The translations under genes were made by a program, and so were the position numbers. The notes under the pieces were generated by a model that worked only from the letters and a program-made list of their open reading frames with translations, was not told where the DNA came from and did not search any database. A DNA stretch of 64,000 bases from Lachnospiraceae bacterium (GTDB lineage: Bacteria > Bacillota > Clostridia > Lachnospirales > Lachnospiraceae): assembly GCA_045616465.1 (NCBI GenBank), contig JAZLGW010000016.1, positions 14,900-78,899 on the forward strand, read 5' to 3'. Positions within the stretch are counted from its first letter, which is position 1; each line of letters starts with the position of its first letter. Positions 1 through 64,000 of the stretch are shown in pieces.

Positions 1-471
1 TTTTTCCCCGGGTGAAAGAGGTTTTGGCATGTTGTAGTAGGAGGGTTCCCCATTACAAAACACATTTATCTCATTAAAAACAGTTGTATCATTTACTCTG
101 TCTATTTCAGTTGTTAACTGACTTACTTCTTCTTGAAGATAGCTTCTGTCTGTGTCACTGTTTGTATCGTTGGATGCCTGAATAGCCAGAACTTTCATAC
201 GATTCAAGATATCGTGTACTTCGCCACATGCACCATCTGCAATCTGACAAAAAGAAATACCATCCATTGCATTTTCTGAGGCCCTGGTAAGACCTTTGAT
301 TTGACGACGCATTTTTTCTGAAATTGCAAGACCCGCCGCGTTATCTGCTGCACGATTGATTTTATAACCTGAACTTAATTTTTCTGTGTTTTTCGCAAGA
401 CCCACATCGACAATGCCAAGATATCTGCTTGCATTCATCGCCTGCATGTTTGCTTTAACTACCATACCCAT
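1..471 (-). CDS. fliC: flagellin, N-terminal portion only (C-terminus lies beyond the left window edge)
   Basis: Absent from the ORF track because it is truncated by the edge. Own minus-strand translation from ATG 471 (alt. 465): MGMVVKANMQAMNASRYLG..KLSSGYKINRAADNAAGLAISEKMRRQIKGLTRASENAMDGIS..LNRMKVLAIQASNDTNSDTDRSYLQEEVSQLTTEIDRV, the conserved flagellin N-terminal D0/D1 signature. Confidence 0.85.
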   Translation of the reverse strand, partial: MGMVVKANMQAMNASRYLGIVDVGLAKNTEKLSSGYKINRAADNAAGLAISEKMRRQIKGLTRASENAMDGISFCQIADGACGEVHDILNRMKVLAIQASNDTNSDTDRSYLQEEVSQLTTEIDRVNDTTVFNEINVFCNGEPSYYNMPKPLSPGEK

Positions 472-481
472 AATATTGTTT

Positions 482-751
482 CTAGTCCCAAAGTCCGTTT
501 GGAGTAAAGGTTATCTTCTGGTGACAAAGGGGGCATATTTCTACAGTCGTCCCCTTCGTTTCTTCGTAAATTAGTTGCATTGGCGCATGACAATCATCGC
601 AAATTGCCGTTCTACTTCTAGAAAACTTTTTGCAATGATCACAAAAGAAAAGCTTTACCCCTTCCTTTTGATTAAAATCTCGCCTGCCAAAACCGAGATA
701 ATAATCCCGGTCTTTTTGGCAGGCACAATTTACTTGAATAATTTTACCCAT
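482..751 (-). CDS. small Cys-rich zinc-ribbon-like protein, function unknown; first gene of the flagellin transcription unit
   Basis: 89-aa ORF with an AGAGGG Shine-Dalgarno about 6 nt upstream. Eight Cys in paired motifs (C9xC11, C37xxC40, C51xxC54, C73xxC76). Its stop codon is 10 nt before the flagellin ATG. Confidence 0.6.
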   Translation of the reverse strand: MGKIIQVNCACQKDRDYYLGFGRRDFNQKEGVKLFFCDHCKKFSRSRTAICDDCHAPMQLIYEETKGTTVEICPLCHQKITFTPNGLWD

Positions 752-784
752 TGTTACCCTCTTAAAAACTTCCTATATTAAAAC

Positions 785-812
785 ATATCGGTTATGAAAA
801 CGTTTTACTTTA
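785..812 (-). promoter_or_regulatory. sigma-28 (SigD/FliA)-type promoter candidate
   Basis: Minus strand reads TAAA-N16-ACCGATAT, close to the flagellar sigma consensus TAAA-N15-GCCGATAA/T. It lies about 35 nt upstream of ORF 482..751. Confidence 0.5.
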
Positions 813-857
813 ATTTGTACTGCAATGGCCAGTGGAAGAAATGTAGGGAAAACAAAA

Positions 858-895
858 TAACACTATAATCGCACGAAATATAAAAATAGTGTTAT
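858..895. promoter_or_regulatory. 9-bp inverted repeat (TAACACTAT-N20-ATAGTGTTA) overlapping two -10-like hexamers; candidate operator upstream of the kinase gene
   Basis: Read directly: arms at 858..866 and 887..895; TATAAT at 864..869 and TATACT at 894..899. Confidence 0.35.
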
Positions 896-917
896 ACTAG
901 CATGAGAGGTGAAAAAC

Positions 918-1667
918 ATGTTCTCAGAGCTAGTAACAAATGACTATAAGATGCAGATGTCTGGAACCAGTGAAGGGAGTCAGGAAAAGTACTACAAAGA
1001 TGGATACTGGTATAAAGAAAATAAACATGGCGATGAAGCGAGGGCAGAGTATCTTTCGTCTAGATTATTGACGTTTTCTTCGTTGCAACCATCCGAGTAT
1101 ATTTTGTATGAGATGGGAACAATTAACGGAAAAAAAGGATGTAGGAGTAAAAATTTCCTTGGAGAAGAAGAGGAGCTAATTACATTTTACAGGCTATATT
1201 TTAACGAGACGGGAGAAGATCTTTCGAAAAAATATATGGGATACGGTTCAGCAGAAGAACGTATCGCTTTTACAATAGATGAAATGAAGCGAATTACGGG
1301 TTTAGATGTATGCGATTATTTACGAAAGATAATTACATTAGACCGTATTATTCTAAATGAGGATAGACATGTAAATAATTTGGCACTTGTATATGGAGAG
1401 AAAGGCTTTCGACCGGCGCCAATTTTTGATAATGGGATTTCTCTGCTTACGGCGAATCGAAGCGTGTCTATGCAAACACCTATGAAAGATAATGTAAGGA
1501 AGGTTGTGGCGCGACCATTTTCTGGCGACTTTGAGAAAATGTATTCTTGCTTGGGGAAGGGATTTGAACTAAATACAGAAGATGCGATTGCGTGGCTTCA
1601 AACAGAAGGGATGTCCTTTGAACGAGAAGTGTTACTTTATCAGTTAAAGCATTTGGAGGGGGTTTGA
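918..1667 (+). CDS. HipA-like Ser/Thr kinase, C-terminal kinase core only (HipT-like, lacks the HipA N-terminal subdomain)
   Basis: Motifs SGTSEGSQEK (Gly-rich loop), LNEDRHVNNLALV (catalytic loop) and IFDNG (Mg-binding Asp). ATG 918 is preferred over the ORF-track GTG 909 because a GAGAGGTG SD precedes it. Paralogous to 27799..28998. Confidence 0.75.
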   Translation: MFSELVTNDYKMQMSGTSEGSQEKYYKDGYWYKENKHGDEARAEYLSSRLLTFSSLQPSEYILYEMGTINGKKGCRSKNFLGEEEELITFYRLYFNETGEDLSKKYMGYGSAEERIAFTIDEMKRITGLDVCDYLRKIITLDRIILNEDRHVNNLALVYGEKGFRPAPIFDNGISLLTANRSVSMQTPMKDNVRKVVARPFSGDFEKMYSCLGKGFELNTEDAIAWLQTEGMSFEREVLLYQLKHLEGV

Positions 1668-2362
1668 TGGAAAACTGTCGGGAACTATATTATTTTTTTC
1701 TGATGAAGATAGCGGAGATAGAACAAAGTCTTCAAGGAATAGAAAAAGAATTGCAGGAACTGGATTCGCAGATAACTTATACCAATATTTTTATAAAGAA
1801 TATTCAAGGGAGATTGTACTACTATGGGCAGTGGTACGAAGGTAAAAGGTTAGTGAATAAATCTTTGGGGAGAGTTAGTCCAGGAAGTATTGCGGATATG
1901 GAAATGAAAATTGAGCGCTATCAGGAACTAAAGGAAGCAAAGGAAGAAAAAGAAGAGTTGCTACGATTTGTGCAGAAGAGTCTAGAGCGGTTGAAACGCC
2001 AGAAAGAGAATGTTAAAAAAGCAGACGAGAATTACACGTTTGAAGTGTATTGGAAGAATGAGATTGCTTCGAGAGTATATGTGCGAGGAGAAGAAATTAG
2101 AGTCACAAGGTTAATTAAGCATCCTGTTAAACAAATCTTTGCGAAGGATAAGATGACCAGGCATCAGCTCAATACGATTTTTCTTTCGCGGTGCTGGGAC
2201 CCCGATAGGCGGGATAGCGATTTGCTGTTGAAAGGTTTAGGATTGGAAACTTTTAATCCCAGAGAAATTGTAAGAAGAACACATGGTGTTATGTATAACG
2301 ATTTTATTTGGTTTCGTTTCCCGGGAGAGAACTTGCGGGCGGAAGATGTGCTTTGCCGTTAG
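1667..2362 (+). CDS. coiled-coil protein with a C-terminal HipA-N-terminal-like (HipS-like) module; putative partner/antitoxin of the upstream kinase
   Basis: ATG overlaps the kinase stop (TGATG) and follows GGAGGGGG. The N-terminal ~120 aa is heptad-like and Glu/Lys-rich. The C-terminal ~110 aa (FLSRCWDPDRRDSDLLLKGLGLETFNPREIVRRTHGVMYNDFIWFRFPGENLRAEDV) aligns by eye with the N-terminus of the 399-aa HipA-like protein at 27799. Confidence 0.6.
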   Translation: MENCRELYYFFLMKIAEIEQSLQGIEKELQELDSQITYTNIFIKNIQGRLYYYGQWYEGKRLVNKSLGRVSPGSIADMEMKIERYQELKEAKEEKEELLRFVQKSLERLKRQKENVKKADENYTFEVYWKNEIASRVYVRGEEIRVTRLIKHPVKQIFAKDKMTRHQLNTIFLSRCWDPDRRDSDLLLKGLGLETFNPREIVRRTHGVMYNDFIWFRFPGENLRAEDVLCR

Positions 2363-2380
2363 GAAGACCTCGCTTCCCCT

Positions 2381-2791
2381 TTATATCACAATTTCCCTAA
2401 GTGCATAATATTCTAATGTGGCTTTGCACACCAGAATGTTTTCGGAAGTGTAAAAATTGACTTCATAGGTAAGGAGAGAGCGTCCTGCTTTCAGCTCCAC
2501 TGTTTCGACGAGTAAATCTTTCTCTGCTGGTGCTCCATTTAAGTAGTGGATATGACCGGTAGAAGTTGTAACATACTTTCCATACGTCATGGCAGCGGTA
2601 CCAGCAACCGTATCGGCTACGGCATAGTAGAGTCCGCCGTGCACAGTGCCAAATGGATTGGCGATTTCTTTTGAACCTTTTAGGAGGGCTTTCACATATC
2701 CTTCCTTTATTTCAAGAATTTCAATCGGGAGATGCCCGATAAAGCCAACGGGCTGTTCAATATTCTTTTTCAAATATTCCAATAGTTCCAT
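2381..2791 (-). CDS. PaaI-family hotdog-fold thioesterase
   Basis: 136 aa; NPFGTVHGGLYYAVADTVAGTAA motif typical of PaaI/4HBT thioesterases. Confidence 0.8.
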   Translation of the reverse strand: MELLEYLKKNIEQPVGFIGHLPIEILEIKEGYVKALLKGSKEIANPFGTVHGGLYYAVADTVAGTAAMTYGKYVTTSTGHIHYLNGAPAEKDLLVETVELKAGRSLLTYEVNFYTSENILVCKATLEYYALREIVI

Positions 2792-2805
2792 AAGCTATAT
2801 TTACA

Positions 2806-3681
2806 TTATATTTCCCATCTTCCGCTGGCACCGCAGGGAAGAACATAATCTGAATTCTTTATAGGGAGTCCGATTTCTTCACTGTGGACCTGCCCACCGT
2901 GCTTCTCTTCAACTGCTTTCTTAATCATATAGGTAAGAACGCCAGGCTGCAGCCCGGTTGTATAGGAATTAACCAGGAAGAACAGGGGCTGGTCACTTAA
3001 TAGCTCGGCAGCGGAGGAGATGAGGGGGAAGACACAGTCTTCTAATTTCCAAATTTCGCCCTTGGGTCCTCGTCCATAGGAGGGTGGATCCATAATGATG
3101 CCGTCATAGTGGTTACCTCTGCGAATTTCGCGGTCGATGAACTTTTGGCAGTCATCCACGAGCCATCGGCAGCTGGTTTCAGGAATTCCAGAACTGATAG
3201 CATTTTCCTTGGCCCACTGTACCATACCTTTGGAAGCATCAACATGCGTTACATGTGCACCAGCAGCGGCAGCAGAAACGGTGGCACCCCCGGTATAAGC
3301 GAAAAGGTTTAATACCTTCACGTCTTTTCTGCCGGAATTCTTGATTTTGTTATAAAACCAGTCCCAGTTCGTCGCCTGTTCGGGAAACAGGCCTGTATGC
3401 TTAAAGGAAAATGGCTTCAAATGGAAGGTTAGTGTATCGCCGGGAAGGTCATAATGAATGGTCCACTCCTTGGGGAGGTCACGAAATTCCCATTCGCCAC
3501 CGCCTTTGCTGGAACGATGATAATGTCCATTCCATTTTCTCCAGCCGGGATGCTCCTTGGGTGTATTCCAGATTACCTGAGGGTCTGGGCGAAGCAGGGT
3601 ATACTTACCCCAGTTCTCGAGCTTTTCTCCTTCGGAGGTATCTAGTATTTCATAATCTTTCCAATTATTAGCGACCCACAT
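2806..3681 (-). CDS. class I SAM-dependent methyltransferase (RlmI/RlmK-like rRNA methyltransferase catalytic domain, no PUA domain)
   Basis: 291 aa; VLNLFAYTGGATVSAAAAGA (SAM motif I) and IIMDPPSYGRG (motif IV DPP). Confidence 0.8.
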   Translation of the reverse strand: MWVANNWKDYEILDTSEGEKLENWGKYTLLRPDPQVIWNTPKEHPGWRKWNGHYHRSSKGGGEWEFRDLPKEWTIHYDLPGDTLTFHLKPFSFKHTGLFPEQATNWDWFYNKIKNSGRKDVKVLNLFAYTGGATVSAAAAGAHVTHVDASKGMVQWAKENAISSGIPETSCRWLVDDCQKFIDREIRRGNHYDGIIMDPPSYGRGPKGEIWKLEDCVFPLISSAAELLSDQPLFFLVNSYTTGLQPGVLTYMIKKAVEEKHGGQVHSEEIGLPIKNSDYVLPCGASGRWEI

Positions 3682-3750
3682 AGTATTTCTCTTTCTATTC
3701 TTAATTAAAATATTTTTTACATATTAAAGCAGATTGGATTATCGGTATAA

Positions 3751-3773
3751 GGACAAAGCATTCCTTTCTGTCC
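3751..3773. repeat. hairpin-forming repeat copy A (ggacaaagcattcctttctgtcc)
   Basis: Near-identical to the reverse complement of 3939..3960. Confidence 0.6.
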
Positions 3774-3938
3774 TTTGTGTAGGAGCATTACAGCCTCTTA
3801 TTGTTCTTTCTTATATAGTAGCAATTCCGGAACACGACGTTCCGGAAAGCCTGCACTGAGACAGGATGTCGAATTGCAGGCGGTTGCGTATCACACCGCA
3901 AACTTATGGAACAATTAGAGGGGTGTGCGACGGAACCT

Positions 3939-3960
3939 GGACAGAAGGGAATCTTTGTCC
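3939..3960. repeat. hairpin-forming repeat copy B (inverted; reverse complement ggacaaagattcccttctgtcc)
   Basis: Inverted copy of 3751..3773, about 165 bp away. Confidence 0.6.
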
Positions 3961-4006
3961 TATAAAAAACAGTTTCTTCTATATATATGTATTATGTAAA
4001 CTGACC

Positions 4007-4035
4007 TTGCATATCCGACTACATTATAATATAAT
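4007..4035 (+). promoter_or_regulatory. sigma-A promoter P1 of the S10 cluster
   Basis: TTGCAT-17 nt-TATAAT read directly. Confidence 0.5.
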
Positions 4036-4148
4036 CCCTTTGTCAGCACAATTCCCCAAGAATTTGTGGTCTGTGGTCTATATTTTGTGGATTTCGCCTT
4101 TTCGACGAAAATTTATGAAAAATTTTGTCAAAATTTTCAAAAAAGTTC

Positions 4149-4176
4149 TTGCAATTAAAAAATCCCGTGTTATAAT
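4149..4176 (+). promoter_or_regulatory. sigma-A promoter P2 of the S10 cluster, with extended -10 and an upstream A/T-tract UP-like element
   Basis: TTGCAA-16 nt-(TGT)TATAAT. Phased A-tracts (aaaatttatgaaaaattttgtcaaaattttcaaaaaa) lie immediately upstream. Confidence 0.6.
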
Positions 4177-4441
4177 GGCTATTGCTGTGGCATGATAGCG
4201 ATGAAGCGTGAGGTTGCTATGAGTGCGAAAGTGCTTATAGGTTTTCCGTGGAGCGAATGTCAATGCGGAGTCTGTGATCCGCAACAAATTTGACGACAAG
4301 TCACTGTACGAACCGTCTGCAAAGGCAGAAACGACGTGTAAAACTAAATGTGAGTTTAGGACACACACGGGTAAGTGTACAGTCACCAGCTTGTCGTACT
4401 TAGAGAAAAATTAAAAGTACGAAAAGGAGGCGACTTTTTTT

Positions 4442-4756
4442 ATGGCAAATCAGGCAAGAATGAGAGTCACATTAAAAGCGTATGATCATCAGTTAATTGA
4501 TGCATCAGCAAAGAAGATTATCGAAACAGTTAAGAAGAACGGTGGAGAGGTTTCCGGACCAGTTCCCCTGCCTACTAAGAAAGAGGTAGTTACCATTCTT
4601 CGTGCAGTACACAAGTACAAGGATTCCAGAGAACAGTTCGAGCAGAGAACTCACAAGAGACTCATCGACATCATGAATCCTTCCCAGAAGGTTGTTGAAT
4701 CCCTTCAGAAGATGGATATGCCTGCTGGTGTAAGTTTCGACGTTAAGATGAAATAA
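4442..4756 (+). CDS. rpsJ: 30S ribosomal protein S10
   Basis: 104 aa; [14 protein letters not shown]10 signature; AAGGAGG SD; first gene of the conserved S10 operon order. Confidence 0.97.
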
Positions 4757-4884
4757 TTATCATAATTATTATTTTTTAGAAAGAAAAGCCTCTACTAACT
4801 TTATGTATAGCCCCAAGGGGTGTAGGAAACACAGAACCTATAGCGAAAGCCTATACCGCTTTAGTAGAAAAAAAGGAGGAAAAA

Positions 4885-5568
4885 ATGAAGAAAGCAATTT
4901 TGGCTACTAAGATTGGTATGACCCAGATCTTCTCAGAAGACGGCGCACTGATCCCCGTAACTGTATTACAGGCTGGTCCTTGCACAGTTACCCAGGTTAA
5001 GACTGTAGAGAACGATGGTTACAGCGCAGTGCAGGTTGGTTACGTTGACAAGAAGGAAAAGGTTATTAACAAGGACAAGGCTGGCAAGAAGGAAATCGCA
5101 CATCGTCATGGTGTGAACAAGCCCCTTCAGGGACACTTCGCAAAAGCTGGCGTTTCCGCTAAGAGATATTTAAGAGAGTTCCGTTTTGAGAACGCAGAAG
5201 AGTATCAGTTAGCACAGGAAATCAAGGCAGACATCTTCGCTGAAGGCGATAAGATTGATGCAACCGCTACCTCCAAGGGTAAGGGATTCCAGGGTGCTAT
5301 CAAGCGTCACGGACAGTCCAGAGGACCTATGGCTCACGGTTCCAAGTATCACAGACATGCTGGTTCCAACGGTGCATGTTCATCTCCTTCCAGAGTATTC
5401 AAGGGAAAGAGAATGCCCGGACACATGGGTTGCGTAACCGTTACTGTTAAGAATCTTGAGGTTGTTAAGGTTGATGCTGAAAAGAACCTGATTCTTGTAA
5501 AGGGTGCAGTACCTGGACCTAAGAAAGCACTTGTTACGATTAAAGAAACAACAAAGGCTGAAGCATAA
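4885..5568 (+). CDS. rplC: 50S ribosomal protein L3
   Basis: 227 aa; [14 protein letters not shown] and [11 protein letters not shown] motifs; operon position. Confidence 0.97.
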
Positions 5569-5594
5569 GAAAGTCGAAAGGAGGACAACTTATC

Positions 5595-6215
5595 ATGGCA
5601 ACAGTTAATGTATTAAATATGGAAGGCAAGGAAGTTGGCACGATCGACTTAAGCGATGCAATCTTTGGTGTAGACGTTAATGAACATTTATTACACCTTG
5701 CAGTAGTGCAGCAGCTTGCTAACAATCGTCAGGGAACCCAGAAGGCAAAGACCCGTTCTGAAGTATCCGGTGGCGGAAGAAAGCCTTGGAAGCAGAAGGG
5801 AACCGGTCACGCAAGACAGGGTTCAACCAGATCTCCTCAGTGGACTGGTGGTGGTGTAGTATTCGCTCCCGTTCCTAGAGATTATGAGACCAAGATGAAC
5901 AAGAAGGAAAAGAGAGCAGCACTTAAGAGCGCTCTTACCGATAAGGTTCAGAATCAGAAACTCATCGTTCTTGACGAACTTAAACTTGATGAAGTTAAGA
6001 CCAAGAGAATGGCTGAGATTCTTAAGAACATCAAAGCTGAGAAGGCTTTAGTTGTTACGGAAGACAAGGATCAGAATGTTATCCTTTCTACCAGAAACAT
6101 TGCTGACGCTAAGAGCGCTATGACCGGCACCATGAACGTATATGATGTTATGAACGCTGGTACCGTAGTACTTACCAAAGCAGCGGTAGCAAAGATTGAG
6201 GAGGTATATGCATAA
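5595..6215 (+). CDS. rplD: 50S ribosomal protein L4
   Basis: 206 aa; [19 protein letters not shown] motif. Confidence 0.97.
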
Positions 6216-6514
6216 TGGCAGCAGTTGAATATTATGACGTAATTTTAAAGCCTCTTGTAACCGAGAAGAGCATGGATATTATGGCTGAGAAGAAGTACAC
6301 CTTCCTTGTACACACCGAAGCTAATAAGACCCAGATCAAAGAAGCAGTTGAGAAGATGTTTGAAGGCGTTAAAGTCGCTAAGGTAAACACCGTAAACCAG
6401 GATGGAAAGACCAAGCGTCGTGGCCGTACTGTTGGAAAGACTGCAGCAACCAAGAAAGCTATCGTACAGCTTACAGCAGATAGCAAGGACATTGAGATCT
6501 TCTCAGGTCTGTAA
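6215..6514 (+). CDS. rplW: 50S ribosomal protein L23
   Basis: 99 aa; [10 protein letters not shown] motif; start overlaps the rplD stop. Confidence 0.95.
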
Positions 6515-6576
6515 AATACGGTTGCAACCATACACAAGACAAGTGTGATAATAAACGTAAAAGGAGATAAAAAGAC

Positions 6577-7422
6577 ATGGGTATCAAAACTTATAATCCC
6601 TATACCCCGTCCCGTAGAAACATGACCAGTTCTGACTTCTCCGAGATTACCAAGAGCACTCCTGAAAGAAGCCTCTTAGAATCTAAGAAGAAGACCAGCG
6701 GTCGTAACAATCAGGGCAAGATCACCGTTCGTCACCACGGCGGCGGAAACAGACAGAAGTACAGAATTATCGATTTCAAGAGAAATGCTAAGGATGGCGT
6801 TCCTGCAAAGGTTATCGGTATCGAGTACGATCCTAACAGAACTGCAAACATCGCATTAATCTGCTATGCAGATGGCGAGAAGGCATATATCTTAGCACCT
6901 CAGGGCTTAACCGATGGTATGACCGTTATGAACGGTGCTGAAGCAGAAATCCGCGTAGGTAACTGCTTACCTCTCTCTGAGATCCCTGTAGGTACCCTGG
7001 TACATAATATTGAGCTTTTCCCTGGTAAGGGTGGTCAGATGGTTCGTTCCGCTGGTAACAGCGCACAGCTGATGGCAAAAGAAGGAAAGTACGCAACACT
7101 TCGTCTTCCTTCTGGCGAAATGAGAATGGTTCCTATCGGATGCCGTGCTTCCATCGGTGTAATCGGAAATGGTGATCACAACCTTATCAATTACGGTAAA
7201 GCTGGTCGCAAGCGTCACATGGGTATTCGTCCTACCGTTCGTGGTTCCGTAATGAACCCTAACGACCATCCTCACGGTGGTGGTGAAGGTAGAGCACCTA
7301 TCGGTCGTCCTGGTCCTTGCACCCCTTGGGGTAAGCCGGCAATGGGCTTAAAGACCAGAAAGAAGAAGAAGAACTCTAACAAGCTGATCGTAAGAAGACG
7401 CGATGGTAGAGCGATCAAGTAA
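6577..7422 (+). CDS. rplB: 50S ribosomal protein L2
   Basis: 281 aa; [22 protein letters not shown] and HPHGGGEG motifs. Confidence 0.97.
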
Positions 7423-7451
7423 TTAGCCGTAACTTTTAAGGAGGAAATATC

Positions 7452-7733
7452 ATGGCCAGATCATTAAAGAAAGGACCTTTCGCTGACGCTAGCCTTTTAA
7501 AGGCAGTAGATAAGATGAATGCGTCCGGCAACAAGCAGGCAATTAAGACTTGGTCCCGCCGTTCTACAATCTTCCCTTCCTTCGTAGGATTGACGATTGC
7601 AGTACATGACGGTCGCAAGCATGTGCCTGTATATGTAACCGAGGATATGGTTGGACATAAGCTTGGTGAGTTTGTAGCAACTAGAACTTTCCGTGGACAC
7701 GGAAAAGATGATAAGAAATCTAAAGTAAGATAA
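7452..7733 (+). CDS. rpsS: 30S ribosomal protein S19
   Basis: 93 aa; [10 protein letters not shown] and [11 protein letters not shown] motifs. Confidence 0.97.
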
Positions 7734-7751
7734 GAAGGAGGATAAGTAACT

Positions 7752-8150
7752 ATGGCTAAAGGACATAGATCTCAAATTAAAAGAGAGAGAAATGCAAATA
7801 ACAGAGATACAAGACCCTCCGCAAAGTTATCTTATGCAAGGGTTTCCGTACAGAAAGCATGCTTCGTATTAGATGCTATCCGCGGTAAGGATGTAACCAC
7901 CGCAAAGGCTATTCTGGAGTACAATCCCAGATATGCATCTTCCATTATCAAGAAGCTTCTTGATTCTGCGATTGCAAATGCTGAAAACAATAACGGTATG
8001 AATCCGGAAAATCTTTACATTGCAGAGTGCTTTGCAAACAAGGGACCTACAATGAAGAGAGTTCATCCTAGAGCACAGGGTAGAGCTTACAGAATCGAAA
8101 AGAGAATGAGCCACATCAGCATTGTTCTGGATGAGAAAGGAGCTAAGTAA
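7752..8150 (+). CDS. rplV: 50S ribosomal protein L22
   Basis: 132 aa; L22-like sequence in the conserved operon position. Confidence 0.93.
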
Positions 8151-8152
8151 TT

Positions 8153-8836
8153 ATGGGACAGAAAGTTAATCCTCACGGCCTCAGAGTCGGTGTAATCAGC
8201 GATTGGGATTCCAAGTGGTTTTCCGAGGATAAGTTCTCTGATTATCTTGTAGAAGATTACAACGTAAGAAAGTTCTTAAAGAAAAAGCTCTATGCAGCAG
8301 GTATCTCTAAGATCGAGATTCAGAGAAAAGCTGAGAAGCTTGAAGTTACCTTACATACCCAGAAGCCCGGTGTAGTAATCGGTAAGGGTGGTACTGGTAT
8401 CGAAGCACTTAAGAAAGAATTACAGAAGTATCTTGGCAGAAAAGAAGTTTCTGTAAATGTAGAAGAAGTTAAGAAGCCTGATGCTGACGCTCAGCTCGTT
8501 GCTGAGAACGTAGCACAGCAGCTTGAGAACCGTGTATCCTTCCGTCGTGCAGTACGTTCTTGCATGTCCAGAACCATGAAGAAGGACAACAAGGGCAACA
8601 CCTTAACTGGTGCTAAGGGTATCAAGATCAGCGTGTCTGGTCGTCTTGGCGGTGCTGATATGGCACGTACCGAGTCCTACAACGAGGGAACCATTCCTCT
8701 GCAGACCCTTCGTGCTGACATCAATTATGGTTTCGCTGAAGCAGATACTACCTACGGCAAGGTTGGCGTAAAGGTATGGATCTACAAGGGCGAAGTTCTC
8801 CCCACCAAGGGAAATAAGGAAGGGGGCGACAAATAA
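8153..8836 (+). CDS. rpsC: 30S ribosomal protein S3
   Basis: 227 aa; [11 protein letters not shown] and [16 protein letters not shown] motifs. Confidence 0.97.
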
Positions 8837-9273
8837 TGTTAATGCCTAAAAGAGTAAAGCGTCGTAAGCAGTTCCGTGGTACTATGACCGGTAAGGCAAT
8901 GCGCGGAAACACTATCTCCTACGGCGAATTTGGTATCGTAGCTACTGAGCCTTGCTGGATTAGAAGTAACCAGATCGAGGCTGCCCGTATCGCAATGACC
9001 CGTTACATTAAGCGTGGTGGTCGCGTATGGATTAAGATTTTCCCTGACAAGCCTGTTACCACCAAGCCTGCTGAAACTCGAATGGGTTCCGGTAAAGGAT
9101 CTTTGGAGTACTGGGTAGCAGTTGTTAAGCCCGGCCGTGTAATGTTTGAAATTGCTGGTGTAGCAGAAGAGGTAGCAAGAGAAGCACTTCGTCTTGCAAC
9201 TCACAAGCTTCCCTGCAAGTGCAAGATCGTTTCTAAAGCAGATCTGGAAGGCGGTGTAGCAAATGAAGAGTAA
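8836..9273 (+). CDS. rplP: 50S ribosomal protein L16
   Basis: 145 aa; [12 protein letters not shown]-terminus. Confidence 0.97.
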
Positions 9274-9466
9274 TAAGTATGTAGAAGAACTGCAGGCAAA
9301 GTCCGAAGCTGAACTTACGCAGGAACTTACTGCAGCTAAGAAAGAACTTTTCGATCTTAGATTTCAGAATGCCACCAATCAGTTAGACAATAGTGCAAGA
9401 ATCACTGCTGTTCGTAAGAATATCGCTCGTATTCAGACAGTGATCAGCGCTAAGAAGAATGCGTAG
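9263..9466 (+). CDS. rpmC: 50S ribosomal protein L29
   Basis: 67 aa; ELFDLRFQ motif; overlaps the rplP end as usual. Confidence 0.93.
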
Positions 9467-9492
9467 GCTAGGATCAGGAAAGGAGAAAAATC

Positions 9493-9750
9493 GTGGAAGA
9501 AAGAAACTTAAGAAAGTCACGTACCGGTAAGGTTGTCAGCGATAAGATGGACAAAACCATCGTAGTAGCTGTAGAGAACCACGTTAAGCATCCCCTTTAT
9601 GGTAAGATTGTAAAGAGAACTTACAAGTTAAAGGCACATGACCAGAATAATGAAGCACATATCGGCGATACTGTTAAGGTTGTAGAAACCAGACCTCTTT
9701 CCAAGGATAAGAGATGGAGACTTACTGAAATCGTTGAGAAGGCAAAGTAA
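9493..9750 (+). CDS. rpsQ: 30S ribosomal protein S17
   Basis: 85 aa; GTG start after GGAAAGGAG; [14 protein letters not shown] motif. Confidence 0.95.
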
Positions 9751-9793
9751 TTTTTATCCATAAGAGCTTGGATAGAATTGGAAGGAGATTAGC

Positions 9794-10162
9794 ATGATAC
9801 AGCAAGAAAGCAGACTGAAAGTCGCTGACAATACTGGCGCAAAAGAGATCCTCTGTATCCGCGTTGTTGGTGGTTCTACCAGAAGATATGCTAACATCGG
9901 TGATGTGATTGTTGCCAGCGTTAAAGACGCAACACCCGGCGGCGTTGTAAAGAAGGGTGATGTAGTAAAGGCTGTTGTTGTTCGTTCCGTAAAGGGCGCT
10001 CGTCGTAAAGACGGTTCTTACATCAAGTTTGATGAGAACGCAGCAGTAATTATCAAGGATGACAAGACTCCTAAGGGAACTCGTATCTTTGGACCCGTTG
10101 CAAGAGAGCTTAGAGAGAAGCAGTTCATGAAGATCGTTTCTCTTGCTCCCGAAGTATTATAA
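9794..10162 (+). CDS. rplN: 50S ribosomal protein L14
   Basis: 122 aa; [19 protein letters not shown]-terminus. Confidence 0.97.
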
Positions 10163-10175
10163 GGAGGATATCATC

Positions 10176-10490
10176 ATGATGAAGATTAAGAAGGGTGATA
10201 CCGTAAGAGTAATCGCTGGTGATACTGCAAAGGGTAAGGGTAAGGATGCAAAGGTTATTTCTGTTGACGCAAAGAACGGTAAGGTTATCGTTGAAGGCGT
10301 AAACATGATTAAGAAGCATGAGAAGCCCTCCGCTGCAAACCAGAACGGCGGTATCGTTGAAAAAGAGGCACCCATTTCTATTTCTAACGTAATGCTTATC
10401 CACAAGGGTGAGCCTACCAGAGTTGGCTTCAAAGAAGTGGACGGTAAGAAGGTACGTTACGCTAAGAAAAATGGCGATGTAATTGATTAA
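10176..10490 (+). CDS. rplX: 50S ribosomal protein L24
   Basis: The ORF track begins at 10143 inside rplN, but an AAGGAGG SD precedes ATG 10176. [18 protein letters not shown] motif. Confidence 0.93.
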
Positions 10491-10513
10491 TTCTTGGGAA
10501 GGAGATTAAAACA

Positions 10514-11053
10514 GTGAGCAGACTGAAAGATATGTATAATAGCGAAATCAAAGACGCTATGGTCAAGAAGTTTGGTTACAAGAATGTCATGGAGATTCCC
10601 AAGATTGACAAGATTGTACTGAACATGGGCGTTGGTGAAGCAAAAGACAATGCAAAGGTTTTAGAAGCAGCTGTAGCTGATATGGAAACCATTACTGGTC
10701 AGAAGGCAGTAATCACCAAGGCAAAGAATTCCGTTGCAAACTTCAAGATCCGTGAAGGTCTTGGAATCGGTTGCAAGACCACCTTACGTGGCGAGAAAAT
10801 GTATGAGTTCCTTGATCGTCTTGTGAACTTAGCACTTCCTCGAGTTCGTGACTTCCGTGGTGTTAATCCTAACGCTTTCGATGGCAGAGGAAACTACGCT
10901 CTTGGTATTAAGGAGCAGATCATCTTCCCTGAAATCGAATACGATAAGGTTGACAAGGTTCGTGGTATGGACGTTATCATCGTTACTACCGCTAAGACCG
11001 ATGAGGAAGCAAGAGAGTTACTTAGATTATTCAACATGCCTTTCGCAAAGTAA
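10514..11053 (+). CDS. rplE: 50S ribosomal protein L5
   Basis: 179 aa; GTG start after GGAAGGAG; [20 protein letters not shown] motif. Confidence 0.96.
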
Positions 11054-11088
11054 TTTGTGACGGCAAAGCTTAGAAGGAGGAAGTTTTC

Positions 11089-11274
11089 ATGGCTAAGACA
11101 GCAATGAAGATTAAACAGCAGCGGAAACCCAAGTTTTCAACCAGAGCTTATACTCGTTGCAAACTTTGTGGTCGCCCTCACTCTGTATTAAAGAAGTACG
11201 GAATCTGCAGAATCTGCTTCCGTGAGCTTGCATACAAGGGCGAAATTCCTGGTGTGAAGAAAGCAAGCTGGTAA
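11089..11274 (+). CDS. rpsZ: 30S ribosomal protein S14, zinc-binding type Z
   Basis: 61 aa with CKLC..CRIC zinc motif; between rplE and rpsH. Confidence 0.95.
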
Positions 11275-11306
11275 ACAGCTTTTAGACTTAAAGGAGGTCA
11301 AGACAA

Positions 11307-11708
11307 ATGACAGTTAGTGATCCTATTGCAGATATGCTTACTAGAATCCGTAATGCAAATACTGCAAAGCATGATACAGTTGATGTTCCCTCTTCCAAGA
11401 TGAAGTTAGCAATCGCTAAGATCTTATTGGACGAAGGTTACATTAAGAAGTATGACCTGGTAGAAGATGGTAACTTCCAGACCATTCGCATCACCTTAAA
11501 GTATGGTGAGGATAAGAATGAGAAGATCATCACCGGTATTAAGAGAATCAGTAAGCCTGGTCTTCGTGTATACGCAGGCAGAGAGGATCTTCCCAAGGTT
11601 CTCGGCGGTCTCGGTATCGCAATTATCTCTACCAACCAGGGCGTAATCACTGATAAGGAAGCTAGAAAGCTTAATGTCGGCGGCGAAGTTCTTGCATTCG
11701 TTTGGTAG
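11307..11708 (+). CDS. rpsH: 30S ribosomal protein S8
   Basis: 133 aa; [13 protein letters not shown] motif. Confidence 0.97.
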
Positions 11709-11744
11709 TTAGACAGTTTTACTTAATTTATAGGAGGTACGGGC

Positions 11745-12287
11745 ATGTCACGTATAGGAAGAATGCCAATCGCGATTCCTGCTGGTGTAACAGTAGAAGT
11801 TGCAGAAAATAATAAAGTGACTGTAAAGGGACCCAAGGGAACTCTTGAAAGAGTATTACCCGAGGAAATGGAAATCAAGGTTGAGGGTGCAGAAGTAGTT
11901 GTTACCCGTCCCAATGATTTAAAGAAAATGAAATCCCTTCACGGTTTGACCAGAACTCTGATTAACAACATGGTTGTTGGTGTAACAAACGGCTATGAGA
12001 AGAAGCTTGAGATTAATGGTGTAGGTTACAGAGCAGCAAAGGCTGGAAAGAATCTTACCTTATCCCTTGGTTATTCTCACCCCGTTGAGATGGTAGATCC
12101 TGAAGGCATCGAAACCGTTCTTGATGGTCAGAACATCATCATCGTTAAGGGTATCGATAAAGAAAAGGTTGGCCAGTTTGCAGCTGAAATCAGAGACAAG
12201 AGACGTCCTGAGCCTTATAAGGGTAAGGGTATCAAGTATGCTGATGAAGTAATCAGACGCAAAGTCGGTAAGACCGGTAAGAAATAA
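11745..12287 (+). CDS. rplF: 50S ribosomal protein L6
   Basis: 180 aa; [10 protein letters not shown]-terminus; operon position. Confidence 0.96.
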
Positions 12288-12306
12288 ATAAGGAGGGCGA
12301 AAACAA

Positions 12307-12669
12307 ATGGTTAGCAAAGATTCCAAACAGGAAATTCGTGTAAAAAAGCACATGAGAATACGTAACCGTTTAAGCGGTACAGCGGAAAGACCTCGTTTAG
12401 CAGTTTTCCGTAGCAATAATCATATGTATGCTCAAATTATTGACGACGTTGCCGGTACTACCTTAGTTGCAGCTTCCACTCTTGAGAAGGACTGCAAATT
12501 AGAGAAGACCAACGACACCGAAGCAGCAGCATATGTAGGCACTTTAGTTGCAAAGCGTGCACTTGACAAGGGTATCAAGACCGTTGTCTTTGACCGTGGT
12601 GGTTATATTTACCAGGGTAAGGTTGCAGCTCTTGCTGACGCAGCTAGAGAAGCTGGATTAGAATTATAG
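12307..12669 (+). CDS. rplR: 50S ribosomal protein L18
   Basis: 120 aa; [18 protein letters not shown] and [12 protein letters not shown] motifs. Confidence 0.96.
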
Positions 12670-12685
12670 GAAAGGACACAAACAT

Positions 12686-13192
12686 ATGAGACAAATCATT
12701 GATGCAAGTGGACTTGAACTGAATGATAAGGTTGTTGCTTTAAAGCGTGTTACCAAGACTGTTAAGGGTGGTCGTAATATGCGTTTTACCGCACTTGTAG
12801 TAGTTGGTGACGGCAATGGTCATGTAGGTGCAGGTCTTGGAAAGGCAAAGGAAATTCCCGATGCAATTCGTAAGGGCAAGGAAGATGCTATGAAGCACTT
12901 AGTATCCGTAGCTATGGATGATAACAACTCTATCTCCCATGACTTCGTTGGTAACTATGGTTCTGCATCCGTTCTCTTAAAGAGAGCACCTGGCGGTACT
13001 GGTGTTATCGCTGGTGGTCCTGCACGTATCGTGTGTGACCTTGCTGGTATCAAAAATATTCGTACCAAATCTTTAGGCTCTAACAACAAGCAGAACGTAG
13101 TTCTTGCAACAATCGCTGGTCTTAGCCAGGTTAAGAGCCCTGAAGAAATAGCTGCTAAGCGTGGTAAGGATGTTGCCACCATTAGAGCATAG
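12686..13192 (+). CDS. rpsE: 30S ribosomal protein S5
   Basis: 168 aa; VTKTVKGGRNMRFTALVVVGDGNGHVG motif. Confidence 0.97.
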   Translation: MRQIIDASGLELNDKVVALKRVTKTVKGGRNMRFTALVVVGDGNGHVGAGLGKAKEIPDAIRKGKEDAMKHLVSVAMDDNNSISHDFVGNYGSASVLLKRAPGGTGVIAGGPARIVCDLAGIKNIRTKSLGSNNKQNVVLATIAGLSQVKSPEEIAAKRGKDVATIRA

Positions 13193-13206
13193 GAAGGAGA
13201 CTTATT

Positions 13207-13392
13207 ATGGCAGAGAAAATGTTAAAAGTTACTTTGGTAAAGTCTCCCATCGGTGCCGTTCCCAAGCACAGAAGAACGGTTGAGGCTATGGGTCTTACCA
13301 AGATGCACAAGACGGTTACTTTACCCGACAACGCAGCAACCAAGGGACAGCTTCAGCAGGTAGGCTATCTCGTAAAGGTTGAGGAAGCATAA
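13207..13392 (+). CDS. rpmD: 50S ribosomal protein L30
   Basis: 61 aa; [11 protein letters not shown] motif; operon position. Confidence 0.93.
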
Positions 13393-13405
13393 GGAGGACA
13401 TCACA

Positions 13406-13846
13406 GTGGAATTATCTAATTTAAGACCCGCTGAGGGTTCCAAGCACAGCGACAACTTCAGACGTGGCCGTGGTCATGGATCAGGTAACGGAAAGACCGC
13501 TGGTAAGGGTCACAAAGGTCAGAAGGCTCGTTCTGGAGCACCTAGAATTGGTTTCGAAGGTGGTCAGATGCCTTTATACAGACGTATTCCTAAGAGAGGC
13601 TTCAAGAGCCGTGGTACTCAGGAAATCATCGCAATCAATGTTAGCCGTTTAGAAGTATTCGAAGCAGGTGCAACTGTAACGGTTGAAGCTATGATGGAAA
13701 AGGGTATCATCACCAATCCTAAGGATGGCGTTAAGATCCTTGGTAATGGTGAACTCACCAAGAAGTTAACTGTACAGGCTAATGCATTTAGTGCTACCGC
13801 CAAAGAGAAGATCGAAAAGGCTGGAGGCACCGCTGAGGTGGTTTAA
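13406..13846 (+). CDS. rplO: 50S ribosomal protein L15
   Basis: GTG 13406 follows an AAGGAGG SD, and the ORF-track start 13379 lies inside rpm[37 protein letters not shown] motif. Confidence 0.93.
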
Positions 13847-15189
13847 TGATTAAGTCATTCGTAAATGCTTTTAAAGTCAAGGAAGTTAGACTCAAACTGT
13901 TATTTACATTTGCAATGCTTGTAGTCATCCGAATCGGCTGTCAGTTACCGGTTCCGGGTATCAATCTGGATTATTTTAAACAGTGGTATGAAAGTCTTCA
14001 AGGCGATAGTGGTAATGCGCTGAACTTCGTGGATATGTTTACCGGTGGTTCATTCACAAACGCATCCATCTTCGCTTTGAACATCACACCATATATTACA
14101 TCTTCCATCGTTATGCAGCTTCTTACGATTGCGATTCCCAAACTTGAGGAGTTGCAGAAGGAGCGAGATGGACAGAAGGTTATTGCATCCATCACCCGTT
14201 ATGTAACGGTTGGACTTGCGTTAATGGAATCAACGGTTATGGCGATCAGTTTCAAGAACACGCCTAACATGCTGAATGCGAACATTCCCAGCGGCCTTGC
14301 GGTTGTATCTATGATCGTATCCTTAACAGCAGGTAGTGCATTCCTGATGTGGGTTGGTGAACAAATCAACGAAAAGGGTATTGGTAATGGTATTTCCATC
14401 GTATTGGTAATCAATATCATTTCCCGTATTCCTTCAGATATCTACAAGCTTTACACGCAGTTTATAACTCCTGCGATTGAGAAAGATAGTATTGGTAAGG
14501 CAGTTCTTTACGGACTCATTATCATAGCAGTAATTTTGCTTACCGTTGTACTAGTTGTATTGTTAAATGGTGGTCTTCGCAAGATTCCCGTACAGTACGC
14601 TAAGAAGGTACAGGGCAATCGTATGATTGGCGGTAACAATTCCCATATTCCTATGCGAATCAATACGGCAGGTGTTATGCCTATTATCTTCGCTTCATCA
14701 CTTATGCAGTTCCCCGTAGTTATTTGTTCTATGATGGGAAAAGGACAGGGTGAAGGAATTGGTGCTAAAATCTTAAAAGCGCTTCAGACAAGCAACTGGT
14801 TTAACAAAGATGAGCCAGTATACACCTGGGGCTTACTACTATACGTAGTGTTGGTTGTATTCTTTGCATACTTCTATACATCGATTACAATCAATCCGAT
14901 TATGATTTCGGATAACATGAAAAAGGGTGGCGGTTTTATTCCTGGTATTCGTCCTGGAAAGCCGACAACTGAGTATCTGACAAATGTACTGAATTACATT
15001 ATCTTTATGGGTGCAGTTGGGCTCATCGTCGTAGCTGTAATCCCCATCCTGTTTAGTGGATTGTTCGGTGCATCCGTTTCCTTCGGTGGAACCAGTTTGA
15101 TCATTATCGTTTCTGTAGTTCTTGAGACGGTTAAGCAGGCTGAGTCCATGATGCTGGAGAGAAACTACAAAGGCTTTTTAAATAGCTAA
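13846..15189 (+). CDS. secY: preprotein translocase subunit SecY
   Basis: 447 aa; polytopic; conserved position after rplO; GISIVLVINIIS and GGFIPGIRPGKPT motifs. Confidence 0.97.
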   Translation: MIKSFVNAFKVKEVRLKLLFTFAMLVVIRIGCQLPVPGINLDYFKQWYESLQGDSGNALNFVDMFTGGSFTNASIFALNITPYITSSIVMQLLTIAIPKLEELQKERDGQKVIASITRYVTVGLALMESTVMAISFKNTPNMLNANIPSGLAVVSMIVSLTAGSAFLMWVGEQINEKGIGNGISIVLVINIISRIPSDIYKLYTQFITPAIEKDSIGKAVLYGLIIIAVILLTVVLVVLLNGGLRKIPVQYAKKVQGNRMIGGNNSHIPMRINTAGVMPIIFASSLMQFPVVICSMMGKGQGEGIGAKILKALQTSNWFNKDEPVYTWGLLLYVVLVVFFAYFYTSITINPIMISDNMKKGGGFIPGIRPGKPTTEYLTNVLNYIIFMGAVGLIVVAVIPILFSGLFGASVSFGGTSLIIIVSVVLETVKQAESMMLERNYKGFLNS

Positions 15190-15197
15190 AACAATTT

Positions 15198-15229
15198 AGT
15201 ACACTACGCTATTAAAGGCGTAGTGTGCT
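15198..15229 (+). terminator. 12-bp stem hairpin between secY and adk (probable partial terminator or processing/stability element)
   Basis: AGTACACTACGC-loop-GCGTAGTGTGCT, followed by a weak T-rich stretch (ttactgttt). Confidence 0.4.
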
Positions 15230-15316
15230 TTACTGTTTAAGATGTGTGAAAATTACTGGCAGACAATTGGCCAGAGCAAATAAATTGGAATCAGAAATAG
15301 AAAGGAACGACGCATT

Positions 15317-15958
15317 ATGAAGATTGTTATGCTTGGCGCACCTGGCGCAGGTAAGGGAACACAGGCAAAGATGATTGCAGAGCAGTATCAGATTCCCCAC
15401 GTATCCACAGGAGATATTTTTAGAGCAAATATTAAGAATGGTACCGATCTTGGTAAAGAAGCAAAATCCTACATGGACAAGGGTGAACTTGTACCCGATG
15501 AACTTACTGTAAGAATCCTTCTTGACAGAGTGGCACAGGCTGACTGCAAAAATGGATATGTTTTAGATGGTTTCCCTCGTACTATTCCCCAGGCAAACGT
15601 TTTAGATGCAGAACTTACAAAGCTTGGCGACAAGATTGATTTTGCAATTAATGTAGAAGTTCCTGATGAAAATATTGTAAAGCGTATGAGTGGACGTCGT
15701 GCATGCGTAGCATGTGGTGCAACCTATCACATCGAGCACGTTCCTCCTAAGAAGGAAGGCATCTGCGATAAGTGCGGCGAAGCATTAATTCTTCGTGATG
15801 ATGATAAGGAAGAGACTGTAAAGAATCGTCTGAACGTATATCATGAAATGACTCAGCCCCTCATCGACTTCTATAATGGTAAGGGCGTTCTTAAAGAAGT
15901 TGACGGAACGGTTGATCCTTCCGTTGTATTTGAGAACATCAAGAAAATTCTTGGCTAA
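15317..15958 (+). CDS. adk: adenylate kinase (zinc-lid type)
   Basis: 213 aa; GAPGAGKGTQA P-loop; CVACG..CDKCG lid. Confidence 0.97.
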   Translation: MKIVMLGAPGAGKGTQAKMIAEQYQIPHVSTGDIFRANIKNGTDLGKEAKSYMDKGELVPDELTVRILLDRVAQADCKNGYVLDGFPRTIPQANVLDAELTKLGDKIDFAINVEVPDENIVKRMSGRRACVACGATYHIEHVPPKKEGICDKCGEALILRDDDKEETVKNRLNVYHEMTQPLIDFYNGKGVLKEVDGTVDPSVVFENIKKILG

Positions 15959-15979
15959 TAGTAGCAGAAAGAAGATAGC

Positions 15980-16735
15980 ATGTCTATTACGATTAAAACC
16001 ACGAGAGAGATTGACCTAATGCGTCAGGCAGGAAAACTGCTTGCAAAGGTCCACGATGAGCTGGGACAGTTCATTCGCCCAGGAATCTCAACCAAGGATA
16101 TTGACGAATTAGGCGAGAAATTAATAAGAGGATATGGATGTATTCCGAACTTCTTACATTATAATGGGTTCCCTGCATCCATCTGTGTATCCGTTAATGA
16201 GGAAGTCGTACACGGTATTCCTACAAAAAGTCGTATTTTGCAGGAAGGCGATATCGTATCATTAGATGCAGGTCTGATTTATAAGGGCTACCACTCTGAT
16301 GCAGCAAGAACTTACGGCGTTGGTAAGATTAGTGCAGAGTGTCAGAAACTGATGGACGAAACAAAGAATTCCTTTTTCGCGGGAATTAAGGCAGCCAAAG
16401 ATGGTGGCAGATTGTATGACATCAGTAATGCGATTGCTTCTTATATCGATACCTTTGGATATGGCATCGTAAGAGATCTTGTGGGACATGGTATAGGAAC
16501 TGCGCTTCATGAGGATCCACAGATTCCCAATTATCATGTAGAAAAGAAAGGCCCGAAGTTACAGGCAGGTATGACATTAGCGGTTGAGCCTATGATCAAT
16601 ATGGGACGCGCAGATGTAAAGTGGCTGGATGATGACTGGACAGTAGTGGCAGCAGATGGACTTCCTTCTGCCCATTACGAAAATACCATTTTAATAACAG
16701 ATGGTGAACCAGAAATATTAACAATCGCTGATTAA
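15980..16735 (+). CDS. map: type I methionine aminopeptidase
   Basis: 251 aa; conserved metal ligands context (DIVSLDAG, GHGIG, LAVEPM, HYENT). Confidence 0.96.
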   Translation: MSITIKTTREIDLMRQAGKLLAKVHDELGQFIRPGISTKDIDELGEKLIRGYGCIPNFLHYNGFPASICVSVNEEVVHGIPTKSRILQEGDIVSLDAGLIYKGYHSDAARTYGVGKISAECQKLMDETKNSFFAGIKAAKDGGRLYDISNAIASYIDTFGYGIVRDLVGHGIGTALHEDPQIPNYHVEKKGPKLQAGMTLAVEPMINMGRADVKWLDDDWTVVAADGLPSAHYENTILITDGEPEILTIAD

Positions 16736-16748
16736 CATAGGAGTGAAA

Positions 16749-17027
16749 ATGATCTTAGCAGTATCAAAAGCAGGACATGATAAAGGAACCACCTATGTCA
16801 TCATAAAAGAGGAAGCAGATGGATATTATGTAGCGAATGGAAAGACCAAAAGCTTATCTGCTCCCAAAAAGAAAAACAAAAAACATTTGCAACTTGTTAA
16901 AAGTATTCCGAAGAACGAGGAACTGGAAAAACTGGTAGAGAAATTTGAAAAGGGACAACTCACCAGTGACCACGAGCTGAAAAGAATACTCACGATCTAC
17001 AACAGCAGGAGGGACGAGGATGTCTAA
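16749..17027 (+). CDS. KOW-domain small RNA-binding protein (conserved between map and infA in Clostridia)
   Basis: [19 protein letters not shown]..; ATG 16749 preferred over the ORF-track GTG 16743. Confidence 0.75.
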
Positions 17028-17238
17028 AGCAGACGTTATCGAAATCGAAGGAACCGTTACAGAAAAGTTACCTAACACAATGTTCAGAGTACAGCTTGAA
17101 AATGGACACGAAGTATTAGCACATATTAGTGGAAAGCTTCGTCAGAATTTTATCAAGATTTTGCCTGGCGATAAGGTGACCATGGAACTCTCCCCTTACG
17201 ATTTATCCAAGGGAAGAATTATCTGGAGAGATAAGTAA
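17020..17238 (+). CDS. infA: translation initiation factor IF-1
   Basis: 72 aa; [35 protein letters not shown]. Confidence 0.97.
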
Positions 17239-17313
17239 GTCCCAACGTAGAAAAAAGCCTGAGTTTACATAACTTTCGGGCAAAAAATGAGTATGAATTT
17301 GCAGGAAAATTTC

Positions 17314-17342
17314 TTGCATTTACATAGCGCACATGCTACAAT
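17314..17342 (+). promoter_or_regulatory. internal sigma-A promoter ahead of rpmJ (alpha-operon promoter)
   Basis: TTGCAT-17 nt-(TGC)TACAAT read directly. Confidence 0.55.
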
Positions 17343-17377
17343 ATGAAACGGACTTTTTTTGAAAGGAGGGTTTAACG

Positions 17378-17491
17378 ATGAAAGTTAGATCATCAGTAAA
17401 ACCAATTTGCGAAAAGTGCAAAGTCATTAAGCGCAAGGGTAGAATCATGATTATCTGTGAGAATCCCAAGCACAAGCAGAGACAGGGTTAA
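17378..17491 (+). CDS. rpmJ: 50S ribosomal protein L36
   Basis: Below the ORF-track size cutoff. Own translation: [37 protein letters not shown]; GAAAGGAGGG SD. Confidence 0.95.
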
Positions 17492-17818
17492 TCCTACTCT
17501 AACGAAGAAACGGCTGGAGTTCCGAGAAATGTTGCTGTATAAGCAGAAAAGGAACTCATCATCGATAAATGTGAGGTGTGGATGGTGACACCGGGCATTT
17601 ACGATTGATACCGGCTCTATATACGATGTATATGGGGAAGGGCAAAGCGAACGGGTAGTCCACCTGCTCGCCGGAGCAAGTAGCTGTATGCTCCCAGTCA
17701 ATTAGTAACTGTTAACGTGCGAATGATGACAATCCGTCATCGGCAGGCTTTCTGAAAACGACCATTAAATATAGAAGAAAGCTGGCACACCACAAATGTA
17801 ACCAAAAGGAGAAAGAAA
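17492..17818 (+). promoter_or_regulatory. unusually long (327 nt), hairpin-rich rpmJ-rpsM spacer; candidate ribosomal-protein leader or structured RNA
   Basis: At least six stems read by eye (e.g. GAGTTCC/GGAACTC 17517..17557, GGAGCA/TGCTCC 17673..17694, GATGAC/GTCATC 17725..17741, bulged 9-bp stem 17744..17784). No credible ORF. Confidence 0.4.
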
Positions 17819-18190
17819 ATGGCTCGTATTTCAGGTGTTGATTTACCTAGAGACAAGCGTGTAGAGATCGGCCTTACCTATATTTATGGTATCGGTCGTC
17901 AGACTGCTACAAAGATTTTAGCAGAAGCTAAGGTTAATCCTGATACCAGATGTCGTGATTTAACAGATGACGAAGTTAAGGTTATCAGCGAAGCAATCGA
18001 AAAGTTAAATATCATGGTAGAAGGTGACCTTCGCCGTGAGACCGCTCTTAACATTAAGAGATTACAGGAAATCGGATGCTATCGTGGTACCCGTCACAGA
18101 AAGGGTCTTACCGTTCGTGGTCAGAAGACAAAGACCAATGCTCGTACCAGAAAGGGTCCCAAGAAGACCGTAGCTGGAAAGAAGAAGTAA
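17819..18190 (+). CDS. rpsM: 30S ribosomal protein S13
   Basis: 123 aa; [26 protein letters not shown]. Confidence 0.97.
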
Positions 18191-18251
18191 GTAGCTTAAT
18201 GTTTTGGAGTATTCCAAATTTTATTAATCAGAAAGTAGGTTAGTTTTAATT

Positions 18252-18659
18252 ATGGCAGCAGCAACTAAGAAAGCAGCAACAAAGAAAGTTACTAAGAAGC
18301 GTGTCAAGAAAAACGTTGAACATGGTCAGGCACATATCCAGGCATCTTTTAACAACACAATCGTAACGATTACGGATGATGCTGGAAACGCACTTAGCTG
18401 GGCTAGTGCAGGTGGTCTTGGATTCCGCGGTTCAAAGAAATCTACTCCTTATGCAGCACAGATGGCAGCTGAAACCGCAACCAAGGCAGCAACCGTCCAT
18501 GGCCTTAAGACAGTAGATGTATTTGTTAAGGGACCTGGTTCAGGACGTGAAGCAGCTATTCGTGCGCTTCAGGCTAATGGCCTTTATGTAGCAACCATTA
18601 CGGATGTTACACCCGTTCCTCACAATGGATGCCGTCCTCCTAAGAGACGTCGTGTGTAA
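18252..18659 (+). CDS. rpsK: 30S ribosomal protein S11
   Basis: 135 aa; [16 protein letters not shown] and STPYAAQ motifs. Confidence 0.97.
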
Positions 18660-18682
18660 TTTGTGAGAAAATATTTATAATA

Positions 18683-18709
18683 ATCTGCCTGCTAAAAGTG
18701 CAGGCAGAT
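18683..18709 (+). promoter_or_regulatory. perfect 10-bp stem hairpin in the rpsK-rpsD spacer (no U-tract)
   Basis: ATCTGCCTGC-taaaagt-GCAGGCAGAT. Confidence 0.35.
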
Positions 18710-18794
18710 ATGTTATATAGGAACTTATTGTTTTTAGTACGTTGGAAGAAGAATAGCAGGGCTATTTGTAAACAACAAATTGGAGGAAATTAAA

Positions 18795-19469
18795 ATGGCA
18801 ATAAATCGTGTACCTGTATTAAAGAGATGTAGAGTACTTGGTCTTGATCCCAGCGTTCTTGGTGTTGAGAAGTATACCCACACCAGCGAGTGGAAGAGAG
18901 AAGTTGATGGACAGAAGAAGAACATCAACAAGCGTCTTGACAGACATATGAACGAATCTATCCGTAACTTAAAGAACCCTAACAAGAAGGTTTCTGAGTA
19001 CGGTATGCAGCTTCGTGAAAAGCAGAAGGCTAAGTTCATCTATGGTGTACTTGAGAAGCCTTTCAGAAATTACTATGAGAACGCTGACCGTATGAAGGGA
19101 CAGACTGGTGAAAACCTTATGATCCTTCTTGAGTCCAGACTTGACAGCGTAATCTTCCGTATGGGTCTTGCTAGAACCCGTAAGGAGTCTCGCCAGGTTG
19201 TTGGTCACAAGCACGTTCTTGTAAATGGCAAGAAGATTAATATCCCTTCCTATCAGGTTAAAGCTGGTGATGTAATCGAGCTTACCGAGAAGGCAAAGGG
19301 AATGCAGAGATATAAGGACGTAATCGAAGTTACCGAGCACAGAATCGTTCCTGCTTGGATGGAAGTAGATTACGAAGCAAAGAAGGGTACCGTTAAGGCT
19401 CTTCCTACCAGAGAAGAAATCGATGTACCTGTTAACGAGATGCTTATCGTCGAGTTATACTCCAAGTAA
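18795..19469 (+). CDS. rpsD: 30S ribosomal protein S4 (with a ~20-aa N-terminal-region insertion)
   Basis: ATG 18795 follows a GGAGG SD (ORF track starts at 18780). [21 protein letters not shown] and [19 protein letters not shown]4 motifs. Confidence 0.95.
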
Positions 19470-19528
19470 ATCCCAGCACTGTAACATGGAACTACTAGCC
19501 TTTATTTTACGAAGAAGGAGGATGTACT

Positions 19529-20476
19529 ATGCTAGCATTAGATAATTGCCCTAATGTTAAAATTGCTGAGATTTCTGCGGATAAGAAGTACGGTCGTTTT
19601 GTAATTTCACCCTTAGCACATGGCTATGGTATTACCTTAGGAAACGCACTTCGCCGCATTATGCTTGCATCAACCCCTGGTGCAGCAGTAAGTCAGGTAA
19701 AGATGGATGGCGTTCTTCATGAGTTCACCACCATTCCTGGCGTAAAAGAAGATGTAACCGAGATTATCTTAAACATCAAGAAACTTGCAATTTGTGATAA
19801 TAGTGGAAACACAGATCCTAAGAAGGGACACATTTCCTTTGAAGGTAACGGTGAAGTAACTGCGAAGGATATTCGTTTTGAAGATCCTGATGTAGTAATC
19901 ATCAACAAAGAGCAGACCATTGCAACTTTAAGCGGTGGTAAAGAATCTAGATTAGAGATGGATCTTGTTGTCACCAGTGGACGTGGTTATGCTTCTTCTG
20001 AAAAGAATAAGAAGAACGATTGTCCTATTGGTAGTATCGCAGTCGATTCTCTTTACACCCCTGTTACAAGGGTGAATATGACCGTTGAAGAGAAGGAAGA
20101 CAACACCGATGAACTTACACTTGATGTATATACCAACGGTGCACTTTCTCCTGATGTGGTTGTAGCATTGGCAGCAAAGGTATTTTCTGAGCATCTTTTC
20201 TTATTTGAGAATCTCTCTGAGACCGCAAATAAGGTAAAGAACGTTGCAGAGCAGGCGGAAGCTGATGCTCCTGCAAATGCCAATATTAGAATCGAGGAGT
20301 TGGATTTAAGTCAGCGTCCCTATAATGCATTAAAGCGTACTGGTATTGATACAATTGCGCAGCTTATGGAGATGACAGCAGCAGAGGTTAAGAAGATTCG
20401 TAACCTTGGTGCGTCCAGCTACGATGAGATTGTTGCGAAGTTGTTAGAGCATGGCTTCCATTTGAAGTCAGAATAG
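19529..20476 (+). CDS. rpoA: DNA-directed RNA polymerase alpha subunit, paralogue 1 (canonical N-terminal beta-contact motifs; degenerate TRVGQ..DKL block and altered CTD)
   Basis: 315 aa; LGNALRRIMLASTPGAAV, DGVLHEFTTIPGVKEDVTEIILNIKKLA, RGY..PIG..YTPV; CTD IEELDLSQRPYNALKRTGIDTI; AAGGAGGA SD. Confidence 0.9.
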   Translation: MLALDNCPNVKIAEISADKKYGRFVISPLAHGYGITLGNALRRIMLASTPGAAVSQVKMDGVLHEFTTIPGVKEDVTEIILNIKKLAICDNSGNTDPKKGHISFEGNGEVTAKDIRFEDPDVVIINKEQTIATLSGGKESRLEMDLVVTSGRGYASSEKNKKNDCPIGSIAVDSLYTPVTRVNMTVEEKEDNTDELTLDVYTNGALSPDVVVALAAKVFSEHLFLFENLSETANKVKNVAEQAEADAPANANIRIEELDLSQRPYNALKRTGIDTIAQLMEMTAAEVKKIRNLGASSYDEIVAKLLEHGFHLKSE

Positions 20477-20495
20477 TTTCGGAAAGGCGTGTACT

Positions 20496-21452
20496 ATGAT
20501 AACATTCGAGTTTAATAGTCCTAACATTGAAATAGCAGATCTTTCCGAAGATAAGAAGTATGGACGCTTCGTAATTGAACCTTTGGAAAGAGGTTATGGA
20601 ATTACCATCGGTAAGGCTTTAAAGCGAGTTATGCAGGCATCTTTACCTGGAACCGCTATTTCTAGCGTAAGCATCGATGGCGCAGATGCTGGCAAGGATA
20701 CTGTTGCTGGCGTAAAGGAAATACTTCCTGAAATTCTTGTAAATTTCAAGAGTATTGCGATTGTGGATAATACGGAAGATGATGCTCCTAAGACTGCTAA
20801 GATTGCTTTCGAAGGAACTGGCGCAGTAAAGGCATCTGATATTGTTCTTCCTGAAGGACTTTCCGTAATGGATCCCGATCTTACCATCGCAACGATGGAA
20901 AAGAATGGCAAGTTTACAGCAACCCTTACAATCACAAAGGGAATTGGATATGTTCCTTCCGATGTAGTTGCAAAGGGACTTAAGGGAAGTGAGATTGCGT
21001 TAGATGCGATTTACACCCCCGTAGAGCGCGTGATTGATAAGGTAGAAGATACTCGTGTAGGTCAGGTTACGGACTACGATAAGCTTACCTTAGAGGTTTA
21101 TACAGATGGAACCGCTAGCGCTGATCAGGTTGTAAGCAATGCAGCAAAGTTATTAAACAGCCAGTTGGGTGCGTTCACCGCATTATCTGAGATTGCGCAG
21201 AGCGCTCAGGTTATGAATGATACCACCGACAGCCCGGTTGAGAAAGAATTAGATACCACCATCGAGGATCTTGAACTCTCCGTTCGTTCTCGTAACTGTC
21301 TTATGAGAGTTGGTATCAACACCATCGCTGATCTTTGCAAGAAGACGATGAAAGAACTTGGAGAGATTAAGAATTTTGGTGGTAAGTGCCTTGATGAAGT
21401 TGTAGAGAAACTTCATGAAAGAGGACTGGGACTTAGATCTAGCGAGGACTAA
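20496..21452 (+). CDS. rpoA: DNA-directed RNA polymerase alpha subunit, paralogue 2 (degenerate VLHEF block; canonical TRVGQ..DKL block and near-canonical CTD)
   Basis: 318 aa; KYGRFVIEPLERGYGITIG, YTPVERVIDKVEDTRVGQVTDYDKLTLEVYTDG, CTD IEDLELSVRSRNCLMRVGINTI..NFGGKCLDEV. Lies 19 nt after paralogue 1 with its own GAAAGG SD. Confidence 0.88.
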   Translation: MITFEFNSPNIEIADLSEDKKYGRFVIEPLERGYGITIGKALKRVMQASLPGTAISSVSIDGADAGKDTVAGVKEILPEILVNFKSIAIVDNTEDDAPKTAKIAFEGTGAVKASDIVLPEGLSVMDPDLTIATMEKNGKFTATLTITKGIGYVPSDVVAKGLKGSEIALDAIYTPVERVIDKVEDTRVGQVTDYDKLTLEVYTDGTASADQVVSNAAKLLNSQLGAFTALSEIAQSAQVMNDTTDSPVEKELDTTIEDLELSVRSRNCLMRVGINTIADLCKKTMKELGEIKNFGGKCLDEVVEKLHERGLGLRSSED

Positions 21453-21480
21453 TCCCTAATACAGTTTGTAGGCAGGCCCG

Positions 21481-21496
21481 GTAAGACCAAAGAGCG
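21481..21496 (+). repeat. direct repeat copy 1 in the rplQ leader (gtaagaccaaagagcg)
   Basis: 14/16 identical to 21541..21556, exactly 60 nt downstream. Confidence 0.5.
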
Positions 21497-21540
21497 CGGG
21501 ATTGTCATATAGCAGAGTCGTGGAGCCAGTTGCGAAGCTA

Positions 21541-21556
21541 GTAAGTCCAAAGTGCA
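21541..21556 (+). repeat. direct repeat copy 2 in the rplQ leader (gtaagtccaaagtgca)
   Basis: See copy 1. Confidence 0.5.
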
Positions 21557-21583
21557 TAGATTCGTAACCCACAGAAGAAAAAA

Positions 21584-21630
21584 GGAGAATAAATTCTCCC
21601 CTCACCGTGAGGGGCTCGGATTTTCTTCGA
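21584..21630 (+). promoter_or_regulatory. attenuator-like pair of mutually exclusive hairpins, the second terminator-like, just upstream of rplQ
   Basis: GGAGAA-taaa-TTCTCC (21584..21599) shares bases with CCCCTCA-ccg-TGAGGGG (21598..21614), which is followed by ctcggaTTTTCTT. Confidence 0.4.
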
Positions 21631-21650
21631 AAACTAAAGGAGAATTAAAA

Positions 21651-22187
21651 ATGGCAAAGTACAGAAAACTCAGCAAGACTGCTGACCAGAGAAAAGCATT
21701 ACTCAGAAACCAGATTACCATGCTTGTAAATAGCGGACGTATCGTTACCACCCAGGCAAGAGCTAAGGAAGTGCAGAAGCAGGTTGAATCCTTAATCGCT
21801 CTCGCTGTTAAGGAGAAGGATAACTACGAAACCGTTAAGGTTATGACCAAGGTTGCTCGTAAGGACAAGGACGGCAAGCGTGTTAAGGAAGAAGTTAACG
21901 GCAAGAAGGTTACCGTATTCGACGAAGTTGAAAAGGAAATCAAGAAGGATAAGCCTAGCAGACTTGCAGCAAGACGTAAGATGATGACTACTCTTTACAC
22001 CTTAACAGATGTACCTGAGACCAAGGCTGGCAAGAAGAAGGGTACCAAGAAGGTTGATCTTGCGAATAAGCTCTTCGAAGAAATCGCTCCTAAGTATGCT
22101 GATCGCAATGGTGGTTATACTAGAATCATCAAGATCGGACCTCGTAAGGGTGATGCAGCTGAGATGGTAGTAATCGAGCTTGTATAA
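21651..22187 (+). CDS. rplQ: 50S ribosomal protein L17 (178 aa, with a large Lys/Glu-rich internal insertion)
   Basis: ATG 21651 follows an AAAGGAGA SD (ORF track starts at 21552). N-term [21 protein letters not shown] and C-term [30 protein letters not shown] are canonical L17. Confidence 0.93.
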
Positions 22188-22202
22188 GATTTGTACGATG
22201 AG

Positions 22203-22233
22203 AAGCGCCGGCATTGTCGGCGTTTCTTTTTTT
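22203..22233 (+). terminator. intrinsic terminator after rplQ
   Basis: AAGCGCCG-gcattgt-CGGCGTTT followed by cTTTTTTT. Confidence 0.75.
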
Positions 22234-22240
22234 CAGAATA

Positions 22241-23125
22241 ATGGGCATTATTAAGACAATACGGCTGACATTTGATTATATTAGACGCGATGAAGAGGGG
22301 AATGTAGAAGGCATTACCACAGCGGTAGATGATTTGACACTGGATATAAATGCCGGTGATTTTGTCGCGATTCTTGGTCATAATGGTTCCGGAAAATCTA
22401 CGCTTGCAAAGCATTTTAATAGTATTTTGCATCCAACAGAAGGAACGGTTCTGGTAGATGGAAAAGATACCATGGACGAAGAAAACGTCTGGGAAATCAG
22501 ACAGACAGCCGGAATGGTATTCCAAAATCCCGATAATCAGATTATTGGCCAGGTTGTAGAGGAAGATGTAGGATTTGGTCTGGAAAATATGGGCGTAGAG
22601 ACAAAGGAAATCTGGAGACGCGTGGAAGAAGCGCTTGATAAGGTAGGGATGCTTGCCTACCGAACCGCATCACCGGATAAATTATCTGGTGGCCAGAAGC
22701 AGCGTGTCTCTATCGCGGGCGTAATTGCCATGAAACCACGCTGTATTATTTTGGACGAACCAACTGCCATGTTAGATCCAATCGGCCGTATGGAGGTCAT
22801 ATCGGCCGTTAAAGAGCTTAATCAAAAAGAAGATATAACGGTTATATTGATTACCCATTATATGGATGAAGTGATTCATGCAGATAAGGTCTATGTAATG
22901 GATAAAGGAAAAATTGCTTTCGCAGGAACGCCCAAAGAGGTATTTTCAAGAGTTGAGGATTTGGAAGAACTTCGCCTGAGTGTGCCTCCTGTAACACTTT
23001 TAGCCCATGAATTGAGACAGGAAGGTCTTCCGCTTCCTGCTGGAATAATAACCAGGGAAGAACTCATTTCGGAATTAAAAAAGTTAAAGCAGAAAGGCTT
23101 TCAAATCAATGTCCCTAAAAGATAA
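22241..23125 (+). CDS. ecfA1: energy-coupling-factor transporter ATPase EcfA1
   Basis: GHNGSGKST Walker A, LSGGQKQRV signature; conserved position after rplQ. ATG 22241 chosen because the ORF-track TTG 22214 lies inside the terminator. No obvious SD. Confidence 0.88.
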   Translation: MGIIKTIRLTFDYIRRDEEGNVEGITTAVDDLTLDINAGDFVAILGHNGSGKSTLAKHFNSILHPTEGTVLVDGKDTMDEENVWEIRQTAGMVFQNPDNQIIGQVVEEDVGFGLENMGVETKEIWRRVEEALDKVGMLAYRTASPDKLSGGQKQRVSIAGVIAMKPRCIILDEPTAMLDPIGRMEVISAVKELNQKEDITVILITHYMDEVIHADKVYVMDKGKIAFAGTPKEVFSRVEDLEELRLSVPPVTLLAHELRQEGLPLPAGIITREELISELKKLKQKGFQINVPKR

Positions 23126-23969
23126 GATTCTTATTGCAGATCATCTTTCATACGAATATGGACAAGGTACTGAGCGCGTGGTCAGGGCTCTTGACGACGT
23201 TTCTTTTTCTTTGGAAGCAGGAGAGATGGTAGGACTGATTGGTCATACTGGTTCTGGTAAATCTACCTTTATCCAGCACCTCAATGGATTATTATCCCCC
23301 CATACCGGTAGTGTGTACTTCCACGGAAAAGATATTAAAGATAAAGATTTTGACCGCAAGAAATTCAGAGGGCAGGTGGGCTTGGTTTTTCAGTATCCTG
23401 AGCACCAGCTCTTCGAAGAAACGGTGCACAAGGATGTATTATTTGGCCCGAAAAATATGGGGGTATCTGCCAAGGAGGCAGATCTTCGCGCATATGAAGC
23501 TTTAAAGATGGTGGGACTTGAAGATGAATACTTTTATCAGTCGCCCTTTGATTTGTCTGGTGGACAAAAAAGAAAAGTAGCCATAGCAGGGGTGCTAGCC
23601 ATGCGGCCTGAGGTACTGATTTTGGATGAGCCTACCGCAGGATTAGATCCCAGGGGAAGAGAAGAAATGCTCTCCCTGATTTCCTCTTTCAGAGAAAAAC
23701 AAAATATGAGTATCATTTTGGTTTCTCATAGTATGGAGGATGTGGCAGAGTATGCCAGCCGCATTTTGGTAATGGACAAAGGGAAAATCGTTTATGACGA
23801 TACACCCAGCGAAGTTTTTAAACACTATAAGCATCTGGAAGAGATGGGATTAAAAGCGCCAGAAATGACGTACACCACCGCAGAGCTTAAAGAAGCATTA
23901 TGCCCAGAACTTCCTGTTGTAACGACGCTTCACGAGGCTAAGAAAGCCATTATAGAGCAGTTCCAGTAA
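23109..23969 (+). CDS. ecfA2: energy-coupling-factor transporter ATPase EcfA2
   Basis: 286 aa; GHTGSGKST, LSGGQKRKV, ILDEPTAGLD. Confidence 0.92.
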   Translation: MSLKDKILIADHLSYEYGQGTERVVRALDDVSFSLEAGEMVGLIGHTGSGKSTFIQHLNGLLSPHTGSVYFHGKDIKDKDFDRKKFRGQVGLVFQYPEHQLFEETVHKDVLFGPKNMGVSAKEADLRAYEALKMVGLEDEYFYQSPFDLSGGQKRKVAIAGVLAMRPEVLILDEPTAGLDPRGREEMLSLISSFREKQNMSIILVSHSMEDVAEYASRILVMDKGKIVYDDTPSEVFKHYKHLEEMGLKAPEMTYTTAELKEALCPELPVVTTLHEAKKAIIEQFQ

Positions 23970-23971
23970 AA

Positions 23972-24793
23972 ATGTTAAGAGATATTACCCTTGGACAATA
24001 TTATCAGACGGAGTCCGTTCTCCATAGATTAGATCCCAGAACGAAGATTTTGGTGACCTTTGTTTATATTATTAGCCTCTTTTTGTTCACCAACATTTAT
24101 GTTTATGCGCTGGCGGCGCTAATGCTTGTTTTGATGATTGGGCTTAGTCATGTACCTTTTAAATTCATCATCAGGGGCATGAAAAGCATTATGGTATTAC
24201 TATTAATTACCGTTGTGTTTAACCTGTTTATGACAAAGGGAGAAACGATGGTCTCTTTTTGGAAACTGACCATTACGTATGAGGGGTTACGAAGTGCAGG
24301 CTTTATGGCGCTTCGCCTGATTTTTCTTATACTCGGCGCGTCTCTTATGACATTAACCACAACCCCCAGCCAGTTAACGGATGGATTGGAAAGTGTATTT
24401 GGCTGGCTTAAAATATTCAAAGTTCCTGTGCATGAGCTTGCAATGATGATGTCTATCGCACTTAGATTTATTCCTATCTTGGTTGATGAAACGGACAAGA
24501 TTATGAAGGCACAGCTTGCCAGAGGTGCCGATTTTGAAAGCAGAAACTTACTAAAAAAAGCAAAGAGTTTTATTCCGGTTTTGGTTCCCCTATTTGTTTC
24601 TGCATTTCGTAGAGCGGGCGATCTTGCGATGGCTATGGAAGCGAGATGTTATCGTGGTGGAAAAGGCCGAACCAAAATGAAACCGCTTCGCTATAAGAAA
24701 CGGGACGTGTTAACGTACATTGTGTATGCTTGGTACCTGGCAGGCATTTTCCTGTGTGGCCTACTGCTACCGAAAATTCTTCCGTTTTCCTAG
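23972..24793 (+). CDS. ecfT: energy-coupling-factor transporter transmembrane subunit EcfT
   Basis: 273 aa; polytopic; LDPRTKI N-terminal motif and ARGADF motif; follows ecfA1A2. Confidence 0.9.
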   Translation: MLRDITLGQYYQTESVLHRLDPRTKILVTFVYIISLFLFTNIYVYALAALMLVLMIGLSHVPFKFIIRGMKSIMVLLLITVVFNLFMTKGETMVSFWKLTITYEGLRSAGFMALRLIFLILGASLMTLTTTPSQLTDGLESVFGWLKIFKVPVHELAMMMSIALRFIPILVDETDKIMKAQLARGADFESRNLLKKAKSFIPVLVPLFVSAFRRAGDLAMAMEARCYRGGKGRTKMKPLRYKKRDVLTYIVYAWYLAGIFLCGLLLPKILPFS

Positions 24794-24899
24794 GGGCATT
24801 TTTGCGACCTCTCTTTTGCAGCTAGGGACATAATGGTATAATTTATTGTTGTATGAAAATCAAGTAATAAGATTATGACATAGAGAAAGGAAAGACAAG

Positions 24900-27182
24900 A
24901 TGATTCAGTTACGTGATGGTGGCGCATATTTATTAAATGGCGTAACACTTGCAGATGAAGCAGCTGTTAAGGCGCAGACTGGAAAGGATGTAAGCCAGGC
25001 AGAGGCAAAGCAGGCAACCATGGCATATGGTATTCTGAAAGCACACAATACCAGTGACAACATGGAGCATTTAAAGATTAAGTTCGATAAACTTACCAGC
25101 CATGATATTACCTTCGTTGGTATTATTCAGACGGCGCGTGCGTCAGGACTTAAAAAGTTCCCCATTCCTTATGTACTGACCAACTGCCACAACTCTCTTT
25201 GTGCAGTAGGTGGAACCATCAATGAAGATGACCACATGTTTGGTCTTACCTGTGCGAAGAAGTACGGCGGTATTTATGTACCTCCTCATCAGGCAGTTAT
25301 TCACCAGTTTGCGCGCGAAATGTTAGCAGGCGGTGGCAGAATGATTTTGGGTTCTGATTCTCACACCCGTTATGGCGCACTTGGAACGATGGCAATGGGT
25401 GAAGGTGGTCCTGAGCTTGTTAAGCAGTTATTAAACCAGACTTATGACATTGATATGCCTGGTGTTGTTGCGGTGTATATGACCGGTGAACCTATGAAGG
25501 GTGTTGGTCCGCAGGACGTTGCGCTTGCAATCATCGGAGCCGTATTTAAGAATGGCTATGTAAAGAATAAAGTAATGGAATTCGTTGGCCCTGGCGTAAA
25601 GAACCTTTCTGCTGATTTCAGAATTGGCGTGGATGTTATGACGACGGAGACAACCTGTTTATCTTCTATCTGGCAGACCGATGAGAAGATTGCAGAATTC
25701 TATGAAATTCATAACAGACCAGAAGACTATAAGGAAGTGAAGCCTGGCGATGTGGCTTACTACGATGGTGTCATTGAAGTTGACCTTAGCAAGATTAAGC
25801 CTATGATTGCAATGCCTTTCCATCCTTCTAACACATACACCATTGATGAGTTAAATGCGAATCTGGAAGACATTCTTGCAGACTGCGAGAAGAAGGCATT
25901 GGTATCCCTCGATGGTGCAGTAGACTTCAAACTTCGCGATAAGATTAGAAACGGTAAGCTTTATGTAGAACAGGGTGTTATCGCTGGTTGTGCTGGTGGT
26001 GGTTTTGAAAATATTTGTGCAGCAGCAGATATCCTAAATGGTGCTTCCATTGGTCCTGATGAGTTCACCCTTAATGTATATCCTGCTTCTATGCCGGTAT
26101 ATATGGAACTGATTAAGAATGGCGCAGCAGCAAAGATTATGCAGACTGGTGCCATCATGAAGACAGCATTCTGCGGTCCCTGCTTTGGTGCAGGAGATAC
26201 GCCTGCGAACAATGCATTCTCCATTCGTCACTCTACCAGAAACTTCCCCAACAGAGAAGGTTCCAAATTACAGAGTGGACAGATTGCTTCTGTTGCACTT
26301 ATGGATGCACGTTCTATTGCAGCAACCGCTGCAAACAAGGGTTACCTTACCCCTGCAACCGAAGTGCCTGATAAGATCGGTGAATACAAGTATTATTTTG
26401 ATAAGAGCATCTATGAGAATCGTGTATTTGATTCTAAGGGTGTGGCTGATGATAGCGTTGAGATTAAGTTTGGCCCTAACATTAAGGACTGGCCGACAAT
26501 GGGCGCGCTTCCTGAAAATTTAGTACTTCGTGTGGTTTCTGAGATTCACGATCCTGTTACAACTACGGATGAGCTTATTCCTTCCGGTGAAACTTCTTCT
26601 TACAGAAGTAACCCGCTTGGACTTGCAGAGTTTACATTAAGCCGTAAGGATCCTGCGTATGTAGGCCTTGCAAAGGACATCCAGAAGGCAGAAAAGGCCA
26701 GAATGGAAGGAACCTGTCCTTGTGAGGTACATCCTGATGTGAAGCCCGTTATGACTGTTGTTAAGTCTCAGTTTGCTGATGCGAGCCATGAGAATACCGG
26801 ATTTGGTTCTACCATCTTTGCTGTAAAGCCCGGTGATGGTTCTGCGAGAGAGCAGGCAGCATCCTGCCAGAAGGTACTTGGCGGTTGGGCTAATATTGCT
26901 AACGAGTATGCAACCAAGAGATACCGCAGCAACTTAATCAACTGGGGTATGCTTCCTTTCGTAATTCCTGAAGGTGCACTTCCTTTCACCAATAAGGATT
27001 ACCTCTTCTTCCCTGGCATTAGAAAGGCTGTTGAAGAAAAGGCGGCAGAGATTAAGGGATATACCGTTGATGTAAATGGCAACGCATTAAAAGAATTTAC
27101 GGTAACTCTCGGTAGTCTCACCGATGAGGAAAGACAGATTATCCTGAAAGGATGCCTCATTAACTACAATCGAGTAGACTAA
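24900..27182 (+). CDS. aconitase-family hydratase (aconitate hydratase, ~760-aa clostridial type)
   Basis: 760 aa; GSDSHT, CGPCFG and Fe-S Cys ligand contexts typical of the aconitase family. Confidence 0.8.
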
Positions 27183-27204
27183 ATTATAAAAAAGTATTTA
27201 TGCA

Positions 27205-27238
27205 AAAAGGAGGTAATGTAATACATTGCCTCCTTTTT
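27205..27238 (+). terminator. intrinsic terminator after the aconitase gene
   Basis: AAAAGGAGGTAATG-taata-CATTGCCTCCTTTTT. Confidence 0.7.
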
Positions 27239-27305
27239 ATAATAGAAAAGTTCGTCGCATTTAACTCTCGTATACGGTAAAGAAAATAAAGAAACGTATA
27301 AGCTC

Positions 27306-27334
27306 TTGACGACTAATATTATGTGATGTAATAT
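27306..27334 (+). promoter_or_regulatory. sigma-A promoter of the HTH/HipA-like module
   Basis: TTGACG-17 nt-TAATAT. Confidence 0.5.
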
Positions 27335-27390
27335 ATGTAACCAAATAGGATACAATAATAAAGTGGATAACCAAATTGGGCACATTGAAT

Positions 27391-27795
27391 ATGAGTTATA
27401 TTATCAAAGAATTAAGAGAAAAAACAGGAATGACACAAAAAGAGTTTGCAGAGAAGTTTGCAATTCCAGTTAGTACATTGCGAAAGTGGGAACAGGGAGA
27501 GGCAACACCGGCCTCATACGTAATCAGTCTGATAGCAATGCAGTTGCCAGATGTGGAAATGACCACAGAGGTTATCGAAACAGCAGATGGACTGAAGTTT
27601 TATTATGATAGACTTCGAAAAATGATTTCAGATTCGAAAGGGAATAAGATTCCTATTCATGAGGATTTGAATGGGGTGAAACGTCACAATTTGAAACTGT
27701 ATGTGAGTGATTTATTTGATTCTTATTATGCGATATGTGAAAGATTCAATAATGATTGCAAAATTGATAAGCAGGAAGATGTCCTATGGGGGTAG
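27391..27795 (+). CDS. XRE-family helix-turn-helix protein (HipB-like antitoxin candidate) with a ~75-aa C-terminal extension
   Basis: IKELREKTGMTQKEFAEKFAIPVSTLRKWEQGEATP HTH; ATG 27391 preferred to the ORF-track TTG 27376. Lies 3 nt upstream of the kinase gene. Confidence 0.8.
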   Translation: MSYIIKELREKTGMTQKEFAEKFAIPVSTLRKWEQGEATPASYVISLIAMQLPDVEMTTEVIETADGLKFYYDRLRKMISDSKGNKIPIHEDLNGVKRHNLKLYVSDLFDSYYAICERFNNDCKIDKQEDVLWG

Positions 27796-27798
27796 TAT

Positions 27799-28998
27799 AT
27801 GCCAAGAAAGATTCCAAGAGAGTACTATCTAATGCATAAAGATATACCGGTTTGCATAATGGAGATATCAGAAGATGGTGTGTTAGGTTCCTATAGAAAA
27901 AATGAGATGCAGCGTAATCATTTTCCGATTGGTGGACAAATGAACGATATGAAGTTTCATGATTGGTGGAGGGACAGAGCAATTCCTAAAACTAGACATG
28001 GAGCGAAAAGTGCGCTACAAAGATTGGGATATGAATCTACCAACAGTGCTTTGGTAGATAATCTTGCGCTTAGCTTATCGGACTGTTACTGGATTAAACC
28101 GCGAGGCGAAGAGTTATCCTGGAAGGATGTTAATTTATTTACAAATGACTTTGTAGATACATTTGGGGATTTGACGATTAACCGAGACAGCATAATTGAT
28201 ATAAGAAATAAAACAAGGTTCAATTGTGCAGCAGCGCAAGGAGAATTGCAGAAAAAATGGTGTATTGATAGTTCGGGAAAAAGATACATGGTTAAAGGCA
28301 ATTATGGAGAAAGCTATCAGCAAAGTTTGAACGAAATATTCGCAACGAATCTTCACAAAAGCCAAGGCTATGATAATTATACAGAATATACCCTAACCCA
28401 TCTTATGATTGAGGGAGATATTGAAGGGATAGGGTGTTTATCGTATGATTTTTGCAGTGAAGACGTTGAGAGTATTAGTGCTTGGGAAGTACTACAAACC
28501 GTAAAGATAAAACAAAATGAATCCCTGTATTTTCCCTTTAAACGCGCATTACTTGCTCTTGGTATGTCAGAACAAGATTTTAATGAATTTATGGACTATC
28601 AGATTGTAACGGATTTTTTGATTTCAAATACAGATAGACATATGAATAATATAGCGATAGTTAGGAATCCTGATACGCTGGAATTACTAGGGTTTGCTCC
28701 AATTTATGATTCTGGTAATTCAATGTTTTATAATATACCTTTTGATCAGTTGGATGTGATTCATCTTGACGCGCTCCGTACGCATTCTTTTGTTGAGAAA
28801 GAAATTAAGCTTCTATCCTATGTTCAAAACAGAAATTGTGTTGATTTGGGAAAGGCGGATATAGTGTTCTCTATTTATGATGCTGATGTGTATGAACGAC
28901 GAATTCGAAGGGAAAAACTTCATGAAATGTATAAACGAAAATTAAATATGATTGAATCCTTTCAAAATGGAAAAGATATATGGAAGAGTAGGTACTAG
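27799..28998 (+). CDS. full-length HipA-like Ser/Thr kinase (toxin candidate)
   Basis: 399 aa; AAAQGELQKK loop, ISNTDRHMNNIAIV catalytic loop, APIYDSGNS. The N-terminal ~110 aa resembles the HipA N-terminal subdomain. Confidence 0.8.
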   Translation: MPRKIPREYYLMHKDIPVCIMEISEDGVLGSYRKNEMQRNHFPIGGQMNDMKFHDWWRDRAIPKTRHGAKSALQRLGYESTNSALVDNLALSLSDCYWIKPRGEELSWKDVNLFTNDFVDTFGDLTINRDSIIDIRNKTRFNCAAAQGELQKKWCIDSSGKRYMVKGNYGESYQQSLNEIFATNLHKSQGYDNYTEYTLTHLMIEGDIEGIGCLSYDFCSEDVESISAWEVLQTVKIKQNESLYFPFKRALLALGMSEQDFNEFMDYQIVTDFLISNTDRHMNNIAIVRNPDTLELLGFAPIYDSGNSMFYNIPFDQLDVIHLDALRTHSFVEKEIKLLSYVQNRNCVDLGKADIVFSIYDADVYERRIRREKLHEMYKRKLNMIESFQNGKDIWKSRY

Positions 28999-29054
28999 CT
29001 AAAAAAGAGCCCCGCGGGCAATGTCATTAAGTTAACAAAACAAAATGAAGGGTA

Positions 29055-29100
29055 AAAAAGAACAGGTAGATGAAGTATCACATATCTACCTGTTCTTTTT
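29055..29100 (+). terminator. strong intrinsic terminator after the HipA-like gene
   Basis: AAAAAGAACAGGTAGAT-loop-ATCTACCTGTTCTTTTT. Confidence 0.8.
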
Positions 29101-29554
29101 CTCTTTTCTTTCAATATTTTTGATTTTTTAGTATCACAAAAAGACAGATTGTCCACCTGCTTGCAAAAACGTATAATAAAAATGATTAAGCGACTCTGTA
29201 TCTGCTCCAAGGATCTTCCTACTAACTTAACGCTTGATTATGTTCCACTTAATAAAGAATTATTTAGGCTGCTGTTTGGTATAACAAGTGATAAAGAAGA
29301 ATCAATAAAGAAAAACAAATATCCAGAATATGGTAGGCCAATTGATGAGAGTTCTGAAACCATAATAAAAAAAGATTTTTCAAGATACAGAGGATTTTCG
29401 TAGTATAGAAGATACATCTGAATATGCTGTATTTGTTGAATTTTGTACTCCTATTCTTCCAGATTTTGAAGACGATGAATTATGGGAGAAAATTCAAAAA
29501 AATTGTGATACATAAAAGCAAATAAAACACCATAATGGTAGAGGTAATAATTAA

Positions 29555-30667
29555 ATGAAAAAACACAAAAAACTTATTATAATCCTTTCCACAGTTGTGA
29601 TTGTTCTGTTGATTGCTCTTTTATTATTTTTAAATTTGGGCAAAGAAAAGTATCGACTTGTTGTTGTAGATACTTATGAAGATAATGTAGAACTCTTTCG
29701 GGAGTCTTCGCCAGAAATAAGTCTTATGGAAAATATGCATCTTATTCCTAATGATAAGGTTATTGTAGATGAAAACGGTCTGCTTTCACTATTGGTGGAT
29801 GATGATAAGCATATTGGAGTAGCATCTTCAAGTGCCATTGTGATTAATGCTACAGGTAATACAAGAAATGGTTCAGTCGTAATTGATTTATTGTATGGAA
29901 ACGGAACATTTGTAATAGATAATGCTCTTTCAGAAAATGATGCATTTGAAGTAAATACACCAAATGCATCTTTTAGTGTTAGGGGGACAACATTTAGCGT
30001 TGAATATAATTCTGAAACAAGAACATCTACTGTTGCAGTTAAAGAAGGAAAAGTATGGTGTAAAAGTGGTGAAGATACAGTTGAGTTAGAAGCAGGTTCG
30101 ATTACTAATATTAATGATAATGGAATTATCCCAGAAAACCTCGTAAATGCAGAGGATGTTGAAACCATCAAGTTTTCTATAAGTGAATATTATGGTGGAG
30201 ATGAATTTGATTTAAGACTTGCTTTCATTGATTATACAATTAATGGAGAGAGCCACACCTATAGTTCAGGTGTTCCAGGAGATCTTTTGGATGAACATTT
30301 ATATGATGATGGTGTGAATATTGGTAAAAATATTACCAGCTGGGATGAACTTAGTGAAAAATCTCAGGAAGTATTCAACAATGGAGATATACGGATTGTA
30401 GATGTAGAGAATTATGAACAGTTATTTGGAAATACTCTAAAAATAACGGATAGATATGGAAATGAAGTTGAGATACCTTTTTATAATGTTACTGTAATTT
30501 GTGATGTGGGTGATTATAGTTGGACAGAGCAATGGAAACAATACGGCTTTGAATATATTGCTAATAAGGGGGATGAATATTTAATGGGAATGTATATAAA
30601 GTTTGAAATTGATAAAAAGTATGCGAAAGACTTAATCATGGCATATGGAATTTGTGAGGATAATTAG
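29555..30667 (+). CDS. membrane-anchored FecR-domain protein with an uncharacterised C-terminal half
   Basis: 370 aa; N-terminal TM (LIIILSTVVIVLLIALLLFL). The central region GTFVIDNALSENDAFEVNTPNASFSVRGTTFSVEYNSETRTSTVAVKEGKVW resembles the FecR fold. AT-rich codon usage. Confidence 0.6.
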   Translation: MKKHKKLIIILSTVVIVLLIALLLFLNLGKEKYRLVVVDTYEDNVELFRESSPEISLMENMHLIPNDKVIVDENGLLSLLVDDDKHIGVASSSAIVINATGNTRNGSVVIDLLYGNGTFVIDNALSENDAFEVNTPNASFSVRGTTFSVEYNSETRTSTVAVKEGKVWCKSGEDTVELEAGSITNINDNGIIPENLVNAEDVETIKFSISEYYGGDEFDLRLAFIDYTINGESHTYSSGVPGDLLDEHLYDDGVNIGKNITSWDELSEKSQEVFNNGDIRIVDVENYEQLFGNTLKITDRYGNEVEIPFYNVTVICDVGDYSWTEQWKQYGFEYIANKGDEYLMGMYIKFEIDKKYAKDLIMAYGICEDN

Positions 30668-30868
30668 ATTATAAATACAAATTAAGAGAAAGTTAATAAT
30701 TAAAGAAAGCAGGCAATGCCCAATGTAATTAAGTTAAGACATTGGGTAAAGATCATTACATCGAACTAGATGTAGGGGCCTTTATTTTCGAGGACCCTTT
30801 GAGGGCCAAGCCGGCAACCGAGCCTTACAGGCTCAGAGGAAACCACCAGCTGTCGCTGGTGGTCATGG

Positions 30869-31798
30869 TTACTTAAGAAATCCATTTATGATTTGCTGTT
30901 CTGCTTCTTCCTCGGTAAGACCTAAGGTCATAAGCTTTTGAATTTGTTCTCCGGCAATCTTTCCAATGGCGGCTTCATGAATGAGCGAAGCGTCAACGCA
31001 TGCTGCATCCAGAGAGGGAACTGCTACAACTCTGCCATCCTCCATAAGGATACCATCACATTCAGAATGCCCATAACACTTGCTGTTTCCAAGAATCTTG
31101 GAATTAAATATCTGATAAGAATTGCCTTTTGCAACAGAACGGCTAACCAAATCCGCACTGGAATCTTCACCATTCAGGGCAACGACAAAATTGGTTTCTG
31201 CACGCTGGGCACCATGGGTCATAATTTTTTCTTTGATGATTAATTTAGCCCCGGCTTCCAAGGTAGCCTCTGTATCTCTGACAGTGGAATCAACGCCCTT
31301 AATCTGTACGCTTTCCATCTCGAAACTGCCGCCTTCTTCTACAAAGATCTTGGTTACAGGATTTAGGATTCTGCCACCAGTCCCTTCTCCTTCACCATAG
31401 TGCTTTTCCACATATTTAACCTTTGCATTCTTTCCGATATGAAAGGTGTGGATACCGTCATGCTGCATATCTTCATTGCCACCGCAGTGAATGCCACAGC
31501 CTGCAACAATTAATACATCTGCATTTTCACCAATAAAGAAATCATTGTATACCACATCTTTAAGTCCTTCCTTAGAAAGGATGACAGGGATATGAACGGA
31601 CTCATTCTTTGTGTTTTCTTTTACAATAATATCAATACCAGACTTGTCTTCCTTGGTAACGATATTGATGTTTGCAGTCACATTTCTGCCGGCACTTTTT
31701 CCATTATCTCGGATGTTATAGGCTCCTTCTGGGATCTCATGGAGATCGGAGATGGTCTCTAACATGTGTTTTTGTAATGCATCCAATTCCATACGCAT
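30869..31798 (-). CDS. SufB/SufD-family Fe-S cluster assembly scaffold protein (short clostridial form)
   Basis: 309 aa; beta-helix-like repeats; C-terminal EAAIGKIAGEQIQKLMTLGLTEEEAEQQIINGFL is typical of SufB/SufD. Confidence 0.8.
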   Translation of the reverse strand: MRMELDALQKHMLETISDLHEIPEGAYNIRDNGKSAGRNVTANINIVTKEDKSGIDIIVKENTKNESVHIPVILSKEGLKDVVYNDFFIGENADVLIVAGCGIHCGGNEDMQHDGIHTFHIGKNAKVKYVEKHYGEGEGTGGRILNPVTKIFVEEGGSFEMESVQIKGVDSTVRDTEATLEAGAKLIIKEKIMTHGAQRAETNFVVALNGEDSSADLVSRSVAKGNSYQIFNSKILGNSKCYGHSECDGILMEDGRVVAVPSLDAACVDASLIHEAAIGKIAGEQIQKLMTLGLTEEEAEQQIINGFLK

Positions 31799-31806
31799 AC
31801 CTACTT

Positions 31807-32520
31807 CTAATTAAACTTATCTGCAATAGCGGAGCAACTTCCAGAATATCCGATGAGTTCGGGAAGTACTTCTTCTTTACTTCCAACCTTCTTTAATTCA
31901 CCATCAGCCAGAAGAACGACTCTATCCGCGATATTTAAAATACGCTCCTGATGGGAAATGATGAGAATGGTTCCGTGAATCTTGTCGCGCATATTTTCAA
32001 ATACACGAATGAGATTCTGGAAACTCCATAGATCAATACCTGCTTCCGGTTCATCAAATAAAGAAACTTTGGTTCCTCTTGCTAAAATCATAGCAATTTC
32101 AATACGTTTTAACTCACCACCTGATAGGGAAGCATTCAGTTCCCTGTCAATATATTCCTTGGCACACAGTCCCACTTCTGATAGATAGCTGCAAGCTTCC
32201 ATGATGGAAAGGGGGGAACCGTGAGAAATATTAATAAGGTCATGTACGGTAAGACCTTTAAACTTCACCGGGTTTTGGAACGCAAAACTAATGCCCTTCT
32301 GGGCTCTTTCGGTGATAGAAAGATTTGTAATATCTTCTCCGTCCAGTAAAATCCTTCCGCCAGTGGGAATGATGAGACCCGCAATAATCTTTGCAAGGGT
32401 GGATTTGCCACCGCCATTGGGGCCGGTAACTGCTGTAAAGCCCTCATCTAATGAAAGGGACACATCTTTTATAATCTCTTTTCCATCAACTTTATAATTT
32501 ATATTTTGAAGTTCCAGCAT
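31807..32520 (-). CDS. sufC: SufC-like Fe-S cluster assembly ABC ATPase
   Basis: 237 aa; GPNGGGKST, LSGGELKRIEI, LFDEPEAGIDL. Confidence 0.82.
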   Translation of the reverse strand: MLELQNINYKVDGKEIIKDVSLSLDEGFTAVTGPNGGGKSTLAKIIAGLIIPTGGRILLDGEDITNLSITERAQKGISFAFQNPVKFKGLTVHDLINISHGSPLSIMEACSYLSEVGLCAKEYIDRELNASLSGGELKRIEIAMILARGTKVSLFDEPEAGIDLWSFQNLIRVFENMRDKIHGTILIISHQERILNIADRVVLLADGELKKVGSKEEVLPELIGYSGSCSAIADKFN

Positions 32521-32546
32521 GGAATTACCTCATCTTCGAAAAAACT

Positions 32547-32579
32547 GTACGATTTGCGACAATCGTACATATTATAGCA
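32547..32579 (-). promoter_or_regulatory. extended -10 promoter (TGCTATAAT) with an adjacent 8-bp-arm palindrome GTACGATT-N6-AATCGTAC upstream of sufC
   Basis: Read on the minus strand. The palindrome at 32547..32568 lies 2 nt downstream of the -10 hexamer and is followed by a T6 run. Confidence 0.45.
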
Positions 32580-32664
32580 TAGTTTTGTGGGAGGGGCATT
32601 CTGTGGTCTTAATTGTTTTATTTTTATAGAAAAAGCGAGTATAATAAAGCTGTGAGGAGAATTT

Positions 32665-33996
32665 ATGAAAAAGCGTTTTTTGTTTGGGCTGTTAGCAGTG
32701 TGTACTCTTGCTGGAGGTCTTATGGTAGGCTGCCAGAAGAAAGATGGAACGGCGGACTTAACAGCAGAAAATACAATAGAAGACACCACTTCCTTAGAGG
32801 TAATTGACTGGGTAGCAATGGCTAGCGAGAGTGCAGAACGTAACTACGTTGAGCCTCCGAAGCCAAACCGTATTACCCTTATGAGTCTTGGGGATTGTCT
32901 TATGCATATGGGTGTTGTGAAATCTGGCGAACAGGCAGATGGATCTTATAATTATGATTTCCTGTTTAGGGAGATTCAGCCTGCAATGGAATCTGCTGAT
33001 ATTAAGGTAATTAATCAGGAGACCATTTTCGGAGGAAATGACAGAGGCTTTTCAGGATATCCAGCGTTTAATTCTCCGACACAGGTTGGTGACGCCATTG
33101 TGAAAGCTGGCTTTAATGTTGTACTTCATGCCACAAATCATGCAGATGACATGGGCTTGCTAGGTATTGAAAATGCCATTGCATATTGGAATACACAGCC
33201 GTCTGTAACGATGGTTGGAATTGGTCCGCAGACGGATATTCCGATTCTTACAATTGAGGACACGACCTTTGCGCTCCTTAACTATACGTATAGTGTAAAT
33301 ACAGAAGTGATTCCCGGGAATGTCGTGAACCAGGTCAATTGGCTTTGCAATTACGATCCGGGCTCCTTGCAACTGGATTTTAACACCATTCGTCCGCAGG
33401 TACTTGAAGATATTCGTAAAGCGGATGAGATTGCAGATGTTGTTATCGTCTTTCCACACTGGGGTATAGAGTATACTCTGACAGAGACTTCTGTACAGGA
33501 CCAGATGGCCCAGCAGATGGCAGATGCGGGTGCTGATTTGATTATTGGAACACATCCTCACGTGCCGGAACCTGTAAAGTGGTTAGAAGGGGCAAATGGG
33601 AACCCGTGCTTATGTTATTTCTCACTAGGCAATTTCGTATCTACCCAGCAGGATACCCCTCGTATGCTTGGCGGTATGGCATGGGTAACTTTTGAGAAAT
33701 CTGCGGATGAGGTTTGTATTGTGAAGGAAGACAGTGGTGTAATTCCTGTAGTTACACACTATTCAGGAGGACCCACCCGAGTGGAAACCACATATTTCCT
33801 GGAAAATTATACTGCTGAAAAAGCAGCCGCCCATGGTGTGAATGCTTATGCGAATTGTACGCTGGATCGCCTCAATGAGATTGCGAGACAGGTTTTTGGA
33901 GAATATCTTATGACGGTTGAAGAGGCACTCCAAACCAAAGACAATGCCGAGGGCTCTGATGCCTGGAATTATACAAAGATTACAATATTAGATTAG
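32665..33996 (+). CDS. CapA-family (PGA_cap metallophosphatase-like) lipoprotein
   Basis: 443 aa; signal peptide with lipobox LMVGC; LGDCLMH, VINQETIF and HATNHADD motifs. Confidence 0.78.
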   Translation: MKKRFLFGLLAVCTLAGGLMVGCQKKDGTADLTAENTIEDTTSLEVIDWVAMASESAERNYVEPPKPNRITLMSLGDCLMHMGVVKSGEQADGSYNYDFLFREIQPAMESADIKVINQETIFGGNDRGFSGYPAFNSPTQVGDAIVKAGFNVVLHATNHADDMGLLGIENAIAYWNTQPSVTMVGIGPQTDIPILTIEDTTFALLNYTYSVNTEVIPGNVVNQVNWLCNYDPGSLQLDFNTIRPQVLEDIRKADEIADVVIVFPHWGIEYTLTETSVQDQMAQQMADAGADLIIGTHPHVPEPVKWLEGANGNPCLCYFSLGNFVSTQQDTPRMLGGMAWVTFEKSADEVCIVKEDSGVIPVVTHYSGGPTRVETTYFLENYTAEKAAAHGVNAYANCTLDRLNEIARQVFGEYLMTVEEALQTKDNAEGSDAWNYTKITILD

Positions 33997-34009
33997 TTAA
34001 TTGCAAACA

Positions 34010-34041
34010 AAAATCCCTGTACAGATTGTACAGGGATTTTT
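34010..34041. terminator. bidirectional intrinsic terminator (serves capA-like gene and tRNA-Ser)
   Basis: AAAATCCCTGTACA-gat-TGTACAGGGATTTT. Confidence 0.75.
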
Positions 34042-34047
34042 AAATTA

Positions 34048-34133
34048 CGGAGGAGGAGGGATTTGAACCCTCGCGCCGTTTCCGACCTACTGGTGTTCGA
34101 AGCCAGACCCTTCAGCCTCTTGGGTACTCCTCC
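34048..34133 (-). tRNA. tRNA-Ser (anticodon CGA), class II with long variable arm, no encoded CCA
   Basis: Own fold of the minus strand: acceptor GGAGGAG/CTCCTCC, anticodon loop TTCGAAC, variable arm GTAGGTCGGAAACGGCGC, T-arm GAGGG-TTCAAAT-CCCTC, discriminator G. Confidence 0.85.
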
Positions 34134-34149
34134 TTGCAAATGCCTGTTT

Positions 34150-34178
34150 ATTATAAGAGATAACTGCTATTTTTACAA
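34150..34178 (-). promoter_or_regulatory. sigma-A promoter of tRNA-Ser
   Basis: Minus strand TTGTAA-17 nt-TATAAT; the -10 hexamer ends 16 nt upstream of the mature 5' end. Confidence 0.55.
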
Positions 34179-34253
34179 CAGAAAGTTCTTTCTTGAATGG
34201 CTTAAAAAAGGTATAATAATTATATCTGTGTATTTATTTTTTGCGGAGTAATT

Positions 34254-35639
34254 ATGTCAACTACTACTTTTCTAATTACATATCTTCCGATTGTGCTTTT
34301 TGGGGTAGCTCTGGTGGTTTCCATTATTTTGGGTGGACTGCTTGCAAAGCTGAAACAAAGAGAGAAGACATTAGAGTCAGCGCTTCTTGAAATGACATCT
34401 CGAAAAGAATATGCAGAAGAAGAACTTGCAGATATTTTAGAAGCAACCACAAAATTTGAAGGTAGTACATCGGCAACTGCCGGTGAAGACGGCAATGAAA
34501 GGCTGGATACCCATGAGGAACGATTAAAGATTATTTCTCACATCCGCAAAGATTTATGTGCGCCAGTTAATGCGATTATGGGGTTAACCTCGATTGCAAA
34601 GGACCATTTAGATGATACAGACAGAGTGGAAGATTGTTTGGAAAAAGTTGAGATTTCAGGAAATCAGTTCCTGTCTCTGATGGATGAGATTCTGGATGTA
34701 AATAATTTACAAAGTGGTCGTATTCACCTATCCGCAAAGCCTGGAAGGCTGGAGGATATTGTAAAGGCCAGTGTTGCATCCTTTAAAGACGTGGCAGAAA
34801 AGAAATTGTTAGATATATCTATGGAACTGCCGAATGTGGAATTACCGACCGTCCTAGTGGATGAAGGACAGGTGGTCCGAATGCTTAGGAGTATTCTTAG
34901 TAATGCTGTGAATTATACGGAAGAGAATGGCAGGATTAAAGTTTCGCTTTCGCTGTTAGAAGATTTAAGAGATTCTGTATTTTATGCGATTCAGGTGGAA
35001 GATACGGGAGTTGGTATATCACCAGAATTTTTAGATAAATTGTTTGAGCCATTTGCGAGAGAAGAAGAGGGCAGAGATGGCATTCCTCGCGGTGCAGGTC
35101 TTGGATTAACTTCTGCAAGATATATTGCCAGACTGATGAGCGGTGATCTTACAGCGGTTAGCAAGAAGGGAGAGGGCAGTACCTTTACCATTACTATTCG
35201 ACTTGCTAAGGTTTACGATGACCAGCTAATTCTTCAAAAAGCAGATGCGATTCCACAGGTGAATCGCCGTGTACTTCTGGTAGAAGACGATGCAATTCAT
35301 GATAAGATTGCGACCGAGGTATTGCAGGAATTTGGACTTACGATTGATCATGCCGCGGATGGAAAGCAGGCCATCGATATGCTTATGGGTGCTGTTCCTG
35401 ATACTTATGTAATGGTGTTTATGGATATAAAGATGCCGGTTATGGATGGCTATGAAGCAACGCGAAGAATCCGGGAATGTGAACGCGAGGATTTGAAGAA
35501 TATTCCCATTGTAGCGTTAACCGGAGAAGTTCTTGCAGAGTATGTGCAGAAAGCACTGAATGCAGGAATGAATGCACATGTGGCGAAGCCAATCATACCA
35601 GATCATTTAAAGAATGTTGTTAAGAAATTTATTGCATAG
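34254..35639 (+). CDS. hybrid sensor histidine kinase/response regulator (single N-terminal TM, HisKA + HATPase_c + REC)
   Basis: 461 aa; H-box ISHIRKDLCAPVNAIMGL, VEDTGVGI, GAGLGLTSAR, REC VLLVEDD..FMDIKMPVMDG..KP. Confidence 0.85.
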   Translation: MSTTTFLITYLPIVLFGVALVVSIILGGLLAKLKQREKTLESALLEMTSRKEYAEEELADILEATTKFEGSTSATAGEDGNERLDTHEERLKIISHIRKDLCAPVNAIMGLTSIAKDHLDDTDRVEDCLEKVEISGNQFLSLMDEILDVNNLQSGRIHLSAKPGRLEDIVKASVASFKDVAEKKLLDISMELPNVELPTVLVDEGQVVRMLRSILSNAVNYTEENGRIKVSLSLLEDLRDSVFYAIQVEDTGVGISPEFLDKLFEPFAREEEGRDGIPRGAGLGLTSARYIARLMSGDLTAVSKKGEGSTFTITIRLAKVYDDQLILQKADAIPQVNRRVLLVEDDAIHDKIATEVLQEFGLTIDHAADGKQAIDMLMGAVPDTYVMVFMDIKMPVMDGYEATRRIRECEREDLKNIPIVALTGEVLAEYVQKALNAGMNAHVAKPIIPDHLKNVVKKFIA

Positions 35640-35666
35640 TGAATATGCAGAAAGGGGTTGCAGAAT

Positions 35667-36743
35667 ATGAAAAGAATTGGAATGTTAACAAGTGGTGGTG
35701 ACTGCCAGGCCTTAAATGCAGCTATGCGTGGCGTGGTAAAGTGCATTTACAACAGCGGTGAGGAAGTTGAAATTTTTGGTTTTCTTTCTGGTTATAAGGG
35801 ACTCATTAATAGCGATTTCCGTATGCTTACAGATGTAGATTTTTCAGGTATTTTGACAAAGGGTGGAACCATTTTAGGTTCTTCAAGAACCCCTTTTAAG
35901 CAGATCACGGAGCCCGATGAGCAGGGAAGAGATAAGATTGAGTGCATGATGCACACCTACCATAAGTTGAACCTGGACTGCCTTGTAATCTTAGGCGGCA
36001 ATGGTACCCATAAGACCGCAAATCTTCTCAGAACCAAGGGGCTGAATGTTGTAACCCTTCCGAAGACCATCGATAATGATCTTTGGGGAACGGATATGAC
36101 TTTTGGATTCCAGAGTGCTGTGAATATTGCAACGGATGTTATCGACTGTATTCATACAACAGCAGATTCCCATGGCAGAGTATTCATCGTAGAAGTTATG
36201 GGACACAAGACTGGCTGGCTTACACTGAATGCAGGTATGGCATCGGGTGCAGATATTATTCTGCTTCCGGAAATTCCTTATGATATTGATGCCATCATCA
36301 AAGCGATTAAGGGAAGAACAAAGAGAGGCAGCAAGTTTACTATTTTGGCAGTTGCTGAGGGTGCTATTTCTAAGGAAGATGCGGCACTTTCCAAGAAAGA
36401 GTATAAGAAGAAGGTGGAGAAGCGTGTATATCCTTCTGTATCCTACGAGGTTGCAGCAGCGATTGAAGAAAAGACAGGAATGGAAGTTCGCGTAACGGTA
36501 CCTGGCCATATGCAGCGTGGTGGAAGCCCCTGCCCTTATGACCGCGTATTTGCTTCCCGTCTTGGTGCAGAAGCTGGAAAGTTAATCCTGAAGGGCGAGT
36601 ATGGCTTCATGGTTGGCTATAAGAATAGAGAAATTGTAAAGGTGCCCCTTGAGGAAGTCGCTGGAAAGTTAAAGACCGTTCCGGAAGATGCTTCCATCCT
36701 AAAAGAAGCAAGAATGTTAGGCATCAGTTTTGGTGATAAATAA
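35667..36743 (+). CDS. pfkA: 6-phosphofructokinase (ATP versus PPi dependence not resolvable here)
   Basis: MKRIGMLTSGGDCQALNAAMRG, KTIDNDL and PGHMQRGG motifs; ATG 35667 after AAAGGGG. Confidence 0.9.
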   Translation: MKRIGMLTSGGDCQALNAAMRGVVKCIYNSGEEVEIFGFLSGYKGLINSDFRMLTDVDFSGILTKGGTILGSSRTPFKQITEPDEQGRDKIECMMHTYHKLNLDCLVILGGNGTHKTANLLRTKGLNVVTLPKTIDNDLWGTDMTFGFQSAVNIATDVIDCIHTTADSHGRVFIVEVMGHKTGWLTLNAGMASGADIILLPEIPYDIDAIIKAIKGRTKRGSKFTILAVAEGAISKEDAALSKKEYKKKVEKRVYPSVSYEVAAAIEEKTGMEVRVTVPGHMQRGGSPCPYDRVFASRLGAEAGKLILKGEYGFMVGYKNREIVKVPLEEVAGKLKTVPEDASILKEARMLGISFGDK

Positions 36744-36746
36744 AGA

Positions 36747-38330
36747 ATGTCTTACCAGGCCTTATATCGCAAATATCGTCCTCTGACTTTTGAAGATGTT
36801 AAGGGGCAGGATCATATTGTAAAGACCATGTGTAACCAGGTAATGAACAATAGGGTAGGCCATGCCTACCTTTATTGTGGTACGCGAGGTACAGGGAAAA
36901 CCACAGTTGCAAAGATTATGGCCAGGGCGGTGAACTGCGAGAATCCTGTGGCAGGAAGCCCTTGTGGAAACTGTGATTCCTGTAAAGCGATATTAGATGG
37001 CCGAAGTATGTCTGTTATAGAAATCGATGCAGCCAGCAACAACGGTGTTGATAATGTCAGGGAGATTATTGAAGAAGTAGCTTATCCGCCCGTAGATGGA
37101 AAGTATAAAGTATACATCATCGACGAGGTGCATATGCTTTCGAAAGCTGCTTTTAACGCGCTGTTAAAGACATTAGAAGAGCCCCCTGCTTATGCTTTGT
37201 TTATTCTGGCAACAACGGATCCCCAGCAGATTCCAATAACCATTTTGTCACGTTGCCAGAGATATGATTTCAGACATATCTCCGTAGAAACCATAGAGAA
37301 TCGTATCCGTGAATTAACAGGAATTGAAGGAACGCAGGTGGAAGAGGGTGCCATTTCATATGTGGCCATGGCAGCAGACGGATCCATGCGTGATGCCCTT
37401 AGTATTTTGGACCAGTGTTTAGCTTTCCATTATGGTGAAACCTTGACGTACGAAATGGTACTCGATGTTTTAGGAGCGGTAGACACGAAGGTATTTAGTG
37501 AGCTCCTACGCGCAGTGGTAGCGAATGATATTATATCCTGTATCAAATTATTAGATAGGGTTGTGTATAGTGGTCGTGAACTGAATCAGTTCGTAACGGA
37601 TTTCATCTGGTATCTTCGCAATTTGATGTTAGTTGTTTCGTCAAATGGAAGTATGGGACCTGAGGTCCTAGGCATGTCTAAGGAAAATCACCAGGCACTT
37701 TTAGAAGAAGCCGAAGTGATTAATCTGCAAACCGTAGTCAGATATATCCATGTGTTTTCGGAGTTATCCGCTTCCCTAAAATTTTCTTCACAAAAGAGAA
37801 TTTTGATTGAGACAGCGATTATCAGACTCTGTAAGCCGCAGATGGAAAAGGATTTAGACAGTCTGACGGAGCGTATACGCTGCCTAGAAGATAAGGTAGA
37901 GAATGGTACCTTTACGACCGTACAAACAGAAAGAGCGGTCCCTGTGGTAACACCAGAGGAAAGAAAGACGTTAGAGAGAGCACTGCCCGATGACATAAAG
38001 GAAGTGGTGAGCAGCTGGGGAAGCGTGATGGTCAAGCTGGCAGAGTTATCCCCTGTGCTGAGTCCGATGTTAAAACATGCACGCGTATCGGTGAGCGATA
38101 ACAATGAACTGTTAATCTGCTCCGATAACAGACTTGCAGTAGATTATTTTGAACGGGAAGACTCAAAGGAAAAGGTAGCAGCTACTCTGGCGGAGGTAAC
38201 GGGAAAGGAAGTACCGTTCTCATTCAGGCTGATAGATGAGGAAGTAAGCTTTGAAAGTCAGTATGTTGATTTGCTTTCCTTACAAAAAGAACTGGGCATT
38301 CCAATTTTAGAAGATAACGACGAAGAATAA
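36747..38330 (+). CDS. dnaX: DNA polymerase III subunit gamma/tau
   Basis: 527 aa; YRKYRPLTFEDVKGQ, GTRGTGKTT, zinc module CENPVAGSPCGNCDSC, SRCQRYDF. Confidence 0.93.
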   Translation: MSYQALYRKYRPLTFEDVKGQDHIVKTMCNQVMNNRVGHAYLYCGTRGTGKTTVAKIMARAVNCENPVAGSPCGNCDSCKAILDGRSMSVIEIDAASNNGVDNVREIIEEVAYPPVDGKYKVYIIDEVHMLSKAAFNALLKTLEEPPAYALFILATTDPQQIPITILSRCQRYDFRHISVETIENRIRELTGIEGTQVEEGAISYVAMAADGSMRDALSILDQCLAFHYGETLTYEMVLDVLGAVDTKVFSELLRAVVANDIISCIKLLDRVVYSGRELNQFVTDFIWYLRNLMLVVSSNGSMGPEVLGMSKENHQALLEEAEVINLQTVVRYIHVFSELSASLKFSSQKRILIETAIIRLCKPQMEKDLDSLTERIRCLEDKVENGTFTTVQTERAVPVVTPEERKTLERALPDDIKEVVSSWGSVMVKLAELSPVLSPMLKHARVSVSDNNELLICSDNRLAVDYFEREDSKEKVAATLAEVTGKEVPFSFRLIDEEVSFESQYVDLLSLQKELGIPILEDNDEE

Positions 38331-38352
38331 AAATAGATAAAGGAGAAATGAA

Positions 38353-38691
38353 ATGGGTAGAAGAGGTGGATTTCCAGGAGGCGGTATGCCTGGCAACATG
38401 AACAATTTGATGAAGCAGGCACAGCGTATGCAGCGTCAGATGGAGGAGAACCAGAAGGAACTGGAAACGAAGGAGTTTACGGCTTCTGTTGGAGGCGGTG
38501 CAGTAGAGGTTACAGTTACCGGCGCAAAGGAAGTGACCAAGGTTGTGCTTTCTAAGGAAGCAGTTGATCCTGACGATATTGATACATTACAGGATATGAT
38601 TATGGCAGCAGTGAATGAAGCCATTTCACAGGCAGAAGAAGCAAGCAATGCTGCAATGAGTAAGATGAATTTAGGAGGCCTTCCTTTTTAA
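38353..38691 (+). CDS. ybaB: YbaB/EbfC nucleoid-associated protein
   Basis: 112 aa; NMNNLMKQAQRMQ..VGGGAVEVTVTG; conserved dnaX-ybaB-recR order. Confidence 0.92.
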   Translation: MGRRGGFPGGGMPGNMNNLMKQAQRMQRQMEENQKELETKEFTASVGGGAVEVTVTGAKEVTKVVLSKEAVDPDDIDTLQDMIMAAVNEAISQAEEASNAAMSKMNLGGLPF

Positions 38692-39287
38692 TGGAAAGCT
38701 ATAGTGGCGATATCAATCGGTTAATTGAAGAATTGGCAGCATTACCCGGGATTGGTAACAAATCAGCCCAGCGTATGGCGTTTCATATTTTAGGGCTTCC
38801 CATGGATCGGGTAAAACGTCTGTCAGAAACGATTTTGACCGCAAAACAAAGTGTTCGTTTCTGTAAGTGCTGCTATACCATGACAGACCAGGAGATATGT
38901 CCGGTGTGCAGCAATCCGAAACGGAATCATAAACTGATTATGGTTGTGGAGACGACCAGAGACCAGGTGGCATATGAAAAGACAGCCAAGTATGAGGGTG
39001 TCTATCATGTTTTGCATGGCGCAATCAGTCCTATGAATGGTATTGGTCCGTCGGACATTTTGTTGAAGGAATTGCTTGAACGATTAAAGGACGATGTGGA
39101 AGAAGTTATTATTGCAACGGGTTCGGCACTGGAAGGGGAAGCAACTGCGATGTATATCAGTAAGCTAATCAAACCTTCGGGCATCAAAGTAACCCGCATT
39201 GCAAGTGGCGTTCCAGTAGGTGGCGAATTAGAGTCTATTGATGAAGTGACATTGCTTCGCGCACTGGAAGGTCGCGTGGAGTTATAA
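38691..39287 (+). CDS. recR: recombination protein RecR
   Basis: 198 aa; LPGIGNKSAQRMAFH HhH, C4 zinc finger, Toprim region. Confidence 0.96.
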   Translation: MESYSGDINRLIEELAALPGIGNKSAQRMAFHILGLPMDRVKRLSETILTAKQSVRFCKCCYTMTDQEICPVCSNPKRNHKLIMVVETTRDQVAYEKTAKYEGVYHVLHGAISPMNGIGPSDILLKELLERLKDDVEEVIIATGSALEGEATAMYISKLIKPSGIKVTRIASGVPVGGELESIDEVTLLRALEGRVEL

Positions 39288-39306
39288 AGCGTGGAGTAAA
39301 AAACAA

Positions 39307-40356
39307 ATGAGCGTGGAAAAGAGTTTACTTGGAAAGTTAAAGGATGGAAAGGATATTTACGCCTATACCATCACGAATAAGAATGGAATGTCTGCTGTGG
39401 TAATGACCTACGGCGCAATTCTGAGAAATCTGTATGTGCCTGGAAAGAAGGGCGAGACCGATGATGTGGTTCTTGGCTTTGACCAGCTATATCGCTATCA
39501 GAGAAATACAGATTGTTTTGGGTCTACCATTGGACCAATCTGTAATCGTACAGAAAAGGGCGAAATGGTAATGGGGAAAAAGGTTTATAACCTTGCCATT
39601 AATGACCGTAAGCTTAATAATTTGCACACCGATTTGGTGAATGGTTTTCATCATCGCCACTGGGATGCAGCAGAAGGAAAGAATGCAGTAACGTTCTCTC
39701 TTGTAAAGAAGGATGGGGAAATGGGACACCCTGGTACGATGAAAGTGTCTGTAACCTATACCTTAACAGACAAGAATGAATTAAAGATTACTTATCATGC
39801 TGAGAGTAACAAAAATACGCTGGTGAATATGACGAATCACAGCTATTTTAATCTTTCTGGAAAGAAGTCCGATTCCATTGAAAAGCATAAGCTGACGCTG
39901 CATGCAAGCAAATTTGTACCGGTTCGTAAGGACGCCATTCCTACCGGAGAACTTAAAGATGTTAAAGGAACGGCGTTTGATTTTACAAAGGGCAAATTAA
40001 TTGGTAAGGATGTAAATGATTTTTCTGATAAGCAGTTAAAGCAGGCACACGGTTATGATCATAACTGGTGTATTGATGGCTACAACGGAAAGTTAAAGAG
40101 TTGTGCTTTGGTGGAGGATGCGAAATCCGGAAGAAGTATGGAAGTATTTACGGACTTACCGGGTGTACAGTTCTATGCAGGTAACTGGATTGGCAATCTG
40201 ATTGGCAAAGATGGCAGACGTAATTGTAAGCGAAAAGGGCTTTGTCTAGAAACCCAGTACTACCCAGGCAGCGCAGGAAAGAGTGATTTCTTCTGCCCTG
40301 TTGTTGGACCTGGAAAGCCTTATGACACCACTACGATTTATAAATTTAACTGGTAA
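39307..40356 (+). CDS. galM: aldose 1-epimerase (galactose mutarotase)
   Basis: 349 aa; NMTNHSYFNL, GYDHNW and CLETQYYPGS motifs. Confidence 0.85.
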   Translation: MSVEKSLLGKLKDGKDIYAYTITNKNGMSAVVMTYGAILRNLYVPGKKGETDDVVLGFDQLYRYQRNTDCFGSTIGPICNRTEKGEMVMGKKVYNLAINDRKLNNLHTDLVNGFHHRHWDAAEGKNAVTFSLVKKDGEMGHPGTMKVSVTYTLTDKNELKITYHAESNKNTLVNMTNHSYFNLSGKKSDSIEKHKLTLHASKFVPVRKDAIPTGELKDVKGTAFDFTKGKLIGKDVNDFSDKQLKQAHGYDHNWCIDGYNGKLKSCALVEDAKSGRSMEVFTDLPGVQFYAGNWIGNLIGKDGRRNCKRKGLCLETQYYPGSAGKSDFFCPVVGPGKPYDTTTIYKFNW

Positions 40357-40359
40357 GAT

Positions 40360-41553
40360 ATGACCGTTGTACCCTTTCGAAAAAAGAATGAGAAGGATGT
40401 AAAGAAGAAAACAAACTACTGGAACAGGCTATTTGCCCATCGTGCCCGTATTGCTTTGTTTGTATGCATTGGTTTGGTGATGGCTGCCATTGCTATTATA
40501 ATCATCCGCTACAATATAAAGAATCGCGTGTACTCTGAATACACAGTAGTATCGTCCGTACAAAGGTCTGGTGCTACGGCTTCTCAGGTATTACCTTTTG
40601 GTAGTATGTTTCTGACCTATAATGACGATGGTATTCGTTGTACCGATGCCAAAGGAGAGGACATCTGGAATCATCCTTATGAGATGCAGGTCCCTATGGT
40701 AAAGGTGAATGGTTCCTATGTTGCAGTTGCAGATAAGAACGGTCGCGACATTTATATCTTTTCGGAGACGGGGTTAAAAGGTACGGTAGAAACCACGGAT
40801 CCGATTGATAGCATTACGCTGTCTGCTTCTGGTGAAGTGCTTGCGGTTGTAGAGAGTGGAAAGATCACGCCGATTTACTTATATGCTCCCAATGGCACCA
40901 AACTGGTTTCTTTTAGAACCACAATGTCAAAGAGTGGATACCCGTTGTCTCTCGCTATTTCTGACGATGGAAAGCTGGTAGAGATTGCATACCTGTACCT
41001 AGATAGCGGCAGTCTGATGAGCAAGGTGGCTTTCTATAACTTTGGGGAGGTCGGCCAGAATAAGGCGGACAACCTTGTTGGCGGGAATGACTATCTCGGA
41101 GAAGCCGTTCCGGTTGTGGGATTTTTAGATAATTCTACCGCGTTTGCAGTAGGTACCGGTCGTATTATGTTTTACGAAGGGAAGGAAACCCCTAGAAATA
41201 TTGGGGATACCATGATTTACGATAAAATCCATTCCGTATTCTATGGAAGTGGTTATGTAGGCCTTGTCTTTGTAGATAATGAAGCAGGGAATCGTTACCG
41301 CATGGATTTATATAATCGTGGAGGAAAGAAGTCGGGAAGTATCTCCTTTGATTTAGAGTATGCTGATATATTTTTCAGCAACAACCACATTGTAATCTAT
41401 AATGCTTCTTCCTGTCTGATTTATACCACCGATGGGAAGCTGGTATATGAAGGGGAGTTCGAGGATTCTGTTCTTTTGATGATGCCTACAGAAAAAGCAT
41501 CCAAGTACGTTCTGGTTACAGGGGACAGTATTGATACCATTGTTTTGAAGTAG
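40360..41553 (+). CDS. membrane-anchored protein with a repeat-rich (beta-propeller-like) extracytoplasmic domain, function unknown
   Basis: 397 aa; one TM (IALFVCIGLVMAAIAIIII), then recurring G-x-hydrophobic strand patterns. Lies 3 nt after galM and 2 nt before the next ORF. Confidence 0.6.
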   Translation: MTVVPFRKKNEKDVKKKTNYWNRLFAHRARIALFVCIGLVMAAIAIIIIRYNIKNRVYSEYTVVSSVQRSGATASQVLPFGSMFLTYNDDGIRCTDAKGEDIWNHPYEMQVPMVKVNGSYVAVADKNGRDIYIFSETGLKGTVETTDPIDSITLSASGEVLAVVESGKITPIYLYAPNGTKLVSFRTTMSKSGYPLSLAISDDGKLVEIAYLYLDSGSLMSKVAFYNFGEVGQNKADNLVGGNDYLGEAVPVVGFLDNSTAFAVGTGRIMFYEGKETPRNIGDTMIYDKIHSVFYGSGYVGLVFVDNEAGNRYRMDLYNRGGKKSGSISFDLEYADIFFSNNHIVIYNASSCLIYTTDGKLVYEGEFEDSVLLMMPTEKASKYVLVTGDSIDTIVLK

Positions 41554-41555
41554 GA

Positions 41556-43286
41556 TTGGAATACGATATGCAGTCTATTGTTGCACTGATTGTTATGATG
41601 ATTTCTTTTTTAGGATACTGCCTGTTCTTTATGAGAAGAACCAGAGTATCCTTTTCTTTTGCACCGGCACTAACCGTCGCAAGTATTGGAAGCCTTTTGT
41701 TTGTCGCGGGTATTTTAAACTTTCTGAAATATATGCTGCTTGGCTTATATGGCGTTGGATGTTTTTTCTTTTTGTGGGAGTGTGTTCGAATCCTTGTACA
41801 AAAGAGAGAGAAAACCGCTCTTGGCGCACATAAAAAAGATGTCATCCTGTTAGGGGTTTGGCTCATCCTAAATGTTTATTTTGTCTGGCTATTAAAAAAT
41901 GCCCATCCATTACACTACGACAATTTCACTCACTGGGCGACCATCCCCAAAATTCTGCTAAAAGAAGATCGCCTGCCTGCATTTCAGGAATCCTTTTTAA
42001 GCCATCAGTCCTATCCGGTTGGAAGCGCGTTATTCATTTATTATGTATGCCGTTTTACAAAAGGAAGCGACGCATTTTATAGCATTGCCCAGTGCATAGC
42101 TTTATTGAGTTTTATCTTTCCTCTTGCTCATTTTGTGAAGAAAAAATGGCCCTATGCTTTAGTTGTATTCTTTGGTATTTTTGTCCTTTGCTTTAATACG
42201 TCTATTACAGACCTATTGGTAGATACGTTAATGCCTCTTCTTGGTGTGGCTGTCTTTGGAATCATGGAAGAGGAATCGCTGCCATTAAAGAAAAGAAATC
42301 TTCTCATAATTCCATTTCTTATTTTCTTAATGAATGTGAAAAATGTAGCCATCTTTTTTATGATGGTATTCTGGGCCTATTATTTAATCCGAAATAAGAT
42401 GCAGGAAATAAAGAGTTTTCTTGTAGCCCATGTACTTGCACCGCTTCTTACGATGTTTATATGGAACAGACACATTGCCCTTGTGTTTATCGGGGGAAAT
42501 ATGTCAAAGCATGCATTAACCCCAGGGCATTTTGCGGCAACGGCAGCAGAAAAGACAGGGGCCGACAAGGTGGCAATATTAAAGGCGTATGCTGGTAAGG
42601 TTTTTTCTTTACAGAATACCTCTCTTATCTATATGTTCATAATTGCTGGCGTTATTCTTATTGCAGTATTTATGGTAAAAGAGAAGAAGGGCCATTTTTT
42701 AAGAACAAGATTTTGGGGAGCTTTCGGCCTATACTTTTTCTACGCCTTTATGATGGGCGGAATGTATATTTTTTCCATGCCCCTAGCAGAAGCAAAGGTG
42801 GTTGCAGAATTTGAACGCTACATGGCTATTATTATTCCCTGCATACTGGGCTGTGTTCTGCTTTCCATTCTAAAAGAGTTAGAAGAGAATAAAGTGATTA
42901 CGGTCATCCTAATGCTTGCGTTATCGGTCCTTCCTATTTTTATGGTGAGAGATAAACTCGATACACTATATAGAAGGCAAAATTATGAGAGTAGTTTAAG
43001 ATATGCGCTGGAAAAAGAATTGCAGGCTGTGAATGTCACAGAGGATTCTGTTTTATTTGTATATGAGCCTGCGCCGGATGGCGGTTATCTGGAATTTTAT
43101 TTACAGTATTATATCCTAAGTGAGAAAATGGTTATTGAGACCGCCGAAGAATTTGTACCAGAAGATATAGCAGACTACTTTACACATGTTGTGATACTAG
43201 GACAGGATGAACAGATACAGAAATATTTAAGAGATGTTGGAAAAGAAGAGCTGATTGGAAAAGAATTTGCTGTGTTTGCAAAATAA
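41556..43286 (+). CDS. large polytopic membrane protein (possible GT-C-like glycosyltransferase), function unknown
   Basis: 576 aa with at least 10 hydrophobic segments. The start could be TTG 41556 or ATG 41568. Confidence 0.55.
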   Translation: MEYDMQSIVALIVMMISFLGYCLFFMRRTRVSFSFAPALTVASIGSLLFVAGILNFLKYMLLGLYGVGCFFFLWECVRILVQKREKTALGAHKKDVILLGVWLILNVYFVWLLKNAHPLHYDNFTHWATIPKILLKEDRLPAFQESFLSHQSYPVGSALFIYYVCRFTKGSDAFYSIAQCIALLSFIFPLAHFVKKKWPYALVVFFGIFVLCFNTSITDLLVDTLMPLLGVAVFGIMEEESLPLKKRNLLIIPFLIFLMNVKNVAIFFMMVFWAYYLIRNKMQEIKSFLVAHVLAPLLTMFIWNRHIALVFIGGNMSKHALTPGHFAATAAEKTGADKVAILKAYAGKVFSLQNTSLIYMFIIAGVILIAVFMVKEKKGHFLRTRFWGAFGLYFFYAFMMGGMYIFSMPLAEAKVVAEFERYMAIIIPCILGCVLLSILKELEENKVITVILMLALSVLPIFMVRDKLDTLYRRQNYESSLRYALEKELQAVNVTEDSVLFVYEPAPDGGYLEFYLQYYILSEKMVIETAEEFVPEDIADYFTHVVILGQDEQIQKYLRDVGKEELIGKEFAVFAK

Positions 43287-43314
43287 AAAATGGCCACGAA
43301 TACTCGTGGCCATT
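43286..43314. terminator. bidirectional intrinsic terminator
   Basis: AAAAATGGCCACGA-atac-TCGTGGCCATTT between convergent genes. Confidence 0.75.
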
Positions 43315-43318
43315 TCAC

Positions 43319-44488
43319 TTATTTTACAACAACTGTTTCTTTTAAATATTCCATAACCTTTTGGTTAATAACAGCATTTTTCAAATAAGGCATTCCGTAC
43401 TCTTCTAATAGATCATTATAAGTAGTTTCATCATAGCCTTCCTTTGTTAAGAAGTAGGTCTTAACATCTTCATCGCTTACACTGAGTCCTGCCTGCTCAT
43501 AGATGAGCTGCACGCCCAACTGGTACTTGATGTCGGTTTCTGTATCAATACGCATCTGCGCTTTGTAATCTTTCTCAGATTCATACCCGTACATTTTATA
43601 TACATGTTCCACATTTAATCCGTAGCTTGCGTACATTTCTTTCGTAGACTGGAACTGCTTCTCGTTTAAATCAAGCATTAGTTTAAGCTGGTTGTCTACA
43701 TATTCTTCGGGGTACTTGATTACAACGGTGGAATCGGCAATGAAATTATAAATCGCAGATTCTAAGTTCGTGTCATAATACTGATCATAAATGAGCTGTC
43801 TGTATTCTGCGGCAGTGGAAGCATCTTCATAGAGATATTCCTGCACAAAGGCATCATCAAATTCCGCGGTTTCATAAATACCCAAAACAGTAACAATATA
43901 GTTGATGGTTTTTCCATTTAAGGATTCAACGCCATAATCGTCAGGATAAGAAACAGGGACGGTCACTGTTTTTCCAATGCTCTGCCCAATGAGCGCTTCA
44001 TCCACAACCTCAGAGAGTGCGCCATATCCGATGGTCATATCAAAACCACCTTCTTCTTCGGAAGCAGCAGCATAAACAGAACCATCTAAATTGGCTGTAT
44101 AAGCAACCTTAACACGGCAGCCATCGGTAATGGTAAGTGTTTCATCATAAGAGATAACCTGATGTGCGGTTAACTGGCTATTGATATCTGCCTCAACCGA
44201 TGCGCTGTCCGGTTCGATATCTGCTTTCGCAAAATTCATACTAGTGGTATCGATGGAAGCATATTCGGAAGTATTAATGTCAATACAACCATTTGCATTC
44301 AGTCCTTTGCCGTACTGGGGAAGATGGCTCTTTCTATAATTTACAAGAAAAAGAATTAATACCAAAATTAACAGAGGAATGGTAATAGACCAAAAGGCAA
44401 TCAAGTTCTTTTTCTTCTTGACCTCTTTTCTGGCCTTTTCGGCTGCCAATCTTTTTTGCTTGGATTTGCTGATTTCCTGATTACTCAT
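43319..44488 (-). CDS. membrane-anchored trigger-factor-like foldase (FKBP-type PPIase plus TF C-terminal-like domain; no ribosome-binding N-domain)
   Basis: 389 aa; Lys-rich N-tail plus TM (LIAFWSITIPLLILVLILFLV); FKBP-like VKVAYTANLDG..GKTVTVPVSYPDDYG..LNGKTINYIVTVLGIYE; AAGGAG SD. Confidence 0.6.
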   Translation of the reverse strand: MSNQEISKSKQKRLAAEKARKEVKKKKNLIAFWSITIPLLILVLILFLVNYRKSHLPQYGKGLNANGCIDINTSEYASIDTTSMNFAKADIEPDSASVEADINSQLTAHQVISYDETLTITDGCRVKVAYTANLDGSVYAAASEEEGGFDMTIGYGALSEVVDEALIGQSIGKTVTVPVSYPDDYGVESLNGKTINYIVTVLGIYETAEFDDAFVQEYLYEDASTAAEYRQLIYDQYYDTNLESAIYNFIADSTVVIKYPEEYVDNQLKLMLDLNEKQFQSTKEMYASYGLNVEHVYKMYGYESEKDYKAQMRIDTETDIKYQLGVQLIYEQAGLSVSDEDVKTYFLTKEGYDETTYNDLLEEYGMPYLKNAVINQKVMEYLKETVVVK

Positions 44489-44629
44489 CGCAATACTCCT
44501 TTATTTCATATTTCACACAACGACTATTATAGCACGAGACGTATTTTGTGGCATATACCTATGAACACAGATGGATTATTCCCCTAGGTGGCGCTCTATA
44601 TATGGTATAATGTAAAAAGGAGAAGTGGT

Positions 44630-46414
44630 ATGTCTAGCTGGATGCTAAAACAAAAAAGTGGAGATTTTAAAAGCCTTGGGCAGCAGTTTCATGTAAACCC
44701 GCTGCTCATCCTTTTACTGTTTAATAGAGGTGTAGATACACCCGAGAAAATCCATAAATTCTTAACCGGAAAAGAAGCAGATTTTTATAGTCCCTCTCAG
44801 ATGAAGGATATGGAGAAGGGAATTGGCATTACAATAGAAAAGATTAAGTCCGAAAGAAAAATCCGTGTCATTGGTGATTATGATATAGATGGAATTATGG
44901 CTACCGCCATTTTGGTGAAAGGTTTATCTTTCTTTGGCGCGCGGGTAGATTACGCAATTCCCCATAGAGTTCGTGATGGATATGGATTAAACTCTTCGCT
45001 CGTAACCAAAGCGCGTAACAGCGGTATAGATACTATTATTACCTGTGATAATGGGATTTCGGCTAAGGTGCCGATTGATTTGGCAAAAAGCCAGGGAATG
45101 ACCGTGGTAGTTACAGATCATCACGAAGTACCATTTCATGAAGTTGGTGGACGTAAGGAATTTTTATTGCCAGCGGCAGATGCTGTTATAGATCCCAAGC
45201 AGCAGGAGGCGACTTATCCCTTTGCAGGGATTTGTGGTGGCTTTGTTGCGTATAAATTTATTGAGTGTTTAAAAGAAAAATGGCCCGATGAAGTAGATGA
45301 GAAAGCCTATGAGCAGCTGCGGCAGGAACTCACCGAGTTGGCTGCATTTGCTACCATTGGAGACATTATGGAATTGCAGGATGAGAATCGTATCCTGGTA
45401 AAAGAAGGACTTCTTCGCATGAAGAAGAGTAAGAACCTGGGGCTTCGCACGCTGATGAAGGTGCAGGCAATTGAGGAAAAACAGGTATCAGCATTCCATG
45501 TAGGATTTGTACTTGGTCCCTGCATCAATGCAACAGGAAGACTGGATACACCTGACAGAGCCATTCAGCTTCTTCTTGCAAAGACGCAGCAGGAAGCAGT
45601 TCTTCTTGCCACAGAATTAAAGACATTAAATGAAAGCCGAAAGACATTAACGGAAGAAGCGTCGGCGCAGGCAATCAGCCAGATTGAAAGCGGTTTATAC
45701 GATGGAGACAGGGTACTGGTTCTCTACTTGCCGGAGTGCCATGAAAGCATTGCAGGAATCGTAGCAGGGCGTATAAAAGAAAAATATAATAAGCCAACCT
45801 TTGTGATCACGGATGCCGAGGATGGATTAAAGGGCTCTGCCAGAAGTATAGAGGCTTATCATATCTATGATGAGATGACCAAGGTAAGTGATATTTTTAC
45901 AAAGTTTGGTGGACATGCTATGGCAGCAGGCTTTTCCCTTCCCAAAGAGAAGTTAGTAGAACTGCGGCAGCGTTTGAATGCAGACTGCAATCTTACCAGT
46001 GAACAATTAACGGGTGTGATTCATCTGGATGCAGAAGTTCCCATGAGTTACTTCAATCTGGATGTGTTAACTGATTTGGAGCTGTTAGAGCCATGCGGAA
46101 CGGGGAATGAGAGACCACTTTTTGTACGAAAAAGCATGCAGTTCTTATCCGCAAAATATCTCGGCAGTAGTGGAAAGGCTATCGTATTTACCGTATATGA
46201 TACGAAGCTTGCCACAAAACATGAACTGAAATTATTTAAAGACATTGATGGTTTCTTCCTGTATTTGTCAGAACAGTTTGGTACAAATATAAAAGAGGAA
46301 TTGCTAAAAGGGAAAACGACGACACCCGTGCTTTTGGATGTGGTATATCAGGCGGGAATCAATGTTTTCTATGGAAGAAAAACCGTGCAGTTTGTTATGG
46401 AACAGTACAGATAG
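44630..46414 (+). CDS. recJ: single-stranded-DNA-specific exonuclease RecJ
   Basis: DHH motifs (GDYDIDG, TCDNG, VTDHH) and DHHA1 (GGHAMAAG). ATG 44630 follows AAAAGGAGAAG; an extended -10 TGGTATAAT lies at 44603. Confidence 0.92.
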   Translation: MSSWMLKQKSGDFKSLGQQFHVNPLLILLLFNRGVDTPEKIHKFLTGKEADFYSPSQMKDMEKGIGITIEKIKSERKIRVIGDYDIDGIMATAILVKGLSFFGARVDYAIPHRVRDGYGLNSSLVTKARNSGIDTIITCDNGISAKVPIDLAKSQGMTVVVTDHHEVPFHEVGGRKEFLLPAADAVIDPKQQEATYPFAGICGGFVAYKFIECLKEKWPDEVDEKAYEQLRQELTELAAFATIGDIMELQDENRILVKEGLLRMKKSKNLGLRTLMKVQAIEEKQVSAFHVGFVLGPCINATGRLDTPDRAIQLLLAKTQQEAVLLATELKTLNESRKTLTEEASAQAISQIESGLYDGDRVLVLYLPECHESIAGIVAGRIKEKYNKPTFVITDAEDGLKGSARSIEAYHIYDEMTKVSDIFTKFGGHAMAAGFSLPKEKLVELRQRLNADCNLTSEQLTGVIHLDAEVPMSYFNLDVLTDLELLEPCGTGNERPLFVRKSMQFLSAKYLGSSGKAIVFTVYDTKLATKHELKLFKDIDGFFLYLSEQFGTNIKEELLKGKTTTPVLLDVVYQAGINVFYGRKTVQFVMEQYR

Positions 46415-46429
46415 GAAAGCGCAAAGCAC

Positions 46430-47455
46430 ATGGAACAGAAAAGACAAAATGTGAAATATATGCTAATGGGGATTGGAACCATTCTTTTACTGGTTAGTTT
46501 TGCCCTGGAAAACACGGAAGCAGAAAGAGTACTAGCCCTAATTGCTCTGCCAACGTTATTTGGCGGAATGGGGTATGCGTACGAGAATGAAAATCATTCT
46601 TATGGGAAGCAGTACTTCTTGCCATATCTTGTATTCAGCATTCTTTATCTTGTGATGCAATCCGCATTTTTAATGGCGGGCAAAGCGGATATGACACTGG
46701 AAGTGCTGCAAGATGATATTTGGAGTATCGTAACAGGAAATGGTGCCGGTTTTCTCTGGATGCTGTGTAACCTCAGCATAACAGGCGGAATATACCGATT
46801 TTTGCGGAAGAGAATGAAAATAAGTGGAGTAACCATTTTGGCCGTATTAGCAGCGGTATCTGTATATTTCCTAAATGGAATAGGCGGACGTACTACAGTC
46901 TTTGGTCGTAGTTTTCCCGGCTTTTTCTTTTCCCTGGCGATGACGATGTGGAGAAGTGTTGCGTTGTTACCTTTTCTTGTTATAGGAGAGTTTGCAAGAC
47001 ATTGTGCTGCCAGATGGGAGCGAAAACTTGCTAAGAAAATAGGAATCGGATTTGGTGCAGTTCTTCTTTCGCTGGCACTCGCGATTGTGGCATTAAAGAA
47101 TCAGGATTTATTTGGGGATTACACCATCCTTGTAAATATAAGACTTCTTTCCATGGGAGTTCCCGGGTTTATCTATGTTGTAGGAGGATTGTTCGTCTTT
47201 GGATGTGGTCTGCTCATGGACTGGATTGGCACATTAAAGATACTCTCATTACTGGGTAAAAATTGTGTGGTTCCGATTGCTACATTCTATAACTTTTATG
47301 TGTTCTATCTGGCAACACGTTGCGGGAAATTGGTGTTCGCAAAATTTGATAATAATTTTATGACGGTAACCACAATGGTTTTAATAACACTTCTTTTGGA
47401 AACCACCGGAATCGCAATCTATATGCTTCCTGGAAAAATTACAAAAAAGAAATAG
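46430..47455 (+). CDS. polytopic membrane protein, function unknown
   Basis: 341 aa; about 9 hydrophobic segments; no motif I recognise. Confidence 0.55.
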   Translation: MEQKRQNVKYMLMGIGTILLLVSFALENTEAERVLALIALPTLFGGMGYAYENENHSYGKQYFLPYLVFSILYLVMQSAFLMAGKADMTLEVLQDDIWSIVTGNGAGFLWMLCNLSITGGIYRFLRKRMKISGVTILAVLAAVSVYFLNGIGGRTTVFGRSFPGFFFSLAMTMWRSVALLPFLVIGEFARHCAARWERKLAKKIGIGFGAVLLSLALAIVALKNQDLFGDYTILVNIRLLSMGVPGFIYVVGGLFVFGCGLLMDWIGTLKILSLLGKNCVVPIATFYNFYVFYLATRCGKLVFAKFDNNFMTVTTMVLITLLLETTGIAIYMLPGKITKKK

Positions 47456-47471
47456 AACATAAAAATAGAAA

Positions 47472-47497
47472 AGCACCGCTACGCGGTGCTTTTCGTT
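47472..47497 (+). terminator. intrinsic terminator
   Basis: AGCACCGC-tac-GCGGTGCT followed by TTTCGTTT. Confidence 0.7.
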
Positions 47498-47576
47498 TAT
47501 GAGGGGGGAGATGGTTTGAAGTTAAACTTCAAACGTTTATCGATGTTTCCATCGACAAAAGATATTGTAACAGTAA

Positions 47577-47598
47577 AATGTGAACTAAATGTGAACTA
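47577..47598. repeat. tandem direct repeat, 2 x 11 nt (AATGTGAACTA)
   Basis: Read directly. Confidence 0.7.
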
Positions 47599-47625
47599 AT
47601 AAAAATAATTTAAAATTATTTTTAT
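47599..47625. repeat. perfect 13-bp-arm A/T-only palindrome (ATAAAAATAATTT-a-AAATTATTTTTAT)
   Basis: Read directly. Confidence 0.7.
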
Positions 47626-47656
47626 TAACATAATATGCCGCAAAACGGCTTGAAAA

Positions 47657-47685
47657 TTGAGTTTTTATGGGGAATAAGGTAAAAT
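47657..47685 (+). promoter_or_regulatory. sigma-A promoter of priA
   Basis: TTGAGT-17 nt-TAAAAT. Confidence 0.45.
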
Positions 47686-47731
47686 AGAAAGGATTATGTA
47701 ACCTTATTTTGAACGATTTTGGAGTGAAAAA

Positions 47732-49981
47732 ATGTCATTAAAATATCCATATGCAAACATCATAATTGACATTTCTCATGAAAAAGTTGATCGTCCATTT
47801 CAGTATAAAATTCCGGAGACATTAGCAGAACGTATTCGCGAAGGAACGAGAGTCTTTGTACCTTTTGGCGCAGGAAATAAGATTCGGACAGGATACGTTG
47901 TTGCGTTAACGGATGTATGTGACTATCCCGAAGATAAGTTAAAATGTATAGATTCTATTGATGAGAAGGCCGTTGGCGCGGAGGCGAAGCTGATTGAAAC
48001 CGCTGCTTATATGCGTTATCGCTATGGCGGAACGATGATCCAGAGCCTTCAAACAGTGCTTCCTATCAAACAGAAGATGAAAGAAAAAGAAAAGAAGACG
48101 CTAGTACTTGTTGCGACCAAAGAACAGCTAGATGCGTATCTTGCAAAACTCTCGGGACTTCGCTTTGCAGCGAGAAGAAAATGTTTGTTGGAATTAAAGG
48201 AAGTTGCAGAACTTCCAGTAGATATTGCCATGACAGAACTGGGCGTTTCTAAGTCTATTATGAAGACTTTGGAAAAGGATGGCATGGTAGAAATTCGTTC
48301 TATGAGAGAATACAGAGGGCTTACCGTGACAGGGGATGCACTGACAAAGAAGCCACTGTCAGACGAGCAGCAGGCGGTTGCCAATGAACTGATTGCTGAG
48401 ATGAAAAATACGGCCCCAAACCCCTCCTTGTTGTATGGAATTACCGGAAGCGGAAAGACGGAAGTCTATATGGAAGTAATTGAACAGGCAATTTCGATGG
48501 GGAAGAAAGCCATTGTTTTGATTCCAGAGATTGCGCTGACCTTCCAGACCTTAAAGCGCTTCTATGCGCGTTTTGGGAAGCGGGTTGCCATTATCCATTC
48601 GAGACTTTCTGCTGGGGAACGATATGACCAGTATACATTAGCGGCAAAAGGCAAAGTTGATATCATGATTGGCCCTCGTTCAGCCTTATTTGCACCTCTT
48701 GATAACGTAGGCGTGATAGTAGTGGACGAGGAGCATGAGAGCAGTTATAAAAGCGAGAGTATGCCCAAATATCACGCAGTGGAAATGGCGGAATACATCG
48801 CAAAGAGAGAAGGAGCACTACTTCTTCTAGGCTCTGCGACACCCTCTATTACCAGCTACTATAAAGCTTCGCAGGGAGAATACCGTCTTTTTACATTAAA
48901 GAATCGATATGGTACTGCAAGCTTACCAGAAGCAACCGTTGTAGATATGCGTCAGGAACTAAGGGAAGGAAATAAGTCTGCTTTTTCCAGACGATTAAAG
49001 AATTTGCTTACGGACAGGGTAAGTCAGAAAGGGCAGCAGGCAATGCTCTTTATCAATCGACGGGGCTATGCTGGATTTGTCAGTTGCAGAGATTGTGGAG
49101 AGGCAATAAAATGTCCGCACTGTGATGTTTCTATGTCGCAGCATGGAGCTACGTCTACCCCTTACTTAGCCTGCCACTACTGCGGGTATCAGATGGAGAT
49201 GCCAGCAGTTTGCCCCTCCTGTTCATCAACCAAGATATATGGGATGCGTGCAGGAACAGAACAGATCGCGGAGGCGCTTAAAAAAGCTTATCCCTCTATG
49301 CGGATTTTAAGAATGGACGCAGATACCACGAAAAAGAAAGAAGATTATGAAGAGATTTTGTCTTCTTTTGCAGGTCATGAAGCGGACACGCTTGTAGGAA
49401 CCCAAATGATTGTAAAAGGGCATGACTTTCCAGAAGTTACCGTTGCCGGCGCTGTTATGGCTGACCTTTCCCTGTTTACAGCAGATTATAGAGCAGCAGA
49501 GAGAACCTTTAATCTCATAACCCAGGCAGCAGGCAGAGCGGGAAGAGGAAAAGAGAAAGGCGAAGTGGTAATTCAGAGTTATCAGCCTGACCACTATGCA
49601 TTAACATATGCCGCTAGGCAGGACTACGAGGGCTTCTATGCAGAGGAAATCCTGTATAGAAAATTAGGTGGCTATCCGCCTGTACAACATTTATTGTCCT
49701 TACAGTTCTTTGGAAAGAGTGAGGAAAATCTCGTCGCCTTTGTAGAGGAGATGAAGAATACATTGCAGGCAGAGCACAAAGTTGAAGGACTCTATATCTT
49801 AGGGCCGACCCCCGCAGGGATTGTAAAAATTAGCGATATCTATCGATATGCGCTGCATATAAAATATGCGAAGTTAGAAACATTAATTAAAATCAAAGAC
49901 CATGCAGAAAAAATAATGGAAGAAAAGAAGAATGGGGAGATTCGATTACAGTTTGATTTTGACCCCATGAATGCATTTTAA
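47732..49981 (+). CDS. priA: primosomal replication restart helicase PriA
   Basis: 749 aa; GITGSGKTE, VVDEEH, zinc-binding CRDCGEAIKCPHCDVS..CHYCGY..CPSC. Confidence 0.96.
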   Translation: MSLKYPYANIIIDISHEKVDRPFQYKIPETLAERIREGTRVFVPFGAGNKIRTGYVVALTDVCDYPEDKLKCIDSIDEKAVGAEAKLIETAAYMRYRYGGTMIQSLQTVLPIKQKMKEKEKKTLVLVATKEQLDAYLAKLSGLRFAARRKCLLELKEVAELPVDIAMTELGVSKSIMKTLEKDGMVEIRSMREYRGLTVTGDALTKKPLSDEQQAVANELIAEMKNTAPNPSLLYGITGSGKTEVYMEVIEQAISMGKKAIVLIPEIALTFQTLKRFYARFGKRVAIIHSRLSAGERYDQYTLAAKGKVDIMIGPRSALFAPLDNVGVIVVDEEHESSYKSESMPKYHAVEMAEYIAKREGALLLLGSATPSITSYYKASQGEYRLFTLKNRYGTASLPEATVVDMRQELREGNKSAFSRRLKNLLTDRVSQKGQQAMLFINRRGYAGFVSCRDCGEAIKCPHCDVSMSQHGATSTPYLACHYCGYQMEMPAVCPSCSSTKIYGMRAGTEQIAEALKKAYPSMRILRMDADTTKKKEDYEEILSSFAGHEADTLVGTQMIVKGHDFPEVTVAGAVMADLSLFTADYRAAERTFNLITQAAGRAGRGKEKGEVVIQSYQPDHYALTYAARQDYEGFYAEEILYRKLGGYPPVQHLLSLQFFGKSEENLVAFVEEMKNTLQAEHKVEGLYILGPTPAGIVKISDIYRYALHIKYAKLETLIKIKDHAEKIMEEKKNGEIRLQFDFDPMNAF

Positions 49982-49991
49982 GGAGGATGCT

Positions 49992-50483
49992 ATGGCAATT
50001 AGAACGATACGTGTACTTGGAGATGAGGTACTGAATAAGACTTGTAAAGAAGTAACGAAAGTGAACGATCACACACTGGAACTGATTGAAGATATGTTTG
50101 ATACGATGTATGAAGCAAATGGTGTTGGACTCGCTGCTCCCCAGGTTGGTGTGCTTAAAAGAATTGTTGTTATTGATGTTACGGGTGAAGATCCGATATT
50201 GTTAATTAACCCTAAGATTGTTGAAATGAGCGGGGAACAAACAGGAAGTGAGGGTTGCCTTTCTGTTCCTGGAAAGGCAGGAAATGTTACCAGAGCAAAC
50301 TATGTAAAATGTGTTGCGCAGAATGAGAAATTAGAAACCATTGAGGTAGAAGGAACAGAGCTACTTGCAAGAGCCATTCAGCATGAGGTGGATCATTTAG
50401 ATGGTCACCTTTATGTGGAAAAGGTTGAGGGTGAACTGCACAATGTACAGCCGCCACAGGACGACGATGAGGATGAAGAATAA
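49992..50483 (+). CDS. def: peptide deformylase
   Basis: GVGLAAPQVG, EGCLSVPG and HEVDHLDG motifs; ATG 49992 after AAGGAGGA. Confidence 0.96.
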   Translation: MAIRTIRVLGDEVLNKTCKEVTKVNDHTLELIEDMFDTMYEANGVGLAAPQVGVLKRIVVIDVTGEDPILLINPKIVEMSGEQTGSEGCLSVPGKAGNVTRANYVKCVAQNEKLETIEVEGTELLARAIQHEVDHLDGHLYVEKVEGELHNVQPPQDDDEDEE

Positions 50484-50504
50484 AAATACTTTGAGGGTAT
50501 GCGC

Positions 50505-51428
50505 ATGAAGATTGTATTTATGGGAACGCCAGATTTTGCAGTAGGGGCACTGGAAGCCATTGTAAAAGCTGGGCATGAAGTAACCTTGGTAGTTACTCAG
50601 CCAGATAGACAAAAGGGAAGAGGCAAAGAGGTTGCCATGTCTCCGGTGAAAGAGATGGCATTAAAATATAATCTCCCCGTTTTTCAGCCGGTGAAGATTA
50701 AGACGCCGGAGTCCATAGAAGAATTGAAGAAATATGAAGCAGACGCTTATGTGGTAGCTGCTTTTGGACAGATTCTTTCCAAAGAAATTTTGGAGATGCC
50801 AAGGCTTGGTTGCATTAATATACACGGCTCTCTGCTCCCCAAATATAGAGGCAGCGCGCCAATCCAGAGAGCAGTGATTGATGGAGAAAAAGAAACCGGT
50901 ATCACCATTATGCAGATGGATGAAGGAATTGATACTGGCGATATGCTTATGCAGAGGGCGATTCCTATTTTGGATACCGACACAGGTGAGTCTATGTTTG
51001 AGAAACTGGCAGCGCTTGGAAGTGAAATGATCGTGGAAGCGCTTCCACTGATTGCCGAAGGAAAACTCCCCAGAGAAAAGCAGGATGACAGTAAGAGTAC
51101 TTACGCCAAAATGCTTTCCAAGGATATGGGACAACTGGATTTTACGAAGACAGCCAAAGAACTGGATTGTCTGATTCGAGGTCTTAACTCCTGGCCCAGT
51201 GCGTATACAAAGTGCGGTGGGAAAACACTAAAAATCTGGGAAGCCCTAGTGGTAGAGGGGGAAGGAAAGCCGGGTGAGATTATAGATGTAACGAGGGATG
51301 CCATCGTAGTGGCTACAAGCCTGGGGGCATTAAAAATTACTGCGTTGCAGTTAGAGGGCAAAAAGAGAATGCAGACGAAGGACTTCCTTCTGGGTTATCA
51401 GTTACAGCCGGGGGAGATGCTTGGTTAA
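50505..51428 (+). CDS. fmt: methionyl-tRNA formyltransferase
   Basis: MKIVFMGTPDFAV, INIHGSLLPKYRGSAPIQ; ATG 50499 is an alternative start. Confidence 0.95.
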   Translation: MKIVFMGTPDFAVGALEAIVKAGHEVTLVVTQPDRQKGRGKEVAMSPVKEMALKYNLPVFQPVKIKTPESIEELKKYEADAYVVAAFGQILSKEILEMPRLGCINIHGSLLPKYRGSAPIQRAVIDGEKETGITIMQMDEGIDTGDMLMQRAIPILDTDTGESMFEKLAALGSEMIVEALPLIAEGKLPREKQDDSKSTYAKMLSKDMGQLDFTKTAKELDCLIRGLNSWPSAYTKCGGKTLKIWEALVVEGEGKPGEIIDVTRDAIVVATSLGALKITALQLEGKKRMQTKDFLLGYQLQPGEMLG

Positions 51429-51430
51429 TT

Positions 51431-52798
51431 ATGGCAAAGAAACCGACGGAAAATAGAACCTTGGTATATGGTGCCCTGACTGAATTTCGAAAGAGCAACC
51501 AGGAGGGACATGGGATAAAAGCCTCAGAACTGTTAAAAGATATTCTGACAAAATACGATTATCTTCCAGTAGAGGAAAAGGCTTTTATTAAACGACTTTT
51601 TGATGGCTGTCAGGAACGGCAGATTACGCTGGACTATGTGATTGCAAAATACGCAAATACAAAGAATGGAAAGATGAAACCGGCGGTTCGGGATATTCTT
51701 AGAATGGGTGTGTATCAGATTCTATTCATGGACAGTGTTCCTGATGCAGCAGCGGTAAATGAATCGGTTCTTCTGGCGGAGAGCAAGGGACTTTCTTCTC
51801 TTAAAAGTTTTATAAATGGCGTGCTTCGCGCGGTGGTACGTAACAAAGAGGTCATGGAGTGGCCGGACAAGGAGAAGGATGCCGTTAATTGTTTGTCGGT
51901 GGTTTATTCTTTCCCCGTGTGGATGGCGGGACTGATTCGTAAACGATACGGAATGGAAACTGCCGAAAAGATTTTCGCAAGAATGAACGAGCCGGCGCCG
52001 CTTATAATACGAAGGACGCAGAGTGCAAAGGAAGAAACCTTATTAGCTGGTTTTGCAAAGCAGGGCATTTCCTGTAAAAAGCATCCGTATAGTGAGAATG
52101 CATATCAATTAAGTGGTATTAGTGGATTCTCAAAAGTCCCTGGATTTACAGAAGGCTTGTTCACGGTACAGGATATTAGTTCACAGTTGGCACTGCGCTG
52201 CCTACAACTGAAAGAAGGGCAGAAGGTTCTTGATCTGTGTGCTTCTCCTGGTGGAAAGAGTCTGTATGCAGCAGAGCTTGTTGGTGAAAAGGGTACGGTT
52301 GTTGCCAGAGACTTAACGGATCAGAAAATGGTTCGAATAGAAGAAAATGTTAGGCGTCTTGGTGTTACCAATGTTACCACGCAGGTGAAGGATGCAACGA
52401 TTTTAGAAGAAGCTGATTTTGAAAAATACGATGCGATTATTGCTGATTTACCATGCTCCGGACTGGGGGTTATGGGACGGAAGAATGATATTCGCTACCG
52501 GTTAGATAGGGAAGATTTACGAACGCTGGCGAGATTGCAGAAAGATATTTTGGACAATGCAGTACAGTATTTAAAACCCGGCGGAAGGTTACTGTATAGT
52601 ACGTGTACCATTTCAAAAGAAGAGAACGAAGATAATAGAAATTATATTATCGAAGAATTGCATTTAAGCCCCGTATCCATAGATGAAACTTTACCGGAAG
52701 AATTACGCTGCGAAACAACAAAGGAAGGGTACTTGCAGCTTCTTCCTGGCGTGCATGAAAGCGATGGCTTTTTCATAAGTATTTACCAGAAAGAATAG
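51431..52798 (+). CDS. rsmB: 16S rRNA (cytosine967-C5)-methyltransferase RsmB
   Basis: 455 aa; NusB-like N-domain; DLCASPGGKS, DLPCSGLGV and YSTCT motifs. Confidence 0.9.
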   Translation: MAKKPTENRTLVYGALTEFRKSNQEGHGIKASELLKDILTKYDYLPVEEKAFIKRLFDGCQERQITLDYVIAKYANTKNGKMKPAVRDILRMGVYQILFMDSVPDAAAVNESVLLAESKGLSSLKSFINGVLRAVVRNKEVMEWPDKEKDAVNCLSVVYSFPVWMAGLIRKRYGMETAEKIFARMNEPAPLIIRRTQSAKEETLLAGFAKQGISCKKHPYSENAYQLSGISGFSKVPGFTEGLFTVQDISSQLALRCLQLKEGQKVLDLCASPGGKSLYAAELVGEKGTVVARDLTDQKMVRIEENVRRLGVTNVTTQVKDATILEEADFEKYDAIIADLPCSGLGVMGRKNDIRYRLDREDLRTLARLQKDILDNAVQYLKPGGRLLYSTCTISKEENEDNRNYIIEELHLSPVSIDETLPEELRCETTKEGYLQLLPGVHESDGFFISIYQKE

Positions 52799-52800
52799 AA

Positions 52801-53841
52801 ATGAAGGATATCAAGTCATTATCCGTTGAGGAACTGAAAACTGCATTAAAGGAAATGGGTGAGAAACCATTTCGGGCAGCACAGATTTTTGCATGGCTGC
52901 ACGAAAAAAGGATTACAGATTTCTCTGAGATGACGAATATCTCGAAGGGATTACAGCAGAAACTCTCCGAGAACTTTTCGTTTGTAAAATTAAAACTATT
53001 ACTTGCGCAGGTGTCCAAAGAAGACGATACCAGAAAATTCCTGTTTGAACTGCCGGATGGAAATACGGTGGAAACCGTATGGATGAAATATAAGCATGGG
53101 AATAGTGTCTGTATCTCATCGCAGGTGGGGTGCAGAATGGGATGTAAGTTCTGCGCTTCTACCCTGGGCGGTCTGGTAAGGTCGCTCGATGCTGGCGAAA
53201 TGTTAGAACAGATTTATGAAGTGATGCGCCAAACGGAGCAACGTGTAGATAACATCGTTGTTATGGGAATTGGTGAGCCCTTTGATAATTATGAAAATCT
53301 ATTACGATTTATCAGAAGATTAACAGAAGAAGGGGGCTATCATTTAAGCGCAAGAAGTATTACCGTTTCCACCTGTGGAATCGTTCCGTATATTAAGCAG
53401 TTTGCAAAGGAAGGACTTCCTGTTACGTTAGCGCTTTCCCTTCATGCGACAACGGATGAAAAACGAAAAGAGATTATGCCGATTGCGTTTAAGTACACGC
53501 TTGCTGAGTTAAAGGATGCAATGGGATATTATTTCACTGAGACAGGCAGGCGTATTACTTTGGAGTATGCCTTAATCGGTGGTGTAAACGATAGCGAAGA
53601 AGAAGCCAGCCGGCTCGCTGCATTTGCCTACGATTTACACGCACATGTAAATTTGATTCCGGTAAATCCTGTTAAAGAGAGAGGCTTTACCCAACCAGAT
53701 AAGAGCCATATAGAGGCATTCTGTCATCGCCTGGAAAAGAAGGGCGTTAGAGCAACTGTTCGAAGAGAGATGGGCAGAGATATTGATGGCGCCTGCGGAC
53801 AACTTCGGCGAAAACAGGTGCTCTCGGGAGAGGGCGAGTAA
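52801..53841 (+). CDS. rlmN: 23S rRNA/tRNA A2503/A37 C2-methyltransferase RlmN (radical SAM)
   Basis: 346 aa; GCRMGCKFCAS radical-SAM cluster; FRAAQIFAWLH N-terminus. Confidence 0.95.
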   Translation: MKDIKSLSVEELKTALKEMGEKPFRAAQIFAWLHEKRITDFSEMTNISKGLQQKLSENFSFVKLKLLLAQVSKEDDTRKFLFELPDGNTVETVWMKYKHGNSVCISSQVGCRMGCKFCASTLGGLVRSLDAGEMLEQIYEVMRQTEQRVDNIVVMGIGEPFDNYENLLRFIRRLTEEGGYHLSARSITVSTCGIVPYIKQFAKEGLPVTLALSLHATTDEKRKEIMPIAFKYTLAELKDAMGYYFTETGRRITLEYALIGGVNDSEEEASRLAAFAYDLHAHVNLIPVNPVKERGFTQPDKSHIEAFCHRLEKKGVRATVRREMGRDIDGACGQLRRKQVLSGEGE

Positions 53842-53968
53842 AGCGCCTTTCGTTTGCCCTATTGCCCGTAATGTGGTAATATTTTACTTTGTGGAATGCT
53901 GATTTTGGGGAAATAATGACCAAATCAGTCATTTTGTAATGAAGGTAAAATAAAGAAAGAAATAAACC

Positions 53969-54703
53969 ATGAAACTTCGCGTTGTCGGTTTATCGGATAT
54001 TGGCCGACTAAGACAACAGAATCAAGACTATGTGTTTACCTCAGAGGTAGCCGTTGGCTCTCTGCCAAACCTATGCATCGTAGCAGATGGTATGGGTGGT
54101 CATAAAGCAGGGGAGTACGCATCCAAATGTGCGGTAGAAACCATGGTGGGGGAGATTAATCTTCTGAAAGAACCCGACCCCAGAAAAGTTCTTGCAAAAG
54201 CGATAAAGCGGGCCAACGAAAAGGTCAGACAAAAAGCTACGGCTGATGAGAACTTTAAGGGAATGGGCACCACGGTGGTGGCAACAACCTTTGATGGTAA
54301 TTCCCTTTTGGTAGCCAATGTGGGCGATTCCCGAATGTACTACCTGGGGGATGAGATAAAGCAAATTACCATAGACCACTCCCTTGTGGAAGAGATGATT
54401 AAAATTGGTGGTCTGGATAGAGAGAAAGCCAGAAGTCATCCGGATAAAAATATTATTACCAGAGCGATTGGTGTAGTAGATTTGGTAGATGCAGACTTCT
54501 TCTCAATAGATAATGTTCGTTTGGGAGATATGATCCTAATGTGTTCAGACGGACTCAGCAATATGCTTGAAGACCAGGAAATATTTACACTCGCCAAGCA
54601 GGATATTCCCCTGGAAGAAGCCGCAAGGCAGCTTATAAAAGCAGCCAATGCAAATGGTGGAAGAGATAATATCACAGTAATTCTTGGCAGATTTGAAGAG
54701 TAA
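53969..54703 (+). CDS. stp: PP2C-family Ser/Thr phosphatase (Stp/PrpC)
   Basis: 244 aa; ADGMGGHKAGE, CSDGL and DNITVIL motifs. Confidence 0.92.
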   Translation: MKLRVVGLSDIGRLRQQNQDYVFTSEVAVGSLPNLCIVADGMGGHKAGEYASKCAVETMVGEINLLKEPDPRKVLAKAIKRANEKVRQKATADENFKGMGTTVVATTFDGNSLLVANVGDSRMYYLGDEIKQITIDHSLVEEMIKIGGLDREKARSHPDKNIITRAIGVVDLVDADFFSIDNVRLGDMILMCSDGLSNMLEDQEIFTLAKQDIPLEEAARQLIKAANANGGRDNITVILGRFEE

Positions 54704-54749
54704 GATTCTTAAACGCTTTCCAATGGGTATTTAGTTAAGGGAGCAATGT

Positions 54750-56834
54750 ATGATTAAGATTGGCGATATCATAGCAGAACGATATGAAATACAGGACAAA
54801 ATTGGTGCAGGTGGTATGAGCGATGTGTATCGCGCATACGACAGCAAGTTAAACCGTCCTGTTGCAGTAAAAGTATTAAAGCAGGAGTTTTCTGATAATG
54901 CAGATTTCCTGTCAAAGTTTCGTGTAGAAGCCCAGGCAGCAGCGGGACTGATGCATCCCAATATCGTAAACGTATATGATGTAGGGGAAGAATATGGTTC
55001 CCACTATATGATTATGGAATTGGTGGAAGGCATTACCTTAAAGCGCTACATTGAGAAAAAGCAGAGACTATCTGTAAAAGAAGCAGTTAGTATTGCGATT
55101 CAGGTTGCGAATGGTATTGAGTCTGCCCACAACAACCATATCATTCATAGAGATATCAAACCGCAGAACATTATTATCAGTAAGGATGGTAAGGTAAAGG
55201 TAACCGATTTTGGTATTGCTAAGGCGGCAACCTCCAATACGATTACCTCCAACGTTATGGGGTCTGTGCACTATACTTCCCCAGAACAGGTTCGTGGTGG
55301 TTTTTCTGATGAGAAGAGTGATATCTACTCTCTTGGTATAACACTTTTTGAAATGCTTACCGGTCGCGTTCCTTTTAATGGGGATACTACGGTTGCGGTT
55401 GCAATTAAACATATCCAGGAGCCCATGCCTACGCCCAGGGATTATGTAGCGGAGATTCCTATTTCTGTGGAACAGATTGTTATGAAATGTACCCAGAAGA
55501 GTGCTGACCGCAGATATCAGGTAGTACCAGAGCTGATTGAAGATTTGAAGCGATCTTTGATTAGTCCTGACGAGGATTTTGTTCGTATTGAATCTCCTGA
55601 GTCTTCTGGCAAGACTAAAAACATTGATGGAGATGAATTGGAAAGAATTAAGCGGGCAAGATCCGGAGATATGTCTAACTCTGCTGCGATTGCTACCAGC
55701 GGTTCCGCAACGGGTAAAGTTGTACCGCTTCGTACAGTAGAGGAACAGTATGAGGAGTACGAAGAGTACGAGGAAGTTGATGAGGACTTTGAACCATATG
55801 AGGAAGAGGATATTAAGCCTCTGCCTAGAAAGGTCGCAGAAGAGCGTACAACTTCTGCGAAGAAGGCTTCTGTCAGTGGAAAGAAGAATGGAAAACGGAA
55901 GAACGACGAGGACTATAATCCTAAGATGGAACTACTCGTTACCGTTTTGATTGTAGCCGTAGCAGTTGTAATTGGATTGATTGCATTATTCTTCCTAGGA
56001 AAAGCAATGGGATTATTTGGCAAGAAGGACGGCAGTACCTCTGATAATGAGGTGCAGCAGGAAACAGTAGTTTCTACGAATGATCAGACGGGTACAAGGG
56101 AAGACGTCGTGGATGCGAATTCAGTGGTCCTTGTAAGTTATGTTGGACTTGCAAAGCCTGAGGCAGTTGCCCAGTTAAATGCAGCAGGTCTTACAGAGAT
56201 TATCGAAGAAGTGGACGCAGAGGAACCCATGGGAACGGTCGTTGGTATGAGCCCCGAATGGGGAACCACCGTTGCACGTGGCTCTTCTGTCACCTTATAT
56301 ATTAGTAATGGATCGGGCAATTCCAGTGGAATTACCGTTCCGAATCTATTAAGTGGTGGTATGACAGAGAGTGATGCTGTCATCACATTGACAGAACTTG
56401 GTTTTGTTCCAGTTAGTGATGGCGAAGAGTATTCAGAGACTTGTATGGAAGGGGAAATTTGTTATCAGAGTGTACCTGCCTTTTCCAAGGCTCCCGCAGG
56501 AACTGAGATACACTATAAGGTTAGTAAAGGTCCCGAGGCAGCGATGTATAGCTGTAATTATAATGTGGCAGCACCTGCGGATTATGCAGGCGGAACGGCG
56601 ACCATTGTGATGACAGGCAGTGATGGTTCGCAGCTCTTTAACCAGACCACAGAATCTTTCCCGGTAACGATTTCTATTTCTGGATTGAAAGGTGTCTCCT
56701 ATGGTGATGTAGTAATCACTTATGAAGTAGCGCAGAACCAGGAAGTTACCGATGCAGATGGCAATGTAACGATAGGTTCTGTTATGAAACAACAGATTAC
56801 CGATCCCATTCGTGTTGAGTTTACAAGGGAGTAA
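54750..56834 (+). CDS. prkC: PASTA-domain Ser/Thr protein kinase PrkC/PknB type
   Basis: 694 aa; Hanks kinase domain (GAGGMSDVY, HRDIKPQN, DFGIA), TM segment, two PASTA-like repeats. Confidence 0.92.
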   Translation: MIKIGDIIAERYEIQDKIGAGGMSDVYRAYDSKLNRPVAVKVLKQEFSDNADFLSKFRVEAQAAAGLMHPNIVNVYDVGEEYGSHYMIMELVEGITLKRYIEKKQRLSVKEAVSIAIQVANGIESAHNNHIIHRDIKPQNIIISKDGKVKVTDFGIAKAATSNTITSNVMGSVHYTSPEQVRGGFSDEKSDIYSLGITLFEMLTGRVPFNGDTTVAVAIKHIQEPMPTPRDYVAEIPISVEQIVMKCTQKSADRRYQVVPELIEDLKRSLISPDEDFVRIESPESSGKTKNIDGDELERIKRARSGDMSNSAAIATSGSATGKVVPLRTVEEQYEEYEEYEEVDEDFEPYEEEDIKPLPRKVAEERTTSAKKASVSGKKNGKRKNDEDYNPKMELLVTVLIVAVAVVIGLIALFFLGKAMGLFGKKDGSTSDNEVQQETVVSTNDQTGTREDVVDANSVVLVSYVGLAKPEAVAQLNAAGLTEIIEEVDAEEPMGTVVGMSPEWGTTVARGSSVTLYISNGSGNSSGITVPNLLSGGMTESDAVITLTELGFVPVSDGEEYSETCMEGEICYQSVPAFSKAPAGTEIHYKVSKGPEAAMYSCNYNVAAPADYAGGTATIVMTGSDGSQLFNQTTESFPVTISISGLKGVSYGDVVITYEVAQNQEVTDADGNVTIGSVMKQQITDPIRVEFTRE

Positions 56835-56838
56835 GAGA

Positions 56839-57738
56839 TTGCCAGCGCAAGCAGAAGGAAGAATTATGAAAGGCATCTCCGGCTTCTACTATGTAGAAAC
56901 GGCGAGTGGCGAATATTACACCTGTAAAGCGAAAGGTGTTTTCCGCAAAGATAAGAAGAAACCTCTTGTAGGCGACTATGTTCGTATCGCGAAAATAGAA
57001 GGCGATGAAGAAGATGGCGTGAATGCAATCGTGGAAGAGATTCTTCCGAGAAAGAATGCGCTCATTCGTCCTGAGGTTGCTGGCGTTGATCAGGCCCTTG
57101 TGCTTTTTGCTATGGCAAGTCCGGAACCCAATTTTGGACTGCTTGATCGATTTTTAATTATGATGCGCAGGCAGAATATTCCCTGCATATTGTGCTTTAA
57201 TAAGACGGATTTGGTACAGGACGAAGACGTTCAGAAAGTTCTTTCAATTTACCAGAATTGTGGGGAAGAAGTATATTCTTTCGCAGCAAAAAAGACAGAA
57301 GATTTTGCGTTTTTAAAGGCGCATCTGCTTGGAAAAACGACGGTGCTTGCAGGCCCTTCCGGAGTGGGGAAATCGACACTTACCAACAAACTTTTTCCTG
57401 GTGCCCAGATGGAAACCGGTTCTGTAAGTGAGAAAACAGAACGTGGAAAACATACCACCCGGCACAGCGAGCTGTTTAAGCTAGCGGAGAATACCTATGT
57501 TTTTGATACCCCAGGTTTTTCTGCTTTTGATTTATCGGAAGATCTAGAAGCGCAGGAGCTCAAGGAATATTATCCGGAGTTTTATCCTTTTGAAGGTCAT
57601 TGTAAATTTAATCCATGTAGTCATACCCATGAACCCAAATGCAGGATAAAAGAAGAAGTGCAAAATGGGATGATTGCCAGAGAGCGATATGATAGTTACG
57701 AAGCACTTTATAAGAAGTGCAGCGATAGAAGATATTAG
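56839..57738 (+). CDS. rsgA: ribosome small-subunit-dependent GTPase RsgA
   Basis: TTG 56839 after GGGAG gives LPAQAEGRIMKGISGFYYV, matching the usual RsgA N-terminus. NKTDL, GPSGVGKST, zinc knuckle CKFNPCSHTHEPKC. Confidence 0.9.
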   Translation: MPAQAEGRIMKGISGFYYVETASGEYYTCKAKGVFRKDKKKPLVGDYVRIAKIEGDEEDGVNAIVEEILPRKNALIRPEVAGVDQALVLFAMASPEPNFGLLDRFLIMMRRQNIPCILCFNKTDLVQDEDVQKVLSIYQNCGEEVYSFAAKKTEDFAFLKAHLLGKTTVLAGPSGVGKSTLTNKLFPGAQMETGSVSEKTERGKHTTRHSELFKLAENTYVFDTPGFSAFDLSEDLEAQELKEYYPEFYPFEGHCKFNPCSHTHEPKCRIKEEVQNGMIARERYDSYEALYKKCSDRRY

Positions 57739-57748
57739 GAGATAAGCG

Positions 57749-58414
57749 ATGATTCATTTAGCCCCATCGATCCTTTCTGCAGACTATATGCAGCTTGGAA
57801 AGCATATTGATCAGGTAAAAAAAGGTGGTGCAGATTATTTACATTTTGATGTTATGGATGGTGTATTTGTGCCTTCTATTTCCATCGGAATGCCGGTGCT
57901 GAAATGTACCAGAGAATACACGGATTTATTTTTAGATGTGCATTTGATGATTACCGATCCCGAGAAGTATGTGGAAACGTTTGCAGAACTTGGTGCAGAT
58001 ATGGTTACGGTGCATTTAGAGACCTTAAAAGATCCTGATGCAATTTTGGCAAGAATGCGTAATACTACGGCAAAGGTTGGTCTTGCAATCAATCCTGCAA
58101 CGCCTGTTGAGGATTTATTTCCCTATCTTCACAAGGTAGATATGGCAGTTATTATGACGGTGCAGCCTGGTTTTGGAGGACAGTCCTACTTATCAAAATG
58201 CACAGAGAAGATTAAAAAGACTTCGGAATACTGTAAAGCACATGGCCTAAAGGATTTGTTAATTGAGGTAGACGGTGGCGTTAAAATCGACAACGTCCAG
58301 GTGCCCTTAGAGGCTGGCGCGAATGTAATCGTTGCAGGCAGTGCAATCTTCTATGGCGATGCAAAGGCTAACACAAAAGCATTTGTAAAAGAACTGCAAA
58401 AGTATAATGGCTAA
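57749..58414 (+). CDS. rpe: ribulose-phosphate 3-epimerase
   Basis: 221 aa; SILSAD, HFDVMDG, HLM and VDGG motifs. Confidence 0.95.
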   Translation: MIHLAPSILSADYMQLGKHIDQVKKGGADYLHFDVMDGVFVPSISIGMPVLKCTREYTDLFLDVHLMITDPEKYVETFAELGADMVTVHLETLKDPDAILARMRNTTAKVGLAINPATPVEDLFPYLHKVDMAVIMTVQPGFGGQSYLSKCTEKIKKTSEYCKAHGLKDLLIEVDGGVKIDNVQVPLEAGANVIVAGSAIFYGDAKANTKAFVKELQKYNG

Positions 58415-59321
58415 AAGCGAAGAACTTACGAAACAAACAGAACAGGATGATTATTTTCGGATCGCGAATCGTGTATCTATTTTATCTTTAGGTTCCAATT
58501 TTGTTCTCACAATTTTTAAAATTTTAGCAGGAATATTTGCACATTCAGGTGCTATGATTTCGGATGCAGTGCATTCTGCATCCGATGTTTTTAGTACCAT
58601 TGTGGTGATGATAGGTCTTCGCATTTCGGGGAAGGAAGCAGACGAAGAACACCCCTATGGACACGAGAGGCTCGAGTGTGTTGCCAGCATTATCCTGGCA
58701 GTTATTCTGGCAGGCGTTGGTGTTGGGATTGGCTATCAGGGGATTCGCATTATTGTAGATGGTGATCCCGGAGCTCTAAAAATTCCAGGCTTACTGGCAT
58801 TAATTGCTTCGGTTGTTTCCATTGTGACCAAAGAAGTGATGTATCAGATAACCATACGTGCGGCGAAGAAGATTGATTCCACTGCATTAAAGGCAGACGC
58901 ATGGCACCATCGAAGTGATGCATTTTCTTCCATTGGAGCCCTTCTTGGTATTGTAGGAGCGCGCATGGGATTTCCGATTTTGGATCCCCTTGCTTCTGTG
59001 GTAATTTGTATTTTTATTTTGAAGGCAGCGCTTGATATTTTTATGGATGCTGTGAACAAAATGGTAGATAAAGCTTGCGACAAAGAAACCACGCAGGCAA
59101 TCAAAGAAGCGGCGCTCTCTGTCTCAGGTGTCCTTCGCGTAGATGCTCTGCGGACCCGTATGTTTGGCCCTAAAATCTATGTAGATATGGAAATCGCGAC
59201 ATCAGGAGAGATTACACTAAATGCGGCACACGATATTGCAGAACGTGTGCACGATAAGATTGAAACAGATTTTAAGAATGTAAAACATATTATGGTGCAT
59301 GTAAATCCAGCAAATCCATAA
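58407..59321 (+). CDS. cation diffusion facilitator family metal efflux transporter
   Basis: 304 aa; ISDAVHSASD and HHRSDAFSS metal-site motifs; C-terminal cytoplasmic domain. Confidence 0.85.
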   Translation: MAKSEELTKQTEQDDYFRIANRVSILSLGSNFVLTIFKILAGIFAHSGAMISDAVHSASDVFSTIVVMIGLRISGKEADEEHPYGHERLECVASIILAVILAGVGVGIGYQGIRIIVDGDPGALKIPGLLALIASVVSIVTKEVMYQITIRAAKKIDSTALKADAWHHRSDAFSSIGALLGIVGARMGFPILDPLASVVICIFILKAALDIFMDAVNKMVDKACDKETTQAIKEAALSVSGVLRVDALRTRMFGPKIYVDMEIATSGEITLNAAHDIAERVHDKIETDFKNVKHIMVHVNPANP

Positions 59322-59338
59322 ATGAAGTGGGAGATAAA

Positions 59339-60352
59339 ATGATCTGTATCCGAGCAGATGCAAACAAAACCATAGCAACAGGACATGTTATGCGCTGTCT
59401 TTCCATCGCGGAGGCGCTCCGGGAAGTGGGCGAGGATGTTATCTTTGCAATGGCAGATGAGGAAGGGGCATATCTTCCCAAAGAAAGAGGGTTTGAAACC
59501 TTTATTTTGCATTCGGATTATAGCGACATGGAAGGGGAACTTCCAGCATTTTTAGCATTTATAAGACAAAGCAATATAAAGGCAGTTCTGTTAGATAGCT
59601 ATCAGGTTACGAAGCACTATATGGAGGCGGTTTTAGAACAGACGAAGCTTGTTTATCTGGACGACATAGATGCATTTCCCTATCCCTGTGATTTGCTTAT
59701 AAATTATGCAGCCTCTGCGGAAGATGCTACCTATACAACGTACCGGAAAGAAAGCACCTGTCTTCTGGGAACGGATTATATTCCGCTTCGAAGCCAGTTT
59801 GTAGCGCAAAAAGCACATATGTTTAGCGAGAAGGTACAGAATGTCCTACTATTGTCCGGAGGGACGGATCCCTGTGGTATTCTTCCTGTAATGGCAGACA
59901 GACTGCGAGAGCAGTATCAGGGAACGATTACCATTATTACCAGCTCATTAAATGAAAGACGAGAAGAACTTCTTACGCGTGCGAAGGCGGATGAGGCATT
60001 ACAGGTATACTTTGATGTAAAAAATATGGCAGAGCATATGCAGAAAGCAGATGTCTGCATAACGGCTGGCGGATCGACCACCTATGAATTATGTGCTACG
60101 GGAACGCCCTATATAACCTACACACTCGCAGATAACCAGTTGCCTTCTGTGCGGAAAATGGCAGAACTTGGTATGACCGCATATGCAGGGGATGTAAGAG
60201 AAAATTTGGATAAAGTTATAAACAGTAGCTTAATCCATTTTGAAGATTATCAGTCGCAGAGGTATAGGGAAGCAGTGAGTCAGAAATTACAGAATTTTGT
60301 AGATGGTAATGGAGCGAAACGAATCGCGCAAAGAATCATCGCGTTATATTAA
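59339..60352 (+). CDS. PseG/SpsG-family nucleotide-sugar hydrolase or glycosyltransferase-like protein
   Basis: MICIRADANKTIATGHVMRCLSIAEAL N-terminus; D.Y, LR.QF and SGGTD pattern as in PseG. ATG 59339 preferred to the ORF-track GTG 59327. Confidence 0.6.
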   Translation: MICIRADANKTIATGHVMRCLSIAEALREVGEDVIFAMADEEGAYLPKERGFETFILHSDYSDMEGELPAFLAFIRQSNIKAVLLDSYQVTKHYMEAVLEQTKLVYLDDIDAFPYPCDLLINYAASAEDATYTTYRKESTCLLGTDYIPLRSQFVAQKAHMFSEKVQNVLLLSGGTDPCGILPVMADRLREQYQGTITIITSSLNERREELLTRAKADEALQVYFDVKNMAEHMQKADVCITAGGSTTYELCATGTPYITYTLADNQLPSVRKMAELGMTAYAGDVRENLDKVINSSLIHFEDYQSQRYREAVSQKLQNFVDGNGAKRIAQRIIALY

Positions 60353-60376
60353 AAAGACCTGCCAGGCAGGTCTTTT
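60352..60376. terminator. bidirectional intrinsic terminator
   Basis: AAAAGACCTGCC-a-GGCAGGTCTTTT between convergent genes. Confidence 0.75.
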
Positions 60377-60378
60377 CT

Positions 60379-61176
60379 TTAATTACTTAACATCATTCTA
60401 TCATTTGCAAAATGTCCGCCGGAAGCTTCAGAGAACTTCGCCAGAAGCTGATCAACGGTAAGCGCACGTTTTTCTTCACCTCTTACATCGTAGATGATTC
60501 TACCCTCGTGCATCATGATGAGACGGTTACCATGGGCAATAGCGTCCTTCATGTTATGGGTAATCATTAAGGTGGTTAAGTTACTTTCTCCTACTAACTT
60601 ATCGGTAAGATCCAGTACCGTAGCGGCAGTTTTGGGATCAAGCGCTGCGGTATGCTCATCTAGAAGGAGAAGCTTTGGCTTTTGAAGCGTTGCCATAAGC
60701 AGGGTGAGGGCCTGACGCTGTCCACCTGAGAGAAGGCCGACATTGGTGCTCATACGATTTTCAAGACCAAGTCCTAACTGCGCAACGTGCTCTCTGAAAA
60801 ACGCCTTATTCTTGCTGCTGAGCGCCCAGCCAAGACCACGACCCTTACCACGCTTAGAAGCTAACGCGAGATTTTCTTCAATCCACATATCTCCTGCGGT
60901 TCCAAGCATAGGATCCTGGAAAACGCGGCCAAGATATTTGGCACGCTTGTATTCAGGAAGTCTGGTAACATCTGTTTCGTCAATGACAATCTGTCCGCAG
61001 TCAGGAGGAAAAACACCCGCAATCATATTCATAAGGGTGGATTTTCCGGCACCGTTACCGCCGATGATGGTTACGAAATCGCCGTCTTCCAGCACTAAAT
61101 CAACCCCGCAAAGGGCTCTTTTTTCATTAATGGTTCCCGCGTTAAATGTTTTGTGAAGGTTTTGGATTTTTAACAT
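60379..61176 (-). CDS. ABC transporter ATP-binding protein
   Basis: 265 aa; GGNGAGKST, LSGGQRQAL, LLLDEHTAALD. Confidence 0.9.
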   Translation of the reverse strand: MLKIQNLHKTFNAGTINEKRALCGVDLVLEDGDFVTIIGGNGAGKSTLMNMIAGVFPPDCGQIVIDETDVTRLPEYKRAKYLGRVFQDPMLGTAGDMWIEENLALASKRGKGRGLGWALSSKNKAFFREHVAQLGLGLENRMSTNVGLLSGGQRQALTLLMATLQKPKLLLLDEHTAALDPKTAATVLDLTDKLVGESNLTTLMITHNMKDAIAHGNRLIMMHEGRIIYDVRGEEKRALTVDQLLAKFSEASGGHFANDRMMLSN

Positions 61177-61187
61177 GTCTTACCTCC

Positions 61188-62141
61188 CTACTGTGATGCC
61201 TTGGAAGTAGTTCCAATGCGTTTTTCTTTTGCAGTTTTTTTCCAGAAAGGAATACCAAGGAAGATTGCAACAACAAGGGCTGTAAAGAGCTTTAAGTCAT
61301 TTGCACTCATCTGGATTAGGATAAACTTGTCAGGGGTGGGTAAGGGAATCTGAATCTTTAAGGAAAGAACGAAAGTGATAACAAAATAATAAAGTACACC
61401 ACCGATGATTGCGGCAACAAGCTTTAATGCAAAATTCTTGAAAATCTTATGGAATAAGACCTCGCCGATAATAACAGCGGCAAGTCCTATAACGATGGCA
61501 CCACGTCCCATGTTAATATCTGCGAAGCCCTGGTACTGGGTGAGAAGCGCACCACTAAACGCAACAATACCATTGCTGATGATAAGTCCAAGAATTTTGG
61601 CAAGATTCGTATTGATACCATTGGCTCTTGCCATAGCCATATTGTTACCGGTTGCACGAAGGGCGCTACCAAGTTCTGTTCCGAAGAACAGATAAAGGAT
61701 TAAGATGAGTGCAGCTGTAATAATTGCACCGATGATGATAGCTCTCACGGGACTACTAAGGGAGAGCAGTACATTATAATTTCTGAAGTTCAGGCCTTGA
61801 TTTGCCTTTCCTCCTAATAGTCTTAAATTAATAGAATAAAGTCCAAGCTGCGTTAGAATACCTGAAAGAATGGCAGGAATTCCAAAGCTAACATGGAGGA
61901 TGCCTGTAATAAGTCCAGCAATACAGCCGGCAATAAATGCAAGGATAAGTGAAGGACCAACAGGAATACCGCTAGTCATACACAATACAAGTACAGCACC
62001 ACCTGTACCGAAAGAACCATCTACAGAAAGATCTGCGATGTCGAGAATTTTGTAGGTAATATAGACACCAATGGCCATAATACCCCAGATAATACCCTGG
62101 GCAGCAGCACCAGGTAAACTGTTAAAGAATGATGTGAACAT
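61188..62141 (-). CDS. ABC transporter permease
   Basis: 317 aa; polytopic; GAGGT SD; between the SBP and ATPase genes. Confidence 0.85.
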   Translation of the reverse strand: MFTSFFNSLPGAAAQGIIWGIMAIGVYITYKILDIADLSVDGSFGTGGAVLVLCMTSGIPVGPSLILAFIAGCIAGLITGILHVSFGIPAILSGILTQLGLYSINLRLLGGKANQGLNFRNYNVLLSLSSPVRAIIIGAIITAALILILYLFFGTELGSALRATGNNMAMARANGINTNLAKILGLIISNGIVAFSGALLTQYQGFADINMGRGAIVIGLAAVIIGEVLFHKIFKNFALKLVAAIIGGVLYYFVITFVLSLKIQIPLPTPDKFILIQMSANDLKLFTALVVAIFLGIPFWKKTAKEKRIGTTSKASQ

Positions 62142-62156
62142 AAGGATACCTCAGAT

Positions 62157-62192
62157 AAAAAAACAGCCCCTGACGCCCAAAACGACAGGGGC
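62157..62192 (-). terminator. intercistronic terminator-like hairpin between the SBP and permease genes (probable attenuating or stabilising element)
   Basis: Minus strand GCCCCTG-tcgttttgggcgt-CAGGGGC followed by tgTTTTTTT, 5 nt before the permease SD. Confidence 0.5.
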
Positions 62193-62201
62193 AAATAAAC
62201 A

Positions 62202-63227
62202 CTATTCGGTTGCGATAGCTTCGTAAGTATCAGGAATAGTAATGCCAAGAGCAGTTGCTCTCTCAGGGATGTATTCCTTGGTTACGTTAGGAGCGTACTG
62301 AACCTGCATGGTCTTGATATCAGCGCCGCCAACTAAGATGTCATAAGCCATCTTACCAGTAGCATATCCAAGATCATAGTAGCTGATAGAAAGGGTAGCT
62401 ACACCGCAACCCTGGCAGATGCCTTCCTCACCAGCAACGATGGGAATACCAGCAGCAGAAGCAACGGAATCAATGATACCAGTAGAAGAAGCAGCAGTGT
62501 TATCGGTAGGGATGTACATTACATCACAAGCATCACAAGCCTGCTGGCAAACAAGTGCGATATCGTTAGAGTCTGCAAAAGAGAACTGTGTTGCAGTAAT
62601 ACCAAGTGCAGCAAGTTCTTCTACCATAACATCAGCCTGATACTTGGAGTTAGGCTCAGCAGAGCAGTAAAGAATACTAACAGTCTGGCAATCAGGGAAG
62701 AGTTCCTTAATCATAGCAGCCTGCTCAGCAAGAGGTGCAAGATCAGAGGTACCAGATACGTTGTATCCAGTAGCGCCAGTCCAGTTGTCAATCTGAAGTG
62801 CAGTAGCATAATCTGTTACGGAAGTACCAAGAATAGGAATGGTGCTGGTAGCAGTGTATGCAGCCTGTAAAGGTGCAGTAGCATTTGCTAAGATTAAATC
62901 ATAGTTGTTGCTTGCGAAAGTGTTAACGATGGTTGCACAGGTAGCAGACTCACCAGCAGCATCCTGGTAATCAAAGGTAACGTGGTCAGCGCCAAGGAGT
63001 TCGATTAATGCATCTTCAAATCCCTGGGTAGCTGCATCAAGTGCAACGTGCTGTACTAACTGGCAGATACCGATGGTGTAGTGTGCATCAGCGGCAACTT
63101 CAGTAGTAGTGGTTTCGGTGGTGGTTTCGGTAGTTTCGCTGGTCTCAGTCTTGGACTCGCAACCAGCAAGCACAGTGCCAGCGCAAAGAGCGGTAGCAAG
63201 TGCAAGAGAAACTAATTTCTTCTTCAT
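62202..63227 (-). CDS. ABC transporter substrate-binding lipoprotein (ABC_sub_bind / TrpX-like family)
   Basis: MKKKLVSLALATALCAGTVLAGC lipobox; Thr/Glu-rich linker. ATG 63227 after GGAGG (ORF track starts at 63272). Confidence 0.82.
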   Translation of the reverse strand: MKKKLVSLALATALCAGTVLAGCESKTETSETTETTTETTTTEVAADAHYTIGICQLVQHVALDAATQGFEDALIELLGADHVTFDYQDAAGESATCATIVNTFASNNYDLILANATAPLQAAYTATSTIPILGTSVTDYATALQIDNWTGATGYNVSGTSDLAPLAEQAAMIKELFPDCQTVSILYCSAEPNSKYQADVMVEELAALGITATQFSFADSNDIALVCQQACDACDVMYIPTDNTAASSTGIIDSVASAAGIPIVAGEEGICQGCGVATLSISYYDLGYATGKMAYDILVGGADIKTMQVQYAPNVTKEYIPERATALGITIPDTYEAIATE

Positions 63228-63330
63228 AATTCTTTTCCTCCATAAAAATATAATTGTTGTCTCGCACAACATTTCCTATTTTATATGATTTCGCTATAAA
63301 ATGCTATAAATATTGCACATTGTACCAACT

Positions 63331-64000
63331 TTAATGAATATCCGTGATGGTACCAATGGAAATGTAGTGTTCAAACATAGCGTATAAGTCAGAACCTTCT
63401 TCTGCCTCTTTTTGGAATGCACCTACAACCATCATTTCTTTTCCGTTTTCAGATTCTCCAACGCAGTCATAATGATCGTCAAATACACATGCTTTTGAAA
63501 CGGTACAATCTTTTAGAATTCCTTTTAATTCTGAAAGATTGCAGTCTGGGAAATTAACGTTTATGATTTCCTGTTCCACGTAGGTTACAGGCAGCAGGTC
63601 TGCAAGAATTTTATCAAGGTAAGCATCGGTGATTTCTGAGGCGCCTTCAATCCCTTCCGAAAAAGCAATGGCTGGAATGCGATGAAAGTTCGCTTCCATA
63701 GCGGCACCTACAGTACCGGAGTACATGACATCGCGTCCAACATTGAAACCATAATTGATGCCGGAAAAGACAATATCAGGCCGACCTGGAACCAGATTAA
63801 GGATGCCAAGTCTGGTGCAGTCAGCGGGCGAACCGCTTGTCATATATGCATGGACACCGGGGACGGGAAAATCCACTTCTTTAACGCAAATAGGACTGTG
63901 TAAATTAATGCTATGAGAAGCGCCACTTCTTTGTCCATCGGGTGCTACTACCCAAACTTCTCCATATTTTTGCGCCGCTTTTGCAAGTCTGATAATACCG
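63331..64000 (-). CDS. surE: 5'/3'-nucleotidase SurE (N-terminus beyond the right window edge)
   Basis: The reading frame stays open upstream of ORF-track start 63876 to the window edge (GIIRLAKAAQKYGEVWVVAPDGQRSGASHSI..). GINYGFNVGRDVMYSGTVGAAME motif. Confidence 0.9.
   Translation of the reverse strand, partial: GIIRLAKAAQKYGEVWVVAPDGQRSGASHSINLHSPICVKEVDFPVPGVHAYMTSGSPADCTRLGILNLVPGRPDIVFSGINYGFNVGRDVMYSGTVGAAMEANFHRIPAIAFSEGIEGASEITDAYLDKILADLLPVTYVEQEIINVNFPDCNLSELKGILKDCTVSKACVFDDHYDCVGESENGKEMMVVGAFQKEAEEGSDLYAMFEHYISIGTITDIH

Follow-up and report, generated by a model that had tools for sequence, protein, structure and literature searches.

To our knowledge, split-HipA systems comprise a few characterized cases, the HipBST systems of E. 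coli and Legionella, and a bioinformatic catalogue drawn mostly from Proteobacteria. In HipBST of E. coli O127:H6 and Legionella pneumophila, the core kinase HipT lacks N-subdomain 1 of HipA, which is supplied by the product of a neighboring gene, HipS, and a separate hipB gene lies upstream (hipB-hipS-hipT). Layouts in which a core kinase gene is followed by a HipS or HipS-HIRAN gene, without HipB, have been described as hipJS and hipIN (clade XI; Gerdes et al. 2021, PMC8262856), and kinase-HipS-HIRAN fusions as hipL (Gerdes, Baerentsen and Brodersen 2021, mBio; PMC8262856). The accessible part of the supplementary text of PMC8262856 contains no Lachnospiraceae or Clostridium entries.

The locus studied here lies in a 64-kb stretch of Lachnospiraceae DNA, referred to below as the window. 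Positions 857-2366 form a self-contained, two-gene unit that is, on balance, probably a split-HipA module of the HipS/HipT kind, in which ORF A would be the toxin kinase and ORF B both a docking inhibitor and an autorepressor. Both reading frames were confirmed at the positions in Table 1, where the original prediction had placed them, as was the single base that the ATG of ORF B shares with the TGA of ORF A (TGATG). This stop/start overlap indicates that the two genes are translationally coupled. A GAGAGG sequence lies 8 nt 5' of the ORF A start, and the GGAGG stretch for ORF B sits within the 3' end of ORF A. The ORFs and Pfam matches of the window neighbors reveal no HTH gene adjoining the pair, in keeping with the earlier statement that HipB is absent. 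The flanking genes are housekeeping genes, and they do not form a defense island. A small-RNA antitoxin was rejected because an Rfam scan of positions 1-4500 gave no RNA family within 700-2500. A remnant partner gene 5' of ORF A, or a second copy in the window, was also rejected, as tblastn finds neither. The window additionally contains a canonical hipBA-type pair, whose full-length kinase (the paralogue) was used for comparison.

Table 1. Features of the two-gene module, its neighbors and the comparator pair, in window positions.
Feature	Position	Strand	Description
Operator-like inverted repeat	857..895		arms ATAACACTAT (857-866) and ATAGTGTTAT (886-895); 19 nt between; perfect 10-nt arms
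-10-like hexamer TATACT	893..898	+	overlaps right operator arm; read from sequence
ORF A	918..1667	+	249 aa; ATG 918, stop 1665-1667; HipA-superfamily Ser/Thr kinase core, HipT-like; putative toxin
Gly-rich loop SGTSEGSQEK	960..989	+	residues 15-24; S18, G20, Q22, K24 invariant in 41 homologues
Catalytic motif LNEDRHVNN	1353..1379	+	residues 146-154; D149, R150, H151, N153, N154 invariant in 41 homologues
Mg-binding motif IFDNG	1422..1436	+	residues 169-173; F170, D171, G173 invariant in 41 homologues
ORF B	1667..2362	+	231 aa; ATG 1667-1669, stop 2360-2362; putative antitoxin/autorepressor
N-terminal module of ORF B	1667..2023	+	residues 1-119; putative dimerizing DNA-binding arm
HipS-like domain of ORF B	2030..2359	+	residues 122-231; counterpart of N-subdomain 1 of HipA
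Cys-rich 89-aa ORF	482-751	-	neighbor of the pair
4HBT thioesterase	2381-2791	-	neighbor of the pair
SAM methyltransferase	2806-3681	-	neighbor of the pair
HipB-like Xre HTH protein	27376..27795	+	comparator, outside module; Pfam HTH_3 E 3e-10; 5' of full-length paralogue
Full-length 399-aa HipA-like kinase	27799..28998	+	comparator, outside module; Pfam HipA_C E 2e-5; 1625 homologues; canonical hipBA-type pair

ORF A is an intact HipA-superfamily kinase core without N-subdomain 1. Its three kinase motifs coincide with positions that do not vary in an alignment of 41 family sequences; LNEDRHVNN aligns with NTDRHMNN of the paralogue and NEDMHLKN of HipT from L. pneumophila (HipT(Lp)), and IFDNG aligns with IYDSG of the paralogue. 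The AlphaFold2 model of ORF A (pLDDT 90, pTM 0.89) matches, by Foldseek, CtkA (E 5e-8), HipT(Lp) (1e-6), S. oneidensis HipA (3e-5) and E. coli HipA (5e-4), and the ORF A family profile retrieves HipT(Lp) from PDB sequences (E 5e-4). The Pfam search proposed with the original prediction matched HipA_C (PF07804; 21.3 bits, E 2e-4) but under its gathering score of 30.5; a precomputed PF07804 label is present on some close homologues. The Foldseek comparison supports a HipA-type fold. Motifs, model fold and profiles all agree with the earlier view of ORF A as a kinase core only, and the Gly-rich loop lies near the N-terminus of the 249-aa protein with no N-subdomain 1 before it, the feature by which HipBST kinases are recognized. 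The original prediction also equated ORF A by eye with residues 115-330 of the paralogue. Homology is borne out by BLASTP (residues 59-177 versus paralogue 195-310, E 4e-7) and by profile-profile alignment (66-244 versus 205-370, prob 94.7, E 5.9e-8), but only over ~160-180 residues; neither method aligns the region of the Gly-rich loop. By analogy with HipA Ser150 and HipT Ser57/59 (PMC10627512), Ser18 is a candidate autophosphorylation site.

By profile and model comparison, the C-terminal ~110 aa of ORF B are the N-terminal subdomain missing from the kinase. The resemblance of this region to the N-terminus of the paralogue, first noticed by eye, is not significant in pairwise BLASTP (E 0.38) but is confirmed by hhalign, which aligns C-domain columns 10-113 with paralogue residues 12-114 (prob 88.8, E 2.5e-6, 102 columns). 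The C-domain profile has 884 library matches, three of which are fused kinases of 376-384 aa that carry the domain at residues 3-110 (E 1.6e-35 to 3e-18). The kinase that follows the domain in one of these fused proteins is 41% identical to the ORF A family (P0326; hhalign E 2e-66). Foldseek aligns the ORF B model with E. coli HipS (7ab3_E) over 104 columns (TM 0.65, HipS-normalized; rmsd 3.5 Å; prob 0.91; E 0.29), a match whose support comes from the TM-score and the probability but not from the E-value; full-length ORF B gives nothing at E <= 1e-3. Against PDB chains, ORF B as a single sequence, as a full-family profile and as a C-domain profile retrieves no HipS or HipA, only coiled-coil noise and a chance Pth match, and the profile of the paralogue family likewise finds nothing at E <= 1. 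The HipS-like domain here is part of a larger protein and not a ~100-aa stand-alone HipS. Its family alignment contains an invariant Trp (W97 in C-domain numbering).

Relatives of the pair occur in at least 352 of ~185,579 species genomes, mostly of gut or rumen Lachnospiraceae and other Clostridia; ORF B has 73 homologues of ~230 aa. Genomic neighborhoods are variable, and one MAG carries three copies. A scan of viral contigs with the kinase family found no relatives. A same-strand partner adjoins the kinase in all 80 kinase loci, in most cases overlapping it by 4-8 nt or separated from it by <10 nt, so that homologues of the two ORFs co-occur as the original prediction expected. Small, adjacent, co-oriented and coupled genes with a patchy distribution and a variable context are traits shared with type II toxin-antitoxin modules in general. 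The partner precedes the kinase in 78/80 species-genome loci and in 71/71 scorable metagenome loci, an order that makes the pair colinear with HipA and with hipS-hipT. Kinase-first order is found only in the window, in its 84%-identical sister MAG (L007) and in a third locus (L014) of an unrelated lineage, where it arose independently. The window and L007 form a pair on a long branch of the tree. The order in the window is therefore a rare, derived permutation produced by local rearrangement, and reversed order, which the original prediction took to be a trait of the variant, does not characterize the family.

The pattern of gene loss bears on what the partner does. In a metagenome search that started from the partner, the kinase was complete at 53 loci, reduced to an internal remnant at 16 and missing at 4 (20/73 missing or truncated); these counts are non-independent because they include repeat sampling of the same gut species. 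Six further loci (L001-L006) also place the partner beside a missing or truncated kinase, and none of the 80 kinase loci lacks a partner. Intact partners beside missing or decayed kinases, and never the reverse, fit toxin-antitoxin logic. Homology alone does not make the ORF B domain inhibitory, since full-length HipA is an active toxin that contains the homologous subdomain. The HipS-like domain could instead be an obligatory subunit that completes the kinase, with an active A-B complex controlled transcriptionally or by an outside signal received through the N-terminal module. Such a role would accord with the strict co-occurrence of kinase and partner, with the covalent presence of the same domain in the fused ~380-aa kinases of the ORF A family, and with N-subdomain 1 being integral to active HipA (PMC8262856). 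It appears unlikely, however, because the persistence of intact partners next to truncated or missing kinases, with no kinase lacking a partner, is expected of an antidote and not of a mere subunit, and because the detached domain is the antitoxin in both characterized split systems, E. coli and Legionella HipBST (PMC10627512, PMC10653801).

Within one kinase lineage, the HipS domain is found in cis, alone, fused to an HTH, or, as in ORF B, fused to a helix/sheet/helix module. The HipS-only sister loci were considered as true HipBST systems, and this was rejected because no HipB-like or HTH gene was found upstream of them. The AlphaFold2 model of ORF B (pLDDT 90) has a helix at residues 2-35, three beta strands at 40-69, with the motif IKxIxGxxYYYxQW...LGxVxPG, and a second helix at 76-119. 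The extra module of ~120 aa fused to the HipS-like domain, which the original prediction had described as coiled-coil-like, is therefore present but is not a plain coiled coil. It is tagged DUF6788 in precomputed tables, a label that the Pfam copy searched does not reproduce even at E <= 10; Pfam and NCBIfam searches of ORF B give weak coiled-coil families only, and a literature search on DUF6788 returned no papers. Foldseek links the module weakly (E 0.07-1.1) to prefoldin and to the arm-type DNA-binding domains of integrases, the latter at E 0.6-1.1. The same position in sister clades is occupied by an Xre HTH or by nothing. The module is a putative dimerizing DNA-binding arm. It probably replaces HipB as the autorepressor, as it co-occurs with an operator-like repeat, and sister clades with an Xre HTH or nothing at this position lack that repeat.

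This repeat lies directly upstream of ORF A (Table 1). Its core in the window is TAACAY-N25-RTGTTA, the spacer varying family-wide as N25-27, and TAACAY-N25-27-RTGTTA occurs once in the 64-kb window. Of the 35 loci with the same partner type (type-i), 24 carry the repeat within the 160 nt that precede the first gene, and ~29 do when up to 2 mismatches are allowed. It is found in none of the 31 loci with other partner types (Fisher p 1e-9) and matches once in 327 kb elsewhere, a restriction to type-i loci that could in part reflect their shared ancestry. Both arms covary in L024, L036 and the window. Loci with HTH-type partners carry a different, compact palindrome. In related loci, a TTGAAA -35 element lies between the arms, and the right arm overlaps a -10-like hexamer. 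The window repeat lacks the TTGAAA of most relatives, and its own -35 region is poor; a second, perfect TATAAT is present at 864-869, inside the left arm. The hexamers of the window, read directly from the sequence, would mark a putative promoter. Conservation with L007 begins at 857, exactly at the left arm. These data are consistent with the inverted repeat being the operator of ORF B, the predicted autorepressor.

The absence of TTGAAA from the window, the long branch of the window/L007 pair and the frequency of kinase decay in the family could together signify that the order flip in this lineage broke regulation, leaving a decaying or neutral remnant with no working unit. This explanation is highly improbable given the state of the locus. 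Both window reading frames are intact, all family-invariant residues are retained, the stop/start overlap and ribosome-binding sites are kept, and the operator arms are perfect. Moreover, the block from operator to stop is 80% identical to that of L007 at the nucleotide level, and both ORFs are intact in L007 as well.

These observations allow a mechanism to be proposed for the two-gene module. With its Gly-rich loop, catalytic loop and Mg site intact, ORF A is likely a growth-arresting toxin; if it acts as HipA and HipT do, its substrate would be a translation factor. In L001-L004, the orphan partner is next to a trpS-like gene, which makes TrpS, the target of the HipBST kinase, a first candidate. 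The C-terminal domain of ORF B most likely docks on ORF A and keeps the kinase inactive. The N-terminal module most likely dimerizes and binds the two TAACAY half-sites, ~31-33 bp apart, and would thereby stand in for HipB. Because the half-sites bracket the promoter of the module, ORF B, or a B-A complex, would act there as a repressor of the operon that encodes it. In the lineage of the window, the order has flipped to kinase-then-partner. The proposal predicts toxicity of ORF A, its neutralization by ORF B and DNA binding by the N-terminal module; the physiological role may be phage defense, persistence or addiction.

The first of these roles suggests another function for the N-terminal module, that of a helical sensor that frees the kinase on infection, instead of or besides acting as autorepressor, which would make the locus an abortive-infection or phage-sensing system. 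ORF A matches component A of the candidate defense system PDC-M03 in PADLOC (PDC-M03A, model PDLC04340; E 1e-16), a phage-triggered role has been proposed for HipS-fusion antitoxins by Gerdes et al. (PMC8262856), and HipS can carry an HTH, the helix/sheet/helix module or nothing, so that its accessory domain is exchangeable. However, the ordinary hipBA-type paralogue scores just as well against PDC-M03A (E 6e-18), which indicates that the match is generic for HipA kinases, and ORF B matches no PDC-M03 partner model, nor any other partner model in PADLOC. The viral contigs scanned contain no relative, the window neighbors are housekeeping genes outside any defense island, and a function for the N-terminal module is already provided by the conserved operator. 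We therefore regard phage sensing as improbable here and retain the docking inhibitor and autorepressor as the preferred account of ORF B.

A more far-reaching version of the docking/autorepression proposal, offered tentatively, is that the helix/three-strand-sheet/helix module could be an unrecognized dimeric DNA-binding domain that recognizes a pair of TAACAY half-sites spanning the promoter with a spacing of three helical turns. HipS would then be a portable kinase clamp that evolution has fitted to interchangeable DNA-binding heads, either the present module or an Xre HTH, or left without one. If so, the Lachnospiraceae systems would represent a natural series in which HipB function is absorbed into HipS, giving HipBST logic with two proteins. 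The four states of the HipS domain in one kinase lineage let the division of labor between antitoxin and repressor be studied as a natural experiment. A function that can be tested, with a specific DNA site, can now be proposed for the hitherto uncharacterized domain labeled DUF6788, and the order of the genes has reversed two or more times within one toxin-antitoxin family.

Comparison with known systems places the module among them. The best structural match of ORF A is CtkA (JHP0940) of Helicobacter pylori (E 5e-8, TMq 0.64), which is also a short HipA-like kinase; the likeness is at the level of fold only, with 15% identity. Canonical hipBA systems (E. coli K-12, S. oneidensis and window positions 27376-28998) share the kinase superfamily and its motifs, and the C-terminal domain of ORF B followed by ORF A is colinear with full-length HipA. 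A palindromic operator that covers the promoter appears to mediate autoregulation in hipBA and may do so in the ORF A/B module. The two differ in that hipBA has its N-subdomain in cis and uses the HTH protein HipB as antitoxin; the ORF A/B module supplies its N-subdomain in trans, and the part of it presumed to bind DNA is of a non-HTH kind.

HipBST shows the same split as the module described here, with HipT corresponding to ORF A and HipS to the C-terminal domain of ORF B. Likeness is seen between models and structures (ORF A to HipT(Lp), E 1e-6; ORF B to HipS, TM 0.65), whereas sequence similarity between ORF B and solved HipS is undetectable. The usual order of the ORF A/B family, S-like then T-like, is that of HipBST, and it is flipped in the window. 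There is no counterpart here of the separate upstream hipB; instead, HipS is fused to the 120-aa helix/sheet/helix module, in place of which sister clades have an HTH or nothing. ORF A is also shorter, at 249 aa versus 291-346 aa for HipT (PMC8262856).

The pair in the window has the layout of hipJS and hipIN, with a short core kinase first, a putative antitoxin of HipS type second and no HipB. Within the ORF A/B family, this layout is confined to the window, L007 and L014, the other loci having the opposite order. In hipIN, the HipS-like domain is likewise fused to a putative DNA-binding domain. However, HipN has its HipS-like domain at the N-terminus and HIRAN at the C-terminus, whereas ORF B has its accessory module at the N-terminus and the HipS-like domain at the C-terminus, and the module is not HIRAN, for which ORF B gives no Pfam match. 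The original prediction considered the architecture undescribed. That does not hold for a kinase-then-HipS pair without HipB, which has been published as hipJS and hipIN (PMC8262856), but it does hold, as far as the literature found extends, for the N-terminal module of ORF B with its matching operator and for the HTH-HipS fusions of the sister clades. Because neither this type of system nor its flipped order is new to the literature, the module refines the existing picture of split-HipA systems and does not change it.

ORF A, the putative toxin gene of the pair, encodes an intact HipA-superfamily kinase core. Its Pfam HipA_C match, at 21.3 bits (E 2e-4), falls below the gathering score of 30.5, and a family profile of 41 homologues matches the solved structures of Legionella HipT (E 5e-4) and CtkA (E 6e-3). 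With Foldseek, its AlphaFold2 (AF2) model (pLDDT 90.2, pTM 0.89) retrieves CtkA (E 5e-8, TM 0.64), HipT(Lp) (E 1e-6), S. oneidensis HipA (E 3e-5), and E. coli HipA (E 5e-4). Three motifs are invariant in the family: the Gly-rich loop at S15-K24 (Ser18 included), catalytic DRHxNN at 149-154, and FDNG at 170-173. Because the loop begins at residue 15, N-subdomain 1 of HipA, which spans roughly 110 residues, is absent from ORF A. The sole relative of the pair inside the window is the 399-aa HipA-like paralogue, whose residues 205-370 align with ORF A 66-244 in a profile-profile comparison (prob 94.7, E 5.9e-8); the 64-kb window holds no second copy of ORF A or ORF B. The paralogue (1625 database homologues, mostly about 400 aa) and the Xre HTH gene before it form a second Hip module with the canonical hipBA-type layout.

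Four independent lines, namely profile-profile alignment, fused forms, structure, and synteny, confirm that the C-domain of ORF B is the N-subdomain 1 that ORF A lacks. The original by-eye match between the ORF B C-terminus and the paralogue N-terminus fails in pairwise alignment (E 0.38) but holds by profile-profile comparison: a 27-sequence C-domain alignment matches a 25-sequence paralogue-family alignment over 102 columns (prob 88.8, E 2.5e-6), at paralogue residues 12-114, the expected N-terminal position. When 1.84 billion representative proteins were searched with the C-domain profile (E <= 1e-3), 884 matched, the majority being stand-alone proteins of 105-135 aa. In three of these (P0326, P0393, and P0417; 376-384 aa), the domain occupies roughly residues 3-110 (E 1.6e-35 to 3e-18) of a fused protein that also gives weak HipA_C matches. 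In hhalign, the remainder of P0326 is 41% identical to the ORF A family (prob 100, E 2e-66); together, therefore, the C-domain and ORF A correspond to a full-length kinase of that lineage split in two. The AF2 model of ORF B (pLDDT 90.2) superposes on HipS of E. coli HipBST (7ab3 chain E) with a TM of 0.65 normalised by HipS, an rmsd of 3.5 A over 104 columns, and prob 0.91, with a Foldseek E-value of only 0.29. Among solved chains, neither HipS nor HipA was matched by C-domain sequence profiles; structure and architecture, not sequence, therefore connect the domain to canonical HipS.

HipS of E. coli HipBST occupies the site that N-subdomain 1 takes up in HipA, and it blocks HipT with Trp65 wedged into the pocket of the ejected Gly-rich loop (PMC10627512); the Legionella kinase is neutralised without that tryptophan (PMC10653801). 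By analogy, the ORF B C-domain would clamp ORF A in the same general way as HipS on HipT, and autophosphorylation may occur at Ser18 or Thr17 beside the Gly-rich loop.

Gene order was surveyed with a kinase-alignment scan of one genome per GTDB species. Relatives are encoded in 352 species genomes. Most of these belong to Lachnospiraceae or other Clostridia, and many come from gut or rumen sampling. Among the best 80 loci retained, a HipS-like-domain gene directly adjoins the kinase on the same strand in all 80 and lies upstream of it in 78, typically with a stop-start overlap of 4-8 nt or a gap of <10 nt. This position 5' of the kinase, with its tight junction, makes the pair colinear with HipA and with hipS-hipT. 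The only kinase-first loci are L007, a horse-faeces Lachnospiraceae MAG syntenic with the window and encoding proteins 84-85% identical to its own, and L014. The nearest relatives of L014 are partner-first, and the flip thus occurred at least twice. A converse scan of metagenome contigs with the partner alignment found 53 loci with the partner followed by a full kinase and none that were kinase-first. The reversed order emphasised in the original prediction is therefore real in the window but a rare derived state; the canonical order is normal for the family.

Across the best 80 loci, the partner takes three forms: type i, of about 225-250 aa, as in the window; type ii, the HipS-like domain alone (about 112-137 aa), with no HTH gene found upstream; and type iii (about 185-200 aa), with an Xre HTH fused ahead of the domain, as confirmed by HTH_3 in P0073 and P0329. 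Type iii amounts to a HipB-HipS fusion. The N-terminal ~120 residues of ORF B, previously described as coiled-coil-like, do not form a plain coiled coil: AF2 models them as two helices (2-35 and 76-119) with a three-stranded sheet (40-69) between them. The family-invariant residues K44, I46, Y51-Y53, Q55, P72, and G73 are carried by the sheet. The closest fold matches are weak (E 0.07-1.1) and offer only a lead: one is prefoldin, and the sheet resembles arm-type DNA-binding domains found in P4-like integrases. Precomputed tables label ORF B homologues PF20586 (DUF6788), for which Pfam-A gave no match even at E <= 10. Further partners with a C-terminal HipS-like domain are P0364 (344 aa), P0384 (272 aa), and P0337 (263 aa), whose long N-terminal regions are low-complexity or HTH-containing and without a Pfam match. 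One Erysipelotrichaceae MAG bin holds three separate HTH-type modules (L060, L067, and L073).

A perfect inverted repeat lies just upstream of ORF A. The 64-kb window contains a single instance of its core pattern, TAACAY-N16-30-RTGTTA. Of the 35 type-i loci, 24 (about 29 if up to two mismatches are permitted) have the pattern <=160 nt ahead of their first gene, and it occurs once in their remaining 327 kb; it is absent from all 11 type-ii and all 20 type-iii loci (Fisher p 1e-9, an association that shared ancestry of the type-i loci could inflate). The core spacer of 25-27 nt varies in sequence between conserved arms, placing half-site centres 31-33 bp, or about three helical turns, apart. 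Arm variants change in step on both sides (TAACCTAC/GTAGGTTA in L024, TAACACAC/GTGTGTTA in L036, and TAACACTAT/ATAGTGTTA in the window). In most loci, the two arms flank a TTGAAA -35 element, and the right one shares bases with a -10-like hexamer; the left arm in the window contains a perfect TATAAT. The repeat precedes whichever gene is first, including in the kinase-first loci (the window, L007, and L014), and the window and L007 share a conserved block (80% nucleotide identity) that begins exactly at 857 and ends at 2366. Several type-iii loci (L068, L074, L079, and L082) instead carry a compact palindrome, TAATAGCAT/ATGCTATTA, with 0-4 nt between arms, about 30-45 nt ahead of the HTH-HipS gene. 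Operator type seems to track the head domain of the partner. The simplest reading, to which we give an even chance, is that the type-i N-module acts in place of HipB, as a putative dimeric arm that binds DNA and autoregulates its operon. In L120-L143, from one human-gut lineage, TAACAY..RTGTTA falls about 320 nt into the kinase gene (e.g., L125 position 1136); contig ends cut off the true upstream region.

None of the best 80 genome loci has a kinase without a partner. Intact partners without a kinase occur in L001-L004 and in 4 metagenome loci whose contigs leave room on either side, and intact partners with only an internal kinase fragment occur in L005/L006 and in 16 metagenome loci, these metagenome counts not being independent because many of the loci come from repeatedly sampled gut species. 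At 5668-6111 of L005/L006, only the C-terminal 147 aa of the kinase remain, without the Gly-rich-loop half, directly 3' of the intact partner gene. The direction of this asymmetry matches that predicted for an antidote and a poison. The L005/L006-type arrangement recurs on many contigs, its partner protein being listed in 183 blocks of the collection. In L001 (5001-6879) and L002-L004, the orphan partner is followed, 146-180 nt downstream on the same strand, by a gene for a 347-aa TrpS-like class-Ib tRNA synthetase (PF00579). TrpS is the known target of E. coli HipT; the adjacency may be coincidence because it occurs in one lineage only. Genomic context differs among species, and one MAG has three copies. 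ORF A matches the PADLOC candidate PDC-M03A (E 1e-16), as does the ordinary paralogue, and viral contigs yielded no relative of the ORF A kinase family.

In the window, the TGATG junction is present and, as originally noted, no HTH/HipB gene adjoins the pair. A thioesterase gene lies within the stretch 2367-2805, where L007 has about 2 kb of unrelated sequence (6450-8513); the stretch between the module and the conserved methyltransferase is a variable spot.

Features of the module and its surroundings (window coordinates)
Feature	Coordinates	Strand	Details
Cys-rich ORF	482-751	-	89 aa; neighbour of pair
Inverted repeat	857-866, 886-895		ATAACACTAT, 19 nt, ATAGTGTTAT
-10-like hexamer	893-898		TATACT; overlaps right arm
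ORF A	918-1667	+	249 aa; ATG 918, stop 1665-1667; GAGAGG 8 nt upstream of start
ORF B	1667-2362	+	231 aa; ATG 1667 shares one base with ORF A TGA; GGAGG ahead of start, within 3' end of ORF A
4HBT thioesterase	2381-2791	-	neighbour of pair
SAM methyltransferase	2806-3681	-	neighbour of pair
TwoAYGGAY RNA motif	3775-3938	+	Rfam RF01731, 91.7 bits, E 9e-16; between methyltransferase gene and S10 operon
S10-Clostridia ribosomal-protein leader	4193-4299	+	RF03136, 67.5 bits; just 5' of rpsJ at 4442
S10 ribosomal-protein operon with leader RNA			beyond methyltransferase
Xre HTH gene	27376-27795		139 aa
HipA-like kinase gene (paralogue)	27799-28998		399 aa; 4 nt on from Xre HTH gene

The split HipA module originally observed is confirmed, and domain homologies, fused forms, the HipS fold, and synteny support its reading as a split HipA. 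We are highly confident of the homologies of ORF A and ORF B, and consider it fairly likely that they act as toxin and antitoxin. What appears to be new is a Clostridia-wide HipS/HipT-like family in which HipS carries interchangeable heads, one of these heads, apparently a helix/sheet/helix module, goes with a putative bipartite operator that is conserved. The architecture itself had been thought undescribed, but kinase-then-HipS modules without HipB are already published as hipJS and hipIN (PMC8262856). The absence of N-subdomain 1 from ORF A is shared with HipT and with the short kinases that Gerdes et al. place in clade XI (PMC8262856).
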